Assembly: GCA_040219255.1 (NCBI GenBank)
Contig: JAVJSW010000077.1
Span: forward strand, 96,001 to 160,000
Direction of reading: 5' to 3'
DNA: 64,000 bases
DNA from: Sumerlaeia bacterium
GTDB lineage: Bacteria; Sumerlaeota; Sumerlaeia; SLMS01; JAHLLQ01
Shown here: in pieces, positions 1 through 64,000 of the stretch
How the letters are laid out: each line of letters begins with the position of its first letter
Position numbering within the stretch: the first letter of the stretch is position 1
Program-made: the position numbers and the translations under genes
Notes under the pieces: generated by a model
Told to the model about the DNA's origin: nothing
Database searches by the model: none
Seen by the model: only the letters and a program-made list of their open reading frames with translations

Positions 1-916
1 AGACCTGGCAGTGGCGCTCGGCCGGTTCGTCGAACGTCGAGGCGACCACCTCGCCCTTCACCGTGCGCTCCATATCGGTCACTTCTTCCGGCCATTCGTC
101 GATCAGAAGGACGATCAGGTAAACTTCCGGGTGATTGGTGGCGATAGCGTTGGCGATGTCTTGCAGGATAACGGTCTTGCCGCTGCGGGGCGGGGCCACG
201 ATGAGGGCGCGCTGACCCTTGCCGAGCGGGGTGAGCAAGTCCATGAAGCGCGTCGTTAGCTTCTTCTTGTCGGTTTCCAGGTGGATGCGCTCGTCCGGGT
301 AGAGAGGCGTGAGATTGTCGAACAGGATCTTCTGCTTGGCCACGGCGGGGTCTTCGCCGTTTACCGTTTCGACCTTCAGCAGGGCGAAGTATTTCTCGCC
401 TTCTTTCGGGGGCCGGACCGTGCCGGTGACGGTGTCGCCCTTGCGCAGGCCGAAGCGGCGGATCTGGCTCGGCGAGACGTAGATATCGTCGGGGCTGGGC
501 AGGTAATTGTAGGACGAGCTGCGCAGGAACCCATAGCCATCGCTGTGGATTTCCAGGGTGCCGTTGGCGAACATGCGGCCGTTGCGATGCGATTGGGCGC
601 GCAGGATTTGAAAAATCAGGTCCTGCTTGCGCTGGGCGGCGGCGTTTTCGACGCCGAATTCGGCGGCCATTTTGCTGAGTTCGAGGCTCGACAGCTTCTT
701 CAGATCGGCGACATCGATCGGCTCGACGCCGTCCGCCGCGGCTTCTTCTTCGAGCCGTTCGCGTTCCGCCATCTGTTCTGGCGTTTCGTCCTCCATCATG
801 CCGCTGCTCGAGGTTTTCGGGCGGCGCCGGCGGCGCACCTTCTTATCGAGTTCGGCTCCATTGGCACTGCCATTGGCGCTGGAAGTGGAGGTTTTCCTGC
901 GTCGCGTCGTCGTCAC
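1..916 (-). CDS. rho: transcription termination factor Rho (5' part; runs off the window start)
   Basis: Not in the ORF track. The reverse strand translates to [47 protein letters not shown]...[12 protein letters not shown], the Rho RNA-binding domain. GTG start at 916 with GAGAGGA upstream. Confidence 0.96.
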
Positions 917-1031
917 GGGTGATCGTTTCCTCTCGGATGGTCAGTGTTCGCGGCGCTCGCGAAGGCGGCGCGGCGGAACATCGGGTGTTGGTGATGGATG
1001 AGTTTCGGTTTTTGCGTGTGGGGGATTGGGG

Positions 1032-1634
1032 TTAGCGGGCCGCGGGCGGCGCGCCAGTCAGATGGTGATAGAGACGCTCGGCGGCGTCGCGGGTGCTTTG
1101 CTGCGAGTGTGAGTTGTCGATGAAGAAATCGGCCCGGCGCACCTTTTCCTCTTGGGGCATCTGCGTTTTCAGGCGGCTGGCGATGTCCTCGCGGGTCATG
1201 CCGCGGGAGGCTTCGAGGCGCCGGAAGCGCACTTCTTCATCAACGGTGACGACAAGCACCTTGTCGCACAAGTCCTCGGCTCCGGTTTCGAAAAGAAGTG
1301 GAATTTCGAGGATAATCAGTGGATGGTCCCGCCATCTCTCGACGAACTCTTCTTCGCGCTTGCGCACCCGGGGGTGGATGATGGCCTCGAGGGCTTGTCG
1401 GCGAAGGGGGTCCTGGAAAACGATTCGAGCGACGACCGCCCGGTCAAGCTCGCCTTTTGGGCCGATGACCGCGGGGCCGAATTCCGCCGCGATTTCCTGA
1501 AGAGCGGGTGATCCGGGGGCAACTACCTCTCGAGCAATCCGGTCCGCGCAAATTCGCTTCGCGCCGAACTCCTCCAGCAAGTCACCGACAAAAGTTTTCC
1601 CGCTTCCAATTGAGCCGGTCAAGCCGAGAATCAC
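1032..1634 (-). CDS. coaE: dephospho-CoA kinase
   Basis: ILGLTGSIGSGKT P-loop, LEAIIHPRV and EIPLLFE motifs; 200 aa. Confidence 0.95.
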   Translation of the reverse strand: MILGLTGSIGSGKTFVGDLLEEFGAKRICADRIAREVVAPGSPALQEIAAEFGPAVIGPKGELDRAVVARIVFQDPLRRQALEAIIHPRVRKREEEFVERWRDHPLIILEIPLLFETGAEDLCDKVLVVTVDEEVRFRRLEASRGMTREDIASRLKTQMPQEEKVRRADFFIDNSHSQQSTRDAAERLYHHLTGAPPAAR

Positions 1635-1655
1635 GCGTATCCTTCGTCCAGAATC

Positions 1656-1811
1656 AAATCACCACAGAGGCACAGAGATCACCGAGTCTTTATTATCATG
1701 TTTCTTCGCAGGATTGTCACCTGAATCTTTACCTCGGCAAGCTTGACGAAGCGTGACCCCAACTCATTGCTTCCCTTGCTCTCGGTGCCCTCTGTGACTC
1801 GGTGGTGATTT
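1656..1811. repeat. short element with 31-bp terminal inverted repeats built from CAC[A/C]GAG heptamers (MITE/REP-like), copy 1
   Basis: Left arm 1656-1686 aaatcaccacagaggcacagagatcaccgag; right arm 1781-1811 reverse-complements to aaatcaccaccgagtcacagagggcaccgag (4 mismatches). Confidence 0.8.
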
Positions 1812-2009
1812 TCATCCCCGCATAACTGACAGCAATCTCCGCGCCAGCGCGATTCCCGGTTGTCCGCCAAAGCGCCTTGGCCCCATGGAGGGGCAAGCAA
1901 GCCTGCGCGCGGCCGCCGCGAGGGCGCGATTCGCTCCCGCCGCAGACCGCCGCCGCAAGCCCAAATCTCCCGCCCCCGGCCTCCGCCGCCGAGAAAGGCC
2001 TCGCCTCCC

Positions 2010-2633
2010 GTGCCCCTGAAAGTCGCCGACCATCCGCTCATCACCCACAAACTGACCATCATCCGCGACAAAGACACGAGCGTCAAAAAGTTCCGCGAGA
2101 TCGTGGAAGAAATCACGCTCCTGCTCACCTACGAAGCTACCCGCGATCTGCCCCTCAGCGACGCGCTGATCGAAACGCCCCTGTGCCCGATGACGGGCCG
2201 GGTCGTCAAAGAACGCTTTGTCATCACGCCCATTCTGCGCGCCGGGCTCGGCATGCTGCACGGCATGATGAGCATCTTTCCCGTGGCCAAAGTCTCCCAC
2301 ATCGGCCTGGAGCGCGACGAAGAAACCGCCCTCCCCCGAACCTATTACTACAAGTCGCCGCCCGATCTGGCCGGCTCGCACGTCATCATCATCGACCCGA
2401 TGCTGGCCACCGGAGGCAGCCTCTCCGCCGCCGTGGACCTTATCAAGAGGGGTCAACCGTCCACCATCAAGTGCATCTGCCTGCTCGCCGCCCCGGAAGG
2501 CCGCGACCGCATGAATCGCGATCACCCGGACGTGGACGTGTACGTGGGGGCACTCGACGAGCGGCTGAACGAAAAAGCCTACATCGTCCCCGGCCTCGGC
2601 GACGCTGGCGACCGAATGTACGGGACGCTGTGA
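2010..2633 (+). CDS. upp: uracil phosphoribosyltransferase
   Basis: HPLITHKLTIIRD, PILRAGLGM, IIDPMLATGGS and YIVPGLGDAGDR motifs. Start moved to GTG 2010. Confidence 0.96.
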   Translation: MPLKVADHPLITHKLTIIRDKDTSVKKFREIVEEITLLLTYEATRDLPLSDALIETPLCPMTGRVVKERFVITPILRAGLGMLHGMMSIFPVAKVSHIGLERDEETALPRTYYYKSPPDLAGSHVIIIDPMLATGGSLSAAVDLIKRGQPSTIKCICLLAAPEGRDRMNRDHPDVDVYVGALDERLNEKAYIVPGLGDAGDRMYGTL

Positions 2634-5600
2634 TTCCGCGCTGAATCCAATTCGCCCAATAACGCATCCTCCAATGTCGCTTCCACCGTGATCGCCCTCG
2701 GATGAGGCGCTTCCGCGGCGATGACGCGCCAGCCCTCGCTGCCCGCCCTCGCGTAGCGGTAAAGCAGCCGCACGTCCGGACCGACGAGTTCCCGGGCGAG
2801 AGCGTCGGGGCCTTGGCCGTTGGCGGGGACTTCCCACACCTTCCGGCCCCAGAACGCGCGGAAGTCGGCGGTCGGCCCGGACCAGAGGAGGCGGCCGCCG
2901 CTGAGCACGCCGATGGCGTCGCAACGGTCTTCCAGGTCCTCGACGATGTGGGTCGAGAAAATGACCGTGCGGGTTCGCGCCAGACGGGCGAGCAACAGGC
3001 GCACTTTGACGCGTTCGAGCGGATCGAGGCCCGCCGTCGGTTCGTCCACGATGAGGATCGGCGGCGCGGAAAGCAGCACCCGGGCGATGCCCGCGCGCTG
3101 GCGCATGCCGCCGGAGAACTGGCCGATCCGCTTGTCCAGCACATGCTCCAGGTGGACTTCTTCGGCGGCGCGGGCGATGGCGGCGGCACGGCCCGGGACG
3201 GTTTGGAGGTTGTCGAGGGCGTGGAGGCGCTGGAGCAGCACCGGGTGCGCGTAAGGATCGGCGGCGGCGCGGCGGGCGGTGCGGGCGGAAATGGTGGCGA
3301 AATATTCCAGATACTCGCGCAGCGTCATCCAGTCGTAATGCCCATGGGTTTGCGGCAGGTAGCCGATGAGCGGCGCCAGGGCCTCTCCGGCCTCGCGCTG
3401 CGCGAAGTCAAAGACACGGACAGTTCCCCGGGCCGGTTCCTGAAGCCCCGCGATGCAGCGCATCAGCGTGGTCTTGCCCGCGCCGTTCGGGCCCAGAAGC
3501 CCGAAGAGACCGGGCCGGATTTCGAGGCTGACCTGGCTGAGGGCGGCGGTGCCCTCCAGCGGCCGATGGCCCAGCGGATAGCCTCCGGTGGGCAGTAGGC
3601 GCTTGAGGTGCGCCAGCGCGCCCGGAGCGAAGGTGACGTGCAGATTCTGAACGACGATGGCGGGCGAGGCGGGGTCCTGCGGGACTGGGGCCGGGGAGGC
3701 TGAGAGCGCCGCCGCGGGCTTGGGCCGCCGCACCGCGAACAGCACATCACCGACCACGGCCCTCCCCACTCGCCATCCGAACCGCGAGCGCCAAAGGCCG
3801 AGCACCAAACCCTTGGGCAGGCCCCAGACGATGCCCTTGACGACTCCCCACCACGTCCGGCCCCGCGTCAGCGTCCGGCCGTAGGGCGCCGCCCACTCCA
3901 CAAAGTCGTCGCCAATCAGGTAAAAGCACGGCAGCGCGATCAGCGTCAGGAACGTCGCCGAAGTCAACCCGCCAACGACCGTCACCGCGACGGGGCGCCA
4001 GATCGAGTCCTCGTCGCCGGTCAGCGCCATCGGCATCAGGCCGAGGAATGTCGTCAGGAACGTCATCAAAATAGGGCGCAGGCGTTGGTCGCTGGCCTGG
4101 AACACGGCCCTGATGCGGCCCCAGCCTTTATCGCGCCGATACCGCAACGCGGTATCCAACAGTACGATGCCATTGTTCACGATGACGCCAATGAGCAGCA
4201 GGACACCGAAAGCCGCCATTTCGTTGAAGGGAAGCTTGGTGATCGCCAGCGCCGCCACGATTCCCAGCATCGCCAGCGGCGTTGTCGCGACGATCACCAG
4301 CGGTACCCACCAGGACTCGAAGGTCGCCGCCATGACCACGAAAATCAGCAGGATGGAAACCTGGAGGCAGAACATGAAGTCTTTCTGCTGCTGATCGAGG
4401 GTTTGCTGGGCGCCGCCGATTTCCGTGACGACGCCGCCGGGATTGGGCAGCGCGGCGAGGAGCTTCTTCACCTGCTCCAGAATCGCCCCCTGATCCGCGC
4501 CGGGGACCCAGAAGTATTCGATGCTCAGGCTGCTTTGCCGGTCCTTGCGATAGATGCGGCCGGGCATTTGGGCGGTGCGGAACGTGGCCAGTTCGCCAAA
4601 GGAAACGGTCGAGCCATTGGGGGCGTAGATCGCCAGGTCGCGGACTTCGTCGGCGTTCTTGCCCTGGGCGTCGGCGAGGCTGATGGTCACGTCGGTGCGG
4701 TCCTCGCCATCACGCAGCGTCAGCGAGGAAATCGTTCCGGACGCGCGGGTGGCGTTGACGTAGTAGGACAAAATCTGCGGCGTCAGGTTGAACAGCCGGG
4801 CTTTCTCGCGGTCGATCAGAGCGTGGTATTCGTTGTCCGTGTCGAAGCGTTCGACTTGGGCCCGGGTAATGGCCGGGATGGTGGTCAGGGCGTCGATCAG
4901 GCGCTGGGCGTAAACTTCGATCACGTCGAAGTCCAAGCCCTTCAGCACCAGAACGCCCTTCTCTCCCCCGCCGAGAACGTCCGGCGCCTGGGGGCGGTCA
5001 GGCGATTCCAGGGCCGCCTCGCCGCCGGGCACGGGGCCAATGAAATCGACGATGTTGGCGCGGATTTCTTCCAGACCCTTTTCGCTCGGGCGCTCGTCGC
5101 GCTCCTTGAGTTCCACATCGAATCGCGCCGAATCGCCGCGGAACCACACGCTGATGTTCTCGATATCCTCGTGCTCGAGGAGCTTGTCCTCGACAAACGC
5201 CACGACGCCGCTGGCCTCCGCCGTCAGGGTCCCAGGCGGCAGAATCAGGAACACGTTGAAGACATCGCGGCCCGCGTTGCGATTGCTGGTCTCTTCGCGG
5301 ATGATGCCGCTCGATTCCATGAAAACGAAAATCGTGAAGAGCACGATGCCAACGCTGACGGCACCGCGATGGCGCAGGCAGCCCTTGAGCACGAACCGGT
5401 AGGTCTCGCGCATGTAGTCGCGTTTGGGGGCGATCTTCAGCGTCGATTGGCGCCGGCCCTTGCGTTCGTAGCTCTTCAGCGCTTTGCCCGTCAGCATCGC
5501 CGACAGCGTCAGCGCCACGCCCAGCGACACGATCAGCGGGAAGATGAAAGCGAAAGCGGGCTCGCGCACGATGGCTTTGAAATCGCCCTCGATAAAGCTG

Positions 5601-6943
5601 AAGGGCACGAAAAAGACGATGGTGGTCAGCGTCGAAGCGAAGAGCGCCCGGCCGATTTCCGTGCCGCCCTCGGCCGCCGCGTCCTCGGCGGACATCCCCC
5701 GGCTGAAGTAAAGCCGGTAGCAGTTCTCGACCACCACGATGGAGTTGTCCACCAGCATCCCCACCGCCAGCGCCAGCCCCACGATGGAGAAGATGTTGAT
5801 GCTCATGTCGGCGGCGTAGAACAGGTTGAACACCGCGATGATCGAGATGGGAACGCTGACGAAAATAATCGCCGCGATTCGCGCCGAGTGGAAGAACAGC
5901 AGCGGCACCAGCAGCGACAGCAACGCTCCGATCAGCGCCAGGTCGCGCACTTCGTTGATGCCCTTGAGAACCTGCTCGGCGGCGTCGAAGTTGACCTTGA
6001 TCTGGACGCCGGTGGGCAGGGACTCGTTGATTTCATCGAGCCGTTCGCGGACTTTGCGCGACATCGCGACCAGGTTCTCGCCCTCTTCCTGGTCCACGCG
6101 GATGCCGATGGCGTAGTTGCCGTTGCGCCGGTAAACCCACGAATCGAGCGACTCCCCCTCAGCGATGCGGGCAACGTCGTCCAGGCGGATGGCGCCTTCC
6201 TTACCGACGGACAAATCCGCCAGTTCGTCCATGGTCTTCACCGCCGGCTCGAGGCGCACGTAGTGCCGTTCCTCGGGCACCTCCAGCGACCCGAGATAGG
6301 TATCTTCCGTCGCCGCCGACTGAATTCTGCTGAAGACCTGCTCGAATTCCAGGCCATAGCCACCCAGCAACGCCGGCACGATTTCCACGTCGGCGGCGGG
6401 ATTGGTGAGTCCGCCGACTTCGACCTTGGCGACGCCACTGATGGCTTTCAGGGCCGGCTCCACCTTGTCTCGGGTCACGTCCTGGATCAGCTCGTCGCTC
6501 GGGCCTTCGACGGCGACCTCCATCAGAAGGTTGACAATTTCGTTGGTGCTGAAGGGAAAAATCTCGATGACGGTGCGGCGGTCTTCCAGTTCCTGCTGGA
6601 ACGAAATCAGCCGCTCCTGCAGGTCCAGCGTCGTCATCCGCAGGTCGGCGTCCTGCTCCAGCTCGACCCGGATCCAGGTGCCCCAGCCGCCGGTCCACGA
6701 CTGCATCGATTTGACCCGCGGGACTTCGGAGATGATGCCCTCCACGGGGCGCGTCAGGGCCTGCAGGACCTCGTTGGCGCTGGCATCCGGCTTGTTCATG
6801 TAGACGCCCAGGGCCGGGACGCTGATGTTGGGGACGAGTTGGAGGGGGAGTTGGCGGTAGGACACGACGCCAAGCACCACGATGGCCAGGAAGACCATGA
6901 GGGTCGTTACCGGACGGCGGACGGATGTGGCGGAGAAAGTCAA
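2579..6943 (-). CDS. AcrB/AcrD/AcrF-family RND permease fused to a C-terminal ABC ATP-binding domain
   Basis: RND: RRPVTTLMVF start, GMLVDNSIVVVEN, FASTLTTIVFFVP, GVIVNNGIVLLD, RLRPILMT. ABC: GPNGAGKT, YLPQ, FSGGMRQR, ILIVDEP, STH. One open frame. Start moved to TTG 6943. Confidence 0.92.
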   Translation of the reverse strand: MTFSATSVRRPVTTLMVFLAIVVLGVVSYRQLPLQLVPNISVPALGVYMNKPDASANEVLQALTRPVEGIISEVPRVKSMQSWTGGWGTWIRVELEQDADLRMTTLDLQERLISFQQELEDRRTVIEIFPFSTNEIVNLLMEVAVEGPSDELIQDVTRDKVEPALKAISGVAKVEVGGLTNPAADVEIVPALLGGYGLEFEQVFSRIQSAATEDTYLGSLEVPEERHYVRLEPAVKTMDELADLSVGKEGAIRLDDVARIAEGESLDSWVYRRNGNYAIGIRVDQEEGENLVAMSRKVRERLDEINESLPTGVQIKVNFDAAEQVLKGINEVRDLALIGALLSLLVPLLFFHSARIAAIIFVSVPISIIAVFNLFYAADMSINIFSIVGLALAVGMLVDNSIVVVENCYRLYFSRGMSAEDAAAEGGTEIGRALFASTLTTIVFFVPFSFIEGDFKAIVREPAFAFIFPLIVSLGVALTLSAMLTGKALKSYERKGRRQSTLKIAPKRDYMRETYRFVLKGCLRHRGAVSVGIVLFTIFVFMESSGIIREETSNRNAGRDVFNVFLILPPGTLTAEASGVVAFVEDKLLEHEDIENISVWFRGDSARFDVELKERDERPSEKGLEEIRANIVDFIGPVPGGEAALESPDRPQAPDVLGGGEKGVLVLKGLDFDVIEVYAQRLIDALTTIPAITRAQVERFDTDNEYHALIDREKARLFNLTPQILSYYVNATRASGTISSLTLRDGEDRTDVTISLADAQGKNADEVRDLAIYAPNGSTVSFGELATFRTAQMPGRIYRKDRQSSLSIEYFWVPGADQGAILEQVKKLLAALPNPGGVVTEIGGAQQTLDQQQKDFMFCLQVSILLIFVVMAATFESWWVPLVIVATTPLAMLGIVAALAITKLPFNEMAAFGVLLLIGVIVNNGIVLLDTALRYRRDKGWGRIRAVFQASDQRLRPILMTFLTTFLGLMPMALTGDEDSIWRPVAVTVVGGLTSATFLTLIALPCFYLIGDDFVEWAAPYGRTLTRGRTWWGVVKGIVWGLPKGLVLGLWRSRFGWRVGRAVVGDVLFAVRRPKPAAALSASPAPVPQDPASPAIVVQNLHVTFAPGALAHLKRLLPTGGYPLGHRPLEGTAALSQVSLEIRPGLFGLLGPNGAGKTTLMRCIAGLQEPARGTVRVFDFAQREAGEALAPLIGYLPQTHGHYDWMTLREYLEYFATISARTARRAAADPYAHPVLLQRLHALDNLQTVPGRAAAIARAAEEVHLEHVLDKRIGQFSGGMRQRAGIARVLLSAPPILIVDEPTAGLDPLERVKVRLLLARLARTRTVIFSTHIVEDLEDRCDAIGVLSGGRLLWSGPTADFRAFWGRKVWEVPANGQGPDALARELVGPDVRLLYRYARAGSEGWRVIAAEAPHPRAITVEATLEDALLGELDSARNHSVPYIRSPASPRPGTM

Positions 6944-7070
6944 GGCGGAGAAGCTCTCGAGGACGGCGCGGAAGGCATCGGCTCGGCGGGCGAGCCGGCG
7001 CCGCCAAAGGATGGTGAAGGTAAAGAAGCGAAAGAAAGATTCGTCAAGGCCATTCGCCCGATTTCCGCCC

Positions 7071-7097
7071 TTGACAAGGCGGCGCCCTTTGCACAAT
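7071..7097 (+). promoter_or_regulatory. candidate sigma70-type promoter for rplM-rpsI
   Basis: Perfect TTGACA at 7071 followed by CACAAT at 7092. The 15-bp spacing is suboptimal. Confidence 0.3.
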
Positions 7098-7319
7098 CTC
7101 CCGTCCCTCTTGCGGGACGCCGGCTCGCCGCGTGCGGTAGAGTATGGCCCACGGCACCTTCTCCGATCCGACCCGTTACACCTGATCGAGATTGGCCGCC
7201 CACTGAGCAGACGAGCCGACGGCAAGAGACTGGCGCTGACACCGAATTTTCCGGGCCTTGGTGAGGGACCGGGGACTTCCAGCCCAATACCAATTCAACC
7301 AGTACACGGATAGACGAGC

Positions 7320-7787
7320 ATGAAAGCCCAATCGTCAACGCTGCCGCGCATCGCGGATATGAAAGAAAAGTGGTACCTGGTGGACGCCGAAGGCGAGGTG
7401 GTCGGACGCGTGGCGTCCCGGGTCGCCAAGCTGCTCCGCGGCAAGCTCGAGCCCACCTACACTCCGCACATCAACCCCCAGGTCCACGTCGTCGTCATCA
7501 ACGCCGACAAGGCAGTCTTCACCGGCCGCAAGACCCAGGACAAGGTGTACTACCATCACTCCGGTTACCGCACCGGCATCAAAGCCATCACCGCCGAAAA
7601 GCTGTTCATCAAGTGCCCGGAAGATGTGATCCGCAATGCCGTTCACGGCATGTTGCCGAAGAATGCCCTTGGCCGGGTTTTGAATAAGAACATGAGGGTC
7701 TACGCCGGTGCCGAGCATCCGCACGACGCTCAACAGCCCCAAGCCCTCAAATTCGCCACCCGCAAGCCCAAACGCAGCGACGACTAA
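7320..7787 (+). CDS. rplM: 50S ribosomal protein L13
   Basis: KWYLVDAEG, GRVASRVAKLLRGK, YYHHSGY, GMLPKN, HPHDAQQP. Confidence 0.98.
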   Translation: MKAQSSTLPRIADMKEKWYLVDAEGEVVGRVASRVAKLLRGKLEPTYTPHINPQVHVVVINADKAVFTGRKTQDKVYYHHSGYRTGIKAITAEKLFIKCPEDVIRNAVHGMLPKNALGRVLNKNMRVYAGAEHPHDAQQPQALKFATRKPKRSDD

Positions 7788-7826
7788 TCATCGGCCCCGC
7801 TCACAGAGAGGAACGACTCAGCACTC

Positions 7827-8225
7827 ATGGCTCAATTGGAACAGTATCTCGGAACGGGACGCCGCAAGGAAGCGGTGGCTCGCGTTTACCTTCGCCCCGG
7901 CAAGGGCAAAATCGTCATCAATGGCGACGACTTCAAGAAGTACATCGGTAACCGCCCCCGTCTGGAAGCCGCCATTCGCGGCCCCTTGAAAGACGGCCAG
8001 GCCCTCACCAAGTACGACGTGATCGTCAACGTCAACGGCGGCGGCATCGCCGGCCAGGCAGGCGCCATACGCATGGGCATCGCCCGTGCCCTGGTCGCCG
8101 CCACCCCGACCCTGCGCCCCGCTATCAAGGAGAAGGGTCACCTGACCCGCGACCCGCGTACCGTGGAGCGCAAGAAGTACGGCCTCCACAAGGCGCGCAA
8201 GGCTTCCCAGTTCTCCAAGCGCTAA
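7827..8225 (+). CDS. rpsI: 30S ribosomal protein S9
   Basis: GTGRRKEAVARV, GGGIAGQAGAIR, LTRDPR, ERKKYGLHKARKASQFSKR. Confidence 0.98.
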   Translation: MAQLEQYLGTGRRKEAVARVYLRPGKGKIVINGDDFKKYIGNRPRLEAAIRGPLKDGQALTKYDVIVNVNGGGIAGQAGAIRMGIARALVAATPTLRPAIKEKGHLTRDPRTVERKKYGLHKARKASQFSKR

Positions 8226-8275
8226 TCCGCCCGCCGGCCAGCGGCCCCAACCCGGAACCCTGGCCCCTCGGTTAT

Positions 8276-8323
8276 GACGTCCCTCCCGCGCCGCTTCGGC
8301 CCTGCGGGAGGGCGTTTTCGTTT
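8276..8323 (+). terminator. intrinsic terminator after rpsI
   Basis: GC stem acgtccctcccgc / gcgggagggcgt followed by tttcgttt. Confidence 0.7.
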
Positions 8324-8359
8324 GCCGCCCAACCCCTTTCCCGCTCTATCCATCGCGCC

Positions 8360-9727
8360 ATGATTCGGAACCTGACCCTCCGCGACTTCTACCGCCCCGT
8401 CGATGTGGCCTCGCTGGCCTTCTGGCGCATCGCCTTCGGCCTGCTGATGGCCTGGGACATGGTCAAGGTCCTCCAGTTCGAGGAAATCCGCATCTATTAC
8501 GCGGAAGCCGAGTACCACTTCAGTTACAACTTCTTCACCTGGGTGCGCCCCTTGCCCGAACCCTGGACCACGATCCTCCATATCGTCGTGGGGATTTTTG
8601 GAATCCTGGTGGCTCTCGGTCTTTTCTACCGCTTCGCCGCCGCAGGACTGTGTCTTACGTACACTTATACTTTCCTGATGGAGAAGTGCAACTACAACAA
8701 TCACTACTATCTGATGTGCCTGCTGGCGGGGTTGATGATTCTGATTCCCGCGCACCGCGCCTGGAGCCTGGACCGCATCCTCTTCAAAGACAAGCGGCCA
8801 GAGACCGCGCCGGTCTGGGGCGTGTGGCTGCTGCGTTTTCAACTTGGGCTCGTGTACTTCTACGCCGCCATCGCCAAGATCAACTACGACTGGATGGTGC
8901 GGGCCGAGCCGATCAGCCGATGGCTTTCCTCACGCTCCGACCGTCCTTTCATCGGGCCTGTCATGGCATGGGAACCGATCGGACCGTTATTCGCCTACAG
9001 TGGTTTCCTCTTCGACCTGCTGATCGCGCCGGCCCTGCTGTGGAAGCCAACCCGCAAGTACGCCTTCATCGCCGCCGCCCTCTTTCACGGAACCAACAGT
9101 ATCGTCTTCGACATCGGCATTTTCCCCGCGCTGGCGCTGGCGGCGACGTCGATCTTTTTCGAGCCCGATTGGCCAAGGCGGGTCTGGGGAACTTTAACCC
9201 GCCAATTCATCCCCCGCGTTCCCGAGGAGCGGCCGCCGGACCGCCTTCTGGGCCGTCAGAAAGCCCTCCTGGCCTTCCTCGCGTTCTATTGTCTGCTGCA
9301 AGCCCTCATTCCCTTCCGCCACCACCTCTACCCGGGCGATGTGGCCTGGACCGAAGAGGGGCATCAATGGTCCTGGCGCATGAAGCTTCGCAGCAAAGAC
9401 GCCCTCGTGCGTTATTTCGTCACGGATCCGGCCACCGGCTTGACCTGGGTGGCCGATGTGCAGGACCATTTCACTGCCCAGCAAATCCGCAATCACTCCA
9501 AAGACCCGGACATGCTGATTCAAATGGGACACTTCATCGCTGATATCTACCGGCGCCGGGAAGGCATCGAAAACCTCGAAGTCCGCGCCGAGGCCAACCT
9601 CCGCCTGAACTATGGCACAACCGGCCTTCTCGTGGATCCGGACGTCGATCTGGCGGCCCAGCGCCTCGGCCTCCTGCCCAAGCCTTGGATCCTGGAACGG
9701 CCGCCCCGGGAACCTCCAAACCGGTAG
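8360..9727 (+). CDS. HTTM-domain membrane protein, vitamin K-dependent gamma-carboxylase-like
   Basis: SLAFWRIAFG, NYNNHYYL, YFYAAIAKINYDW, FDIGIFP and WTEEGHQWSWRMKLRSK motifs. Confidence 0.9.
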   Translation: MIRNLTLRDFYRPVDVASLAFWRIAFGLLMAWDMVKVLQFEEIRIYYAEAEYHFSYNFFTWVRPLPEPWTTILHIVVGIFGILVALGLFYRFAAAGLCLTYTYTFLMEKCNYNNHYYLMCLLAGLMILIPAHRAWSLDRILFKDKRPETAPVWGVWLLRFQLGLVYFYAAIAKINYDWMVRAEPISRWLSSRSDRPFIGPVMAWEPIGPLFAYSGFLFDLLIAPALLWKPTRKYAFIAAALFHGTNSIVFDIGIFPALALAATSIFFEPDWPRRVWGTLTRQFIPRVPEERPPDRLLGRQKALLAFLAFYCLLQALIPFRHHLYPGDVAWTEEGHQWSWRMKLRSKDALVRYFVTDPATGLTWVADVQDHFTAQQIRNHSKDPDMLIQMGHFIADIYRRREGIENLEVRAEANLRLNYGTTGLLVDPDVDLAAQRLGLLPKPWILERPPREPPNR

Positions 9728-9824
9728 TCTTGTCCTCTCTGACCATCTTTCTCCTCTCCGCCCGGATGACCTTTGCACGACTTTGGCATCCGGGTTCGCC
9801 ATGCCTCCTCACTAAAGGTCCTCT

Positions 9825-10589
9825 ATGCTTCGTTCCCTCTCCGCCCTCCTGATCGCCGCCGCGCTGACGCTGCCGCTGACGGCGCAAACCACGCCTTCTC
9901 GCATCGGCTTCGTGGATATCGAAATCGTCCTGGAGCAAAGCCAGGCGCTGCGCCTCGCGCTGGACGAAATGGATCGCGAGCTGGCCCTTCGCGCCCGCGA
10001 AATCGACCGCCAGGAGCGGGAATTCCGCCGCCAGCGCTTCGACCTCGACCGCCAGGAGCGCCTGCTCTCGGAGGACGAACGCGAGCGCCGCCGTGACGAA
10101 TTGCTCGCGATGGAGCGGGAAATCGAGCGCGAGCAGTTTGAGTTCGAGTCGGACCTGCGATCCCGCGAGCGGCAGATCGAACCCGTCCTGGAATACATCA
10201 TGGACGTGGTCGCCGACGTGGCGGAGCGGGAGGGCTATGACATGGTCCTGCGCGGCGAGGTGGTGATCTATGGCAACCGCACAGCCGACCTGACGCCCCA
10301 GGTCATCACCGCTCTCGACGCCCAGCCGGACAAGCTCTCCGAGGTGATGGGCCTGGCGGGGCTTCCCGCGTCCCAGAGCCCGGCCGGAGCCACCGCCCCG
10401 TCGACCGCCGCGTCGACTCCTGCGCCCCCGCTCCTGCCCCAGGACCGGGCCGCCTCCTCGGCGTCCACCTCGGAGTCCGAGGCGACCTCCCGCCGGCGCC
10501 CCGGCAGCCCGCCGGTCACTCCCGCGGAACGCCCCGCTATCCCCGGCTTCGGCGAACGGACCGCTTCGACCTCCACAACCAATCCCTAG
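9825..10589 (+). CDS. skp: OmpH/Skp-family periplasmic chaperone with Pro/Ala/Ser-rich tail
   Basis: Signal peptide, RIGFVD, charged coiled coil, VAEREGYDMVL...DLTPQVI; lies upstream of lpxC. Confidence 0.85.
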   Translation: MLRSLSALLIAAALTLPLTAQTTPSRIGFVDIEIVLEQSQALRLALDEMDRELALRAREIDRQEREFRRQRFDLDRQERLLSEDERERRRDELLAMEREIEREQFEFESDLRSRERQIEPVLEYIMDVVADVAEREGYDMVLRGEVVIYGNRTADLTPQVITALDAQPDKLSEVMGLAGLPASQSPAGATAPSTAASTPAPPLLPQDRAASSASTSESEATSRRRPGSPPVTPAERPAIPGFGERTASTSTTNP

Positions 10590-10655
10590 GCAGTGGCTCT
10601 GCCGTTGACGCGAGGGCCCGATTGGGGTGCCCTGTTGCGCTTTGGAATTTTCTTG

Positions 10656-11537
10656 ATGTCGAATCAAATCTCCCCATCCCCTCGCCGAACGCTCCGCGAT
10701 CCCGTGACCTTCACGGGACCAGGCATTCACTATGCCGCCGAGGGCGTCCTGGAAGTTCACCCGAGCCAGAACGGTGGCCTGCACTTCATGACCGCGGAGG
10801 GGGAGCGCCTGCCGGCGCGATGGGATCACGCCGTACCCGAGGAATGCGACCGGCGCACCGTTCTGCGCTCGAAGAACGGCACCGTCATCGAACAATGCGA
10901 GCACATCCTGGCGGCCCTGGCGGCCTGCGGGATCACCGACGCCCGGCTGGTGCAGACCGGTCCCGAGCCCCCCTTCCTGGGGGGCGGCTCGAAAGAGTTC
11001 ATGAAGGGCCTGATGGCCGCCGGAACGCGGGAATTGGCAGGGGCGGAGATCGAGCCCCTGGCGATCGACCGGCCCTTCGCCTTTCGCGATGGCGACGCCT
11101 ATCTCATGGCGACCCCGCACGCAGGTCTGCTGCTGAGCTGTTTCGTCGAATTCCCCAACACAGTGGTCGGTTCGATGGGGGTGACGGTCGAGATCACGGC
11201 GGAGAATTTTCTGGACGAAGCGGCTCCGGCGCGGACCTTCGCCCGCGAAGCCGACATTGACGCCCTGAAAAAAATGGGGTTGGCAAGGGGCGGAAACCTT
11301 GACAACGCCGTGGTTTTCACTCAGCACGGGTATCGCAATCCGAAGTTACACTTTCCAGATGAAGTCGCCCGTCACAAGATCATTGATCTGCTGGGCGACT
11401 TGGCATTGATTGGCCGCCCTCTTCGAGGGCACTTCTGGGCCTGGCGCGCGGGACACCGCAGCCATGTCCGCTTTGCCCACGCCCTGATCAAGGAGTTTTC
11501 CCGTGAGCACTCAGCCCATGACCACCAGCCTCGATGA
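10656..11537 (+). CDS. lpxC: UDP-3-O-acyl-N-acetylglucosamine deacetylase
   Basis: G.GIH, EHILAAL, APARTF, GGNLDNAVV, HKIIDLLGDL and AGH motifs. Start moved to ATG 10656. Confidence 0.93.
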   Translation: MSNQISPSPRRTLRDPVTFTGPGIHYAAEGVLEVHPSQNGGLHFMTAEGERLPARWDHAVPEECDRRTVLRSKNGTVIEQCEHILAALAACGITDARLVQTGPEPPFLGGGSKEFMKGLMAAGTRELAGAEIEPLAIDRPFAFRDGDAYLMATPHAGLLLSCFVEFPNTVVGSMGVTVEITAENFLDEAAPARTFAREADIDALKKMGLARGGNLDNAVVFTQHGYRNPKLHFPDEVARHKIIDLLGDLALIGRPLRGHFWAWRAGHRSHVRFAHALIKEFSREHSAHDHQPR

Positions 11538-12012
11538 GCCGGCCCCCGCGCCGGACGAATCGCCCTTTCTCTTCACGCCCCCCTTCGGCGTCGAGGTCAT
11601 CAAGCAGATCATCCCCCATCGCTATCCCTTCCTGCTGATCGACCGCATCACGGCGATGGGCGAGGATTGGGTTCAGGGCTACAAGAACCTCTCGGCCAAC
11701 GAGGGGGTTTTCGACGGCCACTTTCCCCAGGAACCGGTCTATCCCGGCGTCATGATGATCGAAACCTTTGCCCAGGCCGGCGCCTGCTGGATCCTGTCGC
11801 ACAGGGAGCACCATGGCAAACTGGCCTACCTGATGACGATCGAGTCCGCCAAGTTCCGTTCGAAGGCCGTTCCCGGCGACCGCATCGAGATCGATGGCAA
11901 GATTACCAACTTGCGCTCGCGCACGGGCCGCATTGTGGGCAAACTGACGGTGGAAGACCGCCTGATCTGCGAGGCGACACTGACCTTCGCTTTCGCGGCG
12001 GGGAAAAACTAA
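11503..12012 (+). CDS. fabZ: 3-hydroxyacyl-ACP dehydratase
   Basis: IPHRYPFLLIDR and GHFP..PVYPGVMMIE motifs; AAGGAG RBS upstream. Confidence 0.95.
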   Translation: MSTQPMTTSLDEPAPAPDESPFLFTPPFGVEVIKQIIPHRYPFLLIDRITAMGEDWVQGYKNLSANEGVFDGHFPQEPVYPGVMMIETFAQAGACWILSHREHHGKLAYLMTIESAKFRSKAVPGDRIEIDGKITNLRSRTGRIVGKLTVEDRLICEATLTFAFAAGKN

Positions 12013-12032
12013 GGATCGCGCTTGGGAACGGT

Positions 12033-12926
12033 ATGAGCATTGAGAACGGCTCCAAAGTGACCGACGGGAAGAAGATTCCCAAGCTGATCGGCCTGATCGC
12101 CGGTGAGGGCGATTTCCCCGTGCTGCTCGCCCACGGCGCCCGCAGTAGCGGGGTCCGCGTCATCGCTTTCGGGATCAACGGTCTGGCGAGCGACCGCCTC
12201 GCTCCCCCGCTCACCGAAGGCATGCATACGCTCAAGCTGACGGACCTGTCGCGGCTCTTCGAACTTTGCCATCAGCACGGCATCGAGCACCTGATCATGG
12301 CGGGACGCGTGCCGCACAAGGTGCTCTTGCGCCAGATCAGCCTGGACTCGCGGGTGCTCAAGCTCCTGGGCAACCTGCGTAACAAGAAGGCGGATTCTTT
12401 GCTGAAGGCTGCCGTGCAGGAAATCGAAGCGGAGGGCATCAAGGTCCTCGACTCGACCCTGTTCCTGAAGTCCTGCATGCCCGAGGAAGGGATCCTGACG
12501 CCCGGGTTCCCGCTGAGCGAAGAGATCCGCCGCGACATGATGTTCGGCTATCCCATCGCCAAGGAAATCGCCCGGCTCGACATCGGCCAGACCATCGCCG
12601 TGAAGAACCAGATCGTGGTGGCGGTGGAGGGCGTGGAAGGGACCGACGCCCTGATCCGCCGGGCGGGCGAACTGGCCGGCCCCGGCGTGGTGATCGTCAA
12701 GGTCAGCAAACCCCGCCAGGACCTGCGTTTCGATGTGCCGGTGATCGGCATCAAGACGATCCGGTCGCTGATGGAGGCGAACGCCGGTGGCATCTGCATC
12801 ACGGCGGGCGAGTCGCTCTTCTTCGACCGCGAGGAGTCGGTGGCGAAAGCGGAGGCGGAAGGCATCTCCATCCTGGCCTACCGCGAGACGGGAACGGAAA
12901 CGCCCTACGAAGAAGCCCTCCGGTAA
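12033..12926 (+). CDS. lpxI: LpxI-family UDP-2,3-diacylglucosamine diphosphatase
   Basis: GLIAGEGDFP, DIGQT, AVEGVEGTD and KPRQDLRFDVPVIG motifs. Start moved to ATG 12033. Confidence 0.92.
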   Translation: MSIENGSKVTDGKKIPKLIGLIAGEGDFPVLLAHGARSSGVRVIAFGINGLASDRLAPPLTEGMHTLKLTDLSRLFELCHQHGIEHLIMAGRVPHKVLLRQISLDSRVLKLLGNLRNKKADSLLKAAVQEIEAEGIKVLDSTLFLKSCMPEEGILTPGFPLSEEIRRDMMFGYPIAKEIARLDIGQTIAVKNQIVVAVEGVEGTDALIRRAGELAGPGVVIVKVSKPRQDLRFDVPVIGIKTIRSLMEANAGGICITAGESLFFDREESVAKAEAEGISILAYRETGTETPYEEALR

Positions 12927-12933
12927 AAATGAA

Positions 12934-12975
12934 ATAACGCCCTGACTATCCTTCCCAAAATAGCCGGGGCGTTAT
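12934..12975. terminator. hairpin between convergent genes (probable bidirectional terminator)
   Basis: ataacgccctgactat ... atagccggggcgttat, a 16-bp stem with 2 mismatches. Confidence 0.65.
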
Positions 12976-13133
12976 CTCGCACCACAGAAAGCTGAACCGC
13001 TTGTTACTCGAATTCTCCGAAAGAGGGTTGGAAGTCTGGCCGCGCCTTGGCGGGTCATTCTTCCATCGGTCTTATCCCTGATGCCGAGGAGCCGGAGCGA
13101 CCACGTCCCGTCGGCGGTGATCCAAAAGCCTGG

Positions 13134-13295
13134 TTAGGAAACGAGCGTGTTCACCGAAACCGTGGCGATAAGGTAGAGCGCGAAACAGCCGGCGGCGAAC
13201 AGGGCGCCCCACTTGACGCTGCGCTCGATGCCGACCCGGTTCTGGAAGTACCAGTCGGACAGTTCCTCGCGATTGAAGGTCTTGATGGCTTTCAT
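13134..13295 (-). CDS. 53-aa small membrane protein (below the ORF-track cutoff)
   Basis: MKAIKTFNREELSDWYFQNRVGIERSVKWGALFAAGCFALYLIATVSVNTLVS; AGGAG upstream, GC-ending codons, one C-terminal hydrophobic helix. Confidence 0.7.
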   Translation of the reverse strand: MKAIKTFNREELSDWYFQNRVGIERSVKWGALFAAGCFALYLIATVSVNTLVS

Positions 13296-13649
13296 TGCTT
13301 CATTCTCCTGTGCGATCCGTATGAGTGCCAGCTCACATCCTTTTGTTGGCCATCATAAGAACAAGCTCCGTACCAACTCCCATCCCCCATCGCTGCCACC
13401 TCATACTTTACTGAACAATCGAGAGTTACCTTCCGATCTCGCCCTGCTCTCGTAGCGTCCGGCGCGTGGCCGCAACGTGGACCGGCGTTTGGCCCGATGC
13501 GTGATTGCAACGGGTTGCTCCGCTGTCTCGTTCCCGCATCGCGCGGGATTTTCTTCACCGCCGCTTCAGAAAAGGCTTTGAAGCGCGCCCCGGGCTGTGT
13601 TTACTCCGGGTCGCGTGCTGGATTTCGAGAGGAGCCGCGCCCATTCCTT

Positions 13650-14309
13650 ATGACCACCAAGACCGTCGTCGCTCCGCTCTTCCCCCTGCCCGGCTTCGTG
13701 CTTTTCCCCCGCACGATGGTGCCGCTGCACATCTTCGAGCCGCGCTATCGCCAGATGGTTCAGGACGTCCTGGCGGGGGATCAGCGCATCGCGACAGCGC
13801 AGTTGCGGCCCGGCTGGGAAGACGGCTACGAAGGCCGGCCGCCGGTCTACCGCATGGTGACGCTGGCCCGGATTCTCCACGAGGAGCGCCTGCCCCAAGG
13901 CCGCTACAACATCATCGTGGAAGGCATCCAGCGCGCCCGCATCGTGGAAGAGCCCCGCACCGACAAACTCTATCGCCTGACCAAAGTGGCCCCGGTCACG
14001 GAAGCTTTCCACGAGGACGAGCGCGACAGTCTGAAGTCCGCGACGGAGGAAACGGTGCGGCTGGTGGAAACGCTCGGCGAATTGACCCCGGACCTGCCGA
14101 AGTCCCTGACGAACCTCAAGAACATTCATCTGCACCCAGGCATCATCGCCGACCAGATCGGCCAATCGCTGGTCAGCGGCGGCTACGAACGCCAAGGCCT
14201 GCTGGAAGAGGAAAACCCGCTCCGGCGTCTGCAACTCGTGAACGTTCAGTTGCGTACGCTTCTGGCCCGCCACGTTCCAAACGATGAGGGAGAATCGCCC
14301 GAGTTCTGA
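13650..14309 (+). CDS. LON peptidase substrate-binding (N-terminal) domain protein
   Basis: [27 protein letters not shown] and GRYNIIVEG motifs; GAGGAG RBS. Confidence 0.9.
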
Positions 14310-14328
14310 CCCGGGCGCGCCGCCTTTC

Positions 14329-15144
14329 GTGAACCACCTGTCCATCACCATCCTCACGCTCTTTCCCGCGTGGTTCGAGGGCCCCTTTGGCGAGTCGATC
14401 CTGGGCCGCGCCCGCGAGCGGGGCCTCCTCGATTTCCGCACCGTGGACCTGCGTCCCTACGGTGTGGGCAAGCATCGCAAGCTGGACGACACGCCCTATG
14501 GCGGGGGCGGGGGGATGCTGCTCAAGCCCGAGCCGATCGCGGCGGCGCTGGACGAGGCGGCGGGCGCGCCGGGCTCGGAGCGCCGCGCGCATGTGCTCTA
14601 TACCTCGCCGAGGGGTAGGCGATTCGTTCAGGACGAGGCAAAACGTCTCGCTGAGCTGGCTCTCGACCCGGGGCTGGTGATTCTCTGCGGACACTATGAG
14701 GGTCTGGACGAGCGCGTCATCGAAACGCGCGTGGATGAGGAAGTGAGCCTGGGCGATTTCGTGCTGACGGGCGGGGAAATCGCCGCCATGGCCATCGCCG
14801 ACGCCGTGGCGCGTATGGCGCCGGGGGTGCTGGGCAACGACGCCTCGGCGCCCAACGATTCGTTCTTCGACGGCCTGCTGGAGGGCCCCCACTACACCCG
14901 GCCGGAGGTCTTCGAGGGACGCGGCATTCCACCGGTGCTGCTCTCCGGTCATCACGCGGAAATCGAGCGCTGGCGCCGCGAAGAGTCCCTGCGCGTAACG
15001 CGCGAGCGGCGACCCGACCTCTACGACGCGTGGCGGCGGCGCCAGCGATCCGAAGCCCCGCCACCGGACGATCCGCCGCCCCCGACGGATTTCGCCGAGC
15101 CACAAGCCTTGACGGGATTGCGCCGCCGGCGCCGGGGGGCGTAA
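14329..15144 (+). CDS. trmD: tRNA (guanine37-N1)-methyltransferase
   Basis: [50 protein letters not shown]. Confidence 0.97.
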
Positions 15145-15167
15145 AGGTGGGTGGCTGTTCTCCGGAA

Positions 15168-15444
15168 AAATCACCACAGAGCCACAGAGGGCACAGAGAA
15201 TTTTGGTTTTATTTGACTTGCCGATAGAGCCATATGGCGCAAAGTCGCGCTATCTCAGTGGAGACAGATGTTATTTGAGGTGGGCGACACGAGGGGCCGC
15301 ATCCCTATCTTTAGAGCAAACGTTCGATGGCACCTCGTGATGTCGCAGATCCTAGAGTCTTTATTGAACTTCCGAGTTCCTATCCCAACCGGCCTTCGGC
15401 GACCTCTGTGAAACCTCCGTCCGCTGTGCCTCTCTGTGGTGAAT
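15168..15444. repeat. element with CACAGAG-heptamer terminal inverted repeats, copy 2
   Basis: Left arm aaatcaccacagagccacagagggcacagag (15168-15198); degenerate right arm ctctgtg...cgctgtgcctctctgtggtgaat (15404-15444); AT-richer interior. Confidence 0.75.
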
Positions 15445-15451
15445 CAACACG

Positions 15452-17356
15452 GTGAGCACCCTGTTCCTCAGCGTCGCCCACACTGCGCTGATCGCGCTGT
15501 TCTGCGTGGCACTGGCTTGTGCCGGGATGCTGGTCTGGGTGCCGGACCGGCGCTCGGACCTGCCGGGGCGGGTGCTTGGCGCGTTGATTTGCTTTGGGTT
15601 AGGCTGGGGGTTGGTGGCGTTTCTGGCGCCGCTGCTGGGGCTGGTCGGGCTTTTTCGGCCGTGGGCGCTCCTGTCGGTGCTTGCCGTTCTGGCGGCAGTT
15701 GGCGCCTGGCGGGCTAGGAATTGGGTTCGTCACCCTCTGGAGTGGAGGAGCAAATCTCGCACGCTTTGGTCCCGGCTCGAAGGCTTTCAGCGCCCCTGCG
15801 CCGTGGTCGTGCTGGCCGTGATGGGGCTCATCAGCCTCAACGTGTGGATCGGCGGTCTGGCGCCCGATGTGAGTTGGCAGGCCCTGCAAGCGGACCTTTC
15901 CCTGCCGGGCCAGTGGTTGCTCAGCGGCCACCTGACCGTTTTTCCCTACGTTCCGGAAAGCGCCTCGCTCGCAGCGGGGCAGGCCGTGATGGCGGCGGTG
16001 CTGCCGCTGGGGGGAGCCGTCGCGGGCCCGGCGCTTTGCTCGGCCGCGGCGCTGATGGCGCTGTGGGTTTTTCCTCTCGCGGCCTGGCGCACGGGCAGGG
16101 CGGCGGGGGCGATTTTGCTGGCGGCCATCGTGCCCGCGCTGTGGATGCTGTGGGGGGCCACCGCTCCCCTCGGCGTGACCTTCGAGCCACTGGCTTCCCT
16201 CCTGATGTTCCTGGGGTTATGGGTCTTGATCGAGCCGCTGCTGGCTCCGGGCCCGGGGGCCTCTCCCACAATCGGCCGAGGCATCGCGGCGGGCCTTCTC
16301 TGGGGCACGGCGGCGGCCACGGCGCCGGTGACGTTGCTGTTTTCCAGCGCGTTCCTGCTGGTCTTCGCGATTTGGGCGGCGACCGGCAAGCATGCGGGGC
16401 TGCTCAAGGTCCTCGCCGTGGCGACGGGGACGATGGCGCTGGCTATGGCGCCGTGGCTGCTGAGAGCCGGGTTGGCGACAGGCAATCCGGTGATCTTCGC
16501 GCTGCCGCAGGCCTTCCCCGTGCACGAAGAGTTCCTGCCGATGGCCAAGGCTCTGGCCTCGCGGCCGCCGCTGTTCGGGTTTTCGCTGGCGGCGACGCTG
16601 AGCCAAAAGCTGGAAGCTTCGATCCGCACCTTCGACGCCTTTTTGGTAATGATGCCGTTGGCGGCGTTGTTCGCGCTGGCGGAGAAGCGCCCGGCCTGGC
16701 GCGCCGTTGGGGCCGGGCTGATGCTTTGCGCCGTGCTGGCGATCCTGCTGGGCAAGGGCACCGGCGGCGAATTCCGCGCCCAGGGTCTCGCCTACCTGCT
16801 CGCCGCGCCCGCGCTGGGGATCATGTTTCTGCGGATCGCTGAAGTCTTGAGGGAGCAACTCTGGGCGCTGGCCTTCGCGGTGCTGATCGCCGGGGCGGCC
16901 ATGACGGCGGGCAAGCGCCAACTGGAACGCGCCGCCTATCCCGATGTTCAGTGGCCCTTCCATCCCATCGTGACGGAGTCCGCCATGGGCGAGTGGACGC
17001 GCCACCAACCTTTCGGTCAGCAGTTGACCCACGGGATCGCAGTGCAAGCCTGGATGCCGGCGGATGCGAGGCTCTTGCTGGTGGACGCTCCCGGGCCGTT
17101 TTATCTGGAGCGGCGAGCGGTGTGGACGAGCCGTGGGATGACGCTGGAGTTCGGCCGCGACTGGCCCGGCCAACCGGCCACCGCCGTCGCCGCGGACCTG
17201 CGCGCGCGTGGCATTAGCCACATTGTCGTGACGCAGCCGCAGGCGATGCCTGCGCGCGTGCTGGAGATGGAGCGGGCCGGTCTGCTGCGCCGCGCGACCG
17301 TCCCGGCGGAAGCCGCGCCCTGGGTACTCTGGGAACTGGAAGGATCCCGCCGATGA
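15452..17356 (+). CDS. polytopic membrane protein, GT-C (ArnT/PMT)-like
   Basis: More than 10 hydrophobic segments, APWLLR..LATGNPV motif, soluble C-terminal domain; in an operon with a GT2. Confidence 0.65.
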   Translation: MSTLFLSVAHTALIALFCVALACAGMLVWVPDRRSDLPGRVLGALICFGLGWGLVAFLAPLLGLVGLFRPWALLSVLAVLAAVGAWRARNWVRHPLEWRSKSRTLWSRLEGFQRPCAVVVLAVMGLISLNVWIGGLAPDVSWQALQADLSLPGQWLLSGHLTVFPYVPESASLAAGQAVMAAVLPLGGAVAGPALCSAAALMALWVFPLAAWRTGRAAGAILLAAIVPALWMLWGATAPLGVTFEPLASLLMFLGLWVLIEPLLAPGPGASPTIGRGIAAGLLWGTAAATAPVTLLFSSAFLLVFAIWAATGKHAGLLKVLAVATGTMALAMAPWLLRAGLATGNPVIFALPQAFPVHEEFLPMAKALASRPPLFGFSLAATLSQKLEASIRTFDAFLVMMPLAALFALAEKRPAWRAVGAGLMLCAVLAILLGKGTGGEFRAQGLAYLLAAPALGIMFLRIAEVLREQLWALAFAVLIAGAAMTAGKRQLERAAYPDVQWPFHPIVTESAMGEWTRHQPFGQQLTHGIAVQAWMPADARLLLVDAPGPFYLERRAVWTSRGMTLEFGRDWPGQPATAVAADLRARGISHIVVTQPQAMPARVLEMERAGLLRRATVPAEAAPWVLWELEGSRR

Positions 17357-17625
17357 CGCAATTGTTCGAGATCGCGGTCGCCCTCTTCGAGATCGCGATG
17401 GCGTTTTCCTGGGGCTACATTCTGCTCGGCAGTTGGCCTGTTGGGCTGGCTTGCTGGCTGGCGACGGGCGGGCTGGCAGGCTATCTGGCCTGGCGAAAGA
17501 ACCGGGACTACTGGTTCTGGGGCGTGTTCGCGGGCTTTTTCTGGGGCCCCGGTTTTGTGGCCCTCGCATTCTTGAAGCCCCTCCCCCGCCCCGCCAAGAC
17601 CGACGAAGAAACCGAACCGACGTGA
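17353..17625 (+). CDS. small membrane protein
   Basis: ATGA/GTGA overlaps with both neighbours; A..KNR...W...G.F.GP pattern. Confidence 0.7.
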   Translation: MTQLFEIAVALFEIAMAFSWGYILLGSWPVGLACWLATGGLAGYLAWRKNRDYWFWGVFAGFFWGPGFVALAFLKPLPRPAKTDEETEPT

Positions 17626-18530
17626 CCGCTCCGCCCCTCCGCATTTCCATTGTGATCGTCTGCCTGAACGGCGCGAAACGCCTCGCGTGGCCGCTGGAGA
17701 GCCTGCGCCGATGCGATCCCCCGCCCCACGAAATCATTGTCGCCGACAACGGTTCGACCGATGGCACCGCCAACTTCGTCCGCGAGAACTATCCCGAGGT
17801 CCAAGTCGTCCGCGCGGATCGCAATCTGGGCTTCGCCGGAGGCAACAACCTCGGCATTGAAGCCGCCACCGGCGACGTTATCCTGCTCTTGAACGACGAC
17901 ACGGAACCCGAGCCCGACTGGCTGGCGCCGCTGGCCGAGGCCTTCGACGCCCATCCGCGCCTTGGCATCGCAGGTTGCCGGTTGCTCTATCCAGACAGGA
18001 CGACGGTTCAGCACCTCGGGGGCGTGGTCCACGATAATGGGCTGACCGATCACGTGGCCTGGGGCGACGAAGCCCGCGCGCAGGAAGCTGGCGGCATCGT
18101 GCCGGTGCCCTACGCGACCGGGGCGGCGCTGGCGATCCGGCGCGCCGTGATCGAGGAGGTGGGGCTGCTTGATGCGGGATTCTGGCCGATTTACTTCGAG
18201 GAAATCGACTACTGCGATCGCGCCCGGCGCGCCGGATGGGAAATCGCTGTCGTGCCCCGGAGCACCGTGATTCATCACGAGAGCCAAAGTACCGGCCGCC
18301 TGTCGCCGGGGTTCCTGGCCAAGTACCATCGCAACCGGATGCGCTATTTGCTGAAGAACCGGGACCGGCGCGGGCTGCTGCGGGCGGCGCGGGGCGAGGC
18401 GCGGTGGTGGCTGAGGCATCGCCCCTGGGACAATCTGTGGCCGTGCCTGAAAGCCTACGGCTATACGGCGGTGCACTGTCCGGGGATTTGGCGCGACCGG
18501 CGCCGGGACTGGAGTGGCCAGAAGGGCTGA
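17622..18530 (+). CDS. glycosyltransferase family 2 (WbbL-like)
   Basis: ISIVIV, DNGSTDGT, NLGFAGGNN, LLNDD and YFEEIDYC motifs. Confidence 0.92.
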   Translation: MTAPPLRISIVIVCLNGAKRLAWPLESLRRCDPPPHEIIVADNGSTDGTANFVRENYPEVQVVRADRNLGFAGGNNLGIEAATGDVILLLNDDTEPEPDWLAPLAEAFDAHPRLGIAGCRLLYPDRTTVQHLGGVVHDNGLTDHVAWGDEARAQEAGGIVPVPYATGAALAIRRAVIEEVGLLDAGFWPIYFEEIDYCDRARRAGWEIAVVPRSTVIHHESQSTGRLSPGFLAKYHRNRMRYLLKNRDRRGLLRAARGEARWWLRHRPWDNLWPCLKAYGYTAVHCPGIWRDRRRDWSGQKG

Positions 18531-18584
18531 AGGTTCGTTCGACAGTGTCGAACCGTCGAACCCACCGGGGCTTACCCATCCGAG

Positions 18585-20096
18585 TCACTCATTCTCCGCT
18601 TCGGCCCAATAGTATCCATCCTGCTTCATGACGTCCTGGGCGGTCAGTGGCGCGCTGCCCTTGAAGCGGTTGCCGTGCTCGTCTTCGCCGATGAAGTACA
18701 CGACAATTTCGTCGCGGATCAATTCCTCACCGGAGAGCCAGCAGTTGGGATCGGTGTAGGATTCGCCGGGAGCGACGCGGGCTTTGGGATTGCTGTAATC
18801 TTTGGCGAAATGCCAAGCCGTGCGCGGACGATCCGGGTAGAGGTGGCGCCACTCCCCAGCGACCCAGATAAAATATCCGAATTCCAGGATCCGCAACGCT
18901 CGGTCGCCACCCGTTACGGTGATTTCGTGGGGCCAGCGGTACAACTCGTCTTCGTAGTCGTACACCGCTTTGGGCTCCGGCGGGCTGACCGCGACGGCGA
19001 GGCCCTCGGGCAACCGGCCGAATTCCTCCGGCGCGATGACCTTCACGGGCAGTTGCGGCGTCAGGACGGGGGCTTCCACATGAACCCGCTCGCCGCCATC
19101 GGGCGGCGCGGCCCAGAAGTCCCACTTGGCATGGACCGGCTGGGGCGACATGGCGCCGTGCCAATTGGCCTCGCAAGTCACCGTGTCGCCCGGCAGCAGC
19201 ATCCCATCCGCCCAGCTAAACGGTCCGAAGCGCGCGGCGAACTCCGCCGGGCCCCACGTCTCCTCGCCCCTGGGCATTTCCACGACCCACTGATTGTCGC
19301 GCCAGACCGAGAGTTCGAATTTCTCGATCGCGAGCGGCGTTTCCGTCCTGTTCGTCACCTTGGTCGTGTAGCGCCATGTGTACGGATACTCACTCTCCGA
19401 TTCCAGGTCCAGCGTGCCGGAAGTCGACGCCAGGACGTGCTCGACGGCGAGCGGGCCTTCTTTGGCCGAGGCGATCTTGCTGTTCAATTCCGCCTGAAAA
19501 GCTTTCTCCCTGGCGGCCCGCGCGCCGTTGACTTTGTCCCAGAGAGAGCGCAGGAACACTTTGTCGCCGCCTTCCAGCGTGCTCAAATAGAAATGGTAGC
19601 AATCGGAGGTGCCGGGCAGTTCGACACAGACATCGGTCATGCTATGCCAGTCTTCGGCGTAGGGCGTCACGTCGTCGATATCCGCCAGGGCGAGACGGAT
19701 CTCCGCGTCGTCCGTCCACAACTCGGAGTAGATAACCAAGTCTTCGTCGGTAAAAAAGTAGACGCCGTCTTCGAGGCGGGGTTCATCCGCGGCAAGGTAG
19801 TGGATCGTCTCGCCGGGCCGGACCAGACCCAGGGAGACGAGCTTTTCGCGGTGGCGGGCGGAGAGTTCCTCACCGGAAACGACCTTGTCCGGCGGCGCCA
19901 TCTGGAAATAGAAGCCGAGCAGCACAACGGCCAGTACGCCCGCCCCCGCCATCGGCAAAACAACCGCCAGCGTCAGGATGGCGATGACCCATTTGGTCGA
20001 GTTGGCCATGCCCTTCTTGGGCGGCGGAGCGGGCGGCCGCAATTGGGTCGGGGCGGAGGGATAGGAAGGGGGCGGATAGGCGGGGTTCGGACTCAT
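18585..20096 (-). CDS. membrane-anchored hypothetical protein with two tandem beta-rich domains
   Basis: Pro-rich N-terminus, one long hydrophobic helix, internal duplication in the C-terminal half. Confidence 0.75.
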   Translation of the reverse strand: MSPNPAYPPPSYPSAPTQLRPPAPPPKKGMANSTKWVIAILTLAVVLPMAGAGVLAVVLLGFYFQMAPPDKVVSGEELSARHREKLVSLGLVRPGETIHYLAADEPRLEDGVYFFTDEDLVIYSELWTDDAEIRLALADIDDVTPYAEDWHSMTDVCVELPGTSDCYHFYLSTLEGGDKVFLRSLWDKVNGARAAREKAFQAELNSKIASAKEGPLAVEHVLASTSGTLDLESESEYPYTWRYTTKVTNRTETPLAIEKFELSVWRDNQWVVEMPRGEETWGPAEFAARFGPFSWADGMLLPGDTVTCEANWHGAMSPQPVHAKWDFWAAPPDGGERVHVEAPVLTPQLPVKVIAPEEFGRLPEGLAVAVSPPEPKAVYDYEDELYRWPHEITVTGGDRALRILEFGYFIWVAGEWRHLYPDRPRTAWHFAKDYSNPKARVAPGESYTDPNCWLSGEELIRDEIVVYFIGEDEHGNRFKGSAPLTAQDVMKQDGYYWAEAENE

Positions 20097-20144
20097 CTTG
20101 GGACCATGGGAACGGGCGGCGCCGCTCTCAGCAAGGGCAATTCT

Positions 20145-21002
20145 CTAGGATGTCTGAATGGCGGCGCGAAGCGCTGCGGCGGCGGACGGGTGAAGGCTCA
20201 AAGGTTGGCTGTTGCTTGGGATCAAGCCCTGGGAAATCAGCTCGCGGCGGAAGCGCTCGATGCCTTCGAGTTCCCGCTCGCCGAGGCGGAACCTGATCGC
20301 CTCCGTCAGGTATCGAGTCAGATCGGCGGCTCCGCGCGGGTGGAGATGGGCCTCGCGGGCAGCGATTTCGGAGGCGCTGGCTTCGCCGCGTTCGCGGGCG
20401 GCGGCGAAGGCTTGAGCGTCATCCGGCGTGATCGCTGCGCCTGGGCGGACGATCCAGGCGGCGAAGACAAACGGCAGGCCGGTCAGCTCCTTCCAGGCGG
20501 CGCCGAAATCCAGTTCGTACGGCATGGTGCCTTCCCGATCCAGCGCTGCGTCGCCAATGACCACCGCCGCGTCGCAGCCCGCCTCCGCCGGGTCGAAGTC
20601 TCGGCCAAGGGGCGTTTCGGACGTGATGTACTCGGGGGCGATCCGTAAATGTTGCGCGCAAAGAAGACGCGCCAGATGCACCGATGTCAGTGAGCTGCGA
20701 TCGAGCAGCAGACGCCGGATGTCCTGGAACGGGACGCGTGAGAAGAGGCGGACGCTGCGCACCGGGCCGTCGCAGGCGATGGCCGCGCCGGACAGGAGCA
20801 TGGGGCCGCCGCCATTGCGCAGCGCTTCAAAGACTGGCAACGTCGCCACGTCCACCTCGCCGTTCGCCAGCAGGCCGGCCAGCTCGCGCGGCGTCGCGCG
20901 GACCCAGTTATCCGCAGGGAACCGTTGCTCCAGACCCTCGATGAGAGGCAGCACATTGAGGTACGGGACGATACCCAATCGGAGCGGGCGAGTTTCCATC
21001 AT
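20145..21002 (-). CDS. mqnA: chorismate dehydratase (futalosine menaquinone pathway)
   Basis: VPYLNVLPL, DGPVRSV, SLTSV.L, IGDAAL and W..LTGLPFVFAAW motifs. Confidence 0.92.
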   Translation of the reverse strand: MMETRPLRLGIVPYLNVLPLIEGLEQRFPADNWVRATPRELAGLLANGEVDVATLPVFEALRNGGGPMLLSGAAIACDGPVRSVRLFSRVPFQDIRRLLLDRSSLTSVHLARLLCAQHLRIAPEYITSETPLGRDFDPAEAGCDAAVVIGDAALDREGTMPYELDFGAAWKELTGLPFVFAAWIVRPGAAITPDDAQAFAAARERGEASASEIAAREAHLHPRGAADLTRYLTEAIRFRLGERELEGIERFRRELISQGLIPSNSQPLSLHPSAAAALRAAIQTS

Positions 21003-21061
21003 GCGTCTTGCCGGGCCTCCAAAAACCCCACTGCTGACACCAAGGAGCCAATTCCGCGCCC

Positions 21062-21721
21062 ATGTCCGCCCTATGGCAAGCCTACTTGATCGGTTGGGGC
21101 GCCGCCGCGCCCATTGGCCCGGTCAATCTCGAGATCATCCGCCGCGCGCTTCGCCTTCGTCTGGCCGCCGGACTGGCCGTGGGCCTTGGCGCCACGATGG
21201 TCGATTTCGCCTATGTGATGCTGACGGGCTTTGGGCTGGCGGGGCTGTTGCAGAACCGCACAGTGATGCTGGGGGCCTACGTGTTCGGTGCCGCTTTTCT
21301 GGGTTGGCTGGCGTGGAGCGCGTTGCGGGAAGCAGCCCGCGAATGGCGCGGCGAGGTCCCCCAACCCTCCGCCCCACCGACGGGCGCCCCGGCGGCTTCC
21401 GCCCATCCGCTGTGGAAGTCCTGGCTCGTGGGTGTCGGCATGACCGCCGCCAACCCCTACACGATCGCATTCTGGGCCACCTTGCCGGCGCTCCTGTTTC
21501 CCAACGGTCATCCGGCGGCGTGGGAGATTTTGCGGGCGGGAGCCTGGGTTTGGCTGGGGACGATTTCCTGGGTTCTGCTCCTGATCGCGATGCTGGGCTT
21601 CGCGCGCAGGCTCGTGGGCCCGCGCCTGTTCGCCGCGGCGTCGGGCTTGGGAGGGGCGGTCATGCTGTACTTCGCCGCGCGCTTCGCCTGGCTGGCGGCG
21701 CGGATGATCGCCGGAGGTTAA
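21062..21721 (+). CDS. LysE-family translocator
   Basis: AAPIGPVN, GLGA..VD and NPYTIAFW motifs; about six TM helices. Confidence 0.9.
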   Translation: MSALWQAYLIGWGAAAPIGPVNLEIIRRALRLRLAAGLAVGLGATMVDFAYVMLTGFGLAGLLQNRTVMLGAYVFGAAFLGWLAWSALREAAREWRGEVPQPSAPPTGAPAASAHPLWKSWLVGVGMTAANPYTIAFWATLPALLFPNGHPAAWEILRAGAWVWLGTISWVLLLIAMLGFARRLVGPRLFAAASGLGGAVMLYFAARFAWLAARMIAGG

Positions 21722-21954
21722 TAGCGCGTTTCCCGTGGAACGGGTTTCGGCATCCGTGGCTGATAGGGAGTTTCCTCGCGCGGCGTCGGCATTGGCAAAG
21801 CCCCCGAGTCGTCGCCCGGCCACCTCGGCTGAACCTTGGGGCGCTCGGCGCGGTCGTCCGAATCGTCCGAGCCGGAAGAACCGGTCGTTTCGCAGGCGGC
21901 CAGCATCGCCACCGCCGCCGCCAAAGTGCCCATCATTACCCAACGTTTCATCAT
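21718..21954 (-). CDS. small predicted lipoprotein
   Basis: MMKR + hydrophobic core + LAAC lipobox; GGAAAGGG upstream. Confidence 0.7.
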   Translation of the reverse strand: MMKRWVMMGTLAAAVAMLAACETTGSSGSDDSDDRAERPKVQPRWPGDDSGALPMPTPREETPYQPRMPKPVPRETRY

Positions 21955-22097
21955 TGTCTTTCCCTTTCCAAGGAAGCGGGATGTTCGCGAGAACTCACTG
22001 GAACACTCGATGCGACACCCCCGCTTGTGTCGAGACCTTCTCTGTGCAAGGAAGGTTCCCGCCCCAGCGACTTTCCTTGAAAAAGGACCATGACCTC

Positions 22098-22406
22098 ATG
22101 AACCCCGCCCCCGTGGATGCCTGCGCGATCGAAGACTGCGCCTACAATCGAAGCAAGTCCTGCCACGCCGGCGCCATTACGATCGGGTCGGGCGACTCGC
22201 CGCCGTGCCTGACGAAGATGATTTCCCGCCGCGAAGGCGGCTTCCCACGGCACGAGGCCCGGGTCGGAGCCTGTCATCAGCTCCATTGCCGCCACAACAA
22301 AGGCCTCCAATGCCACGCCAATCACGTCATCGTTGGGCGTCACGACGGCTTCGACGCGTGCCTAACCCATACGCCTCACCGGCCACAGACGGCGGTGACA
22401 GAATAA
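22098..22406 (+). CDS. DUF1540-like Cys/His-rich protein
   Basis: Two repeats of C-x4-C-x2-N-x4-CHA-x2-[IV]...C-LT; AAGGA upstream. Confidence 0.8.
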   Translation: MNPAPVDACAIEDCAYNRSKSCHAGAITIGSGDSPPCLTKMISRREGGFPRHEARVGACHQLHCRHNKGLQCHANHVIVGRHDGFDACLTHTPHRPQTAVTE

Positions 22407-22415
22407 AGGCCGCGG

Positions 22416-23906
22416 CTATTTAGGGCTGAAGTAAGATTCCGCCGCCTCGCAGATCGCGTGCAGGACCCAGGTGTGTATTTCCTGGATGCGTGCCGTGGAG
22501 CGATGCGGCACGACGATGGCGCAATCGGCCTGGAGCGCCGCCCGGCCGCCGCCCTTTCCGGTGACCACGATATTCGAGATGCCGCGCTCGCGCGCCCGAA
22601 GCATCGCGCGCAGCACGTTCTCCGACTCGCCCGACGTCGTGAAAGACACGAGCACATCCCCCGGCCGGCCGAGGCCCTCGACTTGGCGCGCGAAAATATC
22701 CATGAAACCGAAATCGTTGGCGATGCAGGTCAGCGCCGTGGCATCGGCATTGAGCGAGACTCCCGCGAGCGCCTGGCGGTCGCCCCGATAACGCCCGATC
22801 AGTTCCTCGGCCAGATGCAGCGCGTCCGCCGCCGATCCGCCGTTACCGCAGGTCATGACTTTGCCGCCGCGCGAGAGCGCTTCGACCACCAGGAGCGCCG
22901 CCCGGTCCACGCTCTCCATCAAGGTCCGGTCGCCACACATGCGCTCGGTCAGTTCGGAAAGTTCGACCGCCTGAGCCAAAGCGCTGGGCCCGAGGCTTGG
23001 GTCGCCGCCGCGGCCGGCGATCAGGGCCGCCGAAAGGGAGGCCACGTCGCCGAGCCGATCCTCGAGCGCCGACGACACGATGCGGCATTTGCGAGCGAGG
23101 TGCGGCAGGGCTTCCTCGCGAGCGGTGGCTTGAATCGTCTCCATCAGCAAGTCGCCCGCCTGCACCGCGATGGTGCCTAGAACGATCATGTCCGGTGCCA
23201 GGAAATCGATGAGCCGCGCGCATTGGCGGCCCACCTGGATGGCCGCGCGGTGCAGGATCGTCTTGGCCGTCTCGTTGCCCCGGCGGGCTTCGCGGGCCAA
23301 GAGCTTGACGTCCGGGTTGGGCCCGAAGGCGCCCGATTCGCGCGCCTGAAGCGCGATGCCCCCGCCGCTGGCGAGGCCCTCCAGCGAGCCCTTCTTGCCG
23401 AACATTTCCGGCCCGATCTCGGCCACCCGCCAATGCCCGACCTCGCCGGGAAAGGGCATCACCCGGCCGTCCATCACCACGCCACAGCCAAACCCCGTGG
23501 CGAACGTCAGGAACACAAGCCGCCGCGCGCCGTGCAGTGCCCCCGCGCCGTAAGAATACTCCGCGAAGGCCCCGGCCTGGGCGTCGTGCATCAAGTACAC
23601 GGGGAGCTTGGGAAAGGCCCCGACGAGGCGCTTGGCCAGATCGACCCGGCCCCAGGGGGCGAGGTGCGGCGGGTTGAGAAGGATTCCCATCTCGTCGTCG
23701 AGCGGCCCGCCGACGGCGACGCTGAGGGCCTGGGGCGCGCTTTCCAGGAGCGGCTGGGCGGTGGCCACCACTTCCGCGAGCCATTCGTCGAAGCCGCGCT
23801 CGGGCCGCGTGGCGAATTCACGCCGCGAATGCGTCGAGCCATCGCGTCCGTCGCCGAGTACGAGGGCGGTCTTAGTGCCGCCGATGTCGAGTCCGAGAAG
23901 TGCCAT
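22416..23906 (-). CDS. ROK-family sugar kinase fused to a GmhA-type SIS domain (phosphoheptose isomerase)
   Basis: ROK: LDIGGTK, HDAQAGAFAE, TGFGCG, GEVGH. GmhA: CGNGGSAADALH, TCIANDFGF, TTSGESENV, RIQEIH. Confidence 0.9.
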   Translation of the reverse strand: MALLGLDIGGTKTALVLGDGRDGSTHSRREFATRPERGFDEWLAEVVATAQPLLESAPQALSVAVGGPLDDEMGILLNPPHLAPWGRVDLAKRLVGAFPKLPVYLMHDAQAGAFAEYSYGAGALHGARRLVFLTFATGFGCGVVMDGRVMPFPGEVGHWRVAEIGPEMFGKKGSLEGLASGGGIALQARESGAFGPNPDVKLLAREARRGNETAKTILHRAAIQVGRQCARLIDFLAPDMIVLGTIAVQAGDLLMETIQATAREEALPHLARKCRIVSSALEDRLGDVASLSAALIAGRGGDPSLGPSALAQAVELSELTERMCGDRTLMESVDRAALLVVEALSRGGKVMTCGNGGSAADALHLAEELIGRYRGDRQALAGVSLNADATALTCIANDFGFMDIFARQVEGLGRPGDVLVSFTTSGESENVLRAMLRARERGISNIVVTGKGGGRAALQADCAIVVPHRSTARIQEIHTWVLHAICEAAESYFSPK

Positions 23907-23937
23907 GGAGCCGTTTCGCGTGGGGAGGGATGGGCGA

Positions 23938-24816
23938 TCAGGAACCGGTGAGGTCCAAGCGCATGGAGAAATCCATGGCGCGGGCACTGTGTGTCAAGGC
24001 CCCGATGCTGACACGGTCCACGCCGAGCTGGGCCAGGCGAGGCATACGCTCCAAAGTCACCCCGCCGGTGACCTCGGTCTGGGCGCGGCCGGCGATCAGG
24101 GCAATGGCCTCGGCCATCGCGGCGTCGTCCATGTTGTCCAGCATGATCAGGTCGGCGCGGGCGTCGAGAGCTTCGCGGACCTCGGCGAGGTCGCGGGCTT
24201 CGGCGGCGATCTTGACGTCCGGGGCGGCCGACCGCACGCGCGCCACAGCCGCCGCGACCCCTCCCCCGCCGTCGGCGTGTGTGTCTTTCAGCATCGCCAT
24301 GTCGTAAAGCCCCAGCCGGTGGTTCGTGCCGCCGCCGGTGACGACGGCGTATTTCTCCACATCGCGCCAGAGCGGCGTCGTCTTGCGCGTATCGCAGACG
24401 GCCACGGCGCCGCCGCAGGCCTCGACATAGCGCGCCGTCAGCGAGGCGATGCCGCTCGCGCGCTGCAACAGATTCAGCGCCAGCCGCTCCGCCGACAGCA
24501 GCGACCGCGTCGGCCCCGCCAGCCGCGCGATCGGATCGCCAGGCGCGACCTGCGCACCGTCCGCAAGGAGCACCTCGACCTCGACCTCCGGGTCCCGGAC
24601 GGCGAAGACGCTGGCCACGATGGGCCCGCCACAGAGCACGCCCGCTTCCTTGGCCACGATGCGCGCCCGCGAACGATGCCCGGCTGGAAAGACACTGTCG
24701 CTGGTCACATCGCCCCGCTCGCCCAGGTCCTCGCGCAGCGCCATCTCCAGCCGCGGGCGCAGCTCTTCGGTCGTTGGGCAATGGGCGGGCGTCGTGGTAA
24801 AGCGGGAGGTCGTCAT
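23938..24816 (-). CDS. nadC: quinolinate phosphoribosyltransferase
   Basis: ALREDL..GDVTS, ERLALNLLQ, DTRKTTP, NHRLGLYD, IMLDN, SIGALTHS. Confidence 0.95.
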   Translation of the reverse strand: MTTSRFTTTPAHCPTTEELRPRLEMALREDLGERGDVTSDSVFPAGHRSRARIVAKEAGVLCGGPIVASVFAVRDPEVEVEVLLADGAQVAPGDPIARLAGPTRSLLSAERLALNLLQRASGIASLTARYVEACGGAVAVCDTRKTTPLWRDVEKYAVVTGGGTNHRLGLYDMAMLKDTHADGGGGVAAAVARVRSAAPDVKIAAEARDLAEVREALDARADLIMLDNMDDAAMAEAIALIAGRAQTEVTGGVTLERMPRLAQLGVDRVSIGALTHSARAMDFSMRLDLTGS

Positions 24817-24940
24817 GACCCCGAAACCACCGCACGCCGCCGGGCCCGACGCCAAGGAGAAGATTCCCGGTTGTGGCTTTGGGCGGAGGGGGATATTTCC
24901 TGCGCCATTCAATCCCCAACGAAAGCACCGCCCGCCCGCC

Positions 24941-25873
24941 ATGTCCCTCGAATTTTGCCTCGCTATCGGCTGCCCCCTGCAAAAGGGCATGCAAGACGCC
25001 CAAGACTTTATGCGTAAGGTCAAGCTGCGCAATGCTCTGGAAATGTGGGAGGAAGAGAAGGAGGAGCGCGAGCGCGTCACCGGCAAACCGCTCCACAAGC
25101 AGAAGATGGTCATGCCCTATCCGGTGAAGACCAGTTGGTGGTTACAACCGAGCCGCGAAGTGACCCTGAAGGGCCTGCGCAACGCCGTGAAACCCATCGC
25201 CCAGGCCGCCGCCAAGGCTTGCCCCGATTGCCCCATGAACATCGCTAGCGAAGAAGGCGGCACGATGGGGTGTTACAGCGCCATCCGCTATCCGATTTCC
25301 GAAGCGGCCGAGCAGTTCCTGATCGACCAGTTTCAGCCAAGCCAAGGCGCCAATTCCTACCTGCCGCATCACATCCTCTCGAACAACATCGATGGCCTCG
25401 GGTTCGACATGCGGCGCGGGCCGATGCCCGATCCGTCGGAAATCAAGGACCCCGCCCGCATGCCGCCCATGCCGTTGGTGCTGTCGCCCAAAGCCCCCCG
25501 CAAAGAAATCGGCGAAGGAACCTCCATCTCCACCTCCCAAATTTTGGACTTTATGATTGGCTGCCAGCCCATCGTCATGCCGATCAGTTGCCTCGGTTTC
25601 CTCAACGATTTCAAGGCTCTGGACCTCGACGACGGCGCCTATATCCACCTCAACGCCCTGGTCCTGATGTGGGAACGCATGCGCGGCGCCGAGGGCGTAC
25701 CCCAGGAAAAACTCACCGAAATGCGCGCGGCCATCGACGAAATCCTCCTCCCCGCCAACTTCCTCCTCGCCCCCCAAGCCGATGACGACCCCGGCATCCA
25801 CGGGTTCAAATCGTTCCTGTATTTCTGCTACGTGTCGCTGGGGTCGGGGGCGGTTTTGTTGGTGGATGGGTAA
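24941..25873 (+). CDS. hypothetical protein with CxxC and further Cys residues
   Basis: Coding-like codon use from ATG 24941; CPDCPMN...GCYSAIRYPIS. Confidence 0.75.
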   Translation: MSLEFCLAIGCPLQKGMQDAQDFMRKVKLRNALEMWEEEKEERERVTGKPLHKQKMVMPYPVKTSWWLQPSREVTLKGLRNAVKPIAQAAAKACPDCPMNIASEEGGTMGCYSAIRYPISEAAEQFLIDQFQPSQGANSYLPHHILSNNIDGLGFDMRRGPMPDPSEIKDPARMPPMPLVLSPKAPRKEIGEGTSISTSQILDFMIGCQPIVMPISCLGFLNDFKALDLDDGAYIHLNALVLMWERMRGAEGVPQEKLTEMRAAIDEILLPANFLLAPQADDDPGIHGFKSFLYFCYVSLGSGAVLLVDG

Positions 25874-25894
25874 ATTTCGGAACGGACGCATCTG

Positions 25895-26524
25895 ATGCCA
25901 AGCAATCCAAGCCGAGCTGAGATCGAGTTATTTTGGAGATGGTTCATTGAAATGGCTAATCAGATGGAACAGGCATTGATTTCTTCCAACTCCGGCTTTC
26001 TTGAAAACGTGTTTGAGAATCGATTAAGAACAACCTTTGGACAGATCGGCTGGGAGGTCGGACCCGGCCTTGAGAAGGATTTCGCACTCTCCCTGACCTT
26101 CAACGGGCACGACGATCTCATTCCGTATGTAGACGCAATCATCTATCAGGCTCCCGATCTCCCAAATTGGGAATTTAACAGCGGCCGACCTCCGAAACGA
26201 TGGGATGGTCGATTTGAGATACGACAACAGACTGGGGATATTATTGTGATCGACAGCTCTCAATGGACCTACATTCTGACTTCCTTCAACCAGAATGAAT
26301 TCTTCGACGTCGCCTTATTTGGGCAACTGATTAATGTGGATGAAGAAACAAGAGAACGTGCTTGTCTGATCGCTGTGCAGGGTTACCTGGGGGAACGAGA
26401 AACATTGCAATGGATTGACCAAATCGTATTCCTGGAATTACCAAGTGCCGATGATGCAAAGAGAGCTACGCCACTAGAGTTTCTGCGCGAGCATATTTTT
26501 TCCTTGAAAGGCGTGAGAAGCTAA
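25895..26524 (+). CDS. hypothetical protein, AT-rich relative to the window
   Basis: 209-aa ORF; FWRWF, WEVGPG and APDLPNWEF..GRPP segments. Confidence 0.75.
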   Translation: MPSNPSRAEIELFWRWFIEMANQMEQALISSNSGFLENVFENRLRTTFGQIGWEVGPGLEKDFALSLTFNGHDDLIPYVDAIIYQAPDLPNWEFNSGRPPKRWDGRFEIRQQTGDIIVIDSSQWTYILTSFNQNEFFDVALFGQLINVDEETRERACLIAVQGYLGERETLQWIDQIVFLELPSADDAKRATPLEFLREHIFSLKGVRS

Positions 26525-26629
26525 TTATCCCATCCCCCCTTGCCAATCTTCCGCCCATGACCCAAAGTCTTCTCCAGTAGCCCCGGGTTTACCTCAGCGA
26601 AACCCGCCCGGGCGCCGGAAGGGCACGCC

Positions 26630-27706
26630 ATGGCCGCACCAGCCTATGACGACGACGAGGAGTTCCGCGAGCCGGGCGATGAATTGCCCGCGCGCCGGGG
26701 CGAGGGCCCGGACGCCGTGCCCGCCACCGTGCGCGATGGCACCCGGTGGGACGATGCGTTGCGCCGCGCGGCCGACCGCGACGAGGCTGCCACCGGCGCT
26801 CCCCCGCCGCTGCGCCGCGGGCCGAGCCGGTCTGTGCAGTGGGCCCTCTGGGGGCGGCTCCTGGTGCCGCTGGCTGCCTTTGCGATTTACGGCGTAGTGA
26901 AATTCACGGACCTGGGCGAGCGCCTGCCCACTCTGACGGAAATCGAGCAGGTCGGCAGTCTGACCGGTGTGCGCGCGGAAGCTCCGGCGGAGGCGCCGCT
27001 CGACGACACGGCGATCAAATTCGTGGGCCAGTTGGAGGGCGCCTTTCAGGCCCGGCGCTGGGACCTGATCGACCGCCTGACGGCCGAGCCCCCGCCCGGC
27101 GTGGACCCGGATCACCCGGTGGTGGGGGCCTTCGGGCTGATCGCGGCGATCGAGCAGAACCGTCTGTCGCTCGATCAATTGGCGGAATTGGAGGCGCTGG
27201 AAGCGGCCTTTGAGGGCGATAAGGACCGGCGGGCACTGCTCGATTATCTGCGGCTGATGCGCGCCGAGGTGCTGCTGCACCATTCGTCGAGCCCCGGAAC
27301 GCTGGCGCGGCGCAGCGGCGATTTCCGCCAAATCCTGGCCAGCCAGCGCGCCGTGACGGACCGGTCGCTGGAATTGAGGACGGAGCTGGCCTCGGCCTAC
27401 GAACGCGCTGGTGACGAATTGGCCGAAGCGGCGGGCCGGTGGCGCATCGACAAGACGGTGCTGAGCGACGCCCGCTCTCATTATCAGCACGCGCTGCGCT
27501 GGCTGACGACGCCGGACGGATGGCTGCGGCTCGATCCCGTCAGCCCCGGGTTGGCCAGCTCGCTGCTCAACCGCATCAAGCTCAAGCTGCGGGAAGCCAA
27601 CAAGAACTATCACGGATTGTCGCTCCCCTACAGCGGCAAGGACAGCGAAACCTGGACAGGCCTGGTGGGCGAACCGATCAACGACGCCCCCGGCGGGCGG
27701 TGGTGA
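26630..27706 (+). CDS. single-TM hypothetical protein with a helical extracytoplasmic domain
   Basis: 358-aa ORF, GGAAGGG upstream, one TM near residue 80. Confidence 0.75.
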   Translation: MAAPAYDDDEEFREPGDELPARRGEGPDAVPATVRDGTRWDDALRRAADRDEAATGAPPPLRRGPSRSVQWALWGRLLVPLAAFAIYGVVKFTDLGERLPTLTEIEQVGSLTGVRAEAPAEAPLDDTAIKFVGQLEGAFQARRWDLIDRLTAEPPPGVDPDHPVVGAFGLIAAIEQNRLSLDQLAELEALEAAFEGDKDRRALLDYLRLMRAEVLLHHSSSPGTLARRSGDFRQILASQRAVTDRSLELRTELASAYERAGDELAEAAGRWRIDKTVLSDARSHYQHALRWLTTPDGWLRLDPVSPGLASSLLNRIKLKLREANKNYHGLSLPYSGKDSETWTGLVGEPINDAPGGRW

Positions 27707-27708
27707 CG

Positions 27709-28836
27709 ATGGCGAGCACCGATCTGGCCCCCCGCCAGCAGACCCTTCCGGCCGAAGCCCCCGAGCCCGGCGGCGCCCTGGTGCCGATGGACTGGACGCC
27801 GACGGCCGAGGACGAACTGGAACCTTATCTTAAGGAACGCGACGGCGAGTTACGGCCGCTCGAAGCGCTGTACCGGCTGGCGCTCCTCGCCGGGGCCGGG
27901 CTGTTTCTCGGCGAGGCGATGGGCGCGCCGTGGCAACATGGCTGGCTGATCGTGTCGGCGGCGGCGGTTCCGGCGATTCTGGTGGTGGCGACGATGACGC
28001 TGCAATGGCGGGTGCTGGGCGACTGGCGCCGCATGACGCAGCGCTTGGTGCTTGTGGCGGCGATGGCGGCGCTGGTGGTGCCGTTCTGCGGCGTGATGGA
28101 CCCGAGCCTGGGCGCCACGGCACTGCCGAACGCGCTGGAGCAACCGCTGGCCCAGGCCCTGGCGGCGGCGCGGCGGGTGCCGCTGCTCGGCATCGGAGTG
28201 AGCACACTCACCGCGCTCGCCACGTCGGCGCTGTATCTGGTGGTTGTGGGGGCGCTGGTTTTCGGGCGCGGAGCCGGCCGGCGCGCGGCGTTTCTGCTGC
28301 TGGGCACGGCGGTGGCGGCGGCGAGCCTGTTCTTCTACCCCGCGCCCGAGACGGCGCTGGGGCTGGCGCTGCTGGCGATTTTCTTCCACGTGCAGTGGGA
28401 GCGCCCGCTCCTGGTGCCGGACCGGCTGCGGCCGCGCCTCTCGCCCCAGCAGATCGGTTTTCTGAAGGAGTTGGTGAAGGAAGGGGCGCTCTCGCCGGGC
28501 GAGGTAAAACTTTATCTGAACCACGACGCCGCCGCCTTCGCCGAGCTGGCCGAGTGCGGTCTGGTGGATTACGACCGGCTTTTGCGCGAGGTGCGGCCCG
28601 GGCAGCGGCTGGACAACGACCCGGCCACCGAAGTCTTCGACTCGACCCTGACGATCGTGCGGCGGGGGGTGTGGGTCGTTTTGGGCCTCGTTTACGTGGT
28701 CATGCCCGATTTGATCCCCGGGCCCATCGACGATGCGGTGGTGATGCTGATCGCCAGTGGTGCCAAATTGACATGGTTGGGGGATTTGCTGGGGCTTCGG
28801 CGCGAGCGGCGGGGAGGACGGGAGGCGGTCCGCTAA
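27709..28836 (+). CDS. membrane protein with a possible winged-helix segment and a DUF1232/YkvA-like C-terminus
   Basis: About six TMs, then LSPQQIGFLKELVKEGALSPGEV...LAECGLVDY, then YVVMPDLIPGPIDD. Confidence 0.7.
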   Translation: MASTDLAPRQQTLPAEAPEPGGALVPMDWTPTAEDELEPYLKERDGELRPLEALYRLALLAGAGLFLGEAMGAPWQHGWLIVSAAAVPAILVVATMTLQWRVLGDWRRMTQRLVLVAAMAALVVPFCGVMDPSLGATALPNALEQPLAQALAAARRVPLLGIGVSTLTALATSALYLVVVGALVFGRGAGRRAAFLLLGTAVAAASLFFYPAPETALGLALLAIFFHVQWERPLLVPDRLRPRLSPQQIGFLKELVKEGALSPGEVKLYLNHDAAAFAELAECGLVDYDRLLREVRPGQRLDNDPATEVFDSTLTIVRRGVWVVLGLVYVVMPDLIPGPIDDAVVMLIASGAKLTWLGDLLGLRRERRGGREAVR

Positions 28837-29178
28837 CTAAAATTTTATCACACCGTGGCCCATTTGCGACACTTTCCGGTCAGAAAGAGCCACTTTCAGC
28901 GAAGGGCGCATCGCCGCCGCTGCCTATGACTCTTCCGCGGGAAATCCTGCAACAAGTTGCATACTCCGTCCCGGATCCTTGCCATTCCTCACTTTATCAA
29001 ATATCAAAGGCTTTTTATCTCCGTTAAAAGACTGTCAGCGCTGGGTTTTAGAGCGATCTTCCCTTGCCAGCGGGAGCGCTTGGCATTCCTCTCGCTCTCG
29101 TCATCGACGACGGCGCCGCAATTTTATCCGTCATTTTATCGCCGCGGCACCGAACAGGGGAAAAGGAGGTACCATACA

Positions 29179-29676
29179 ATGCTCTGGATGAACCCGAACC
29201 AGTATGGTGAATCGACTGAAGAGACACTGACCGCGGAACGCGCGAACCTGACGCTTTCCGCTTTGGCTGGCGGCCACTACTTTGCCGCCGGCGGATTCCA
29301 CACGCTCGTCGCCCTCGATGGCCTCGGGCAACTCTGGCGCCGCGCCTTCGGTCCCGCCGAAACGCCCGCCAGCGACACCCAACACACCGAACCGGCCGCC
29401 CGGACGCCCAACACGGCAGGCGCGCTGGTCCGGCGCTGGATTCGCTACTGGCAAGCACGCCGCATCCTGGGGGCGGAGAAGAGCCTGCCCCTGCCGCTGG
29501 TGGACTCGCTGCTGGACGAAGTGGCCCGCTACCGCTGGATCGAAGCCCAGAAAGCCGGCTTCGACGTCTGGGCCGTGGGCTATCCCGAGGACCCGGAACG
29601 GGGCGCCATGGCCGAGTGGCTGCGCAAGCACTACGACGGCTGGTATCGTGCCCAGCATCGCGCCCTGACGGCGTAA
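29179..29676 (+). CDS. hypothetical protein with a DUF4032-like C-terminal domain
   Basis: AAGGAGG RBS; EVARYRWIEAQKAGFDV...AMAEWLRKHYDGW. Confidence 0.7.
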   Translation: MLWMNPNQYGESTEETLTAERANLTLSALAGGHYFAAGGFHTLVALDGLGQLWRRAFGPAETPASDTQHTEPAARTPNTAGALVRRWIRYWQARRILGAEKSLPLPLVDSLLDEVARYRWIEAQKAGFDVWAVGYPEDPERGAMAEWLRKHYDGWYRAQHRALTA

Positions 29677-29804
29677 TCCCAAACCGCGAACGCGGCCGCC
29701 GGCGCGCTCCGCCAATGGGCCGCCATCTCTCCCGGCAGTCTCAGGAACGAACTCCTGACCGCCCATAAAAATTCCCACACCTCGTCGCTCAACGAGTTGG
29801 GATC

Positions 29805-29843
29805 GCCCGGCCAGCCCAAGGGTTTCGGCCGGGCATTTTTTTT
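29805..29843 (+). terminator. intrinsic terminator between convergent genes
   Basis: gcccggcc ... ggccgggc stem followed by a T run. Confidence 0.75.
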
Positions 29844-30726
29844 ACTGGCCGCCCGCCGCTCCGCCACCGCCCTGCATCATCGCCCGCGCCTGCTGGCCCA
29901 TCTGCCGCACTTCCTGCACCTTGGGATGATTCTCTCCCAGGTGATGCACGCGGATGGCGTAGGCCCGCTGGCAATAGTTCAGCGCGTCCTGGTATTGCTG
30001 GGCCCGCCACGCCGCGCTCGCCTTCTCGAGGTAAACGTCCGCCTCCGCCAGGGTCCCCGGCGCCTCGCCCCCGCCGCCGCCGTCCGCCGGGGGCCGCCCG
30101 CCCCCCGGACCCGCCGCGCCGCCCGGATCGACCCGCACCACGTCGTCCGCCTCGCTGCGCCCCTCCAGCGCCGCCCGCCCGCCGGCGAAATCGCGCACTT
30201 TCCAGTACTTGCCTTCCTTGCGCAGCCGCACCTTGTAGTTCGCCGTGAACTGGCTGTCGCCGCCCCAGCTATCGGTCTGTTGCACGATCGCGACAGCGTT
30301 GTCCCCGTCCTGCTCCACGCGGACGATTTCCGCCTGCTTCTGGTTCGGCCCTTCCAGGATCATGGTCTTCAGGATCACCTGGCGCGCCAGTGCCGCCGCC
30401 TGCGTGGGATCGATGCCGCCGCTGATATTGAAGCGGTCGCCCTCCTGATAGATGCGATCGGCGTTCTCCTGAAACCAGTTCCAGTCGTCCTCCGTGACGC
30501 ATTTCTTCACGTTGGGAAAGTTCAACGCGCCGGTGCGGAATTCGTGCGCCGTATCCAGATAAACCCGCGTGGCGCTTTGCGGGTCGCCCTGCATTTGCAG
30601 GATCGGGTCGTCGGGCGGGGCGATGAAGAACTTCCACCCGAACCCGACGAAAATACCGACGGCGAATAGGATGAAGATGATATTGCCGACGAGACCGGCC
30701 CCTCCGCGCTTTTCTTTTTCCGCCAT
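29842..30726 (-). CDS. membrane-anchored protein with a C-terminal TPR
   Basis: N-terminal TM; ALNYCQRAYAIRVHHLGENHP resembles a kinesin-light-chain-type TPR. Confidence 0.75.
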   Translation of the reverse strand: MAEKEKRGGAGLVGNIIFILFAVGIFVGFGWKFFIAPPDDPILQMQGDPQSATRVYLDTAHEFRTGALNFPNVKKCVTEDDWNWFQENADRIYQEGDRFNISGGIDPTQAAALARQVILKTMILEGPNQKQAEIVRVEQDGDNAVAIVQQTDSWGGDSQFTANYKVRLRKEGKYWKVRDFAGGRAALEGRSEADDVVRVDPGGAAGPGGGRPPADGGGGGEAPGTLAEADVYLEKASAAWRAQQYQDALNYCQRAYAIRVHHLGENHPKVQEVRQMGQQARAMMQGGGGAAGGQ

Positions 30727-31065
30727 GATTTGCTCCCGTGCATCGCGTCGAATTCTGGCGCTTTCGCGCGCCGCTCGATACTCTAACAATCTCGAGGTTT
30801 ACTTAGTTCAACACCGGAGCCAAAGGCGTGGCAAGGGAAGCCGCAGGGGTGTGAAGCGGGTTTCCGTTGCCTGCGGACCGGCACCGGGGCAGGCGATCGG
30901 GCCCGTTCTCCTATAAAGCGGTAGGACAAGATTCTCCGCATTTTCGAGAGAAGGGGTTGCATTGGGGGCGGGAAGTCGGCTACCGAAGCGCCCCGCAATT
31001 CCTCCGCGGCTTCGCGGCGGCCCCGCTGCTTGAAGCCCGAATTAGAAACGAGGCGAAAGTCCATT

Positions 31066-33003
31066 ATGAGCGTCCCTATTCCTCCCCACGGCGGAGTCAG
31101 TGAACTGACCACCTGTGCCGTTTCCAGCGCGGAAGCGCAGAGCTTAGCCACAGCGCACGCCAGCGCCCCGAAGATCGTCGTCACCGGCGCCGATCTGTCC
31201 ACCGTGCGCCGCTTCGGCGATGGCGCCCTGACCCCCCTGACGGGTCCGATGACCAAAGCGGTCTTCGATCGCGTTCTCGACGACATGGTCATCGAGAACA
31301 ATGGCAAGCTCTACGCCTGGTCCATTCCCCTCTCCCTGCCCGTGACCGAAGCGGAAAAGGCGACACTCAAGGTCGGCGCCCCGGCCCTCCTCGTCGACGA
31401 AAGCGGCAGCCCCGTCGGCGTCCTCCAGGTCGAAGATGTCTTCGATTGGAACAAGAAGCGTTACAACAGCAAGGTTTACGGCACCGAGCGCGACGATCAT
31501 CCGGGCGCCAAGATCGCCAACGACGATCCCCGCGGCACGCTGGTCGGCGGCACCATCAAGGTGTTCCCCGTGACCCGCAACGAGAACGACATCGTTCAGA
31601 AGTACAGCTTCTCGCCTGCCGAGACCCGCGCCAAGCTGGCCGGATGGCAGATCCAGGGCAAGCCGATCGAAGCCGCCGTCGCCTTCCAGACACGCAACCC
31701 GCTGCACCGCGCCCACGAATACGCGATGGTGTACGCCGTTGAGAAGCTCACCAGCGATGGCCTGCGCGCCGCCGCCGTTCTCAACCCTCTCGTCGGCGAA
31801 ACCAAGAGCGACGACGTCCCCGCCTCCATCCGCATGGAGACCTACGCGAACCTGAAGAACAAGAAGCTCATCGGCCAGGGCGACAGCGATCCGGAAGTCT
31901 GGCAGAAGGCCGGCTACTCGATCAGCGAAGCCTTCGACCTCTACGCCCTCGACATCAAGATGTTCTACGGTGGCCCCCGCGAAGCCGTCATGCATGGCAT
32001 TTACCGCCAGAACTACGGCTTCAGCCACATCGTCATCGGCCGCAAGCACGCTGACGCGCCCTTTGCCGACGGCACGAACATCTGGGGCGATTTCGACGCC
32101 CAGGAGATCTTCAACAACCTCAAGGGTGACCTGAAGATCAAGCCGGTCAACGTCGGCTTCGCCGCCTACTACGAGGAGCTGGGCCGCGTCGGCCTGATCG
32201 AAGTGCACAAGGAAAAGGGCTGGAAGCCCGTCTCCGTCGCGGGCCGCATCCTGCGCGAGCAGCTCGAAGCCGGCCAGGTGCCCGATCCCCGCATCATCCG
32301 CCAGGAAACCAGCGAGCTTCTCATCGCCGCCTACGCCCGCAAGAAGGCCGCCGCCAACGGCACTGCCCCCAAGAGCACCCACATCACCTGGCACGACTCC
32401 TCCGTCACCCGTGACATGCGCCAGTCCCTCAACGATCACAAGGGGGCGACCCTGTGGTTCACGGGCCTCTCCGGCTCGGGCAAGAGCACCCTGGCCAATG
32501 CGGTCGCGGTCTACCTGCACGAGCACGGTGTCCGCACCTTCGTTCTCGACGGCGACAACATCCGCCAGGGCCTGAACAAGGACCTGGGCTTCAGCCCGGA
32601 AGACCGTAAGGAAAACATCCGCCGCATCGGCGAAGTGGCCAAGCTCTTCACAGACAACGGCACTATCGTCGGCACCGCCTTCATCAGCCCCTACAAGGAA
32701 GACCGCGAAATCGCCAGCAGCCTCCAGCCCGGCGATGACTTCCTGGAAATCTACGTCGCCGCCGACCTCGACATCTGCGAGCAGCGCGATCCCAAGGGCC
32801 TTTACAAGAAAGCCCGCGCCGGCGTCATCAAAGGTTTCACGGGCATCGACGCCCCCTACGAAGCGCCTGACAGCCCGGCGCTGACCGTGGACACGGGCAA
32901 GAGCACCCTGGAAGAATGCGTCCAGCAGGTCGTCCAGGCCCTGATCGACCGCAACATCGTCCCCGCGACGGTCCTCGCAGGCGAGCCCGTGGGCGCGAAC
33001 TAA
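31066..33003 (+). CDS. sat-cysC: bifunctional sulfate adenylyltransferase / adenylylsulfate kinase
   Basis: PHGG, FQTRNPLHRAHE, GPREA..H...RQNYG.SH..GRKHA; then WFTGLSGSGKST, LDGDNIR, RDPKGLYKKA, FTGIDAPYE. Confidence 0.95.
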   Translation: MSVPIPPHGGVSELTTCAVSSAEAQSLATAHASAPKIVVTGADLSTVRRFGDGALTPLTGPMTKAVFDRVLDDMVIENNGKLYAWSIPLSLPVTEAEKATLKVGAPALLVDESGSPVGVLQVEDVFDWNKKRYNSKVYGTERDDHPGAKIANDDPRGTLVGGTIKVFPVTRNENDIVQKYSFSPAETRAKLAGWQIQGKPIEAAVAFQTRNPLHRAHEYAMVYAVEKLTSDGLRAAAVLNPLVGETKSDDVPASIRMETYANLKNKKLIGQGDSDPEVWQKAGYSISEAFDLYALDIKMFYGGPREAVMHGIYRQNYGFSHIVIGRKHADAPFADGTNIWGDFDAQEIFNNLKGDLKIKPVNVGFAAYYEELGRVGLIEVHKEKGWKPVSVAGRILREQLEAGQVPDPRIIRQETSELLIAAYARKKAAANGTAPKSTHITWHDSSVTRDMRQSLNDHKGATLWFTGLSGSGKSTLANAVAVYLHEHGVRTFVLDGDNIRQGLNKDLGFSPEDRKENIRRIGEVAKLFTDNGTIVGTAFISPYKEDREIASSLQPGDDFLEIYVAADLDICEQRDPKGLYKKARAGVIKGFTGIDAPYEAPDSPALTVDTGKSTLEECVQQVVQALIDRNIVPATVLAGEPVGAN

Positions 33004-33037
33004 ACCTGGCCCAATCAGCACGATAGGCATCTGAACG

Positions 33038-33071
33038 ACCCCGGCTTTTCATCAGGCCGGGGTTTTTCTTT
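33038..33071 (+). terminator. intrinsic terminator after sat-cysC
   Basis: accccggc ... gccggggt stem followed by ttttcttt. Confidence 0.8.
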
Positions 33072-33154
33072 AGGGTTTGAGATTGCGACCGGCGAAACTT
33101 CCGGCGAGGCAGGGAACAGCCAATCCGCGCCGTACCCGCCTTCGGAGGATTCCG

Positions 33155-36100
33155 ATGAAGCCAAGAGTCTTGGGGCTTGTTCTCGCTGGACTTATCCTGT
33201 TGCTGATGGGCCTTGCGCTCCTGACCGTGAATTCCGGCAACCCGGACGCGGCGCCCTCCGAACCGGCCGCCAAGACCTCCCTGGCATCCGGCCCCTCCCT
33301 TGCCGAGCCCGCCGCGAAGCGCTCGCAGCGCGGTCCCTCTCCACTGGAAACTCTCGCCGATTCGCCTGTTATCGAGGAGACGGCGAACTCCCCCGCCATC
33401 GTCTGGTCCGGGCGGATTCTGGACGACGAGACCGGCGCGCCCATCGCCGAATCCCGCGTGCGCGTGGTGACCGTGGGAACCCGCATCGAGCCGGGCCTGG
33501 AGTCCTTTAGGCCCCTTGCGGAAACAGCCACCGACGCCGACGGCCGGTTCCAGCTTTCCGCCAGCCCCACACTGACCCCCGCCATGGCGACGTCTATCTG
33601 GATCGCCGCGAACGGCTACACCAGCCGCGCCATCGTCCCCCGCGAGGCCGGATCGATCTGGCCCCTGCCCGGCGGCGGACGGGACGTGGAAATCCGCCTT
33701 CGCCGCGCCAATGGCGTTCTGGCGGGGCGCGTGGTGGACGAAGCCGGAAAGGGCATCGGCGGCGCCCTGCTCATCGCCCGCGAGCACCCGCCCATGGCGG
33801 CTTACGAGTCTCCGGGCCGGTTGCTGCCGGTCGAAATCACGCTCGCGGACGCGGCGCCCGACGGCCAGTTCCTGATCGAGGACGTGGCCCAGGGCTTTCC
33901 CTACTCGGTAACCGCCACGGCCCCGGGCTACGGCCAAGCCTCCCTGGCGATGCAGATCACGGACGCGCGGGGGCTTGTGCTGAAGCTGCCGCGGGCGTCC
34001 AGTTCACTGACCGTGACCGTTGAATCCGAAGGCGGGGACCCGGTGCCGGACGCCTTTGTCCTGGTACAGAAAAAACTAAACTACGAACCCCTCGCCACCT
34101 ACTTCCCCGCCCAAACGGACGCGGGCGGCATCGCCCGATTCCCTGAACTGCCTGCCGATTCCTACGAAGTCAAAGCCTCTTGGAAACGCTCGGAGGCGGA
34201 AGACGGAACGCTGGTCGAGGTGGACCTGGCCGAGGACGAGCACCGGGATGTGACGCTCGTCTTGAAGCAAAGCGTTCTCTTGCACGGCCGCGCCGTGGAC
34301 GAGGAGACCGGCGAGCCGGTCGCGGGCCTCGCGCTGTCGGCGCTTCCGATGGACGGCGATCCTTCGCGGGCCCAGGCCATCAGCGGGCCCGGCGGCGATT
34401 TCGCTTTTCCCGTCGAGCCCTTCTACCAACCCAGCCAGGACGTGTCTGGATCGCCCGATCCCTTTGGCGGGCCGAGCCGATCCGGCTCTTCCGTCGAAAT
34501 CTTCATGGCCGCGCCCGAGGGCTACGCCTTCTCCAGGAGTTCGGGCACCGGGAACGACATGCGGCGACGGTTCGACGCAAGCGCGCTCAAGGACCCGCAA
34601 GTCATCGAGGTTCCCCGCGGCAACGTGGTCCGGGGGCGCGTGCTGCGTTCGGATCGCAGCCCCGTCGAAGGCGCCGAAGTTTCTGGCCGCTACGAGACCG
34701 ACTCGCCTTTCACGAAGAACCCGCTGATCGAGAGTTCGCGGACGGCGTCGGGCCTGGACGGCCGATTCGTCCTGACTCTGCCGGCCGGCAAAGCCTTCCG
34801 GCTCCTCGCCAGCAAACCCGGCATCGGCAGCGTCACGTCGGAGGAATATCCCGCCGAGCCATTGGCCGGGGACGTCACTTTGATCCTCGAAGACTTCGCC
34901 GCCGTCGCGGGGACCGTTCGCGACTTCGAAGGCAGCGGCGTGCCCCACGTTTCGATCCGCGTTTCGCGGCCCGGCACGCGGGATCTGACGGGCAAGAACG
35001 AACTCCTGGGCCAAGGCCGCACCGGCCCCGATGGCTACTACGTCGTGGAAGACATTCCCCATGGCGAGGTCGAGATCACAGCCGAATCCCGCGACCCCGG
35101 CCTCGCCCCCGCCGATCCGGCCGAGCTGACGCTCGCCCCCGGCCAACTCGCGGAAGGCGTCGATTTCCTCCTCGACCGCGCCGACGTTATCGATGTCGTT
35201 GTCCTCGATGCGGAAACCGACGAACCGTTCCAGGGAGCCCGAGTGTCTTGGATTGTTGAGGGAAGCGAGCCGAGAATCTTCCAGAGCGGCTCGACGGACG
35301 CGGAGGGGCGCTTCACCATCCGCCAGATCCCGCCCGACGGCCACGTCTCCAACCTGACCGCGTCCCTGACGGGCTACGAGAGCCAATCCGTCTCGGCCGC
35401 CTCCGTTTACGACAGTCCCGTGAAGATCTTCCTGACGCGCCTGGGCAAGGCCACTCTCAGCGCCCGCGGCCCCGGCGGCGCCCCGGTCCGGCATTTCCGC
35501 TATCAGGTCTTCCAATACCCCGGCCACGCCATCGAGACCCTGATGCACACCGGCGATTCGGACCCGGCGTCGGGCACCGCCGATGTGACCGGGCTCCTGG
35601 GCAAGTACCTGCTGCGCTTCGAGGTCCTGGAACTCGATCCGGAAACGGGCGCGCTGACGGGCCGCATGGGCGCCAAGTCAGTGCAGCGGGGGTCACCCTC
35701 GGAAGTCATCGCCATCGAAGTTCCCATCGGCGGCGGGCACGAACTGCGGGGAACCGTCGTGCGGGTGAACGGCGCCGGCAAGATACCCATCGCGGACGCG
35801 TTCGTCAAGATGCTGCCACCGAACAACTTCCGAGGAAACGATCGAACGCGCCTGTCGCTCTCCGAACCGGTGCGGACCGATGAGCGAGGACTCTTCCGCT
35901 TCCCATCGGTCATCGCCGCGCCCCACCGGCTCCTGGCGTACGCACCCGGCGGCGAGCAGTCGCGAACGATCACGGTGCCGATGAACGAAGACGGCACCTA
36001 CGAGGAGCCCGAGATCGTCTTCGGCTCGCTTGTCGAACTCTCTGGCCAGGTGACCGGCCGCGACGGGACACCGTTGGCCGGCGCCACGGTGAAAGCGACC

Positions 36101-36898
36101 AACTTCCTGACCGATGGTTCGAACCGGGACCTGACCACCGAAACCGGCGAGGACGGACGCTATGCGTTCAATGACCTCGCGCCGGGGCGCTTGACGGTGA
36201 CGCTAGCGGGCGATCCGCCGCGAACCGTCGAGCAACGCGAACGCCTCGACGTCGAAGCCGGAGACCACCCGGTCGTCAACTTCGACCTGAGCGCCGTCGT
36301 GGAAATCCAGGGCCGGTTGCTGGTGAACGGGACACCACCCACGGGCTGGGAATTCCAGCTCGACCCCGCGGGAGAAGGCGCCACCAACCCGCTGCCTCTC
36401 GATCTTCAGCCCGATGGGTCCTTCACCGCCCTCGCCAATCCGGGCCGCTACACGGCGTGGCGGAGCGGCGGCGATTACGGCCTCGTCAGCAACTTCCCCC
36501 AGGGCGTCGTGCGAATCCCGCCCACCCCCGCGGCCCAGGTCATCGACATCGACCTGAGCACAGTTCCCGTGGACGTGGTGGTGATGCTTCCCGAGGGCAC
36601 CGCCTGGGAAGACCTCCTGCGCCAGGGAGACCTCGGCATGCGCCTCCTGCAGCGCTTCTCCACCGGCGAGGTGGGGACGGTGCTGAACAGCATCGCCCCG
36701 TCGCAAAGCAAGCGACTGGTGGACGTTCCCTCGGGAGAATACCAGATCGAACTGATCAAGACCGGCCGGCCGGAAATGACCGCGAGCGGAGGCTATCGCG
36801 TCGTCGGCGAGGAAGAACTGGGTGCCTCGCCGATCACGGCGGTGGGCCCGGGGCTGGAGAATGTTCTGGTCGTGGAGTTGATGAAATCAGCGCCGTAG
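33155..36898 (+). CDS. large membrane-anchored protein with tandem carboxypeptidase-regulatory-like beta-sandwich repeats, paralog A
   Basis: N-terminal TM; repeated GRV.D..G.P+.GA.V ... TD.DGRF motifs; GGAGG RBS. Confidence 0.85.
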   Translation: MKPRVLGLVLAGLILLLMGLALLTVNSGNPDAAPSEPAAKTSLASGPSLAEPAAKRSQRGPSPLETLADSPVIEETANSPAIVWSGRILDDETGAPIAESRVRVVTVGTRIEPGLESFRPLAETATDADGRFQLSASPTLTPAMATSIWIAANGYTSRAIVPREAGSIWPLPGGGRDVEIRLRRANGVLAGRVVDEAGKGIGGALLIAREHPPMAAYESPGRLLPVEITLADAAPDGQFLIEDVAQGFPYSVTATAPGYGQASLAMQITDARGLVLKLPRASSSLTVTVESEGGDPVPDAFVLVQKKLNYEPLATYFPAQTDAGGIARFPELPADSYEVKASWKRSEAEDGTLVEVDLAEDEHRDVTLVLKQSVLLHGRAVDEETGEPVAGLALSALPMDGDPSRAQAISGPGGDFAFPVEPFYQPSQDVSGSPDPFGGPSRSGSSVEIFMAAPEGYAFSRSSGTGNDMRRRFDASALKDPQVIEVPRGNVVRGRVLRSDRSPVEGAEVSGRYETDSPFTKNPLIESSRTASGLDGRFVLTLPAGKAFRLLASKPGIGSVTSEEYPAEPLAGDVTLILEDFAAVAGTVRDFEGSGVPHVSIRVSRPGTRDLTGKNELLGQGRTGPDGYYVVEDIPHGEVEITAESRDPGLAPADPAELTLAPGQLAEGVDFLLDRADVIDVVVLDAETDEPFQGARVSWIVEGSEPRIFQSGSTDAEGRFTIRQIPPDGHVSNLTASLTGYESQSVSAASVYDSPVKIFLTRLGKATLSARGPGGAPVRHFRYQVFQYPGHAIETLMHTGDSDPASGTADVTGLLGKYLLRFEVLELDPETGALTGRMGAKSVQRGSPSEVIAIEVPIGGGHELRGTVVRVNGAGKIPIADAFVKMLPPNNFRGNDRTRLSLSEPVRTDERGLFRFPSVIAAPHRLLAYAPGGEQSRTITVPMNEDGTYEEPEIVFGSLVELSGQVTGRDGTPLAGATVKATNFLTDGSNRDLTTETGEDGRYAFNDLAPGRLTVTLAGDPPRTVEQRERLDVEAGDHPVVNFDLSAVVEIQGRLLVNGTPPTGWEFQLDPAGEGATNPLPLDLQPDGSFTALANPGRYTAWRSGGDYGLVSNFPQGVVRIPPTPAAQVIDIDLSTVPVDVVVMLPEGTAWEDLLRQGDLGMRLLQRFSTGEVGTVLNSIAPSQSKRLVDVPSGEYQIELIKTGRPEMTASGGYRVVGEEELGASPITAVGPGLENVLVVELMKSAP

Positions 36899-37039
36899 GC
36901 TCTTGCCAATGGATCTGGGGCAAGAATAAGAGACGAAAGTATTTTCTTTAGTACTTCCTCATTGCGCCGGAACTTTTTCCTGCCCATCGTTGTCCTTCTA
37001 CGAAAAACCAAGTCCTGTCTTCCATCCCGAGGTTCTTCT

Positions 37040-40000
37040 ATGAAAGCTCGCGCGCTTGTTACCCTCCTTGTCGGTGCCGCCATTGCGGTGGCCCTCGTGG
37101 CATTTCTGGAGGTGAGGCAAGGACCGAACCCAATCTCCGATCCCCCAGGACCAACCTCGCCACCGAGAGCCGCCATTCCCGCAGAGAAAAGTCTTCCGAG
37201 CGCACCGGCCTCCGAAGCTGAGCAGGCGGGCCTGGAACTTTCCAACCCCAGTTCCTCCGAGACAAACACCGCCGGGGCCGCCGACGGGGAATCGGCCGAT
37301 CCCGAGGCAGGGCTCTGGACTGGGCGCGTGGTGGCGGATGGAACCGGCGAAGCAGTCGCCGGGGCGCGTGTGGAATTGATCGAGTACGGCCTGCGGTCTA
37401 TGGCGATCGGGCAGGAAATCCGGGTGCTTGCCAGCGCGGAGACGGATGCGCAGGGGCGCTTTTCCATCCCTGACACCGGACCCGAGGACGAAACCCGGGC
37501 CATTCGAGCCTCCGCTCCGGGCTTTGCAAGTCGCATCGCCCTGCGCCGATTCGCACCCCCTGCCCTGCAAGACTTCACGGCGTTGGAGAACGTCGAAATC
37601 CGTCTGCAGGAGGCCGCCGCCGCGATATCGGGCCGCGTGGCCGACGCCGACGGCCGAGCCATCGCCGATGCCCGCGTGACCGTCACCGAGCAGGGGTCCT
37701 CCCCCCACGGCCAAACCGAGGACGTCTGGACCATGACAATGGTGCAGGTACAAACCTCGGCCGATGGCTCCTTCCAGGTGGAGGGTCTGCCGGCGAACCA
37801 GGAATTCGCGGTTAACGCCAAGGCGAAAGGCTACGGCCCGGTGACGAAGCGCGAAGTCAAATCGGGCGAAAGCGGTCTGCTCCTGACGCTGGAGGCTGCA
37901 ACCGCTTCGCTGACCGTCAAGGTGATCTCGGAAACCGGCGAACCGGTTGCTGATGCGCTCGTTGCCGTCTATCGCAGGTCGGAAGAATCCGGCTTCAACT
38001 CGGTCTTTATTGGCAAAGCCGACGCCGAAGGCATCGCCGATGTGGGAGCCGTTGTGGCGGGAGAGTTCTTCGCCTCGGCCAGCATCGAAGGCGAAGGCGA
38101 CGGATCGAAGCAAGTAACGCTGGCGGACGGCGAGCACCGGGACGTGACATTGACGCTTCCCTCTCCCGTGATGATTCGTGGCCGCGTCGTGATGGAAGAG
38201 ACGAACGAAGGTGTTCCCGGAGTGGTGTTGGCCAGCCAGTCATTGAGGTCCCCCCGGGCAAGTGCCCGCACGACGACCGGGCCCGATGGCCAGTTCGAAC
38301 TCAAGGTGGTTCCCAATGTCAGCCTGGGAGCGGATGGCGAGGAGAGCCATCGCTACGCGCCTCTCTATTTCGAAACGCCGCCGGGTCTCGTTTGCTCCTA
38401 CGCCAGCGATCATGGCAACGGCCCCATGGTCACGATCGGGGGCGACAACCTGGAAAAAGAAGCCGTGATCCGGCTTAGCGCGGGGCAGGAAGTCCGCGGC
38501 GTTGTCGTCAATTCCGAGGGAACGCCCGTCGGAATGGCGAGCGTGGAGGTCTACTTCGTAGCCAACGGAGGTTCATTGGGGGGTCCGAGCAACAACAAGC
38601 GGGCCCGGACCGCGAACGACGGCACCTTCAGCATCACCTTGCCCCTGCGCTCGCAGGCGCTCTTCCTGGCGGCCGCGGAGTTCGAAGGTGCCGCGCAGTC
38701 GGGTTTGCTATCGGAGGAGGCGCTGAATAAGCCGGTTCGCCTGGAATTGAAGAAATTCGCCGCCGTCTCCGGCAGGATTTCCGGCGGCCATGGGGAGCCT
38801 CTCGAGGAAATCCGCGTCACCGCATCGCGGACGATCCGGCTGCCTCTGATGCATTACAGCAATCAAATCAACTCTGTGAAGACAGACGGAGGCGGCTACT
38901 ACTTCCTTGAGAACCTCCCCAGCGGAGATTTGGAAATCAAAGTCGATGCCCCCGGCGACCTGGCCGATCCGGCGCCCGTCGAACTGACCCTCGAACCCGG
39001 CGATCTGCGCGAGAACGTCGACTTCAAGATCGTCGCTGGCGATGTGCTCGAAGTCGTCGTTCTCGATCGCGCCACCAAGGAGCCTATCGAGGGGGTCCGG
39101 CTTCACTGGCAGACAAACGGCAATTCTTCCTGGAATCCATCGGACCAGAAAACGGACGCCGAGGGCCGCTATACCATCACCGGACTTCCGCCCGACGGCA
39201 CCATCCAATGGATGTCCCTGAACCGAAACGGCTACGCCTACGAGAACGTGCGCTCCGCTTCCATGTACGACAGTCCCCTGACGATCTTCATGGACAAGCT
39301 GGGCAGGGCGACGCTACTGGCCAAGAAAGAAGACGGCACCCCCGTCCGCGCCTTCCGCTACCAACTCATTCACAACCCTGACTCCGAGCACCAATTCACC
39401 GGCCAATCGGGGCGATCCGATCCTGGCGCCGGCGAAGCCGATGTCTCCGAGCACGTCCAGACAGCGGCGGTCCGATTCATCGTTGAGGAACTGGACGAGC
39501 AAACCGGCGAACCGACCGGACTGAAGGGCTCGAAAGCCTACATCCGCGACACGCCCACGGACGACGTGACCATCGAAGCAGTCCTCAGTGGCGGTCTGCC
39601 GATGATCGGCAAAGTGGTCCGGTACGAATCGGGCAAACAACCCGTTGCCCAGGCCACCGTCCGCATGGTCCAGCCACGTAACAACTCCCAAATGGGGCGG
39701 CAAGCTCCCGCTTTAAAGGACCCGGTCACTACGGATGCGACTGGGACATTCCGCTTCGAGGACGTGCTGCCGGGAACCTACTTCCTGGTTGCCAAGGCCC
39801 CGGATGGCGAAGAGTCCCCCCCAACCGCCGCGACCCTCTCGGAAGAAGACCCCGCCAAGGAAGTGGAAGTTTTGATCGGTGGAAGTGTGGTTGTCTTCGG
39901 AACCGTGACGGATGAACATGGCGACCCCATCGAAGGCGCCCGCGTCGAAGCTGAAAACCACAACCGGGATGGCATGCCTATCGGCCAGAACGACAGCACG

Positions 40001-41053
40001 GACGCCGAAGGCAAGTACCGCATCGAAGGTCTGAGAGAGGGCTGGACGATGGTCACAATGTCTGTCCCAGACTCCAACTATCCCGAGCAAAATCAAAACT
40101 TCAACGCGGAGGTGGGGGAAGAAAGGGAACTCAACTTTGACGTCGGCCGCACCGTCCATGTTACGGGGCGGCTCACCCTCAACGGCGAGCCGCCCCGGGG
40201 CTTTCAGTGGCGCTTCGACCCCGCGGGCGAAGACACCGAAAACGACGCTGTGCTGACCCTGAACCCCGACGGCACCTATGAAACCCACGCCGAACCAGGA
40301 CGCTACACGCTCTGGCGGGAGACCAATTCGAATTCGTTGATCGGCAATTTCCCGCAAGGCGTTGTCTATGTCGAAGACACCCCCGACGTACAGCAGATCG
40401 ACATCGACTTGCACACCTCGCCCCTGGACGTCGTCGTGATTACCCCGCCGGGCAAGTCTTGGGCGGACATCCAGAGCGAACACGATCCCGTCATGAGCGT
40501 CGAACAGCGCTACTCCACCGGCGACTGGGGCACGGTGATCTGGGAAGCCAGCGCCGGCGAATCGCGCCGCTTGCTGGACGTGCCATCGGGCGAGTACCGG
40601 CTTTCACTTCGCGCTGGCGATGGCAACGGCGAACCGCTCGCCCGCTCCGAACCCGTTCCCGTCGGACCGGAGGAGGAAAACATCGCCGTCCTCGAATTCC
40701 TCGATGCCGAACCCCGCACCTACACCCTCACGGTCACTCTGCCCCCCGGCGACTATGAATACAAGTTCTGGCTGGAAGAAACCGACTCCTGGTTCTCCGA
40801 TCCGCTCAATCCCGAGAGCAACCCCGAAGCCAACGACAACTCCATTGTCCACGTCCCCGGCGGCGCCAAGGACCCGGAAACGGGGCGCCGCGCCGACTCG
40901 CCCCAAGTCAACGACGCCACCGGCGAAGTCACCTTCCTCTTCTCCGCCCCCGCCTCGACGGCCCGCACGGCCTACCTCCGCAACAGCAGTAACAACTGGG
41001 CTCCCGCGCCCGAATTCCAGATGACTCCGGTCGAATCCCCCGGCGGTCAGTAA
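37040..41053 (+). CDS. carboxypeptidase-regulatory-like repeat protein, paralog B, with a C-terminal CBM48-like domain
   Basis: Colinear with paralog A (DGEHRDVTL, S.YDSP, NFPQGVV, QR.STG); C-terminal LPPGDYEYKF...DPLNP...NS. Confidence 0.85.
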   Translation: MKARALVTLLVGAAIAVALVAFLEVRQGPNPISDPPGPTSPPRAAIPAEKSLPSAPASEAEQAGLELSNPSSSETNTAGAADGESADPEAGLWTGRVVADGTGEAVAGARVELIEYGLRSMAIGQEIRVLASAETDAQGRFSIPDTGPEDETRAIRASAPGFASRIALRRFAPPALQDFTALENVEIRLQEAAAAISGRVADADGRAIADARVTVTEQGSSPHGQTEDVWTMTMVQVQTSADGSFQVEGLPANQEFAVNAKAKGYGPVTKREVKSGESGLLLTLEAATASLTVKVISETGEPVADALVAVYRRSEESGFNSVFIGKADAEGIADVGAVVAGEFFASASIEGEGDGSKQVTLADGEHRDVTLTLPSPVMIRGRVVMEETNEGVPGVVLASQSLRSPRASARTTTGPDGQFELKVVPNVSLGADGEESHRYAPLYFETPPGLVCSYASDHGNGPMVTIGGDNLEKEAVIRLSAGQEVRGVVVNSEGTPVGMASVEVYFVANGGSLGGPSNNKRARTANDGTFSITLPLRSQALFLAAAEFEGAAQSGLLSEEALNKPVRLELKKFAAVSGRISGGHGEPLEEIRVTASRTIRLPLMHYSNQINSVKTDGGGYYFLENLPSGDLEIKVDAPGDLADPAPVELTLEPGDLRENVDFKIVAGDVLEVVVLDRATKEPIEGVRLHWQTNGNSSWNPSDQKTDAEGRYTITGLPPDGTIQWMSLNRNGYAYENVRSASMYDSPLTIFMDKLGRATLLAKKEDGTPVRAFRYQLIHNPDSEHQFTGQSGRSDPGAGEADVSEHVQTAAVRFIVEELDEQTGEPTGLKGSKAYIRDTPTDDVTIEAVLSGGLPMIGKVVRYESGKQPVAQATVRMVQPRNNSQMGRQAPALKDPVTTDATGTFRFEDVLPGTYFLVAKAPDGEESPPTAATLSEEDPAKEVEVLIGGSVVVFGTVTDEHGDPIEGARVEAENHNRDGMPIGQNDSTDAEGKYRIEGLREGWTMVTMSVPDSNYPEQNQNFNAEVGEERELNFDVGRTVHVTGRLTLNGEPPRGFQWRFDPAGEDTENDAVLTLNPDGTYETHAEPGRYTLWRETNSNSLIGNFPQGVVYVEDTPDVQQIDIDLHTSPLDVVVITPPGKSWADIQSEHDPVMSVEQRYSTGDWGTVIWEASAGESRRLLDVPSGEYRLSLRAGDGNGEPLARSEPVPVGPEEENIAVLEFLDAEPRTYTLTVTLPPGDYEYKFWLEETDSWFSDPLNPESNPEANDNSIVHVPGGAKDPETGRRADSPQVNDATGEVTFLFSAPASTARTAYLRNSSNNWAPAPEFQMTPVESPGGQ

Positions 41054-43467
41054 GCCGCCACCGGCGGCCCCGGCAGGCGCCGCGCCACAAAACGCACCAC
41101 CGTGATGGGGCGGTCGTCCGCCGGGTTGTAGCCGTCGAAATCGATCCGCAGCATCGTCAGCGGTTCGGGCTGAAAGAACCAGTCCGGGTGCTCGCTCATC
41201 GGGATCGTGGCGCGCCATTGGCCCTCGCCCCCGCCTTCGGCCAGCGGCAGCGGCTCGATGCCGCCGAGGACCGAGTTGCGCTCGATGAACGGCGAATTCG
41301 CTGTCGCCCAATAAACCTGCACCGGTTGGTTTTCGAGGTCCCGCTCGCTGCGCAGCTCCACCTCCAGCACATCGAAGGTCTGCGCCAGGATCGGCTTCGG
41401 CAGCACCACTTCGAGGCCTGGCCCGATTTGCCGCATAGCGTTCAAGACAAGACCCTCGCCCCGCTTTGGCTCGGCCTGGAAACCGAGCGCTTTGCCCGAC
41501 GCGAACGGCCCGCGCGCCGCATCGGCCAGAACCGTGCGCTCCTGGTCCCCATAAACCCGCTGGCGGCCGTTGGCGATGCCGCGCAGGAACGCCGACTTCC
41601 GCCCCTCCCAGGCCGCCGCCGCGGCCTCCGGATCGGCCACGCGCGCCAGCGCCGAGCGCCCATCGGGCGAGAGCCGCACCTCCAGGCGCGGGTCGTCCAC
41701 GATGGCGGCCGTTTGCTCCGGCGACGACGTCACGATCCACGGCATCGGCTCCATCGCCGCCAGCACCCCCAGCGACCGCGTCGAGGGCAGGTCGCTCAGC
41801 ACCAGCATCAGCTCGTCGTAACCCAAATCGATCGGCGGGTTCGGCCAGCCGTTCACCATCGGGCGCCACCGCAGCCCCGCCCGCGACGCCAGCCCGGCAT
41901 AGCAATTCTGGGGGTCCGGCAGGGCTACGAACGGCTCCGCGAAGGAGGGATCGCGCTCCGCCAACATCGTCAGCGCCGCCTGATCCTGAATCGGCGTGAA
42001 GCGCGGCACGAACTGCACGGGCCAGTGCTCCACCACCGCCAGCGCCGCCGCCCCCGCCGCCACGCCCAGCCCCACGCGCGCCCGCGCGGCGATCAGACTC
42101 GCCAGGAAAACCGCCACGGAAATGGCCGAGAAAAGCTGGAAGACGGTCGCGAAGCGCGCCGGGACTCGAAAGAACTTCAGCGGCGCCAGCAAGACCTCGT
42201 ACACCACCAGGAACGGCCCCGGCCGCCAATCGCCCCAATACGGCCCCATCGAGCATAAGAACGCGAACCCCGCCATGCCCAGCGCCAGCGCCGAAAGCCG
42301 CTCCAGCGCCCTCCACCTCCGCCGCGCCGCCAGCCACCCGAGTCGCCCCGCCTCGGCCAGCAGCAGAACCAGCAAACCGTAGCCGATGAACTGGGCGTCC
42401 TCGCCGACGGTGCGTGGCGGGGCGTCCCCGGGGGCGAAGAGTTCGCTCAACGGCGACGTCAACCGCCCCGGCTGCCATGGCGGCGCGATCCAGCCGGCGA
42501 GGCTCGCCGAGTGAATGATGTTTTCGCTCAGGCCCCCGCGATACGCCCCCACCTTCTCCCCCGCCCGCGCGTACACCAGAAGCGTCGGCGCCATCAGAAC
42601 CACCGCGATCCCCGCCGCCGCGGCCAGCGTCAACAGACCCTGGCGCGATGGCTTTCTCCACAGCGCCAGCGGCGCCGCCACAACCCCGGCCAGCCCGCAG
42701 AACGCCGCGAACACCAGCAGGTAGAACGAACACCACAGCGCCGCCAACCCCGCCAAGCCCGCCAGCACCGCGCTCCGCCACCCCGGCCGCGCCATCACCC
42801 GCCAGCCCGCCCAGAACGCCAGCGGCAGCACGAATGTCCAGACCTGATTGATATGGCCCGCGCTGTGCCACCACCGGTCCGTATTGATCGCCATCAGCAC
42901 CGCCGCCGCCGCCGCCGCCGCCCGAGGCACCGGCGTCACATCCCGCAGCATCGCGTACATCGCCCACAGCGCCGTCCAAAGCGCCATCAACATCCCGAAA
43001 TTATAGATCAACGCGAACCGATGCGTCAGCCACCACAGCGGCGTCACGAACACCGCCGGCACCACAATCGGGTCCATGTTCGTCAACGCGTCCGCCTGCG
43101 GATAGAACGCCGGCGCGTCGAAAAACGCCCACGGCGCCCTCCACCACACATCCGCCGCCCAGCCCAGCAAATACCCGTTAATCACCGCGTCGCCGTAAGG
43201 CATCTTCGACGCCATCGTCCCGATTGGCGTGATGGCCTGGAACGCGATCAGCCCCACCACCGCCAGCGCCCCCAGCCACAACCAATCCGCCCGCGACCAG
43301 GCCGCCCGCGCGAGGCCCAGCCCGCAATCCACGCGAGGCGCCGCCCCTCGCTTCTCCGCTCCCTCCGCCGAATCCCGCGGAACCTCCGGGAGTTTCGCGG
43401 GCCCGGGGGCCGAGGGCGAGGCAGCGCCCCCTTTCGCCTTCGGCTTGCTTCGGCGCGGTTTCGCCAT
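41047..43467 (-). CDS. polytopic membrane protein, GT-C/YfhO-like
   Basis: GD...N.Y...W, FFDAPAFYP, LCSMGP, FRVPARF and NGW motifs; many TMs. Confidence 0.75.
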   Translation of the reverse strand: MAKPRRSKPKAKGGAASPSAPGPAKLPEVPRDSAEGAEKRGAAPRVDCGLGLARAAWSRADWLWLGALAVVGLIAFQAITPIGTMASKMPYGDAVINGYLLGWAADVWWRAPWAFFDAPAFYPQADALTNMDPIVVPAVFVTPLWWLTHRFALIYNFGMLMALWTALWAMYAMLRDVTPVPRAAAAAAAVLMAINTDRWWHSAGHINQVWTFVLPLAFWAGWRVMARPGWRSAVLAGLAGLAALWCSFYLLVFAAFCGLAGVVAAPLALWRKPSRQGLLTLAAAAGIAVVLMAPTLLVYARAGEKVGAYRGGLSENIIHSASLAGWIAPPWQPGRLTSPLSELFAPGDAPPRTVGEDAQFIGYGLLVLLLAEAGRLGWLAARRRWRALERLSALALGMAGFAFLCSMGPYWGDWRPGPFLVVYEVLLAPLKFFRVPARFATVFQLFSAISVAVFLASLIAARARVGLGVAAGAAALAVVEHWPVQFVPRFTPIQDQAALTMLAERDPSFAEPFVALPDPQNCYAGLASRAGLRWRPMVNGWPNPPIDLGYDELMLVLSDLPSTRSLGVLAAMEPMPWIVTSSPEQTAAIVDDPRLEVRLSPDGRSALARVADPEAAAAAWEGRKSAFLRGIANGRQRVYGDQERTVLADAARGPFASGKALGFQAEPKRGEGLVLNAMRQIGPGLEVVLPKPILAQTFDVLEVELRSERDLENQPVQVYWATANSPFIERNSVLGGIEPLPLAEGGGEGQWRATIPMSEHPDWFFQPEPLTMLRIDFDGYNPADDRPITVVRFVARRLPGPPVAAY

Positions 43468-43669
43468 CGGTGCGGTCAGCCTTACTCAGGAAATACTGTC
43501 CTCAGCTAGGCCCCAACGCCCCCACGGGCAAGAGGCTTGTTGTCCCCGCCTTCCCGATCCGCCCGATGTCCCTTTAGTGCAACAAGTGTATCTTGTCTTT
43601 TTTGCTCCCGAAGCTCCACATGAGGGGACAACCGGCCAGACCTGTGAGAGGGTCTTTTTCAGACGCCAC
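43395..43669 (-). repeat. ~275-bp leader plus N-terminus repeat, copy 1
   Basis: The reverse complement aligns along its whole length with 55691-55963. Confidence 0.92.
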
Positions 43670-43853
43670 CTTTCGGAACGACCATCCCATGAAATCCTCA
43701 CCCCCCCCTCAATTCGTCTCCCGGATCACAAACTCCGAGCCAACCGCACGCCCTGCTCCTTTCTTGAACCCTTGCCCCGAGCAACCAGACATCAGAGCAT
43801 CGGCTCGCCTGCTCGACCCACCAAACTCTCCCGAATCACTCAGGACCGGTCCT

Positions 43854-45170
43854 ATGAAACTGCGCAGCCTTCTTCCTGCTCTTGTCTTAACTGTTTCCCT
43901 GGCACTTCCCCTCGGCGCGGAAACCGTTCTCCAAACAGACGACCCACCCACCACTCCCATTGCTGTGCAATTTGTCCTTCCGGACAATATCACCCCCGCA
44001 GGCGGAGCCCTCCTGCGGTTTGATACCACGAACCTGAGGCCGCAAGACTCCAACTATACCGACGAATCCGGCAGCATTACCCTCCTATGGGTTGGCGAAT
44101 ACCAGCCATGGGGCGGACTCTTGATCAGCCACGACGAATCGAACTCCTCTGCCTTCATTCCTGTCGGACTTACCAGAGACGGCGAGTGGCCCTACAAGGA
44201 TCAATCCATTCCCCTGAAACAGGACGCGCAGGTTCGTGGCTCAGTCACTCCATACACGCAGCCTGAACACGGGGATCCGCGCATGGTCGCCTATCGATAC
44301 ATCATTCAGGACAACGAGATCAAACCCAGGTATTCCGAATCCACCTTGATCCATCCCGACGGAACGTGGGCTTTCGAGAATCTGGCACCAGGTTCGGTTT
44401 CCTTCAAACCCAACTATGCCTATCGAGACGAAATCATTACGACTCACGCTCCCGACTATGTATTTCAGAGCGGCGACTGGATCGATGTCTTGCCTCGAGA
44501 TGACATCCGGGACGTCGTCATTCAAGTCACCGACGAACTGGAGGCCCCACCCACGCCCTCATTCAGAGCCCCATCGACAACCAAGACCCTGCAGCATCCG
44601 CTCGTGGAAGTCACTGGCCGCTTCACGATCAATGGGGAAAAACCCGGCGCTGGAGAATACCCGAAGTTTTGGACGATGAATCTCAGGGATATCGATATTG
44701 GCAACTCCTCGTCACCCCTTTTTGGAAGAAAATCCTACCCCACCGATTTGAATGGAGGATTTCGTGCCCTGCTGGAACCCGATACCTATGCTCTTGGGCC
44801 AATCATCGGGAGCCGAACAAGACTCGGAAAGGATGCGCTTCATCCCAAAGTCTTTCGAATCCCCGATACCTCAGCTCGGCACGACCTTGGAACCATCGAC
44901 TTTCCCGTGGGTTCGCTGACTGTTGTGGTGCCTCCTGGCTCCCAAGAGATTAAAGTCGATGCCATCTCCACTCAAACCGGGCATACAGAAATGGTCGCCT
45001 ACCTTTCGCCTGGGACGACAACAACTTTGTCTCCCCTGATCGCTGGGCAATACCGCCTTTCCACAATTACCCTCTCCGCGGACCGCTTCTTCACACCCTT
45101 TTTCGAAGTCGAAAAAGGCGAGCATTTGACGGTCACCGCACCCTCTGGTCCGGATTACCACCACCCCTAG
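43854..45170 (+). CDS. secreted hypothetical protein, distantly related to the C-terminal part of paralogs A/B
   Basis: Signal peptide MKLRSLLPALVL...LGA; VEVTGRFTINGEKP and GGFRALLEPDTY segments; less GC-biased codons. Confidence 0.75.
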   Translation: MKLRSLLPALVLTVSLALPLGAETVLQTDDPPTTPIAVQFVLPDNITPAGGALLRFDTTNLRPQDSNYTDESGSITLLWVGEYQPWGGLLISHDESNSSAFIPVGLTRDGEWPYKDQSIPLKQDAQVRGSVTPYTQPEHGDPRMVAYRYIIQDNEIKPRYSESTLIHPDGTWAFENLAPGSVSFKPNYAYRDEIITTHAPDYVFQSGDWIDVLPRDDIRDVVIQVTDELEAPPTPSFRAPSTTKTLQHPLVEVTGRFTINGEKPGAGEYPKFWTMNLRDIDIGNSSSPLFGRKSYPTDLNGGFRALLEPDTYALGPIIGSRTRLGKDALHPKVFRIPDTSARHDLGTIDFPVGSLTVVVPPGSQEIKVDAISTQTGHTEMVAYLSPGTTTTLSPLIAGQYRLSTITLSADRFFTPFFEVEKGEHLTVTAPSGPDYHHP

Positions 45171-45281
45171 CCATTCCCCCCTTGACCTCAAATCAGCATA
45201 TCATGATATTCGAAAACGCCTTGTGCGGCGCGCCCCGCCGCCTCACCCTCTCCATCCATTCTCTCAGGAGCCCTCTCAATC

Positions 45282-49037
<3,756 letters not shown>

Positions 49038-49431
49038 CACGAGACTGGACGGACGAAGGGGGCGGCAGAGCCTATCTGCCTCTGGATTTTCGGTTCACAA
49101 ATCGAGAAGAATTTAAACCGGTCCAATTCTGAAACCGTCCCCTGGGCGGACGGGTGAATCGGGAAGGCTCACATTTTTCTCACAGAATCCTCATTTGTCT
49201 TGTAAAACCAGGGGTTTGGACAGACATGGTTTTGTTGCAGGCAACGAATGTCGAGGTCCTGACCAGATTTTTCCCCACTCCGACCACGGTCTCTCCTTGC
49301 GTTGGAGGCGTAACTCGTTTAGGTGAAGGGGTTCAGAGCCAGCCATTCGTGTGGGTCTTTTCCAGGGCGACTCGCCCGTGCTGGCGCTATTGAAGGTTGC
49401 GATTGATTTTCGCCTCGAAAAGGAGGCTGAC

Positions 49432-51093
49432 GTGGCGCATCGTGTTGAGCTTGCACCCGTCCGGGAGGATACCCGTTTGCGGTCGTCCTACCATTTGTGG
49501 ACAAGAATGAGCGATGAGGCCTTCGGAGACGTGCGCCGCATAGCTCGCGATTGGTTTCGCGACATGTGGGACGGATGGACCCCCGGAGACCTTCCCATCA
49601 CCGAAGAGAGTTTCGAACGATCGCTGAATGGCAATCGGTGCGAAGGAGTCTTTCTTCCCGATCAAAAAGTTTGGACGGTGCACGTTAACCGTCTCGACCG
49701 CGACGTTCCCGGCCTCGCCCACGTCCTGGACCTGAGCGTCTTCCTCCGGGCCGGCGCCACCAACTTCGTCCTGCGCACCCGCCAGACCCGCCCTCCCGTC
49801 GGCGAGAACAGCGTGACGCCGGAATTGCCCTCCCTCGTCCAGGAGGTGGCCGACGCCGTTCCGATGGCGGAGGCCGCTCCCATCGATGGCAAACCGCTGG
49901 AACTCGAAGGCGAAGACGACCTGGATGTCTTCGACAATCTGCTGACCCACCCGCGCCGCTCCCTGGGCGTCATCCTCCTGACCGAGGCGGACACCCAGAA
50001 GGTCCGCCTTCCGGTCAACGAGCGCTTCATCCTCAATCCGCACGTTCTGGCCAAACGCATGCAGGGCGCGGCCTATGTGGCCACCATGCCCAAGCACCTG
50101 ACCTATCACTGGACCGACCGCGTGGGCCGCGAGTGGTCGGCCTTTATGGGCGCCGCCCGCCTGTTCCGCCCCGGAATCCGGGACTACCATCTGGACAACG
50201 GGCGCGAGCACGGGTTCTGGATGGCCGACCGCATCATGCTGTGGGAGTACCATGGCGAACGGGGCGAGCACGCCTTCGCCAATTTCCTTCTCGATCAGGC
50301 GTTGATCTGCAACGCCCTCAGCCCCCTGACCCACGAGGAATCGGTGCCGTTCGTGGACACGGCGCAGGCTCACGCGGGAGCCGAGACGGCCAGCGACCGC
50401 GATTGGCAGGCCCCGGTCCTGGAAACCGACCCGGACACGCAACGCCAGATCGCCAACCTGCGGAGCCAATTGGAAGAAGTGCAGCGGTCGGCGGAGCAGT
50501 GGGAGGAGAGCGCCCTCGCCGCCCGGGAAAGCAACCTGATCCTGCGGGGCCGCATCGTCGAACTCGAGCATGGCTTCGCCCGCGCCACAGGCCGCCTGCC
50601 AATCTCCGACATGCCGGTTTGCCTGGCGGCGGATTCGATGCCGCGATGGGTGCGAAGCACCATGGCGGGGCGGCTGGTGCTCCACTCTCGCGCCGAAGCC
50701 GGATGGAAAGCGACCGCTTGCGAGGACGCGCTGCCGCTTTGCCTCGCCCTCCAACTCCTGGCCCGCGACTACCGCGACATGCGGCTGCGGGAAGGCGGCA
50801 ACGAGGACACAGACGCCCGCGCCACGTTCAACCGCAGGCTCGCCGAGCAAGGGCTGACTCTTCAGCGCTCGAGCGTGCTGGAGTCGCTTTCCCCCTCGGC
50901 GGCCGATCTGATGTATGTGGACTGGAACGGACGCCGCGAAAAGCTGGCCTGGGTTCTCAGCCCCGTCGGCTCGGAAGCCTCGGCTGCCCATCCCGCCCCC
51001 GGCTCCATCCCTCACGTCACCTTCTTCTGGGATGGAGACAGCGAGCAGGTGGTCGTCGGCGCGCTGATCCCAAATTCGTCGCTGAAGGCTTAG
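49432..51093 (+). CDS. hypothetical protein with a central coiled coil
   Basis: Long ORF; AAGGAGG before GTG 49432 (alternative start 49351); QRQIANLRSQLEEVQRS coiled coil; FFWD..SEQVVVG C-terminus. Confidence 0.8.
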   Translation: MAHRVELAPVREDTRLRSSYHLWTRMSDEAFGDVRRIARDWFRDMWDGWTPGDLPITEESFERSLNGNRCEGVFLPDQKVWTVHVNRLDRDVPGLAHVLDLSVFLRAGATNFVLRTRQTRPPVGENSVTPELPSLVQEVADAVPMAEAAPIDGKPLELEGEDDLDVFDNLLTHPRRSLGVILLTEADTQKVRLPVNERFILNPHVLAKRMQGAAYVATMPKHLTYHWTDRVGREWSAFMGAARLFRPGIRDYHLDNGREHGFWMADRIMLWEYHGERGEHAFANFLLDQALICNALSPLTHEESVPFVDTAQAHAGAETASDRDWQAPVLETDPDTQRQIANLRSQLEEVQRSAEQWEESALAARESNLILRGRIVELEHGFARATGRLPISDMPVCLAADSMPRWVRSTMAGRLVLHSRAEAGWKATACEDALPLCLALQLLARDYRDMRLREGGNEDTDARATFNRRLAEQGLTLQRSSVLESLSPSAADLMYVDWNGRREKLAWVLSPVGSEASAAHPAPGSIPHVTFFWDGDSEQVVVGALIPNSSLKA

Positions 51094-51136
51094 GAGCTGG
51101 CAGGACGCGAACCCGTTTGGCCCCCCGCTTGCTTAC

Positions 51137-51172
51137 ACCGCCCGCACCGCTGCGGGCGGTCATTTTTATTTC
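51137..51172 (+). terminator. intrinsic terminator
   Basis: accgcccgca ccgc tgcgggcggt followed by catttttattt. Confidence 0.75.
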
Positions 51173-51190
51173 TCAGGCGGGGTTTCACCC

Positions 51191-51871
51191 ATGAAGGTCT
51201 CATTGTTTGCTTTGCTCGTTGCCGGAACCGCGATTTCCGTGCTCTCCACCGGATGCGCTCATCAGAGTTCTAAGAAAGGCGATTGGGACGATGCGGTCCC
51301 GTTGAAATCGGTTTCGCCGGAGGCGGCGCTGGAGCGGCTGAAAGCCGGAAACGCCCGCTATGTCGACGGCGAAAGTGAATGGGAAGGCCTGGAAACGGAG
51401 CAGATTGCGGCGCACAAGGCGGGGCAAAATCCCTACGCCATCGTTTTGTCCTGCGCCGATAGCCGCGTTCCCGTGGAGCACGTCTTCGACGCCGGCGTGG
51501 GCGAGGTTTTCGTCCTGCGCGTGGCCGGCAACGTGAAGACCGAGGAGAACATGGGCAGTGCGGAGTATGCGATTCTGGCGCTGGAAACTCCGCTTCTGCT
51601 GGTTATGGGTCACGAAAGCTGTGGCGCCGTAAAGGGCGCCCTGGGCGTGGAAGAAGGCCAGTATCCGCAGCCGCTCCAGAGTCTGCTGATGGGCATCGCT
51701 GAGGGCCTGCCGGAGGGAGCCAGTTTGCCGGGAGCCGTTCGGGCCAATGTGGAGCGCCAGGTGGCCCTGATCCGAAGCAACGATGTGGTGAGCAAGGCGG
51801 AAGCGGCCGGGACACTGAAGGTGGTCGGCGCCGTGTACGACTTCGACACGGGCAACGTGGAGTTCCTGTAA
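51191..51871 (+). CDS. beta-class carbonic anhydrase, predicted lipoprotein
   Basis: CADSRV, RVAGN and GHESCGAV zinc motifs; LSTGC lipobox-like signal. Confidence 0.93.
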   Translation: MKVSLFALLVAGTAISVLSTGCAHQSSKKGDWDDAVPLKSVSPEAALERLKAGNARYVDGESEWEGLETEQIAAHKAGQNPYAIVLSCADSRVPVEHVFDAGVGEVFVLRVAGNVKTEENMGSAEYAILALETPLLLVMGHESCGAVKGALGVEEGQYPQPLQSLLMGIAEGLPEGASLPGAVRANVERQVALIRSNDVVSKAEAAGTLKVVGAVYDFDTGNVEFL

Positions 51872-51882
51872 GGGGCGGCGGC

Positions 51883-52596
51883 TTACGCTTCCGGTTTGCG
51901 AAGCACGGAGATCGAGTCGTGATCGTTGCGGAAATGCTGAGCCACCACCTCCAGACCCAACTCCGCGGCGAATTCCTGCATTTTCTCGGCCGTCATGGCG
52001 GTGCGGCGGCCCGACTCGCGCACGCCTTTGCCCGAGTGATCCAGCCAGGCCAAGCCGCCGGGCCGAAGCACGCGCTTGATGTCGATGACATATTCACGGA
52101 TGATTTCCGGCACCACATGCACCAAGGCATCGAAGGACGCGACCAAGTCGGCCGATTCGTCCTCGAGCATGGAGAGCGACCGGCCATCGTTGACGTGATA
52201 GGCGATGTGGTCGTAGTACTGGAACCGCTCGCGGCAGACCTTGATGCAGGCCTCCGTGTAGTCCACCAAGGCCAGCGTCTTGGCGACGCGGATCAATTCG
52301 GTCGTAAACCGGCCGGCCCCGGGAGCGATCTCGACGACGTCGTAATCGCGTCGCTCGCCCAGGTGCGGCAGCAGGTGGTTTTCAGCGATGCGGACGACGC
52401 CGGTATAGCTCTGCATGTGGCCGCCTCCCCACTGATATCCAAATTTGTCTTTTCCGCGCCAGAGCGATTCGCTGCCCCAACGCTTCTTGTTCCAGGCGAG
52501 ATTGTCTTCGACAACGCCCTCGCTGAGAACGTCCTTGTTCAGGCGCTTGGAAACGGCTTTTTTCAGACCTTCGACGGTTGATCGGAGAGGGCTCAT
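51883..52596 (-). CDS. class I SAM-dependent methyltransferase
   Basis: VVEIAPGAGRFT, DLVASFDALVH and RVLRPGG motifs. Start moved to ATG 52596. Confidence 0.88.
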   Translation of the reverse strand: MSPLRSTVEGLKKAVSKRLNKDVLSEGVVEDNLAWNKKRWGSESLWRGKDKFGYQWGGGHMQSYTGVVRIAENHLLPHLGERRDYDVVEIAPGAGRFTTELIRVAKTLALVDYTEACIKVCRERFQYYDHIAYHVNDGRSLSMLEDESADLVASFDALVHVVPEIIREYVIDIKRVLRPGGLAWLDHSGKGVRESGRRTAMTAEKMQEFAAELGLEVVAQHFRNDHDSISVLRKPEA

Positions 52597-52788
52597 GGAA
52601 GGATGGCCTTTTTGGAGTCGATGACGAGAAAAGTGGGCGCTCATCGGGATGTCGACCGCAAATTTCCCCGCGAAGGCCAGCCGCGAGCACGACCTGCCTG
52701 GGGAAGTCCCCTCGAATCGGCGGTTTCCTTTGCGCCCCGGGGGCGCCAAGCTTTGGCCTGAGACCGCATCTTCCACGAAAGTCCCGCC

Positions 52789-54066
52789 ATGTCCGCTCCC
52801 CCCATCGACATCGCCATCGTCGGCGCCGGAGCCGCCGGATTGACCGCCGCCATCTTTGCCGGCGAGGCCGCCGCCGGGCGCGGGCTGCGGATTGTGCTCC
52901 TGGATGGCGCGCGCAAACCGGGGGCAAAAATCCTGGTGAGCGGCGGCGGGCGATGCAACGTGACCAACGAACGCGTGACGCCTGACGATTTCTGGGGCGG
53001 AGCGCGCGGCACGATCAAGAAGGTGCTCAAGTCCTTCGACCATCGGCGCACGTTGGAGTGGATGGCGTCGCTAGGCGTTGAACTGAAACTCGAACCGACC
53101 GGTAAGTACTTTCCCGCCAGCGATTCAGCTCGCACGGTGCTGGGGGCGCTGCTGCGGCGCGCTGAGGAAGTGGGCGTCGAGCTGCGCCCCGGGCACCGGG
53201 TCGGCCACATCGGGCGGGAAGCCGGCGGCGGCTGGAGCCTCGGATTTCGCGATGGCGAGCACCCGCCCCTCAGCGCCCGGCGCCTCATCCTGGCGACTGG
53301 CGGCATGTCGCTGCCCAAGAGCGGCAGCGATGGCTGGGGCTTGGCGGCGGCGCGGCGCCTCGGGCACACAATCACGGCGACGACTCCGGCGCTGGCGCCG
53401 CTGGTGCTGGGGCCGCAGGCGGGCGCGGGCGGGCGTTTCGCGGACCTGAGCGGCCTGACGCTGGATGTGCGTCTCGGGGTCTACGAAGCAAGCGGCCGGC
53501 GCCTCGAAGAACGCGCCGGATCGCTCCTCTTCACCCACTTCGGCGTCAGCGGCCCGGCGGCCCTCGACCTCTCGCGCCATCTGCTGCAAGCCCGCGAAGC
53601 CGACCCCCGCGCGGAACTCGTGGTCGGCCTTGGCCATCCCCATTTCCCGACGCCGGAAGCCGCCGACGGCTGGCTCCGCGATCAGGCAGCGGCGCACCCT
53701 AAGCGCACGCTGGCCAACGCTCTGCGCGCGATTTACCCCGAGCGCCTGGCCTCGGCGCTGGCCGAGGGCCGCGACGGGGTGCTGGCCGAACTCTCCAAGA
53801 CCACCCGCCGCGCCACCGCCACCGACATCGCCCGCCTGCCCCTGAACGTCACGGGGTCGCGGGGGTACACCTTCGCCGAGACGACCGCCGGGGGCGTGGA
53901 CCTCTCGGAAATCGACCCCCGCACCATGGCCAGCCGCGTGGCCGAGGGGCTGTATCTCTGCGGCGAAATGCTGGATGTGGACGGGCGGATCGGCGGGTTC
54001 AACTTCCAGTGGGCGTGGGCGAGTGGGCATTTGGCGGGGCGGGGGGTGGTGGGGGAATCAGATTAA
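52789..54066 (+). CDS. HI0933/YhiN (RdsA/BaiN)-family flavoprotein
   Basis: GAGAAG, KILVSGGGRCNVTN, LATGG.S.P..GSDG, TAGGV, DGRIGGFNFQWAWASG. Confidence 0.93.
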   Translation: MSAPPIDIAIVGAGAAGLTAAIFAGEAAAGRGLRIVLLDGARKPGAKILVSGGGRCNVTNERVTPDDFWGGARGTIKKVLKSFDHRRTLEWMASLGVELKLEPTGKYFPASDSARTVLGALLRRAEEVGVELRPGHRVGHIGREAGGGWSLGFRDGEHPPLSARRLILATGGMSLPKSGSDGWGLAAARRLGHTITATTPALAPLVLGPQAGAGGRFADLSGLTLDVRLGVYEASGRRLEERAGSLLFTHFGVSGPAALDLSRHLLQAREADPRAELVVGLGHPHFPTPEAADGWLRDQAAAHPKRTLANALRAIYPERLASALAEGRDGVLAELSKTTRRATATDIARLPLNVTGSRGYTFAETTAGGVDLSEIDPRTMASRVAEGLYLCGEMLDVDGRIGGFNFQWAWASGHLAGRGVVGESD

Positions 54067-54084
54067 TCAGCCGGCGATAAAAAG

Positions 54085-54185
54085 GTAACACGGGCATCTT
54101 GCCCGTGATCGGCGAGGCTTCGAGGACAAAGAGTTGTTATATTTCTAGAAAACGTTCCTGGTCATGGGCGGGACGCCCATGTTAC
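54085..54185. repeat. inverted REP doublet (REPIN-like)
   Basis: gtaacacgggcatcttgcccgtga (54085-54108) and, on the minus strand, gtaacatgggcgtcccgcccatga (54162-54185). Confidence 0.75.
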
Positions 54186-54226
54186 ACAGATTTCAAAATT
54201 CAATAATTATCCATATCAAACTTTCC

Positions 54227-55510
54227 CTACATCGTCGGCGTCGTCGGCGCGTCCACATCGATCGCGTTCACCGGCGTCTGATCTTGCAGGACTTCGTAGC
54301 CCCGGATGACGACTCGGTCGTTTTCTTGGACGCCGAAGGCGATTTCGATGTCGTCTTTGCCTTCCAGGCCTAAGTCCACGGCGATCATTTCCGCGACGTC
54401 GTAGTCCAAGTCCGGTTTGTCGCGCACCACGAAAACGACGTCCATGTTGTTGCGGCGGGTGATGACGCTCTTGGGGACGACGATGCGGTCGCGGCGGCGT
54501 TCGGTGACGATGTCGGCGCGGCCGAACATGCCGGGTTTCAGGCGCCGGGCGCCGTCTTCGCCCTCCGGATTGGCGAGGGCGATGTCCACCGTGAAGGCCC
54601 GGGTGTCGGGGTTGACGCTGTTGCTGATGCTGGCGACTTCGCCCTCGGCCACGATGTCTTCACGAGCGTAGAGCACGACGATGGCGGGTTGGCCGGGAAA
54701 GACGTTGCCGATGTCCTTGCTGGTCACATCGACCCGCATATAGACGTTCGCGATGTCCACGACGCCGCCGACTGTGGTGCCGCTGCCGACGTATTTGCCT
54801 TCGTTGACGGTGATGTCTTCGTCGCCGAAACCGCGCTGGAATTTGCCTTGGCCCTGGAGGGTCGAGCGGCTGACGAGGACGCCATCGAAGGGCGCGGCAA
54901 TTTCCGTGCGGCGCTCGCGGGCGAGGGTCGATTCGAGCCGCTGCTCCGCTTTCTCCAGGTTGATCTGGCTCTGCTTCTGGGAATTGAGGGCCTGCTGGAG
55001 CTGCAACCGCGCTGCGTCCACTTCGCGCTGCGACGTGACGCCCTGGGCGTAGAGGTCTTGCAGGGTGCGATACTCGCGCTGGCGGGCTTCCAGGGTCTGC
55101 TTGCCGATGTTCAGGTTTTCCTTGGCGATGCGGATTTCCGCCCGGTCGATTTCGATCTGACTGATGAGTTCCATGCTGTCGAGGCGGGCGATCACGGTGC
55201 CTTCTTCGACGGCGTCGCCCTCGCGCCATTCCCGCGTAAAGCGCAGCGTGCCGCTTTCCTCGGTGGCCAGCGCCTGGCTTCGCACCGGCACGATCGAGCC
55301 GGTGGTCGAGACCGTGGCGCGGATTTCCTGGCGCTCGGCGGTCTGGATCAGGACCGGCGAGAGGAAGACGCGTTCCTTCTTGATGTCCGGGTTGGCGTTT
55401 TCGCCCGGGGCGGCTTCGCCGTCGGGGCGCTGGGGCGGACGGCAGGCGGTCGCGAGGGCGGCGGCGATCAGCAGGAAGAAAATTTGACGAGAGAGAAAGG
55501 GAAGCGCCAA
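54227..55510 (-). CDS. RND efflux periplasmic adaptor (membrane fusion protein), predicted lipoprotein
   Basis: ALATAC lipobox, EGDAVEEG..IARLD, IAAPFDGV, VNPDTRAF, LKPGMF, VPKSVI. Start uncertain (TTG 55510 chosen). Confidence 0.88.
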   Translation of the reverse strand: MALPFLSRQIFFLLIAAALATACRPPQRPDGEAAPGENANPDIKKERVFLSPVLIQTAERQEIRATVSTTGSIVPVRSQALATEESGTLRFTREWREGDAVEEGTVIARLDSMELISQIEIDRAEIRIAKENLNIGKQTLEARQREYRTLQDLYAQGVTSQREVDAARLQLQQALNSQKQSQINLEKAEQRLESTLARERRTEIAAPFDGVLVSRSTLQGQGKFQRGFGDEDITVNEGKYVGSGTTVGGVVDIANVYMRVDVTSKDIGNVFPGQPAIVVLYAREDIVAEGEVASISNSVNPDTRAFTVDIALANPEGEDGARRLKPGMFGRADIVTERRRDRIVVPKSVITRRNNMDVVFVVRDKPDLDYDVAEMIAVDLGLEGKDDIEIAFGVQENDRVVIRGYEVLQDQTPVNAIDVDAPTTPTM

Positions 55511-55690
55511 GGGGCTTGGACTCCGGGGCTGGGCGGGTGAGCGGGCCGCGGACAAGGTCGGCGGCGGAGAAAAGCTTCCCGCCCGAGGGGCGGCAGCGTC
55601 AAGGCGGGTGGCGTTTCGCGGGAGGGGTTTACCTTTCCTGACGAATTGCATGGAAACTCGGGGGAAGTGGCTCATCGGATCGGGCCTCCT

Positions 55691-55963
55691 GTGGCGTCTG
55701 AAAAAGACCCTCTCACAGGCTTGTCAGGTTGTCCCCTCATGTGGAGCTTCGGGAGCAAAAAAGACAAAATACACTTATCGCACTTATCAGACAACGGGCG
55801 AATCGGCGGGGTGGGCAACAAGCCTCTTGCCCGTGGGGCCGGTGGGGCCTAGCTGAGGAGAGTATTCCCGCAGTAAGGCTGTCCACACCCATGGCGAAAC
55901 CGCGCCGAACCAAGCCGAAGGCGAATGAGGGCGCTGGCTCGCCCTCGGCGCCCGCGCCCGCGA
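55691..55963 (+). repeat. ~275-bp leader plus N-terminus repeat, copy 2
   Basis: gtggcgtctgaaaaagaccctctcacagg ... atggcgaaaccgcgccgaa; matches the reverse complement of 43395-43669. Confidence 0.92.
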
Positions 55964-58029
55964 TGACTCCCGCGCTTTCCAGACACCGCATGAGTTCCCT
56001 CTCCCCCGCCGAAGCCGAGCCCGCTCCCGCTTCCGAACCGACCGCCACGCTCGACTCCCCGCCCGTCTCCGATTCGCCGTTCCGACCGATGCCTCCCGCC
56101 GTGGCCGCGCGGCCGGTGACCGTTTGGGAATGGGTGGGCCTCGGGTTCCTCCTCTTCGTGGCGGCTGGCTTCCGGCTCTACGATCCGGACTTGTCGTTTT
56201 TCAGCGCCCATACCTCGCGCGACCTGTACCGCTCTCTTGAGATATTGCGCGGCGTGCAGTTCCACCTCCTGGGCAGCGAAATGCAATACGGCGGCCGCGT
56301 CATGGGGCCGTTCATGTACTTGCTGGTGGCGCCGATTCTGGCGATCTCGCCCCGGCCGGAAGCCATTCAGATCTTTGTCGGCCTGCTGAACACAGGCGTC
56401 GTCGCCGCCACCTGGTATCTGGTGCGGCGGTATCTGGGGCCGATGATGGCGTTCTGGACGGCGGCGATTTACGCCGTGTTTCCGCTCGAGGTGATTCAGC
56501 TCCGCTACAACTGGAACCCGTGTTTCCTGCCGCCGATGATGACGCTGGCGCTGTGGGGGTTGCTGCGGGCGGCCATCGACCGGCGGGGCTGGTGGGTGGT
56601 GCTGTGCGTCTTGGGGCTAAGTCTAGGGCTCCAGCTTCACCTCTCCGCCATCGAGGCCCTGCCGGCCGTGATCGGCGTTCTGGCGGTGGCGCGGGCGCGC
56701 ATCGGGTGGAAACCCTGGGCCGCGACGGCGGCACTGGTGCTGGTGCTGTTCAGCCCACTGATCATCTCCGAAGTGTCCACCTCGGGCCACAACACCGCGG
56801 AAATGGTCGAGGCGCCCGTGAGCCTGCGCGAGGACGCCGATAAGTGGAAGTTCAACCCCAACGGGCCGCTGAATTACCTGTACCACACGCACCTGGAGAT
56901 GAACGAGGAAATCACCCGGCTGGGGTTCGTTGCGCTGATGACGATGCCGATGAAGGGCGAGGAGGTGCTGGGCGACGAGCGCTTCACGGCCGCCCGGATC
57001 ATCAACGGCTACGCGGACATCCAGATCGTTTTCTGGGCGGCGGGCATGGCGTGCCTGCTGTTCTGGGTGATCGATCACGCGCGGCGGCGCAAGGGGCTGG
57101 AGGGTGCCCTCTTCGAAGCGTCCCGGGCGAGGATGCTCTTCGCGCTGGCGGTGCTTCTGTGGCAGGCGGGACCAGTGGCGGTGTTGAGTTTCTTCAACTT
57201 CCACGGCGTGCCCGGGGTCGAGGAGTACTCCATCGTGCCCCTGCGCTATTACCTTGTGACTTATCCCGCGCCGTTCATCACCACGGGCGCCGGCATCGTG
57301 GCGCTGGGGGCGGGCCTGGGTTGGCTGTACCGCAAGATCGAGGGCCGCTCCGGAGCCGATGCGAAAGCTTACGGTCTGGTGTACGTCCTGGCGGCTCTGC
57401 TGTTCGTGGGCTATGGTTTCTATAGCGCCTTCCACCTGCGCCTGATCGAGAAGAGCGGTCGCATCTTCGTCTACGATCATAAGGCGGAGAACGTGGTGCC
57501 GAACCTGCGCACGATGCGCGAGGTGGCGGATATTCTGCTGGATAACGCTGGCATCGACAAGGCGGCTTGGTACGAACGCGTCCACACGCAGAACCTGCTG
57601 AATCTGCGCTATGGGGAAACGACGCTGGACTGGATTATTTCGCAGGACCCGCGCAGTGTCACCAACGATCCACCGGATCCGCGGATGCGCTGGTTGCTCC
57701 ACAGCCCCATCGCGGGGCCACCGGAACCCGGCCTGCCGCCCGGCTCGGCCGAGCAGCCGGTGCTGCCCCCGGGCGCGCGCAAAGTGGCCACCTGGCGCCT
57801 GAAGGACGAAGACATCACCATCATCCAGTACCGTGTCGAGGACCCGGAGAACACACCGGTGCCAAACAACCGGGGTATGCGGAATTACTACTATCGCCAT
57901 GTGCGGATGCGGTACCTGGGGCCAGACGCCGAGGTTCGCGCCGCGGATCCGGAAGCGACCCCGGAGCGCATCGAGGCCTATCGGGAGGCGATGCGGCGGT
58001 CCTGGATCGATTGGGAAGTGTACGAGTAG
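55891..58029 (+). CDS. GT-C (ArnT/PMT, GT39/83-like) membrane glycosyltransferase
   Basis: AAGFRLY, RDLY, GPFMYLL, WNPCFLP, QLHLS and RYY motifs; many TMs. Confidence 0.78.
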   Translation: MAKPRRTKPKANEGAGSPSAPAPAMTPALSRHRMSSLSPAEAEPAPASEPTATLDSPPVSDSPFRPMPPAVAARPVTVWEWVGLGFLLFVAAGFRLYDPDLSFFSAHTSRDLYRSLEILRGVQFHLLGSEMQYGGRVMGPFMYLLVAPILAISPRPEAIQIFVGLLNTGVVAATWYLVRRYLGPMMAFWTAAIYAVFPLEVIQLRYNWNPCFLPPMMTLALWGLLRAAIDRRGWWVVLCVLGLSLGLQLHLSAIEALPAVIGVLAVARARIGWKPWAATAALVLVLFSPLIISEVSTSGHNTAEMVEAPVSLREDADKWKFNPNGPLNYLYHTHLEMNEEITRLGFVALMTMPMKGEEVLGDERFTAARIINGYADIQIVFWAAGMACLLFWVIDHARRRKGLEGALFEASRARMLFALAVLLWQAGPVAVLSFFNFHGVPGVEEYSIVPLRYYLVTYPAPFITTGAGIVALGAGLGWLYRKIEGRSGADAKAYGLVYVLAALLFVGYGFYSAFHLRLIEKSGRIFVYDHKAENVVPNLRTMREVADILLDNAGIDKAAWYERVHTQNLLNLRYGETTLDWIISQDPRSVTNDPPDPRMRWLLHSPIAGPPEPGLPPGSAEQPVLPPGARKVATWRLKDEDITIIQYRVEDPENTPVPNNRGMRNYYYRHVRMRYLGPDAEVRAADPEATPERIEAYREAMRRSWIDWEVYE

Positions 58030-58068
58030 ACGCCCAGCGGCTTTCCCGGCCGGGGGCGGGGCGACTTG

Positions 58069-59352
58069 TCAGCTCAAGTCCGCGAAGGGAGCCAGCCGCT
58101 CTTTCCATTCGGTGGCCGACTGGGGTCGTTCGGCGCGCTCGGAGTGAAGGCCCTGGCGCAAGAGCGCGATCAGTTCCGGGTCCAGGTCCTTGCGATAGCG
58201 GCCGAGGGGCTGGGGGCCGCGATGGCGGATGCCCTGGAGCAGATCGGTGGGGCGCTCGCCCACATAGGGCGGCACGCCCCCGGAGAGCACGATGTAGCCG
58301 AGCACGGCCAAGGCCCACAGGTCTTGGAACGGGCTGATGATGTCGTCGATCAGGGCTTCCGGCGGGGTGTAGCGTAAGGCGGTGACTTGCAGTTCCGGCT
58401 GGGTCAGCCTCAGGCCGCCTTCCTGGATGGCAGCGATGCCGAAATCGCAGAGCAGAGCGCGGTCGTCCGACTTGCGGATCAGCACGTTCGCCGGGGTGAT
58501 GTCGCGGTGGATGATGCCTTTCAGGTCCGACTGGGTGAAGTCGTTGCGCCATTCGAAGGCATGGGCGGCTTCGAGGGCCTGGGCGATGTGGTGGAGAAAG
58601 CGGCAGACCCGGCGTTGCGGAATGGGGTGCTCGGCGGCGGCGAGGGAGCCAAGCGACTGGCCTTCGATGTACTCCATGATCATGTAGAGGAGGCCCGTTT
58701 CCGGATCGCCGCCTGCTTCCATCACTGGGACGATGTTGGGGGCGCCGCTGGCCACGAGGCGCTGGGTGACGTCGGCTTCGCGGTGGAAGCGCTCGATGAC
58801 CGAGCGCGAGTCCATCACGTCCTGGCGCGAGCGCATCATGGCGTTGGTGTCGGTGCCGCCGCGGGGGTCCTCGCGCAGGAGCACCTTCACCGCGACGGTG
58901 GAGCCGTCGGGGCGGCAGAAAGCGCGCCAGACCTCGCCATAGGCGCCGGCGCCAATGCGCTCGAAGCGTTGAAAACGGCTCGGGAAATCGCGCCAGAGCG
59001 CCAGCGGAAAGCCCCAGGGCAGCTGGTCGCCCTCGCCGGTCGAGCCCTCGGGGCGCCAGTGAACGCGCATCTTGAGGGCGTCCAAGCGGATTTCGGCCCC
59101 CTGCTTCAGCGGAGCCGACTCCTTGATCGCTTTCTTGTTGAGCAGAACGCCCGAGGTGCTGCCGAGATCCCAGACCGTGGCCCGGCCGTCCTGAAGGACG
59201 AAACGGGCATGGTTGCGCGAAACCGCCGGATAGTGGTTCGAATCGATCACGAAGTCGTTCCCGCGCGACCGGCCGAGTGTCACCTCCGTCTGATCGTAGA
59301 CGACGGTGACGGGTTCACCCTGACGATTGTGATGCGTGACGGCGAATGCCAA
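58069..59352 (-). CDS. FHA-domain Hanks-type Ser/Thr protein kinase
   Basis: FHA: LGRS, VSRNHA, DLGSTSG. Kinase: IGAGAYGEV, VAVK, HRD, DFG, PPE, DLWA. Start moved to TTG 59352. Confidence 0.9.
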   Translation of the reverse strand: MAFAVTHHNRQGEPVTVVYDQTEVTLGRSRGNDFVIDSNHYPAVSRNHARFVLQDGRATVWDLGSTSGVLLNKKAIKESAPLKQGAEIRLDALKMRVHWRPEGSTGEGDQLPWGFPLALWRDFPSRFQRFERIGAGAYGEVWRAFCRPDGSTVAVKVLLREDPRGGTDTNAMMRSRQDVMDSRSVIERFHREADVTQRLVASGAPNIVPVMEAGGDPETGLLYMIMEYIEGQSLGSLAAAEHPIPQRRVCRFLHHIAQALEAAHAFEWRNDFTQSDLKGIIHRDITPANVLIRKSDDRALLCDFGIAAIQEGGLRLTQPELQVTALRYTPPEALIDDIISPFQDLWALAVLGYIVLSGGVPPYVGERPTDLLQGIRHRGPQPLGRYRKDLDPELIALLRQGLHSERAERPQSATEWKERLAPFADLS

Positions 59353-59458
59353 GGCCCCAATCCCTCCGGCCTTCCACAAGTCTTCGGAGCGGTTCCGAAC
59401 ACTGATGGAAAAGGGAGGAGGGGCTGAAGGTAAAGGGCAGAAATTCTTCCGAAGCCGA

Positions 59459-60682
59459 TTAAAGGACCTGGGCGAGGTCGATGTGCGCCATCGAGAAGAT
59501 ATGGTGGAGCACGAGCGAGGTGGCGCCATGGGTGATGGCTTCCTCGCCAAGGCCGCAGGCCAGCACCTGGGTGCGGGCGAGTTGCTCTTCGGAGGTGAGG
59601 CTTGCCAGGGTTTCCTTGGCTTTCGGGAGAAAGTAGGGAGCGGCGGGGCTGACGCTGCCGCCGATAATCACAGCGGTCGGATCGATCGTGTGAATCAGAA
59701 TGGCGACCCCGTGAGCGAGCGCTTTGCCATAGTCTTCCCAGACAGCGAGCGCCTTGGCGTTCCCCTTCTCGGCTTGCGAGATGAGACTCGCCACATCGCC
59801 CTTGGCGGCTCCGTGGGCCTTGGCGAGCGCCTTCAGGCCACCTTCGCTCAACACGTCGCCGAGCGATCCGCCATCGTAGGAAACCGGCGACAGATTGCCG
59901 GCCCGGCCGGCGCTGCCGTGCATCACACGGCCATTCTGCACGAAGGCGGCATGGAAGCTGGTTTCCGTGCTGAGATAGACGAAATTGATGAATTCCTTGC
60001 CTTCGCCCGACAGCAGGGACGCCAGGGCCATGGCCCGGGGGCGAGCCTCGACGATCACGGGAACCTGGGTCATTTCGCTGACGAGGCGCTGCACGACTCC
60101 GGAAGAGGCGGTCGGGTCGAGGGGGGAAAGGCCGATACTGCTGAGTTCGGGGGCGCTGAAGGGAACTTCCCAGGGCCAGGAAATGCCAACGCCGGCGAGC
60201 GGCGGATATTCGGCGCCTTCCTGGTGGAGAATGCCATCGAGGCACTCGGTGATCCACTGAGCGGCCTCGCGCGAGTCGGGCTTCTGGTTCGCCGGGGCCT
60301 TGCAGTTGGTGCGGGAAATTTCCTCGCCCTTCAAGTTCGTGAGCAGAATGGTGGCCTGCTTCGGGGTGAAATCCACCCCGGCAACCATGGCGGCATCAGC
60401 CTTGAGCGTACACAGGGTGGGCCGGCGGCCGATGGTGGTTTCCTTGGCCTCTTCCTCGTGAACCAGTCCGGCCTTGACCAGATCGTCCACATGAGTCGCC
60501 ACGCTCTGCATGTTCAGGCCCACGGTTTTCGAGATACCCGCCCGGGAAATCGGACCGTAGTCACGAATGATCTTCAGCACGTAGTGCTTGCGAATGCGCT
60601 TCTTTTCCAGAGCACGCTCGGCGGGGGTTTCGGTTCTGGGCACAAGAACCAGATCGGGGCGGCGGGAGATTACGCTTGTCAA
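59459..60682 (-). CDS. ROK-family transcriptional regulator (NagC/XylR-like)
   Basis: N-terminal wHTH (GPISRAGIS...LVKAGLV..E, GRRP) plus a degenerate ROK domain; GGAGG RBS. Confidence 0.9.
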   Translation of the reverse strand: MTSVISRRPDLVLVPRTETPAERALEKKRIRKHYVLKIIRDYGPISRAGISKTVGLNMQSVATHVDDLVKAGLVHEEEAKETTIGRRPTLCTLKADAAMVAGVDFTPKQATILLTNLKGEEISRTNCKAPANQKPDSREAAQWITECLDGILHQEGAEYPPLAGVGISWPWEVPFSAPELSSIGLSPLDPTASSGVVQRLVSEMTQVPVIVEARPRAMALASLLSGEGKEFINFVYLSTETSFHAAFVQNGRVMHGSAGRAGNLSPVSYDGGSLGDVLSEGGLKALAKAHGAAKGDVASLISQAEKGNAKALAVWEDYGKALAHGVAILIHTIDPTAVIIGGSVSPAAPYFLPKAKETLASLTSEEQLARTQVLACGLGEEAITHGATSLVLHHIFSMAHIDLAQVL

Positions 60683-61052
60683 TTTGACCTCCAGGTTTTC
60701 TAGCGGAAACGGGAGCGAATCCGGCTGAGGGAAGCCGTGTGGTGAAGCGAAAAAACTCGGGCGGATTTGATCCCAAGTTTTCCGTTGTTCATACGGTCAG
60801 CGAATTGCGAAAAAATTGCAACCGCCTTTTTCAGAAGCATTCGATTACGAGGCATCTTCTCCGCTGCCTCTCCCTTTGGACAGGCGCGGACCTCATTATG
60901 AATTCACTTCTTGGATTTGAAAGTTCCTGTCGTCAAGCCCCATTGGCCCTGGGAAGTGCAGAAAAATCAACGCTTTTACCCCGCCAACAATGCCAAAATC
61001 AATGCGGTCGATAACTTTGCGCTTGAATTATTCTGTCCGCCAGCCCATTCAC

Positions 61053-62213
61053 CTAGCGGAACATGGGCACCTCGGAAGCCTCGCTCGACTTGCGCGCGAT
61101 CATCTTCGGTGTCATCAGCGCCGGCTCCGGCGTCTTGCCGGTTCGGATGCGCTCGATCAGCATCTCCGTCGCCCGCCGGCACATCTCTTCCACCGGATAG
61201 CGGATTCCTGTGATTGGCGGATTGTGGAGGGCGTACATCGGATTTTCGTCGAAGCCCACCAGTTTGACCTGGGCGGGGATGCGAAGGCGTTCGACTTCGA
61301 GCGCCTTGGAGATGGCGAAGGGGAGAACCCCGCCCAGCGTCAGCACGCCATCCGGGTCGCCCCAGGCTCCGATGTGATTGAGGAAGGCCGCTTTGGCCTG
61401 CTCCATGTCCTCCGGCAGATTCACCACCGTGAAGCTGAGCGAGGGATCGCTGTAGGAATTGACCGCGTGGGCGATGCCTTCGACGCGGTCGACGATGGCG
61501 GCTTCGTGGGACCGCTCCTCGGGGACGGCGACGATGACCTTGCGGGCGCCGGCCACGATCAGGTGGCCCATGGCCATGCGGCCGGCCGTGAACTCGTCGA
61601 CGCTGACGCTGCAAATGCGCTCGTCTTCCTTGTAGTTCATCGAGCCCACAACGGCGATCGGCAGCTCGCTGTTGCGGAGCTGCTCGGACACCGTGTCGTC
61701 GTCCTCCGGGTTCACGTAGATGATACCGTCGACGGACTCGCCGGCGTTGGCGAGCAGCTTGCCGATGGTGCGCTCTTCGCTGCGGGTCATCAGCACCAGG
61801 TCGTAACCCACTTTGCTGGCCGAGCGAATCGCGCCGTGAATCTGAAGCATCTGATCGAGTTGGAGAAGGGTGGCGGTGACGCTGGAGGTATTGATCGGCA
61901 CGTCGTCGTGGCCGTGGATCGGATAGCACAAGGCGACGGCCTGGTGCTTGCCGGTGGCAAGGCGCACCGCCGCCCGGCTGGGTGTGTAGCCCAGCTTCTT
62001 GACGGCCGCGTAGACCCGTTGCTTCGTCTCCTCGCGCGCGGAGAACCCATCGTAGGAGTTGTTGAGAATGCGCGACACCGCGGCGATGCTGACGCCCGCC
62101 TCTTTGGCGACGTCCATGATCGTGACCCGGCGCTTGCTGGCGCCTTTGCCACCACCCTTGCTGGGCTTGCCACCGCGATTGCTGCTGTTGGTGTTGTTAC
62201 TGTTACCGGCCAT
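61053..62213 (-). CDS. LacI-family transcriptional regulator
   Basis: VTIMDVAKEAGVSIAAVSRILN, LGYTPS.AA..L, LVGFD, PPITGI. Confidence 0.95.
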   Translation of the reverse strand: MAGNSNNTNSSNRGGKPSKGGGKGASKRRVTIMDVAKEAGVSIAAVSRILNNSYDGFSAREETKQRVYAAVKKLGYTPSRAAVRLATGKHQAVALCYPIHGHDDVPINTSSVTATLLQLDQMLQIHGAIRSASKVGYDLVLMTRSEERTIGKLLANAGESVDGIIYVNPEDDDTVSEQLRNSELPIAVVGSMNYKEDERICSVSVDEFTAGRMAMGHLIVAGARKVIVAVPEERSHEAAIVDRVEGIAHAVNSYSDPSLSFTVVNLPEDMEQAKAAFLNHIGAWGDPDGVLTLGGVLPFAISKALEVERLRIPAQVKLVGFDENPMYALHNPPITGIRYPVEEMCRRATEMLIERIRTGKTPEPALMTPKMIARKSSEASEVPMFR

Positions 62214-62303
62214 CCTGTCCTCAGTCGTAGCGGGAGAGCCTTTCTATAAAAATCCCAATCAAATCACATGAAGGGCTTAGTTGGATACGCTCGCCGCGAG
62301 CCC

Positions 62304-62317
62304 GTCAAGCGGTTTAC
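62304..62317. promoter_or_regulatory. candidate LacI-type operator upstream of the LacI gene
   Basis: GTCAAGCGGTTTAC, an imperfect palindrome with the AANCGNTT core. A second palindrome, TTGCAATGCGTTGCAA, lies at 62365-62380. Confidence 0.35.
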
Positions 62318-62411
62318 TCGCTCAGTAAAGGGTTTTATTCCCGATCCCCCATCGTCAAGCCTATTTGCAATGCGTTGCAACGATAAAAAGCGACCCCTCC
62401 GCCCTGTGTCA

Positions 62412-64000
62412 TCACTTTGGCGGCGGCGGGACCTCCCAGGGCGGCGTCACCCGCCACGCCCGCAGAAAATCCGCAGCCCCCGGCCCGACGAATACCGACT
62501 CCGGCGCGGCCTGCGGGGCCCCGTCCTTTGGCCCATAGACCAGGAATTGAATTCCGTCGACCTCGCTCTGAAGCCGATACCAGAGGGTGTAGCGATCGGA
62601 TCCGGGAGGGGCCTCCACCGTGGGGCGCAAGGGCCAGACGACGGCGCGGCCTTCGTCGCCTGGTTCGATCCAGCCCTCCAACGGTTCGTCCTGCCAGGCG
62701 TAAAGCACAATAAAATCAACGCCCCGCGACAGCAGATAGTCCGCCAGCGGAGGCCCCGACAAATTGAACGTCGCCACATGCCGGTCCATCAGGCCCAGCA
62801 TGTCGACGATGTGCGTTTCCCGCGGCAGGTAATATCCCAGCATTCCCATCTGATCCGCCGCAAGCATCGCCCCCGGGTGCTCTGGCAGCAGGTTCTCGCT
62901 GAGCCAGCGCCCCGCCTGCGCGTTGATCAGTATCGGATCGCTCCGATACCAGGACCAGCGCTCCTCCCAGGCTGGGTCGCGGAGCGCCTCGCCCAGCCGC
63001 ACCGCCAGCCGTGTCCTCGGGTCGTCGTTCGCGATGCCCCGCAGCCATGGGCTGTGCCACCGGAACGGCAGCCAAAGGTTCAGCGCCAGCAAGCCCCCCG
63101 CCGCCAAACCCACAGCGACGCGGGCTCCCAGCCTTCCCCCCGCCCGTTGCAGCGCCCACTCGAGTCCCAACCAAAGCCCCAGCAGGCTCGGCACAACCAC
63201 CGGCACGAGGTAGCGGAAACCGCTGTTGAGCTGGTCGCCGATCTTGAGCTGGAACGCCACGCCCGCCAGAATCTGCAAGCCCGCCGCCAGGGCCAGGACG
63301 TCCGACCGGCCGCGCAGCCACCGCGCCGCGCAGCCCGCCAGTCCCAACACCGGAAAGCCCCACCAGGTCGCCGTCAGGGCCCCCGCCTGGCGCCAACCCG
63401 CGGACCGCCAAAGCAGCCACAGCGGCGGATCGTCGTGCCCCTTGGCCCGCACCGTGTTCGGAATCCATGCGTCATAATACACCCGGCGCGCCAGTTCGAC
63501 CGCCAGCCACACCCCTACCGGGACCGCCCACGCCGCCGCGAGCCGGGCCATTTCCCGCGACCGCCACGGCGTTCCCTCGCGACGCAGCCGCCACGCCTCG
63601 GCCCCCAGAACCGGCCAGAGCGCCAGCACGAAGCCCAAGCCCTCGGGCCGGCTCAGCCCCGCCAGCGCCCCGAAAAACGCCGCCCAGAGCCAATTCCGGC
63701 ATCCCGCCGCCAACACCATTCCGCCGAGGACGGCCGCGTACTGCACCGTCTCCAGGCCCTGATCGCGGTGGTAATTGAGAAACGGCTGAAACCCCAGCGC
63801 CAGCGCCAGCCACCACGCCAGCATCGGCTCCCCCGGCGCCCGCCGCCGCGCCATGGCGAAACCCATCGCCACGAGTAGCGCCAGAAAACCGACCGACAGC
63901 GCCCGCGCCGCGAAATGCAGCTCGGCCCCGGACATCGCAAAGGGCATCAAGAGCGCCAACCAGAGTGGATTCGACGTGCCCTCGACGATTTCTCCCCGGT
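62412..64000 (-). CDS. GT-C-like membrane protein (3' part; start lies beyond the window)
   Basis: VEGTSNPLW, GLET, LSRPEG, YYDAWIPNT..AK, FRYLVP and DMLGLMD motifs. Confidence 0.78.
   Translation of the reverse strand, partial: RGEIVEGTSNPLWLALLMPFAMSGAELHFAARALSVGFLALLVAMGFAMARRRAPGEPMLAWWLALALGFQPFLNYHRDQGLETVQYAAVLGGMVLAAGCRNWLWAAFFGALAGLSRPEGLGFVLALWPVLGAEAWRLRREGTPWRSREMARLAAAWAVPVGVWLAVELARRVYYDAWIPNTVRAKGHDDPPLWLLWRSAGWRQAGALTATWWGFPVLGLAGCAARWLRGRSDVLALAAGLQILAGVAFQLKIGDQLNSGFRYLVPVVVPSLLGLWLGLEWALQRAGGRLGARVAVGLAAGGLLALNLWLPFRWHSPWLRGIANDDPRTRLAVRLGEALRDPAWEERWSWYRSDPILINAQAGRWLSENLLPEHPGAMLAADQMGMLGYYLPRETHIVDMLGLMDRHVATFNLSGPPLADYLLSRGVDFIVLYAWQDEPLEGWIEPGDEGRAVVWPLRPTVEAPPGSDRYTLWYRLQSEVDGIQFLVYGPKDGAPQAAPESVFVGPGAADFLRAWRVTPPWEVPPPPK

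What the first reader, a model, noticed from the sequence alone, without database searches (positions are those of the whole stretch)
2579..6943. RND transporter fused to an intact ABC ATPase: a possible ATP-coupled RND export system
Seen: one frame encodes a full AcrB-like permease (to about nt 3900), a Trp/Arg-rich then Pro/Ala linker, and an ABC domain (from about nt 3660) with intact Walker A (GPNGAGKT), Q-loop, signature (FSGGMRQR), Walker B (IVDEP) and H-loop. No ABC permease gene is nearby. Established: characterised RND pumps are proton-driven trimers, whereas ABC domains act as dimers. The helices matching the AcrB proton relay read VDN and VNN rather than DD and K, although that variant also occurs in unfused RNDs. 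Inference: ATP energises or gates this pump, possibly in a heterotrimer with an unfused RND subunit as in MdtBC.
Basis: partly seen in the sequence, partly recalled or inferred. Interest (0 to 1): 0.8.

Follow-up and report, generated by a model that had tools for sequence, protein, structure and literature searches.

The report
RND pump fused to ABC ATPase
One real, conserved gene joins a complete RND-type efflux pump body to an intact ABC ATPase, but the ATPase most likely drives a separately encoded ABC membrane partner tethered to the pump rather than powering the pump itself.

Summary
Window 2579-6943 (minus strand) is one 1454-aa ORF: a full ACR_tran permease, a Trp/Arg-rich then Pro/Ala linker, and an ABC ATPase with every catalytic motif. 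It is no artefact: all 120 listed database relatives carry both domains, and 24 of 75 genomes of its phylum encode it. The ATP-driven-RND reading is not the best one. The VDN/VNN relay variant is shared by 9 of 14 unfused RNDs examined. An ABC permease candidate exists: an 870-aa protein on another contig, whose N-terminal model matches only type-V (ABC-2) ABC membrane domains. It occurs in exactly the 21 of 61 sampled genomes that have the fusion and lies 39-53 bp upstream of it in one genus. An unfused RND paralogue co-occurs in 20 of those 21. Fibrobacterota relatives encode all parts in one operon: OMF, MFP, RND, fusion, small type-V membrane protein. Best reading: a dispersed hybrid in which an ATP-driven ABC-2 module is tethered to an RND pump, possibly a two-fused, one-plain heterotrimer. 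I found no paper on it.

The parts
2579..6943 (-). Whole RND::ABC fusion gene (1454 aa plus stop; TTG start at 6943)
   Evidence: ORF list, translation, identical database protein P0003, N-terminus aligned with 65 relatives
3914..6934 (-). RND permease domain (residues about 4-1010 of the 1454-aa protein)
   Evidence: Pfam ACR_tran E 4.8e-182, full model length; best PDB match MdtB 9lyq_B E 7.5e-79; 11 hydropathy peaks
5744..5749 (-). TM4 Asp399-Asn400 (AcrB D407/D408 positions)
   Evidence: Asp is invariant in 107 of 107 fused relatives; the next residue is N, S or T and never D. The same pattern occurs in 9 of 14 unfused RNDs.
4172..4177 (-). TM10 Asn923-Asn924 (Asn923 at the AcrB K940 position)
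   Evidence: N in 106 of 107 fused relatives; N-N in 10 of 14 unfused RNDs; the 5 best PDB matches shown have K there
4061..4084 (-). TM11 RLRPILMT (AcrB R971 and T978 positions)
   Evidence: R954 and T961 are invariant in 107 of 107
3659..3913 (-). Linker: Trp/Arg-rich amphipathic stretch, then a Pro/Ala-rich stretch (residues 1011-1095)
   Evidence: Translation. Length varies, but Trp at 1031, 1040 and 1051 recurs in most relatives. No 19-residue window exceeds Kyte-Doolittle 1.0 in my sampling, so no clear extra TM helix.
2582..3658 (-). ABC ATPase domain plus C-terminal extension (residues 1096-1454)
   Evidence: Pfam ABC_tran E 5.6e-26. The best NCBIfam ATPase hits are GldA, DrrA and NodI, all below their curated cut-offs.
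3548..3628 (-). About 27-residue insert between the A-loop strand and the next strand of the ATPase (residues 1106-1132)
   Evidence: P1118, G1125 and R1127 are largely conserved. Long-type relatives carry a roughly 170-190-residue insert with about four hydrophobic helices at the same site.
3467..3493 (-). Walker A (GPNGAGKTT, residues 1151-1159)
   Evidence: Lys1157 is invariant in 107 of 107
3104..3118 (-). ABC signature (FSGGM, residues 1276-1280)
   Evidence: SGGM is invariant in 107 of 107
3023..3058 (-). Walker B, catalytic Glu and D-loop (residues 1296-1307)
   Evidence: D1300, E1301, L1306 and D1307 are invariant in 107 of 107
2948..2950 (-). H-loop His1332
   Evidence: Invariant in 107 of 107

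Best explanation
The gene encodes one subunit of a dispersed hybrid export machine. Its RND body belongs to a large RND subgroup that has one TM4 Asp plus the TM11 Arg/Thr, and it probably works like its unfused relatives, on the proton gradient (inferred). Its C-terminal ATPase is an ABC-2/DrrA/GldA-type motor. It most likely pairs as a dimer with a separately encoded type-V ABC membrane protein, 'Orf870' (870 aa, at G000:C30:74273-76885). Orf870 has six to seven N-terminal helices and a roughly 580-residue, probably periplasmic, M1-peptidase-like domain without HEXXH. An ATP-driven ABC-2 module would thus be covalently tethered to an RND pump. The substrate would be moved or presented by the ABC module and handed to the RND for onward export (inferred). 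A co-inherited unfused RND paralogue (G000:C69:64949-68254) may supply the third protomer. A trimer of two fused plus one plain subunit would carry exactly two ATPase domains (inferred, by analogy with MdtB2C, recalled). Shown: the architecture, motif conservation, co-occurrence, adjacency in relatives and the predicted folds. Inferred: physical pairing, stoichiometry, energy use, substrate.
For: 1. The ATPase is under catalytic constraint. Walker A Lys, Q-loop Gln, SGG, Walker B Asp-Glu, the D-loop and the H-loop His are invariant in 107 of 107 full-length fused relatives.
2. Its nearest NCBIfam families, GldA, DrrA and NodI, are ATPases that I recall as working with ABC-2 permeases.
3. In genus g39 (G047, G050) an 895-aa membrane protein lies 39-53 bp upstream of the fusion gene on the same strand, amid unrelated genes. 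It has weak GldF (E 0.078) and ABC2_membrane_2 (E 0.78) hits.
4. Its homologue in the window's genome is Orf870 (E 1e-27). No ATPase gene was identified among the neighbours scanned or by tblastn with the NBD over the 15-kb locus.
5. The AlphaFold model of Orf870 residues 1-330 has pLDDT 84.4 and pTM 0.84. Its listed Foldseek PDB hits are all type-V ABC membrane domains: NosY, ABCG1/2/5/8/25, PmtCD, ABCA4/7, CcmB. The best E is 3e-3.
6. The ESM Atlas places the whole protein beside a cluster auto-named 'ABC transporter permease/M1 family aminopeptidase', TM 0.74.
7. In 61 genomes of the phylum, the fusion (E <= 1e-190) and an Orf870 orthologue (E <= 1e-25) occur in the same 21. Both are missing from the other 40, including two genera nested inside positive families: g4 in f1 and g9 in f3.
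8. The unfused RND orthologue (at least 47% identity) is in 20 of those 21 and in none of the 40.
9. In 3 of 3 Fibrobacterota loci the long-type fusion sits in the order OEP, HlyD, RND, fusion, then a 237-254-aa membrane protein. That small protein's model (pLDDT 85.6) also matches type-V ABC domains: NosY TM 0.61, ABCG5/8 TM 0.64.
10. All 57 fused proteins on the tree form one clade with support 100.
Against: No physical evidence links the ATPase to Orf870.

The Foldseek E-values are weak (3e-3 and 3.6e-2; none at or below 0.001), although the listed hits agree on one fold class.

Sequence-level evidence that Orf870 is an ABC-2 permease is not significant.

Adjacency for the short type comes from a single genus.

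Co-occurring genomes are kin. I count only about four independent concordant events: two joint absences (g4, g9) and two joint presences outside the order (f13, f15).

In five f3 genomes another ABC ATPase lies about 0.7 kb from the Orf870 orthologue. In the one locus annotated (G033) it sits with its own ABC-2 permease behind a signal-peptidase gene, and three further f3 loci have the same gene sizes and order. It could serve Orf870 there.

Orf870 and the Fibrobacterota small protein show no profile similarity (hhalign probability 0.3%), so the two partnerships may have arisen separately.

A homotrimer would carry three ATPase domains. The 2:1 heterotrimer that avoids this is conjecture.

No MFP or OMF gene is linked to any of the three genes in this phylum.
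Confidence: 0.5

Rival explanations
1. The ATPase directly energises or gates the RND permease it is fused to, replacing or supplementing the proton relay, with no ABC membrane domain involved.
For: The two domains are covalently fused and equally conserved: 57-60% identity for the RND part and 58-61% for the ATPase part in the three closest genomes. ATPase motifs are invariant. Asp408 and Lys940 equivalents are absent in all 107. None of the five best PDB matches shown carries that variant, so its coupling mode is uncharacterised among them. No permease, MFP or OMF gene lies next to the gene in 15 of 17 loci of this phylum.
Against: The same D-N/S and N-N pattern occurs in 9 and 10 of 14 unfused RNDs of the phylum. 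These have no ATPase and must be energised otherwise. Asp407, Arg971 and Thr978 equivalents remain invariant. A candidate type-V permease co-occurs perfectly and is adjacent in relatives. No RND cytoplasmic element resembling an ABC coupling helix was identified, though none was searched for rigorously.
Confidence: 0.15
2. The ATPase domain is a nucleotide-dependent clamp or sensor. It dimerises to assemble or regulate RND oligomers, for example by holding two protomers together or sensing cellular ATP, and transports nothing through an ABC membrane domain. Orf870 and the unfused RND co-occur only because they act in the same envelope pathway.
For: A conserved roughly 27-residue insert and a Trp/Arg-rich interfacial linker keep the ATPase at the membrane. 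The three genes are dispersed and monocistronic. A LolA-like gene follows Orf870 in 5 f1 genomes, which suggests a shared lipid or lipoprotein pathway.
Against: Full conservation of the catalytic Glu and H-loop argues for hydrolysis, not mere binding. Tight operon coupling with a membrane protein of predicted type-V fold appears in two distant lineages.
Confidence: 0.12
3. The fusion is an assembly or annotation artefact, or a decaying gene.
For: The read check could not bridge the whole linker. Two relatives look split: G015, and G081 (locus L146).
Against: All 120 listed relatives carry both domains. An intact single frame is found in 24 of 75 genomes of the phylum. Motifs are invariant. The G015 'split' is two frames that each run off a contig end. 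G081 has a frame change inside the RND part, not at the junction.
Confidence: 0.01

Closest known systems
MdtABC-TolC (E. coli tripartite RND pump with two RND paralogues, MdtB2C; stoichiometry recalled)
   Same: The best PDB match of the RND part is MdtB (9lyq_B, E 7.5e-79). A second, unfused RND paralogue co-occurs. Its relative is adjacent, with an MFP and an OMF, in the Fibrobacterota operon.
   Different: No ATPase domain is known in MdtB or MdtC. MdtB has the Asp-Asp / Lys relay, here Asp-Asn / Asn. In this phylum the paralogues are unlinked and no MFP or OMF gene is adjacent.
Type-V (ABC-2) ABC transporters with a periplasmic partner, e.g. NosDFY; also DrrAB, GldAFG, ABCG
   Same: The ATPase is nearest to GldA, DrrA and NodI. 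The predicted folds of Orf870's N-terminus and of the small Fibrobacterota protein match NosY, ABCG, PmtCD and CcmB. Orf870 carries a large extra-membrane domain, as NosY carries NosD (recalled).
   Different: In these systems the ATPase is a free subunit or is fused to its own membrane domain, never to an RND permease. All family scores here are far below curated cut-offs.
'ABC transporter permease/M1 family aminopeptidase' proteins (automatic database name; uncharacterised as far as I know)
   Same: Orf870 is nearest to such clusters by language-model features (0.95) and by structure (TM 0.74 over residues 8-867). It has a weak Peptidase_M1 tail match.
   Different: HEXXH was found in none of the 16 Orf870/c18-like proteins checked (15 full-length orthologues plus the G060 homologue), so peptidase activity is unlikely. 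Pfam ABC2 models do not reach significance. In this genome no ATPase gene was identified next to it.
MacAB-TolC (ATP-driven tripartite efflux pump)
   Same: An ABC motor is linked to envelope-spanning export. The long-type operon has an MFP and an OMF.
   Different: MacB has its own type-VII membrane and periplasmic domains and no RND body (recalled). Here the RND fold is complete.

Membership tests
RND permease, ACR_tran / HAE-1-like | Full-length match to the AcrB/AcrD/AcrF model | tested here: met
   PF00873 E 4.8e-182, model positions 2-1019 of 1021
RND permease, ACR_tran / HAE-1-like | Proton relay Asp407, Asp408 (TM4), Lys940 (TM10), Arg971, Thr978 (TM11); AcrB numbering recalled | tested here: not met
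   Asp407, Arg971 and Thr978 equivalents are present and invariant. Asp408 is replaced by Asn and Lys940 by Asn. The same variant occurs in unfused relatives.
RND permease, ACR_tran / HAE-1-like | Curated NCBIfam cut-off of a named RND subfamily | tested here: not met
   The best hit, RND_permease_2, scores 495.5 bits against a cut-off of 1250
RND permease, ACR_tran / HAE-1-like | Homotrimer, or heterotrimer with a paralogue | not testable with these tools
   The protein exceeds the size limits of the folding tools. Only the co-occurrence of an unfused paralogue is shown.
Tripartite RND efflux system | Adjacent MFP (HlyD) and OMF (OEP) genes | tested here: not met
   None was found among the neighbours scanned in the 17 loci of this phylum, window included. 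They are present in 3 of 3 Fibrobacterota long-type loci by conserved gene order, with Pfam run on L144 only.
ABC ATPase (ABC_tran) | Walker A, Q-loop, signature, Walker B with catalytic Glu, D-loop, H-loop | tested here: met
   All are present and invariant in 107 of 107 relatives. PF00005 E 5.6e-26.
ABC-2 / DrrA / GldA-type ATPase | Curated family cut-off | tested here: not met
   GldA 137.8 bits against 402.6; DrrA 120.2 against 312.45. Nearest, but not a member of any named equivalog.
Complete type-V ABC transporter | A type-V membrane domain that partners the ATPase | tested here: inconclusive
   The candidate Orf870 has a predicted type-V fold, perfect co-occurrence in 61 genomes and adjacency in one genus. 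Binding itself is not shown.
MdtBC-type heteromeric RND | Two RND paralogues encoded together and co-assembled | tested here: inconclusive
   The unfused paralogue co-occurs in 20 of 21 genomes and groups with the operon-partner RND of Fibrobacterota (support 98). It is unlinked here. Assembly is untested.

The most novel reading that the evidence does not exclude
The fusion is the core of an undescribed class of dual-energy envelope exporter. Two ATPase-bearing RND protomers and one plain RND protomer would form a heterotrimer whose two ATPase domains clamp a dimer of a type-V ABC membrane protein. ATP-driven extraction or flipping at the inner membrane would then be mechanically and spatially coupled to proton-driven RND export. 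This would be one machine using both energy sources and resolving the trimer-versus-dimer mismatch by subunit composition.
Probability: 0.25. Interest if true: 0.88.

Novelty: new variant of a known kind. Interest (0 to 1): 0.68.

Why it matters
RND pumps (proton-driven, trimeric) and ABC transporters (ATP-driven, dimeric) are taught as alternative engines of bacterial efflux. A conserved gene that welds one to the other occurs in several phyla by source names (Sumerlaeota, Bacteroidota, Acidobacteriota, KSB1, Chitinivibrionales). In four full-text searches I found no paper on it.

If the parts work together, this would be the first case of hard-wired hand-over between a cytoplasmic-membrane ABC step and an RND step. 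So far that cooperation is known only between separate pumps (recalled). It would also make RND hetero-oligomer stoichiometry directly testable.

The window adds a variant of the operon-encoded long form. Here the same three parts are scattered as single genes yet co-inherited. That gave a way to name the likely partners, including a Pfam-invisible orphan ABC membrane protein.

Tried and rejected
- **Complex prediction.** The ATPase (residues 1085-1454) was folded with Orf870 (residues 8-300). Scores were 0.14 and 0.01 against a mark of 0.32, so no verdict; I do not use it either way.
- **Genome-collection scan.** A scan with the linker plus ATPase part returned 80 loci. Only L009 (a Sumerlaeia MAG) has an RND in frame; the rest are generic ABC ATPases.
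- **Metagenome scans.** The Orf870 alignment had no stretch conserved enough to search with. A single short-type protein, P0058, then found only one generic ATPase locus. No further independent neighbourhoods were obtained.
- **Reads.** One DNA run holds 0.36 of the sampled words and no RNA holder is listed. Its low-depth contigs show no indel but do not bridge the linker. A 'skip 275' joint with a 21-letter side is disregarded.
- **Small-protein partner.** A profile of the Fibrobacterota small membrane protein found nothing in the window's genome at E <= 1. It shows no profile similarity to Orf870.
- **PDB by sequence.** A PDB profile search with the Orf870 N-terminus gave 0 hits at E <= 10.
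- **Proton-relay argument.** Rejected as evidence for ATP coupling, because unfused relatives share the variant.
- **Natural split form.** Rejected for G015: both pieces run off contig ends.
- **ATPase next to Orf870 in f3.** In the one locus annotated (G033) this ATPase has its own ABC-2 permease, and that permease has no homologue in the window's genome at E <= 1e-5. It is still not excluded as an alternative motor in f3.
- **Literature.** Four full-text searches found nothing on such a fusion. I saw search listings only and opened no paper. Supplements were not consulted.
- **Own unfused RND locus.** No MFP or OMF lies upstream, and the contig ends just after the gene, so its downstream side is unknown.
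Full report
**1. What is there.** The minus strand carries one long open frame, 2579..7225. Its translation reads as an AcrB-like permease, a Trp/Arg-rich then Pro/Ala-rich linker, and an ABC ATPase with Walker A GPNGAGKT, a Q-loop, signature FSGGM, Walker B IVDEP, a D-loop and an H-loop. Pfam gives ACR_tran at E 4.8e-182 over the whole model and ABC_tran at E 5.6e-26. NCBIfam places the permease nearest 'RND_permease_2' and MdtB/MdtC, and the ATPase nearest GldA, DrrA and NodI. All scores are far below curated cut-offs. The start at TTG 6943 gives 1454 aa, which is exactly the database protein P0003. The 1059-aa ORF on the plus strand is a shadow frame. Pfam confirms the neighbours as rho, coaE, upp, rplM, rpsI, an HTTM/VKGC-like gene, skp, lpxC, a FabA-like gene and lpxI. 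The gene stands alone between convergent upp and divergent rplM.

**2. The fusion is real and old.** A search seeded on the junction and ATPase part listed 120 proteins, and every one carries both PF00873 and PF00005. Source names include Sumerlaeota, Bacteroidota (Marivirga harenae), Acidobacteriota, KSB1 and Chitinivibrionales. The window's genome has one copy, and its other RNDs are at most 27% identical. Of the 75 genomes of its phylum that are held, 24 encode a full-length relative at E <= 1e-150. In an alignment of 107 full-length relatives, every catalytic ABC residue is invariant. RND and ATPase parts are equally conserved in the closest genomes, at 57-60% and 58-61% identity.

I built a FastTree of RND parts with 70 rows: every second one of the 107, three fused proteins from loci, and 13 unfused RNDs. 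It puts all 57 fused proteins in one clade with support 100. That clade splits into a short type (42 rows, including the window) and a long type (15 rows). An apparent split form in G015 is two frames that each run off a contig end. Contigs of one public DNA run show no indel but do not bridge the linker.

**3. The proton-relay argument.** Against MdtB, TM4 reads Asp-Asn where MdtB has Asp-Asp, and TM10 has Asn where MdtB has Lys. This holds across the fused family. The first Asp is present in 107 of 107, the second position is never Asp, Asn replaces Lys in 106 of 107, and the TM11 Arg and Thr are present in 107 of 107. But 9 of 14 unfused RNDs from this phylum and genome have the same TM4 pattern, and 10 of 14 have the same TM10 pattern. 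The variant marks a large RND subgroup, not the fusion. The five best PDB matches shown for each segment all have Asp-Asp and Lys. I therefore found no solved representative of the variant among them, and its coupling is uncharacterised there.

**4. Neighbourhoods.** In 17 loci of the phylum (the window plus 16), the flanks are housekeeping genes: clpX upstream in 7 of 17, then trpC, trpD, plsY, dnaJ, dnaK, HU, thrS, GT4 and an S13 peptidase. No MFP, OMF or Pfam-recognisable ABC permease is present. The exception is genus g39 (G047, G050). There an 895-aa membrane protein lies 39-53 bp upstream on the same strand, amid unrelated genes. It has only weak hits to GldF (E 0.078), ABC2_membrane_2 (E 0.78) and Peptidase_M1.

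In Fibrobacterota, 3 of 101 sampled genomes have the long type. The gene order is OEP, HlyD, an unfused 1029-aa RND, the fusion, then an overlapping 237-254-aa membrane protein with no Pfam hit. Pfam was run on the L144 copies of the first three genes only; the other two loci match by gene size and order.

**5. A hidden permease.** The g39 protein has a homologue in the window's own genome, which I call Orf870 (G000:C30:74273-76885; E 1e-27 over residues 305-846). It has about seven hydrophobic helices in its first 290 residues. No HEXXH was found in Orf870, its 14 full-length orthologues or the G060 homologue (16 proteins checked), whereas the weaker hits in other genomes that I inspected (L170, L171) do have HEXXH. 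Its neighbours are an epimerase and a GT4 glycosyltransferase; no ATPase gene was identified among the ORFs scanned or by tblastn with the NBD.

An AlphaFold model of residues 1-330, built from 16 sequences, is confident: pLDDT 84.4, pTM 0.84. Its listed Foldseek PDB matches are all type-V ABC membrane domains: NosY, ABCG1/2/5/8/25, PmtCD, ABCA4/7, ABCH and CcmB. The E-values are weak, at best 3e-3. The ESM Atlas places the whole protein beside clusters auto-named 'ABC transporter permease/M1 family aminopeptidase', with structural TM 0.74.

The Fibrobacterota small protein belongs to a family with 1357 hits and no Pfam domain, named from Chitinivibrionales, KSB1 and Bacteroidales. Its model (pLDDT 85.6) also matches NosY (TM 0.61), ABCG5/8 (TM 0.64) and PmtCD. 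The two membrane proteins show no profile similarity to each other.

**6. Co-inheritance.** The same 61-genome sample was searched for each gene.
- The fusion is present at E <= 1e-190 in 21 genomes.
- An Orf870 orthologue is present at E <= 1e-25 in the same 21. The next best hit, G053 at 1.9e-19, is a 657-aa HEXXH protein.
- Both genes are missing from g4 inside family f1 and from g9 inside f3. Both are present in f13 and f15, outside the main order.

The window genome's unfused RND at C69:64949-68254 groups on the tree with the Fibrobacterota operon-partner RND (support 98), next to the fused clade (support 89). Its orthologues, at 47% identity or more, are in 20 of the 21 fusion-positive genomes (not found in G050) and in none of the 40 others. 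Those 40 have only 36-41% paralogues, which positive genomes also have. This RND is likewise a lone gene without shared neighbours, MFP or OMF. Kin are not independent, so I count about four independent concordant events and no discordant one.

**7. Reading.** The simplest account is that the ATPase does what its relatives do and drives a type-V ABC membrane protein. In this phylum that protein would be Orf870; in the long type, the small downstream protein. It does so while tethered to an RND body that keeps the same membrane residues as its ATPase-less relatives. The scattered Sumerlaeota genes then look like a dispersed version of the Fibrobacterota operon. A trimer of two fused and one plain RND would carry two ATPase domains and so fit an ABC dimer. 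That stoichiometry is conjecture.

Caveats apply. Binding is unshown. Five f3 genomes have another ABC ATPase about 0.7 kb from Orf870, which in the one locus annotated comes with its own permease. Adjacency for the short type comes from one genus. No adaptor or outer-membrane partner is identified here. A LolA-like gene follows Orf870 in five f1 genomes and lies elsewhere in the window's genome, which hints at a lipidic or lipoprotein cargo.

**8. Known or new.** Four full-text searches found no paper on an RND-ABC fusion (listings only). Earlier notes of this scan describe the long type in 6-7-gene operons. One of them already suggests that the ATPase drives its own small ABC exporter. My Fibrobacterota loci agree with the operon and the split first strand, and my fold search supports the small-exporter idea. 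New here are three points: the short, operon-less form; its co-inherited unlinked partners; and the predicted fold of the orphan permease.

Noticed in passing
window 8360-9727 (+): A bacterial HTTM protein with a vitamin-K-dependent gamma-carboxylase lumenal-type domain (PF05090 E 7.9e-84, PF22777 E 5.5e-37). It sits between rpsI and skp.
   Followed up: no
window 2579-2633: The 3' ends of the fusion gene (minus strand) and of upp (plus strand, 1860-2633) overlap convergently by 55 nt.
   Followed up: no
P0088 and P0107 (long-type relatives), residues about 1040-1310: Two hydrophobic helices follow TM12. The first ATPase strand comes next, then an insert of roughly 170-190 residues with about four hydrophobic helices before the rest of the ATPase. 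The window protein has only a 27-residue insert at that site.
   Followed up: partly
L146 (G081:C37) 5523-10378: The Fibrobacterota fusion gene is read in two frames (8807-10378 and 5523-8915). The break lies inside the RND part, so this is a frameshift, a sequencing error or a pseudogene.
   Followed up: no
L113 (G023:C137): An unfused RND of the Asp-Asn type sits in a 1486-aa open frame with about 427 extra N-terminal residues of unknown nature.
   Followed up: no
L183 8080-8784; also L151, L152, L154, L157; own genome G000:C37:157603-158232: A LolA-like gene (PF03548 E 9.9e-13) lies directly downstream of the Orf870 orthologue in five f1 genomes. Its 54%-identical orthologue in the window's genome is on another contig.
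   Followed up: partly
L179 6397-9289 (G033): The Orf870 orthologue is followed by an S26 signal peptidase, a 245-aa ABC ATPase and a 525-aa ABC-2 permease. Three further f3 loci (G021, G040, G044) show genes of matching size and order, and an ATPase hit lies beside Orf870 in five f3 genomes in all. The permease has no homologue in the window's genome at E <= 1e-5.
   Followed up: partly
L130 (G059:C53) 4917-7403: An 828-aa protein with one hydrophobic segment and no Pfam or NCBIfam hit lies directly upstream of the fusion gene on the same strand in family f4.
   Followed up: no
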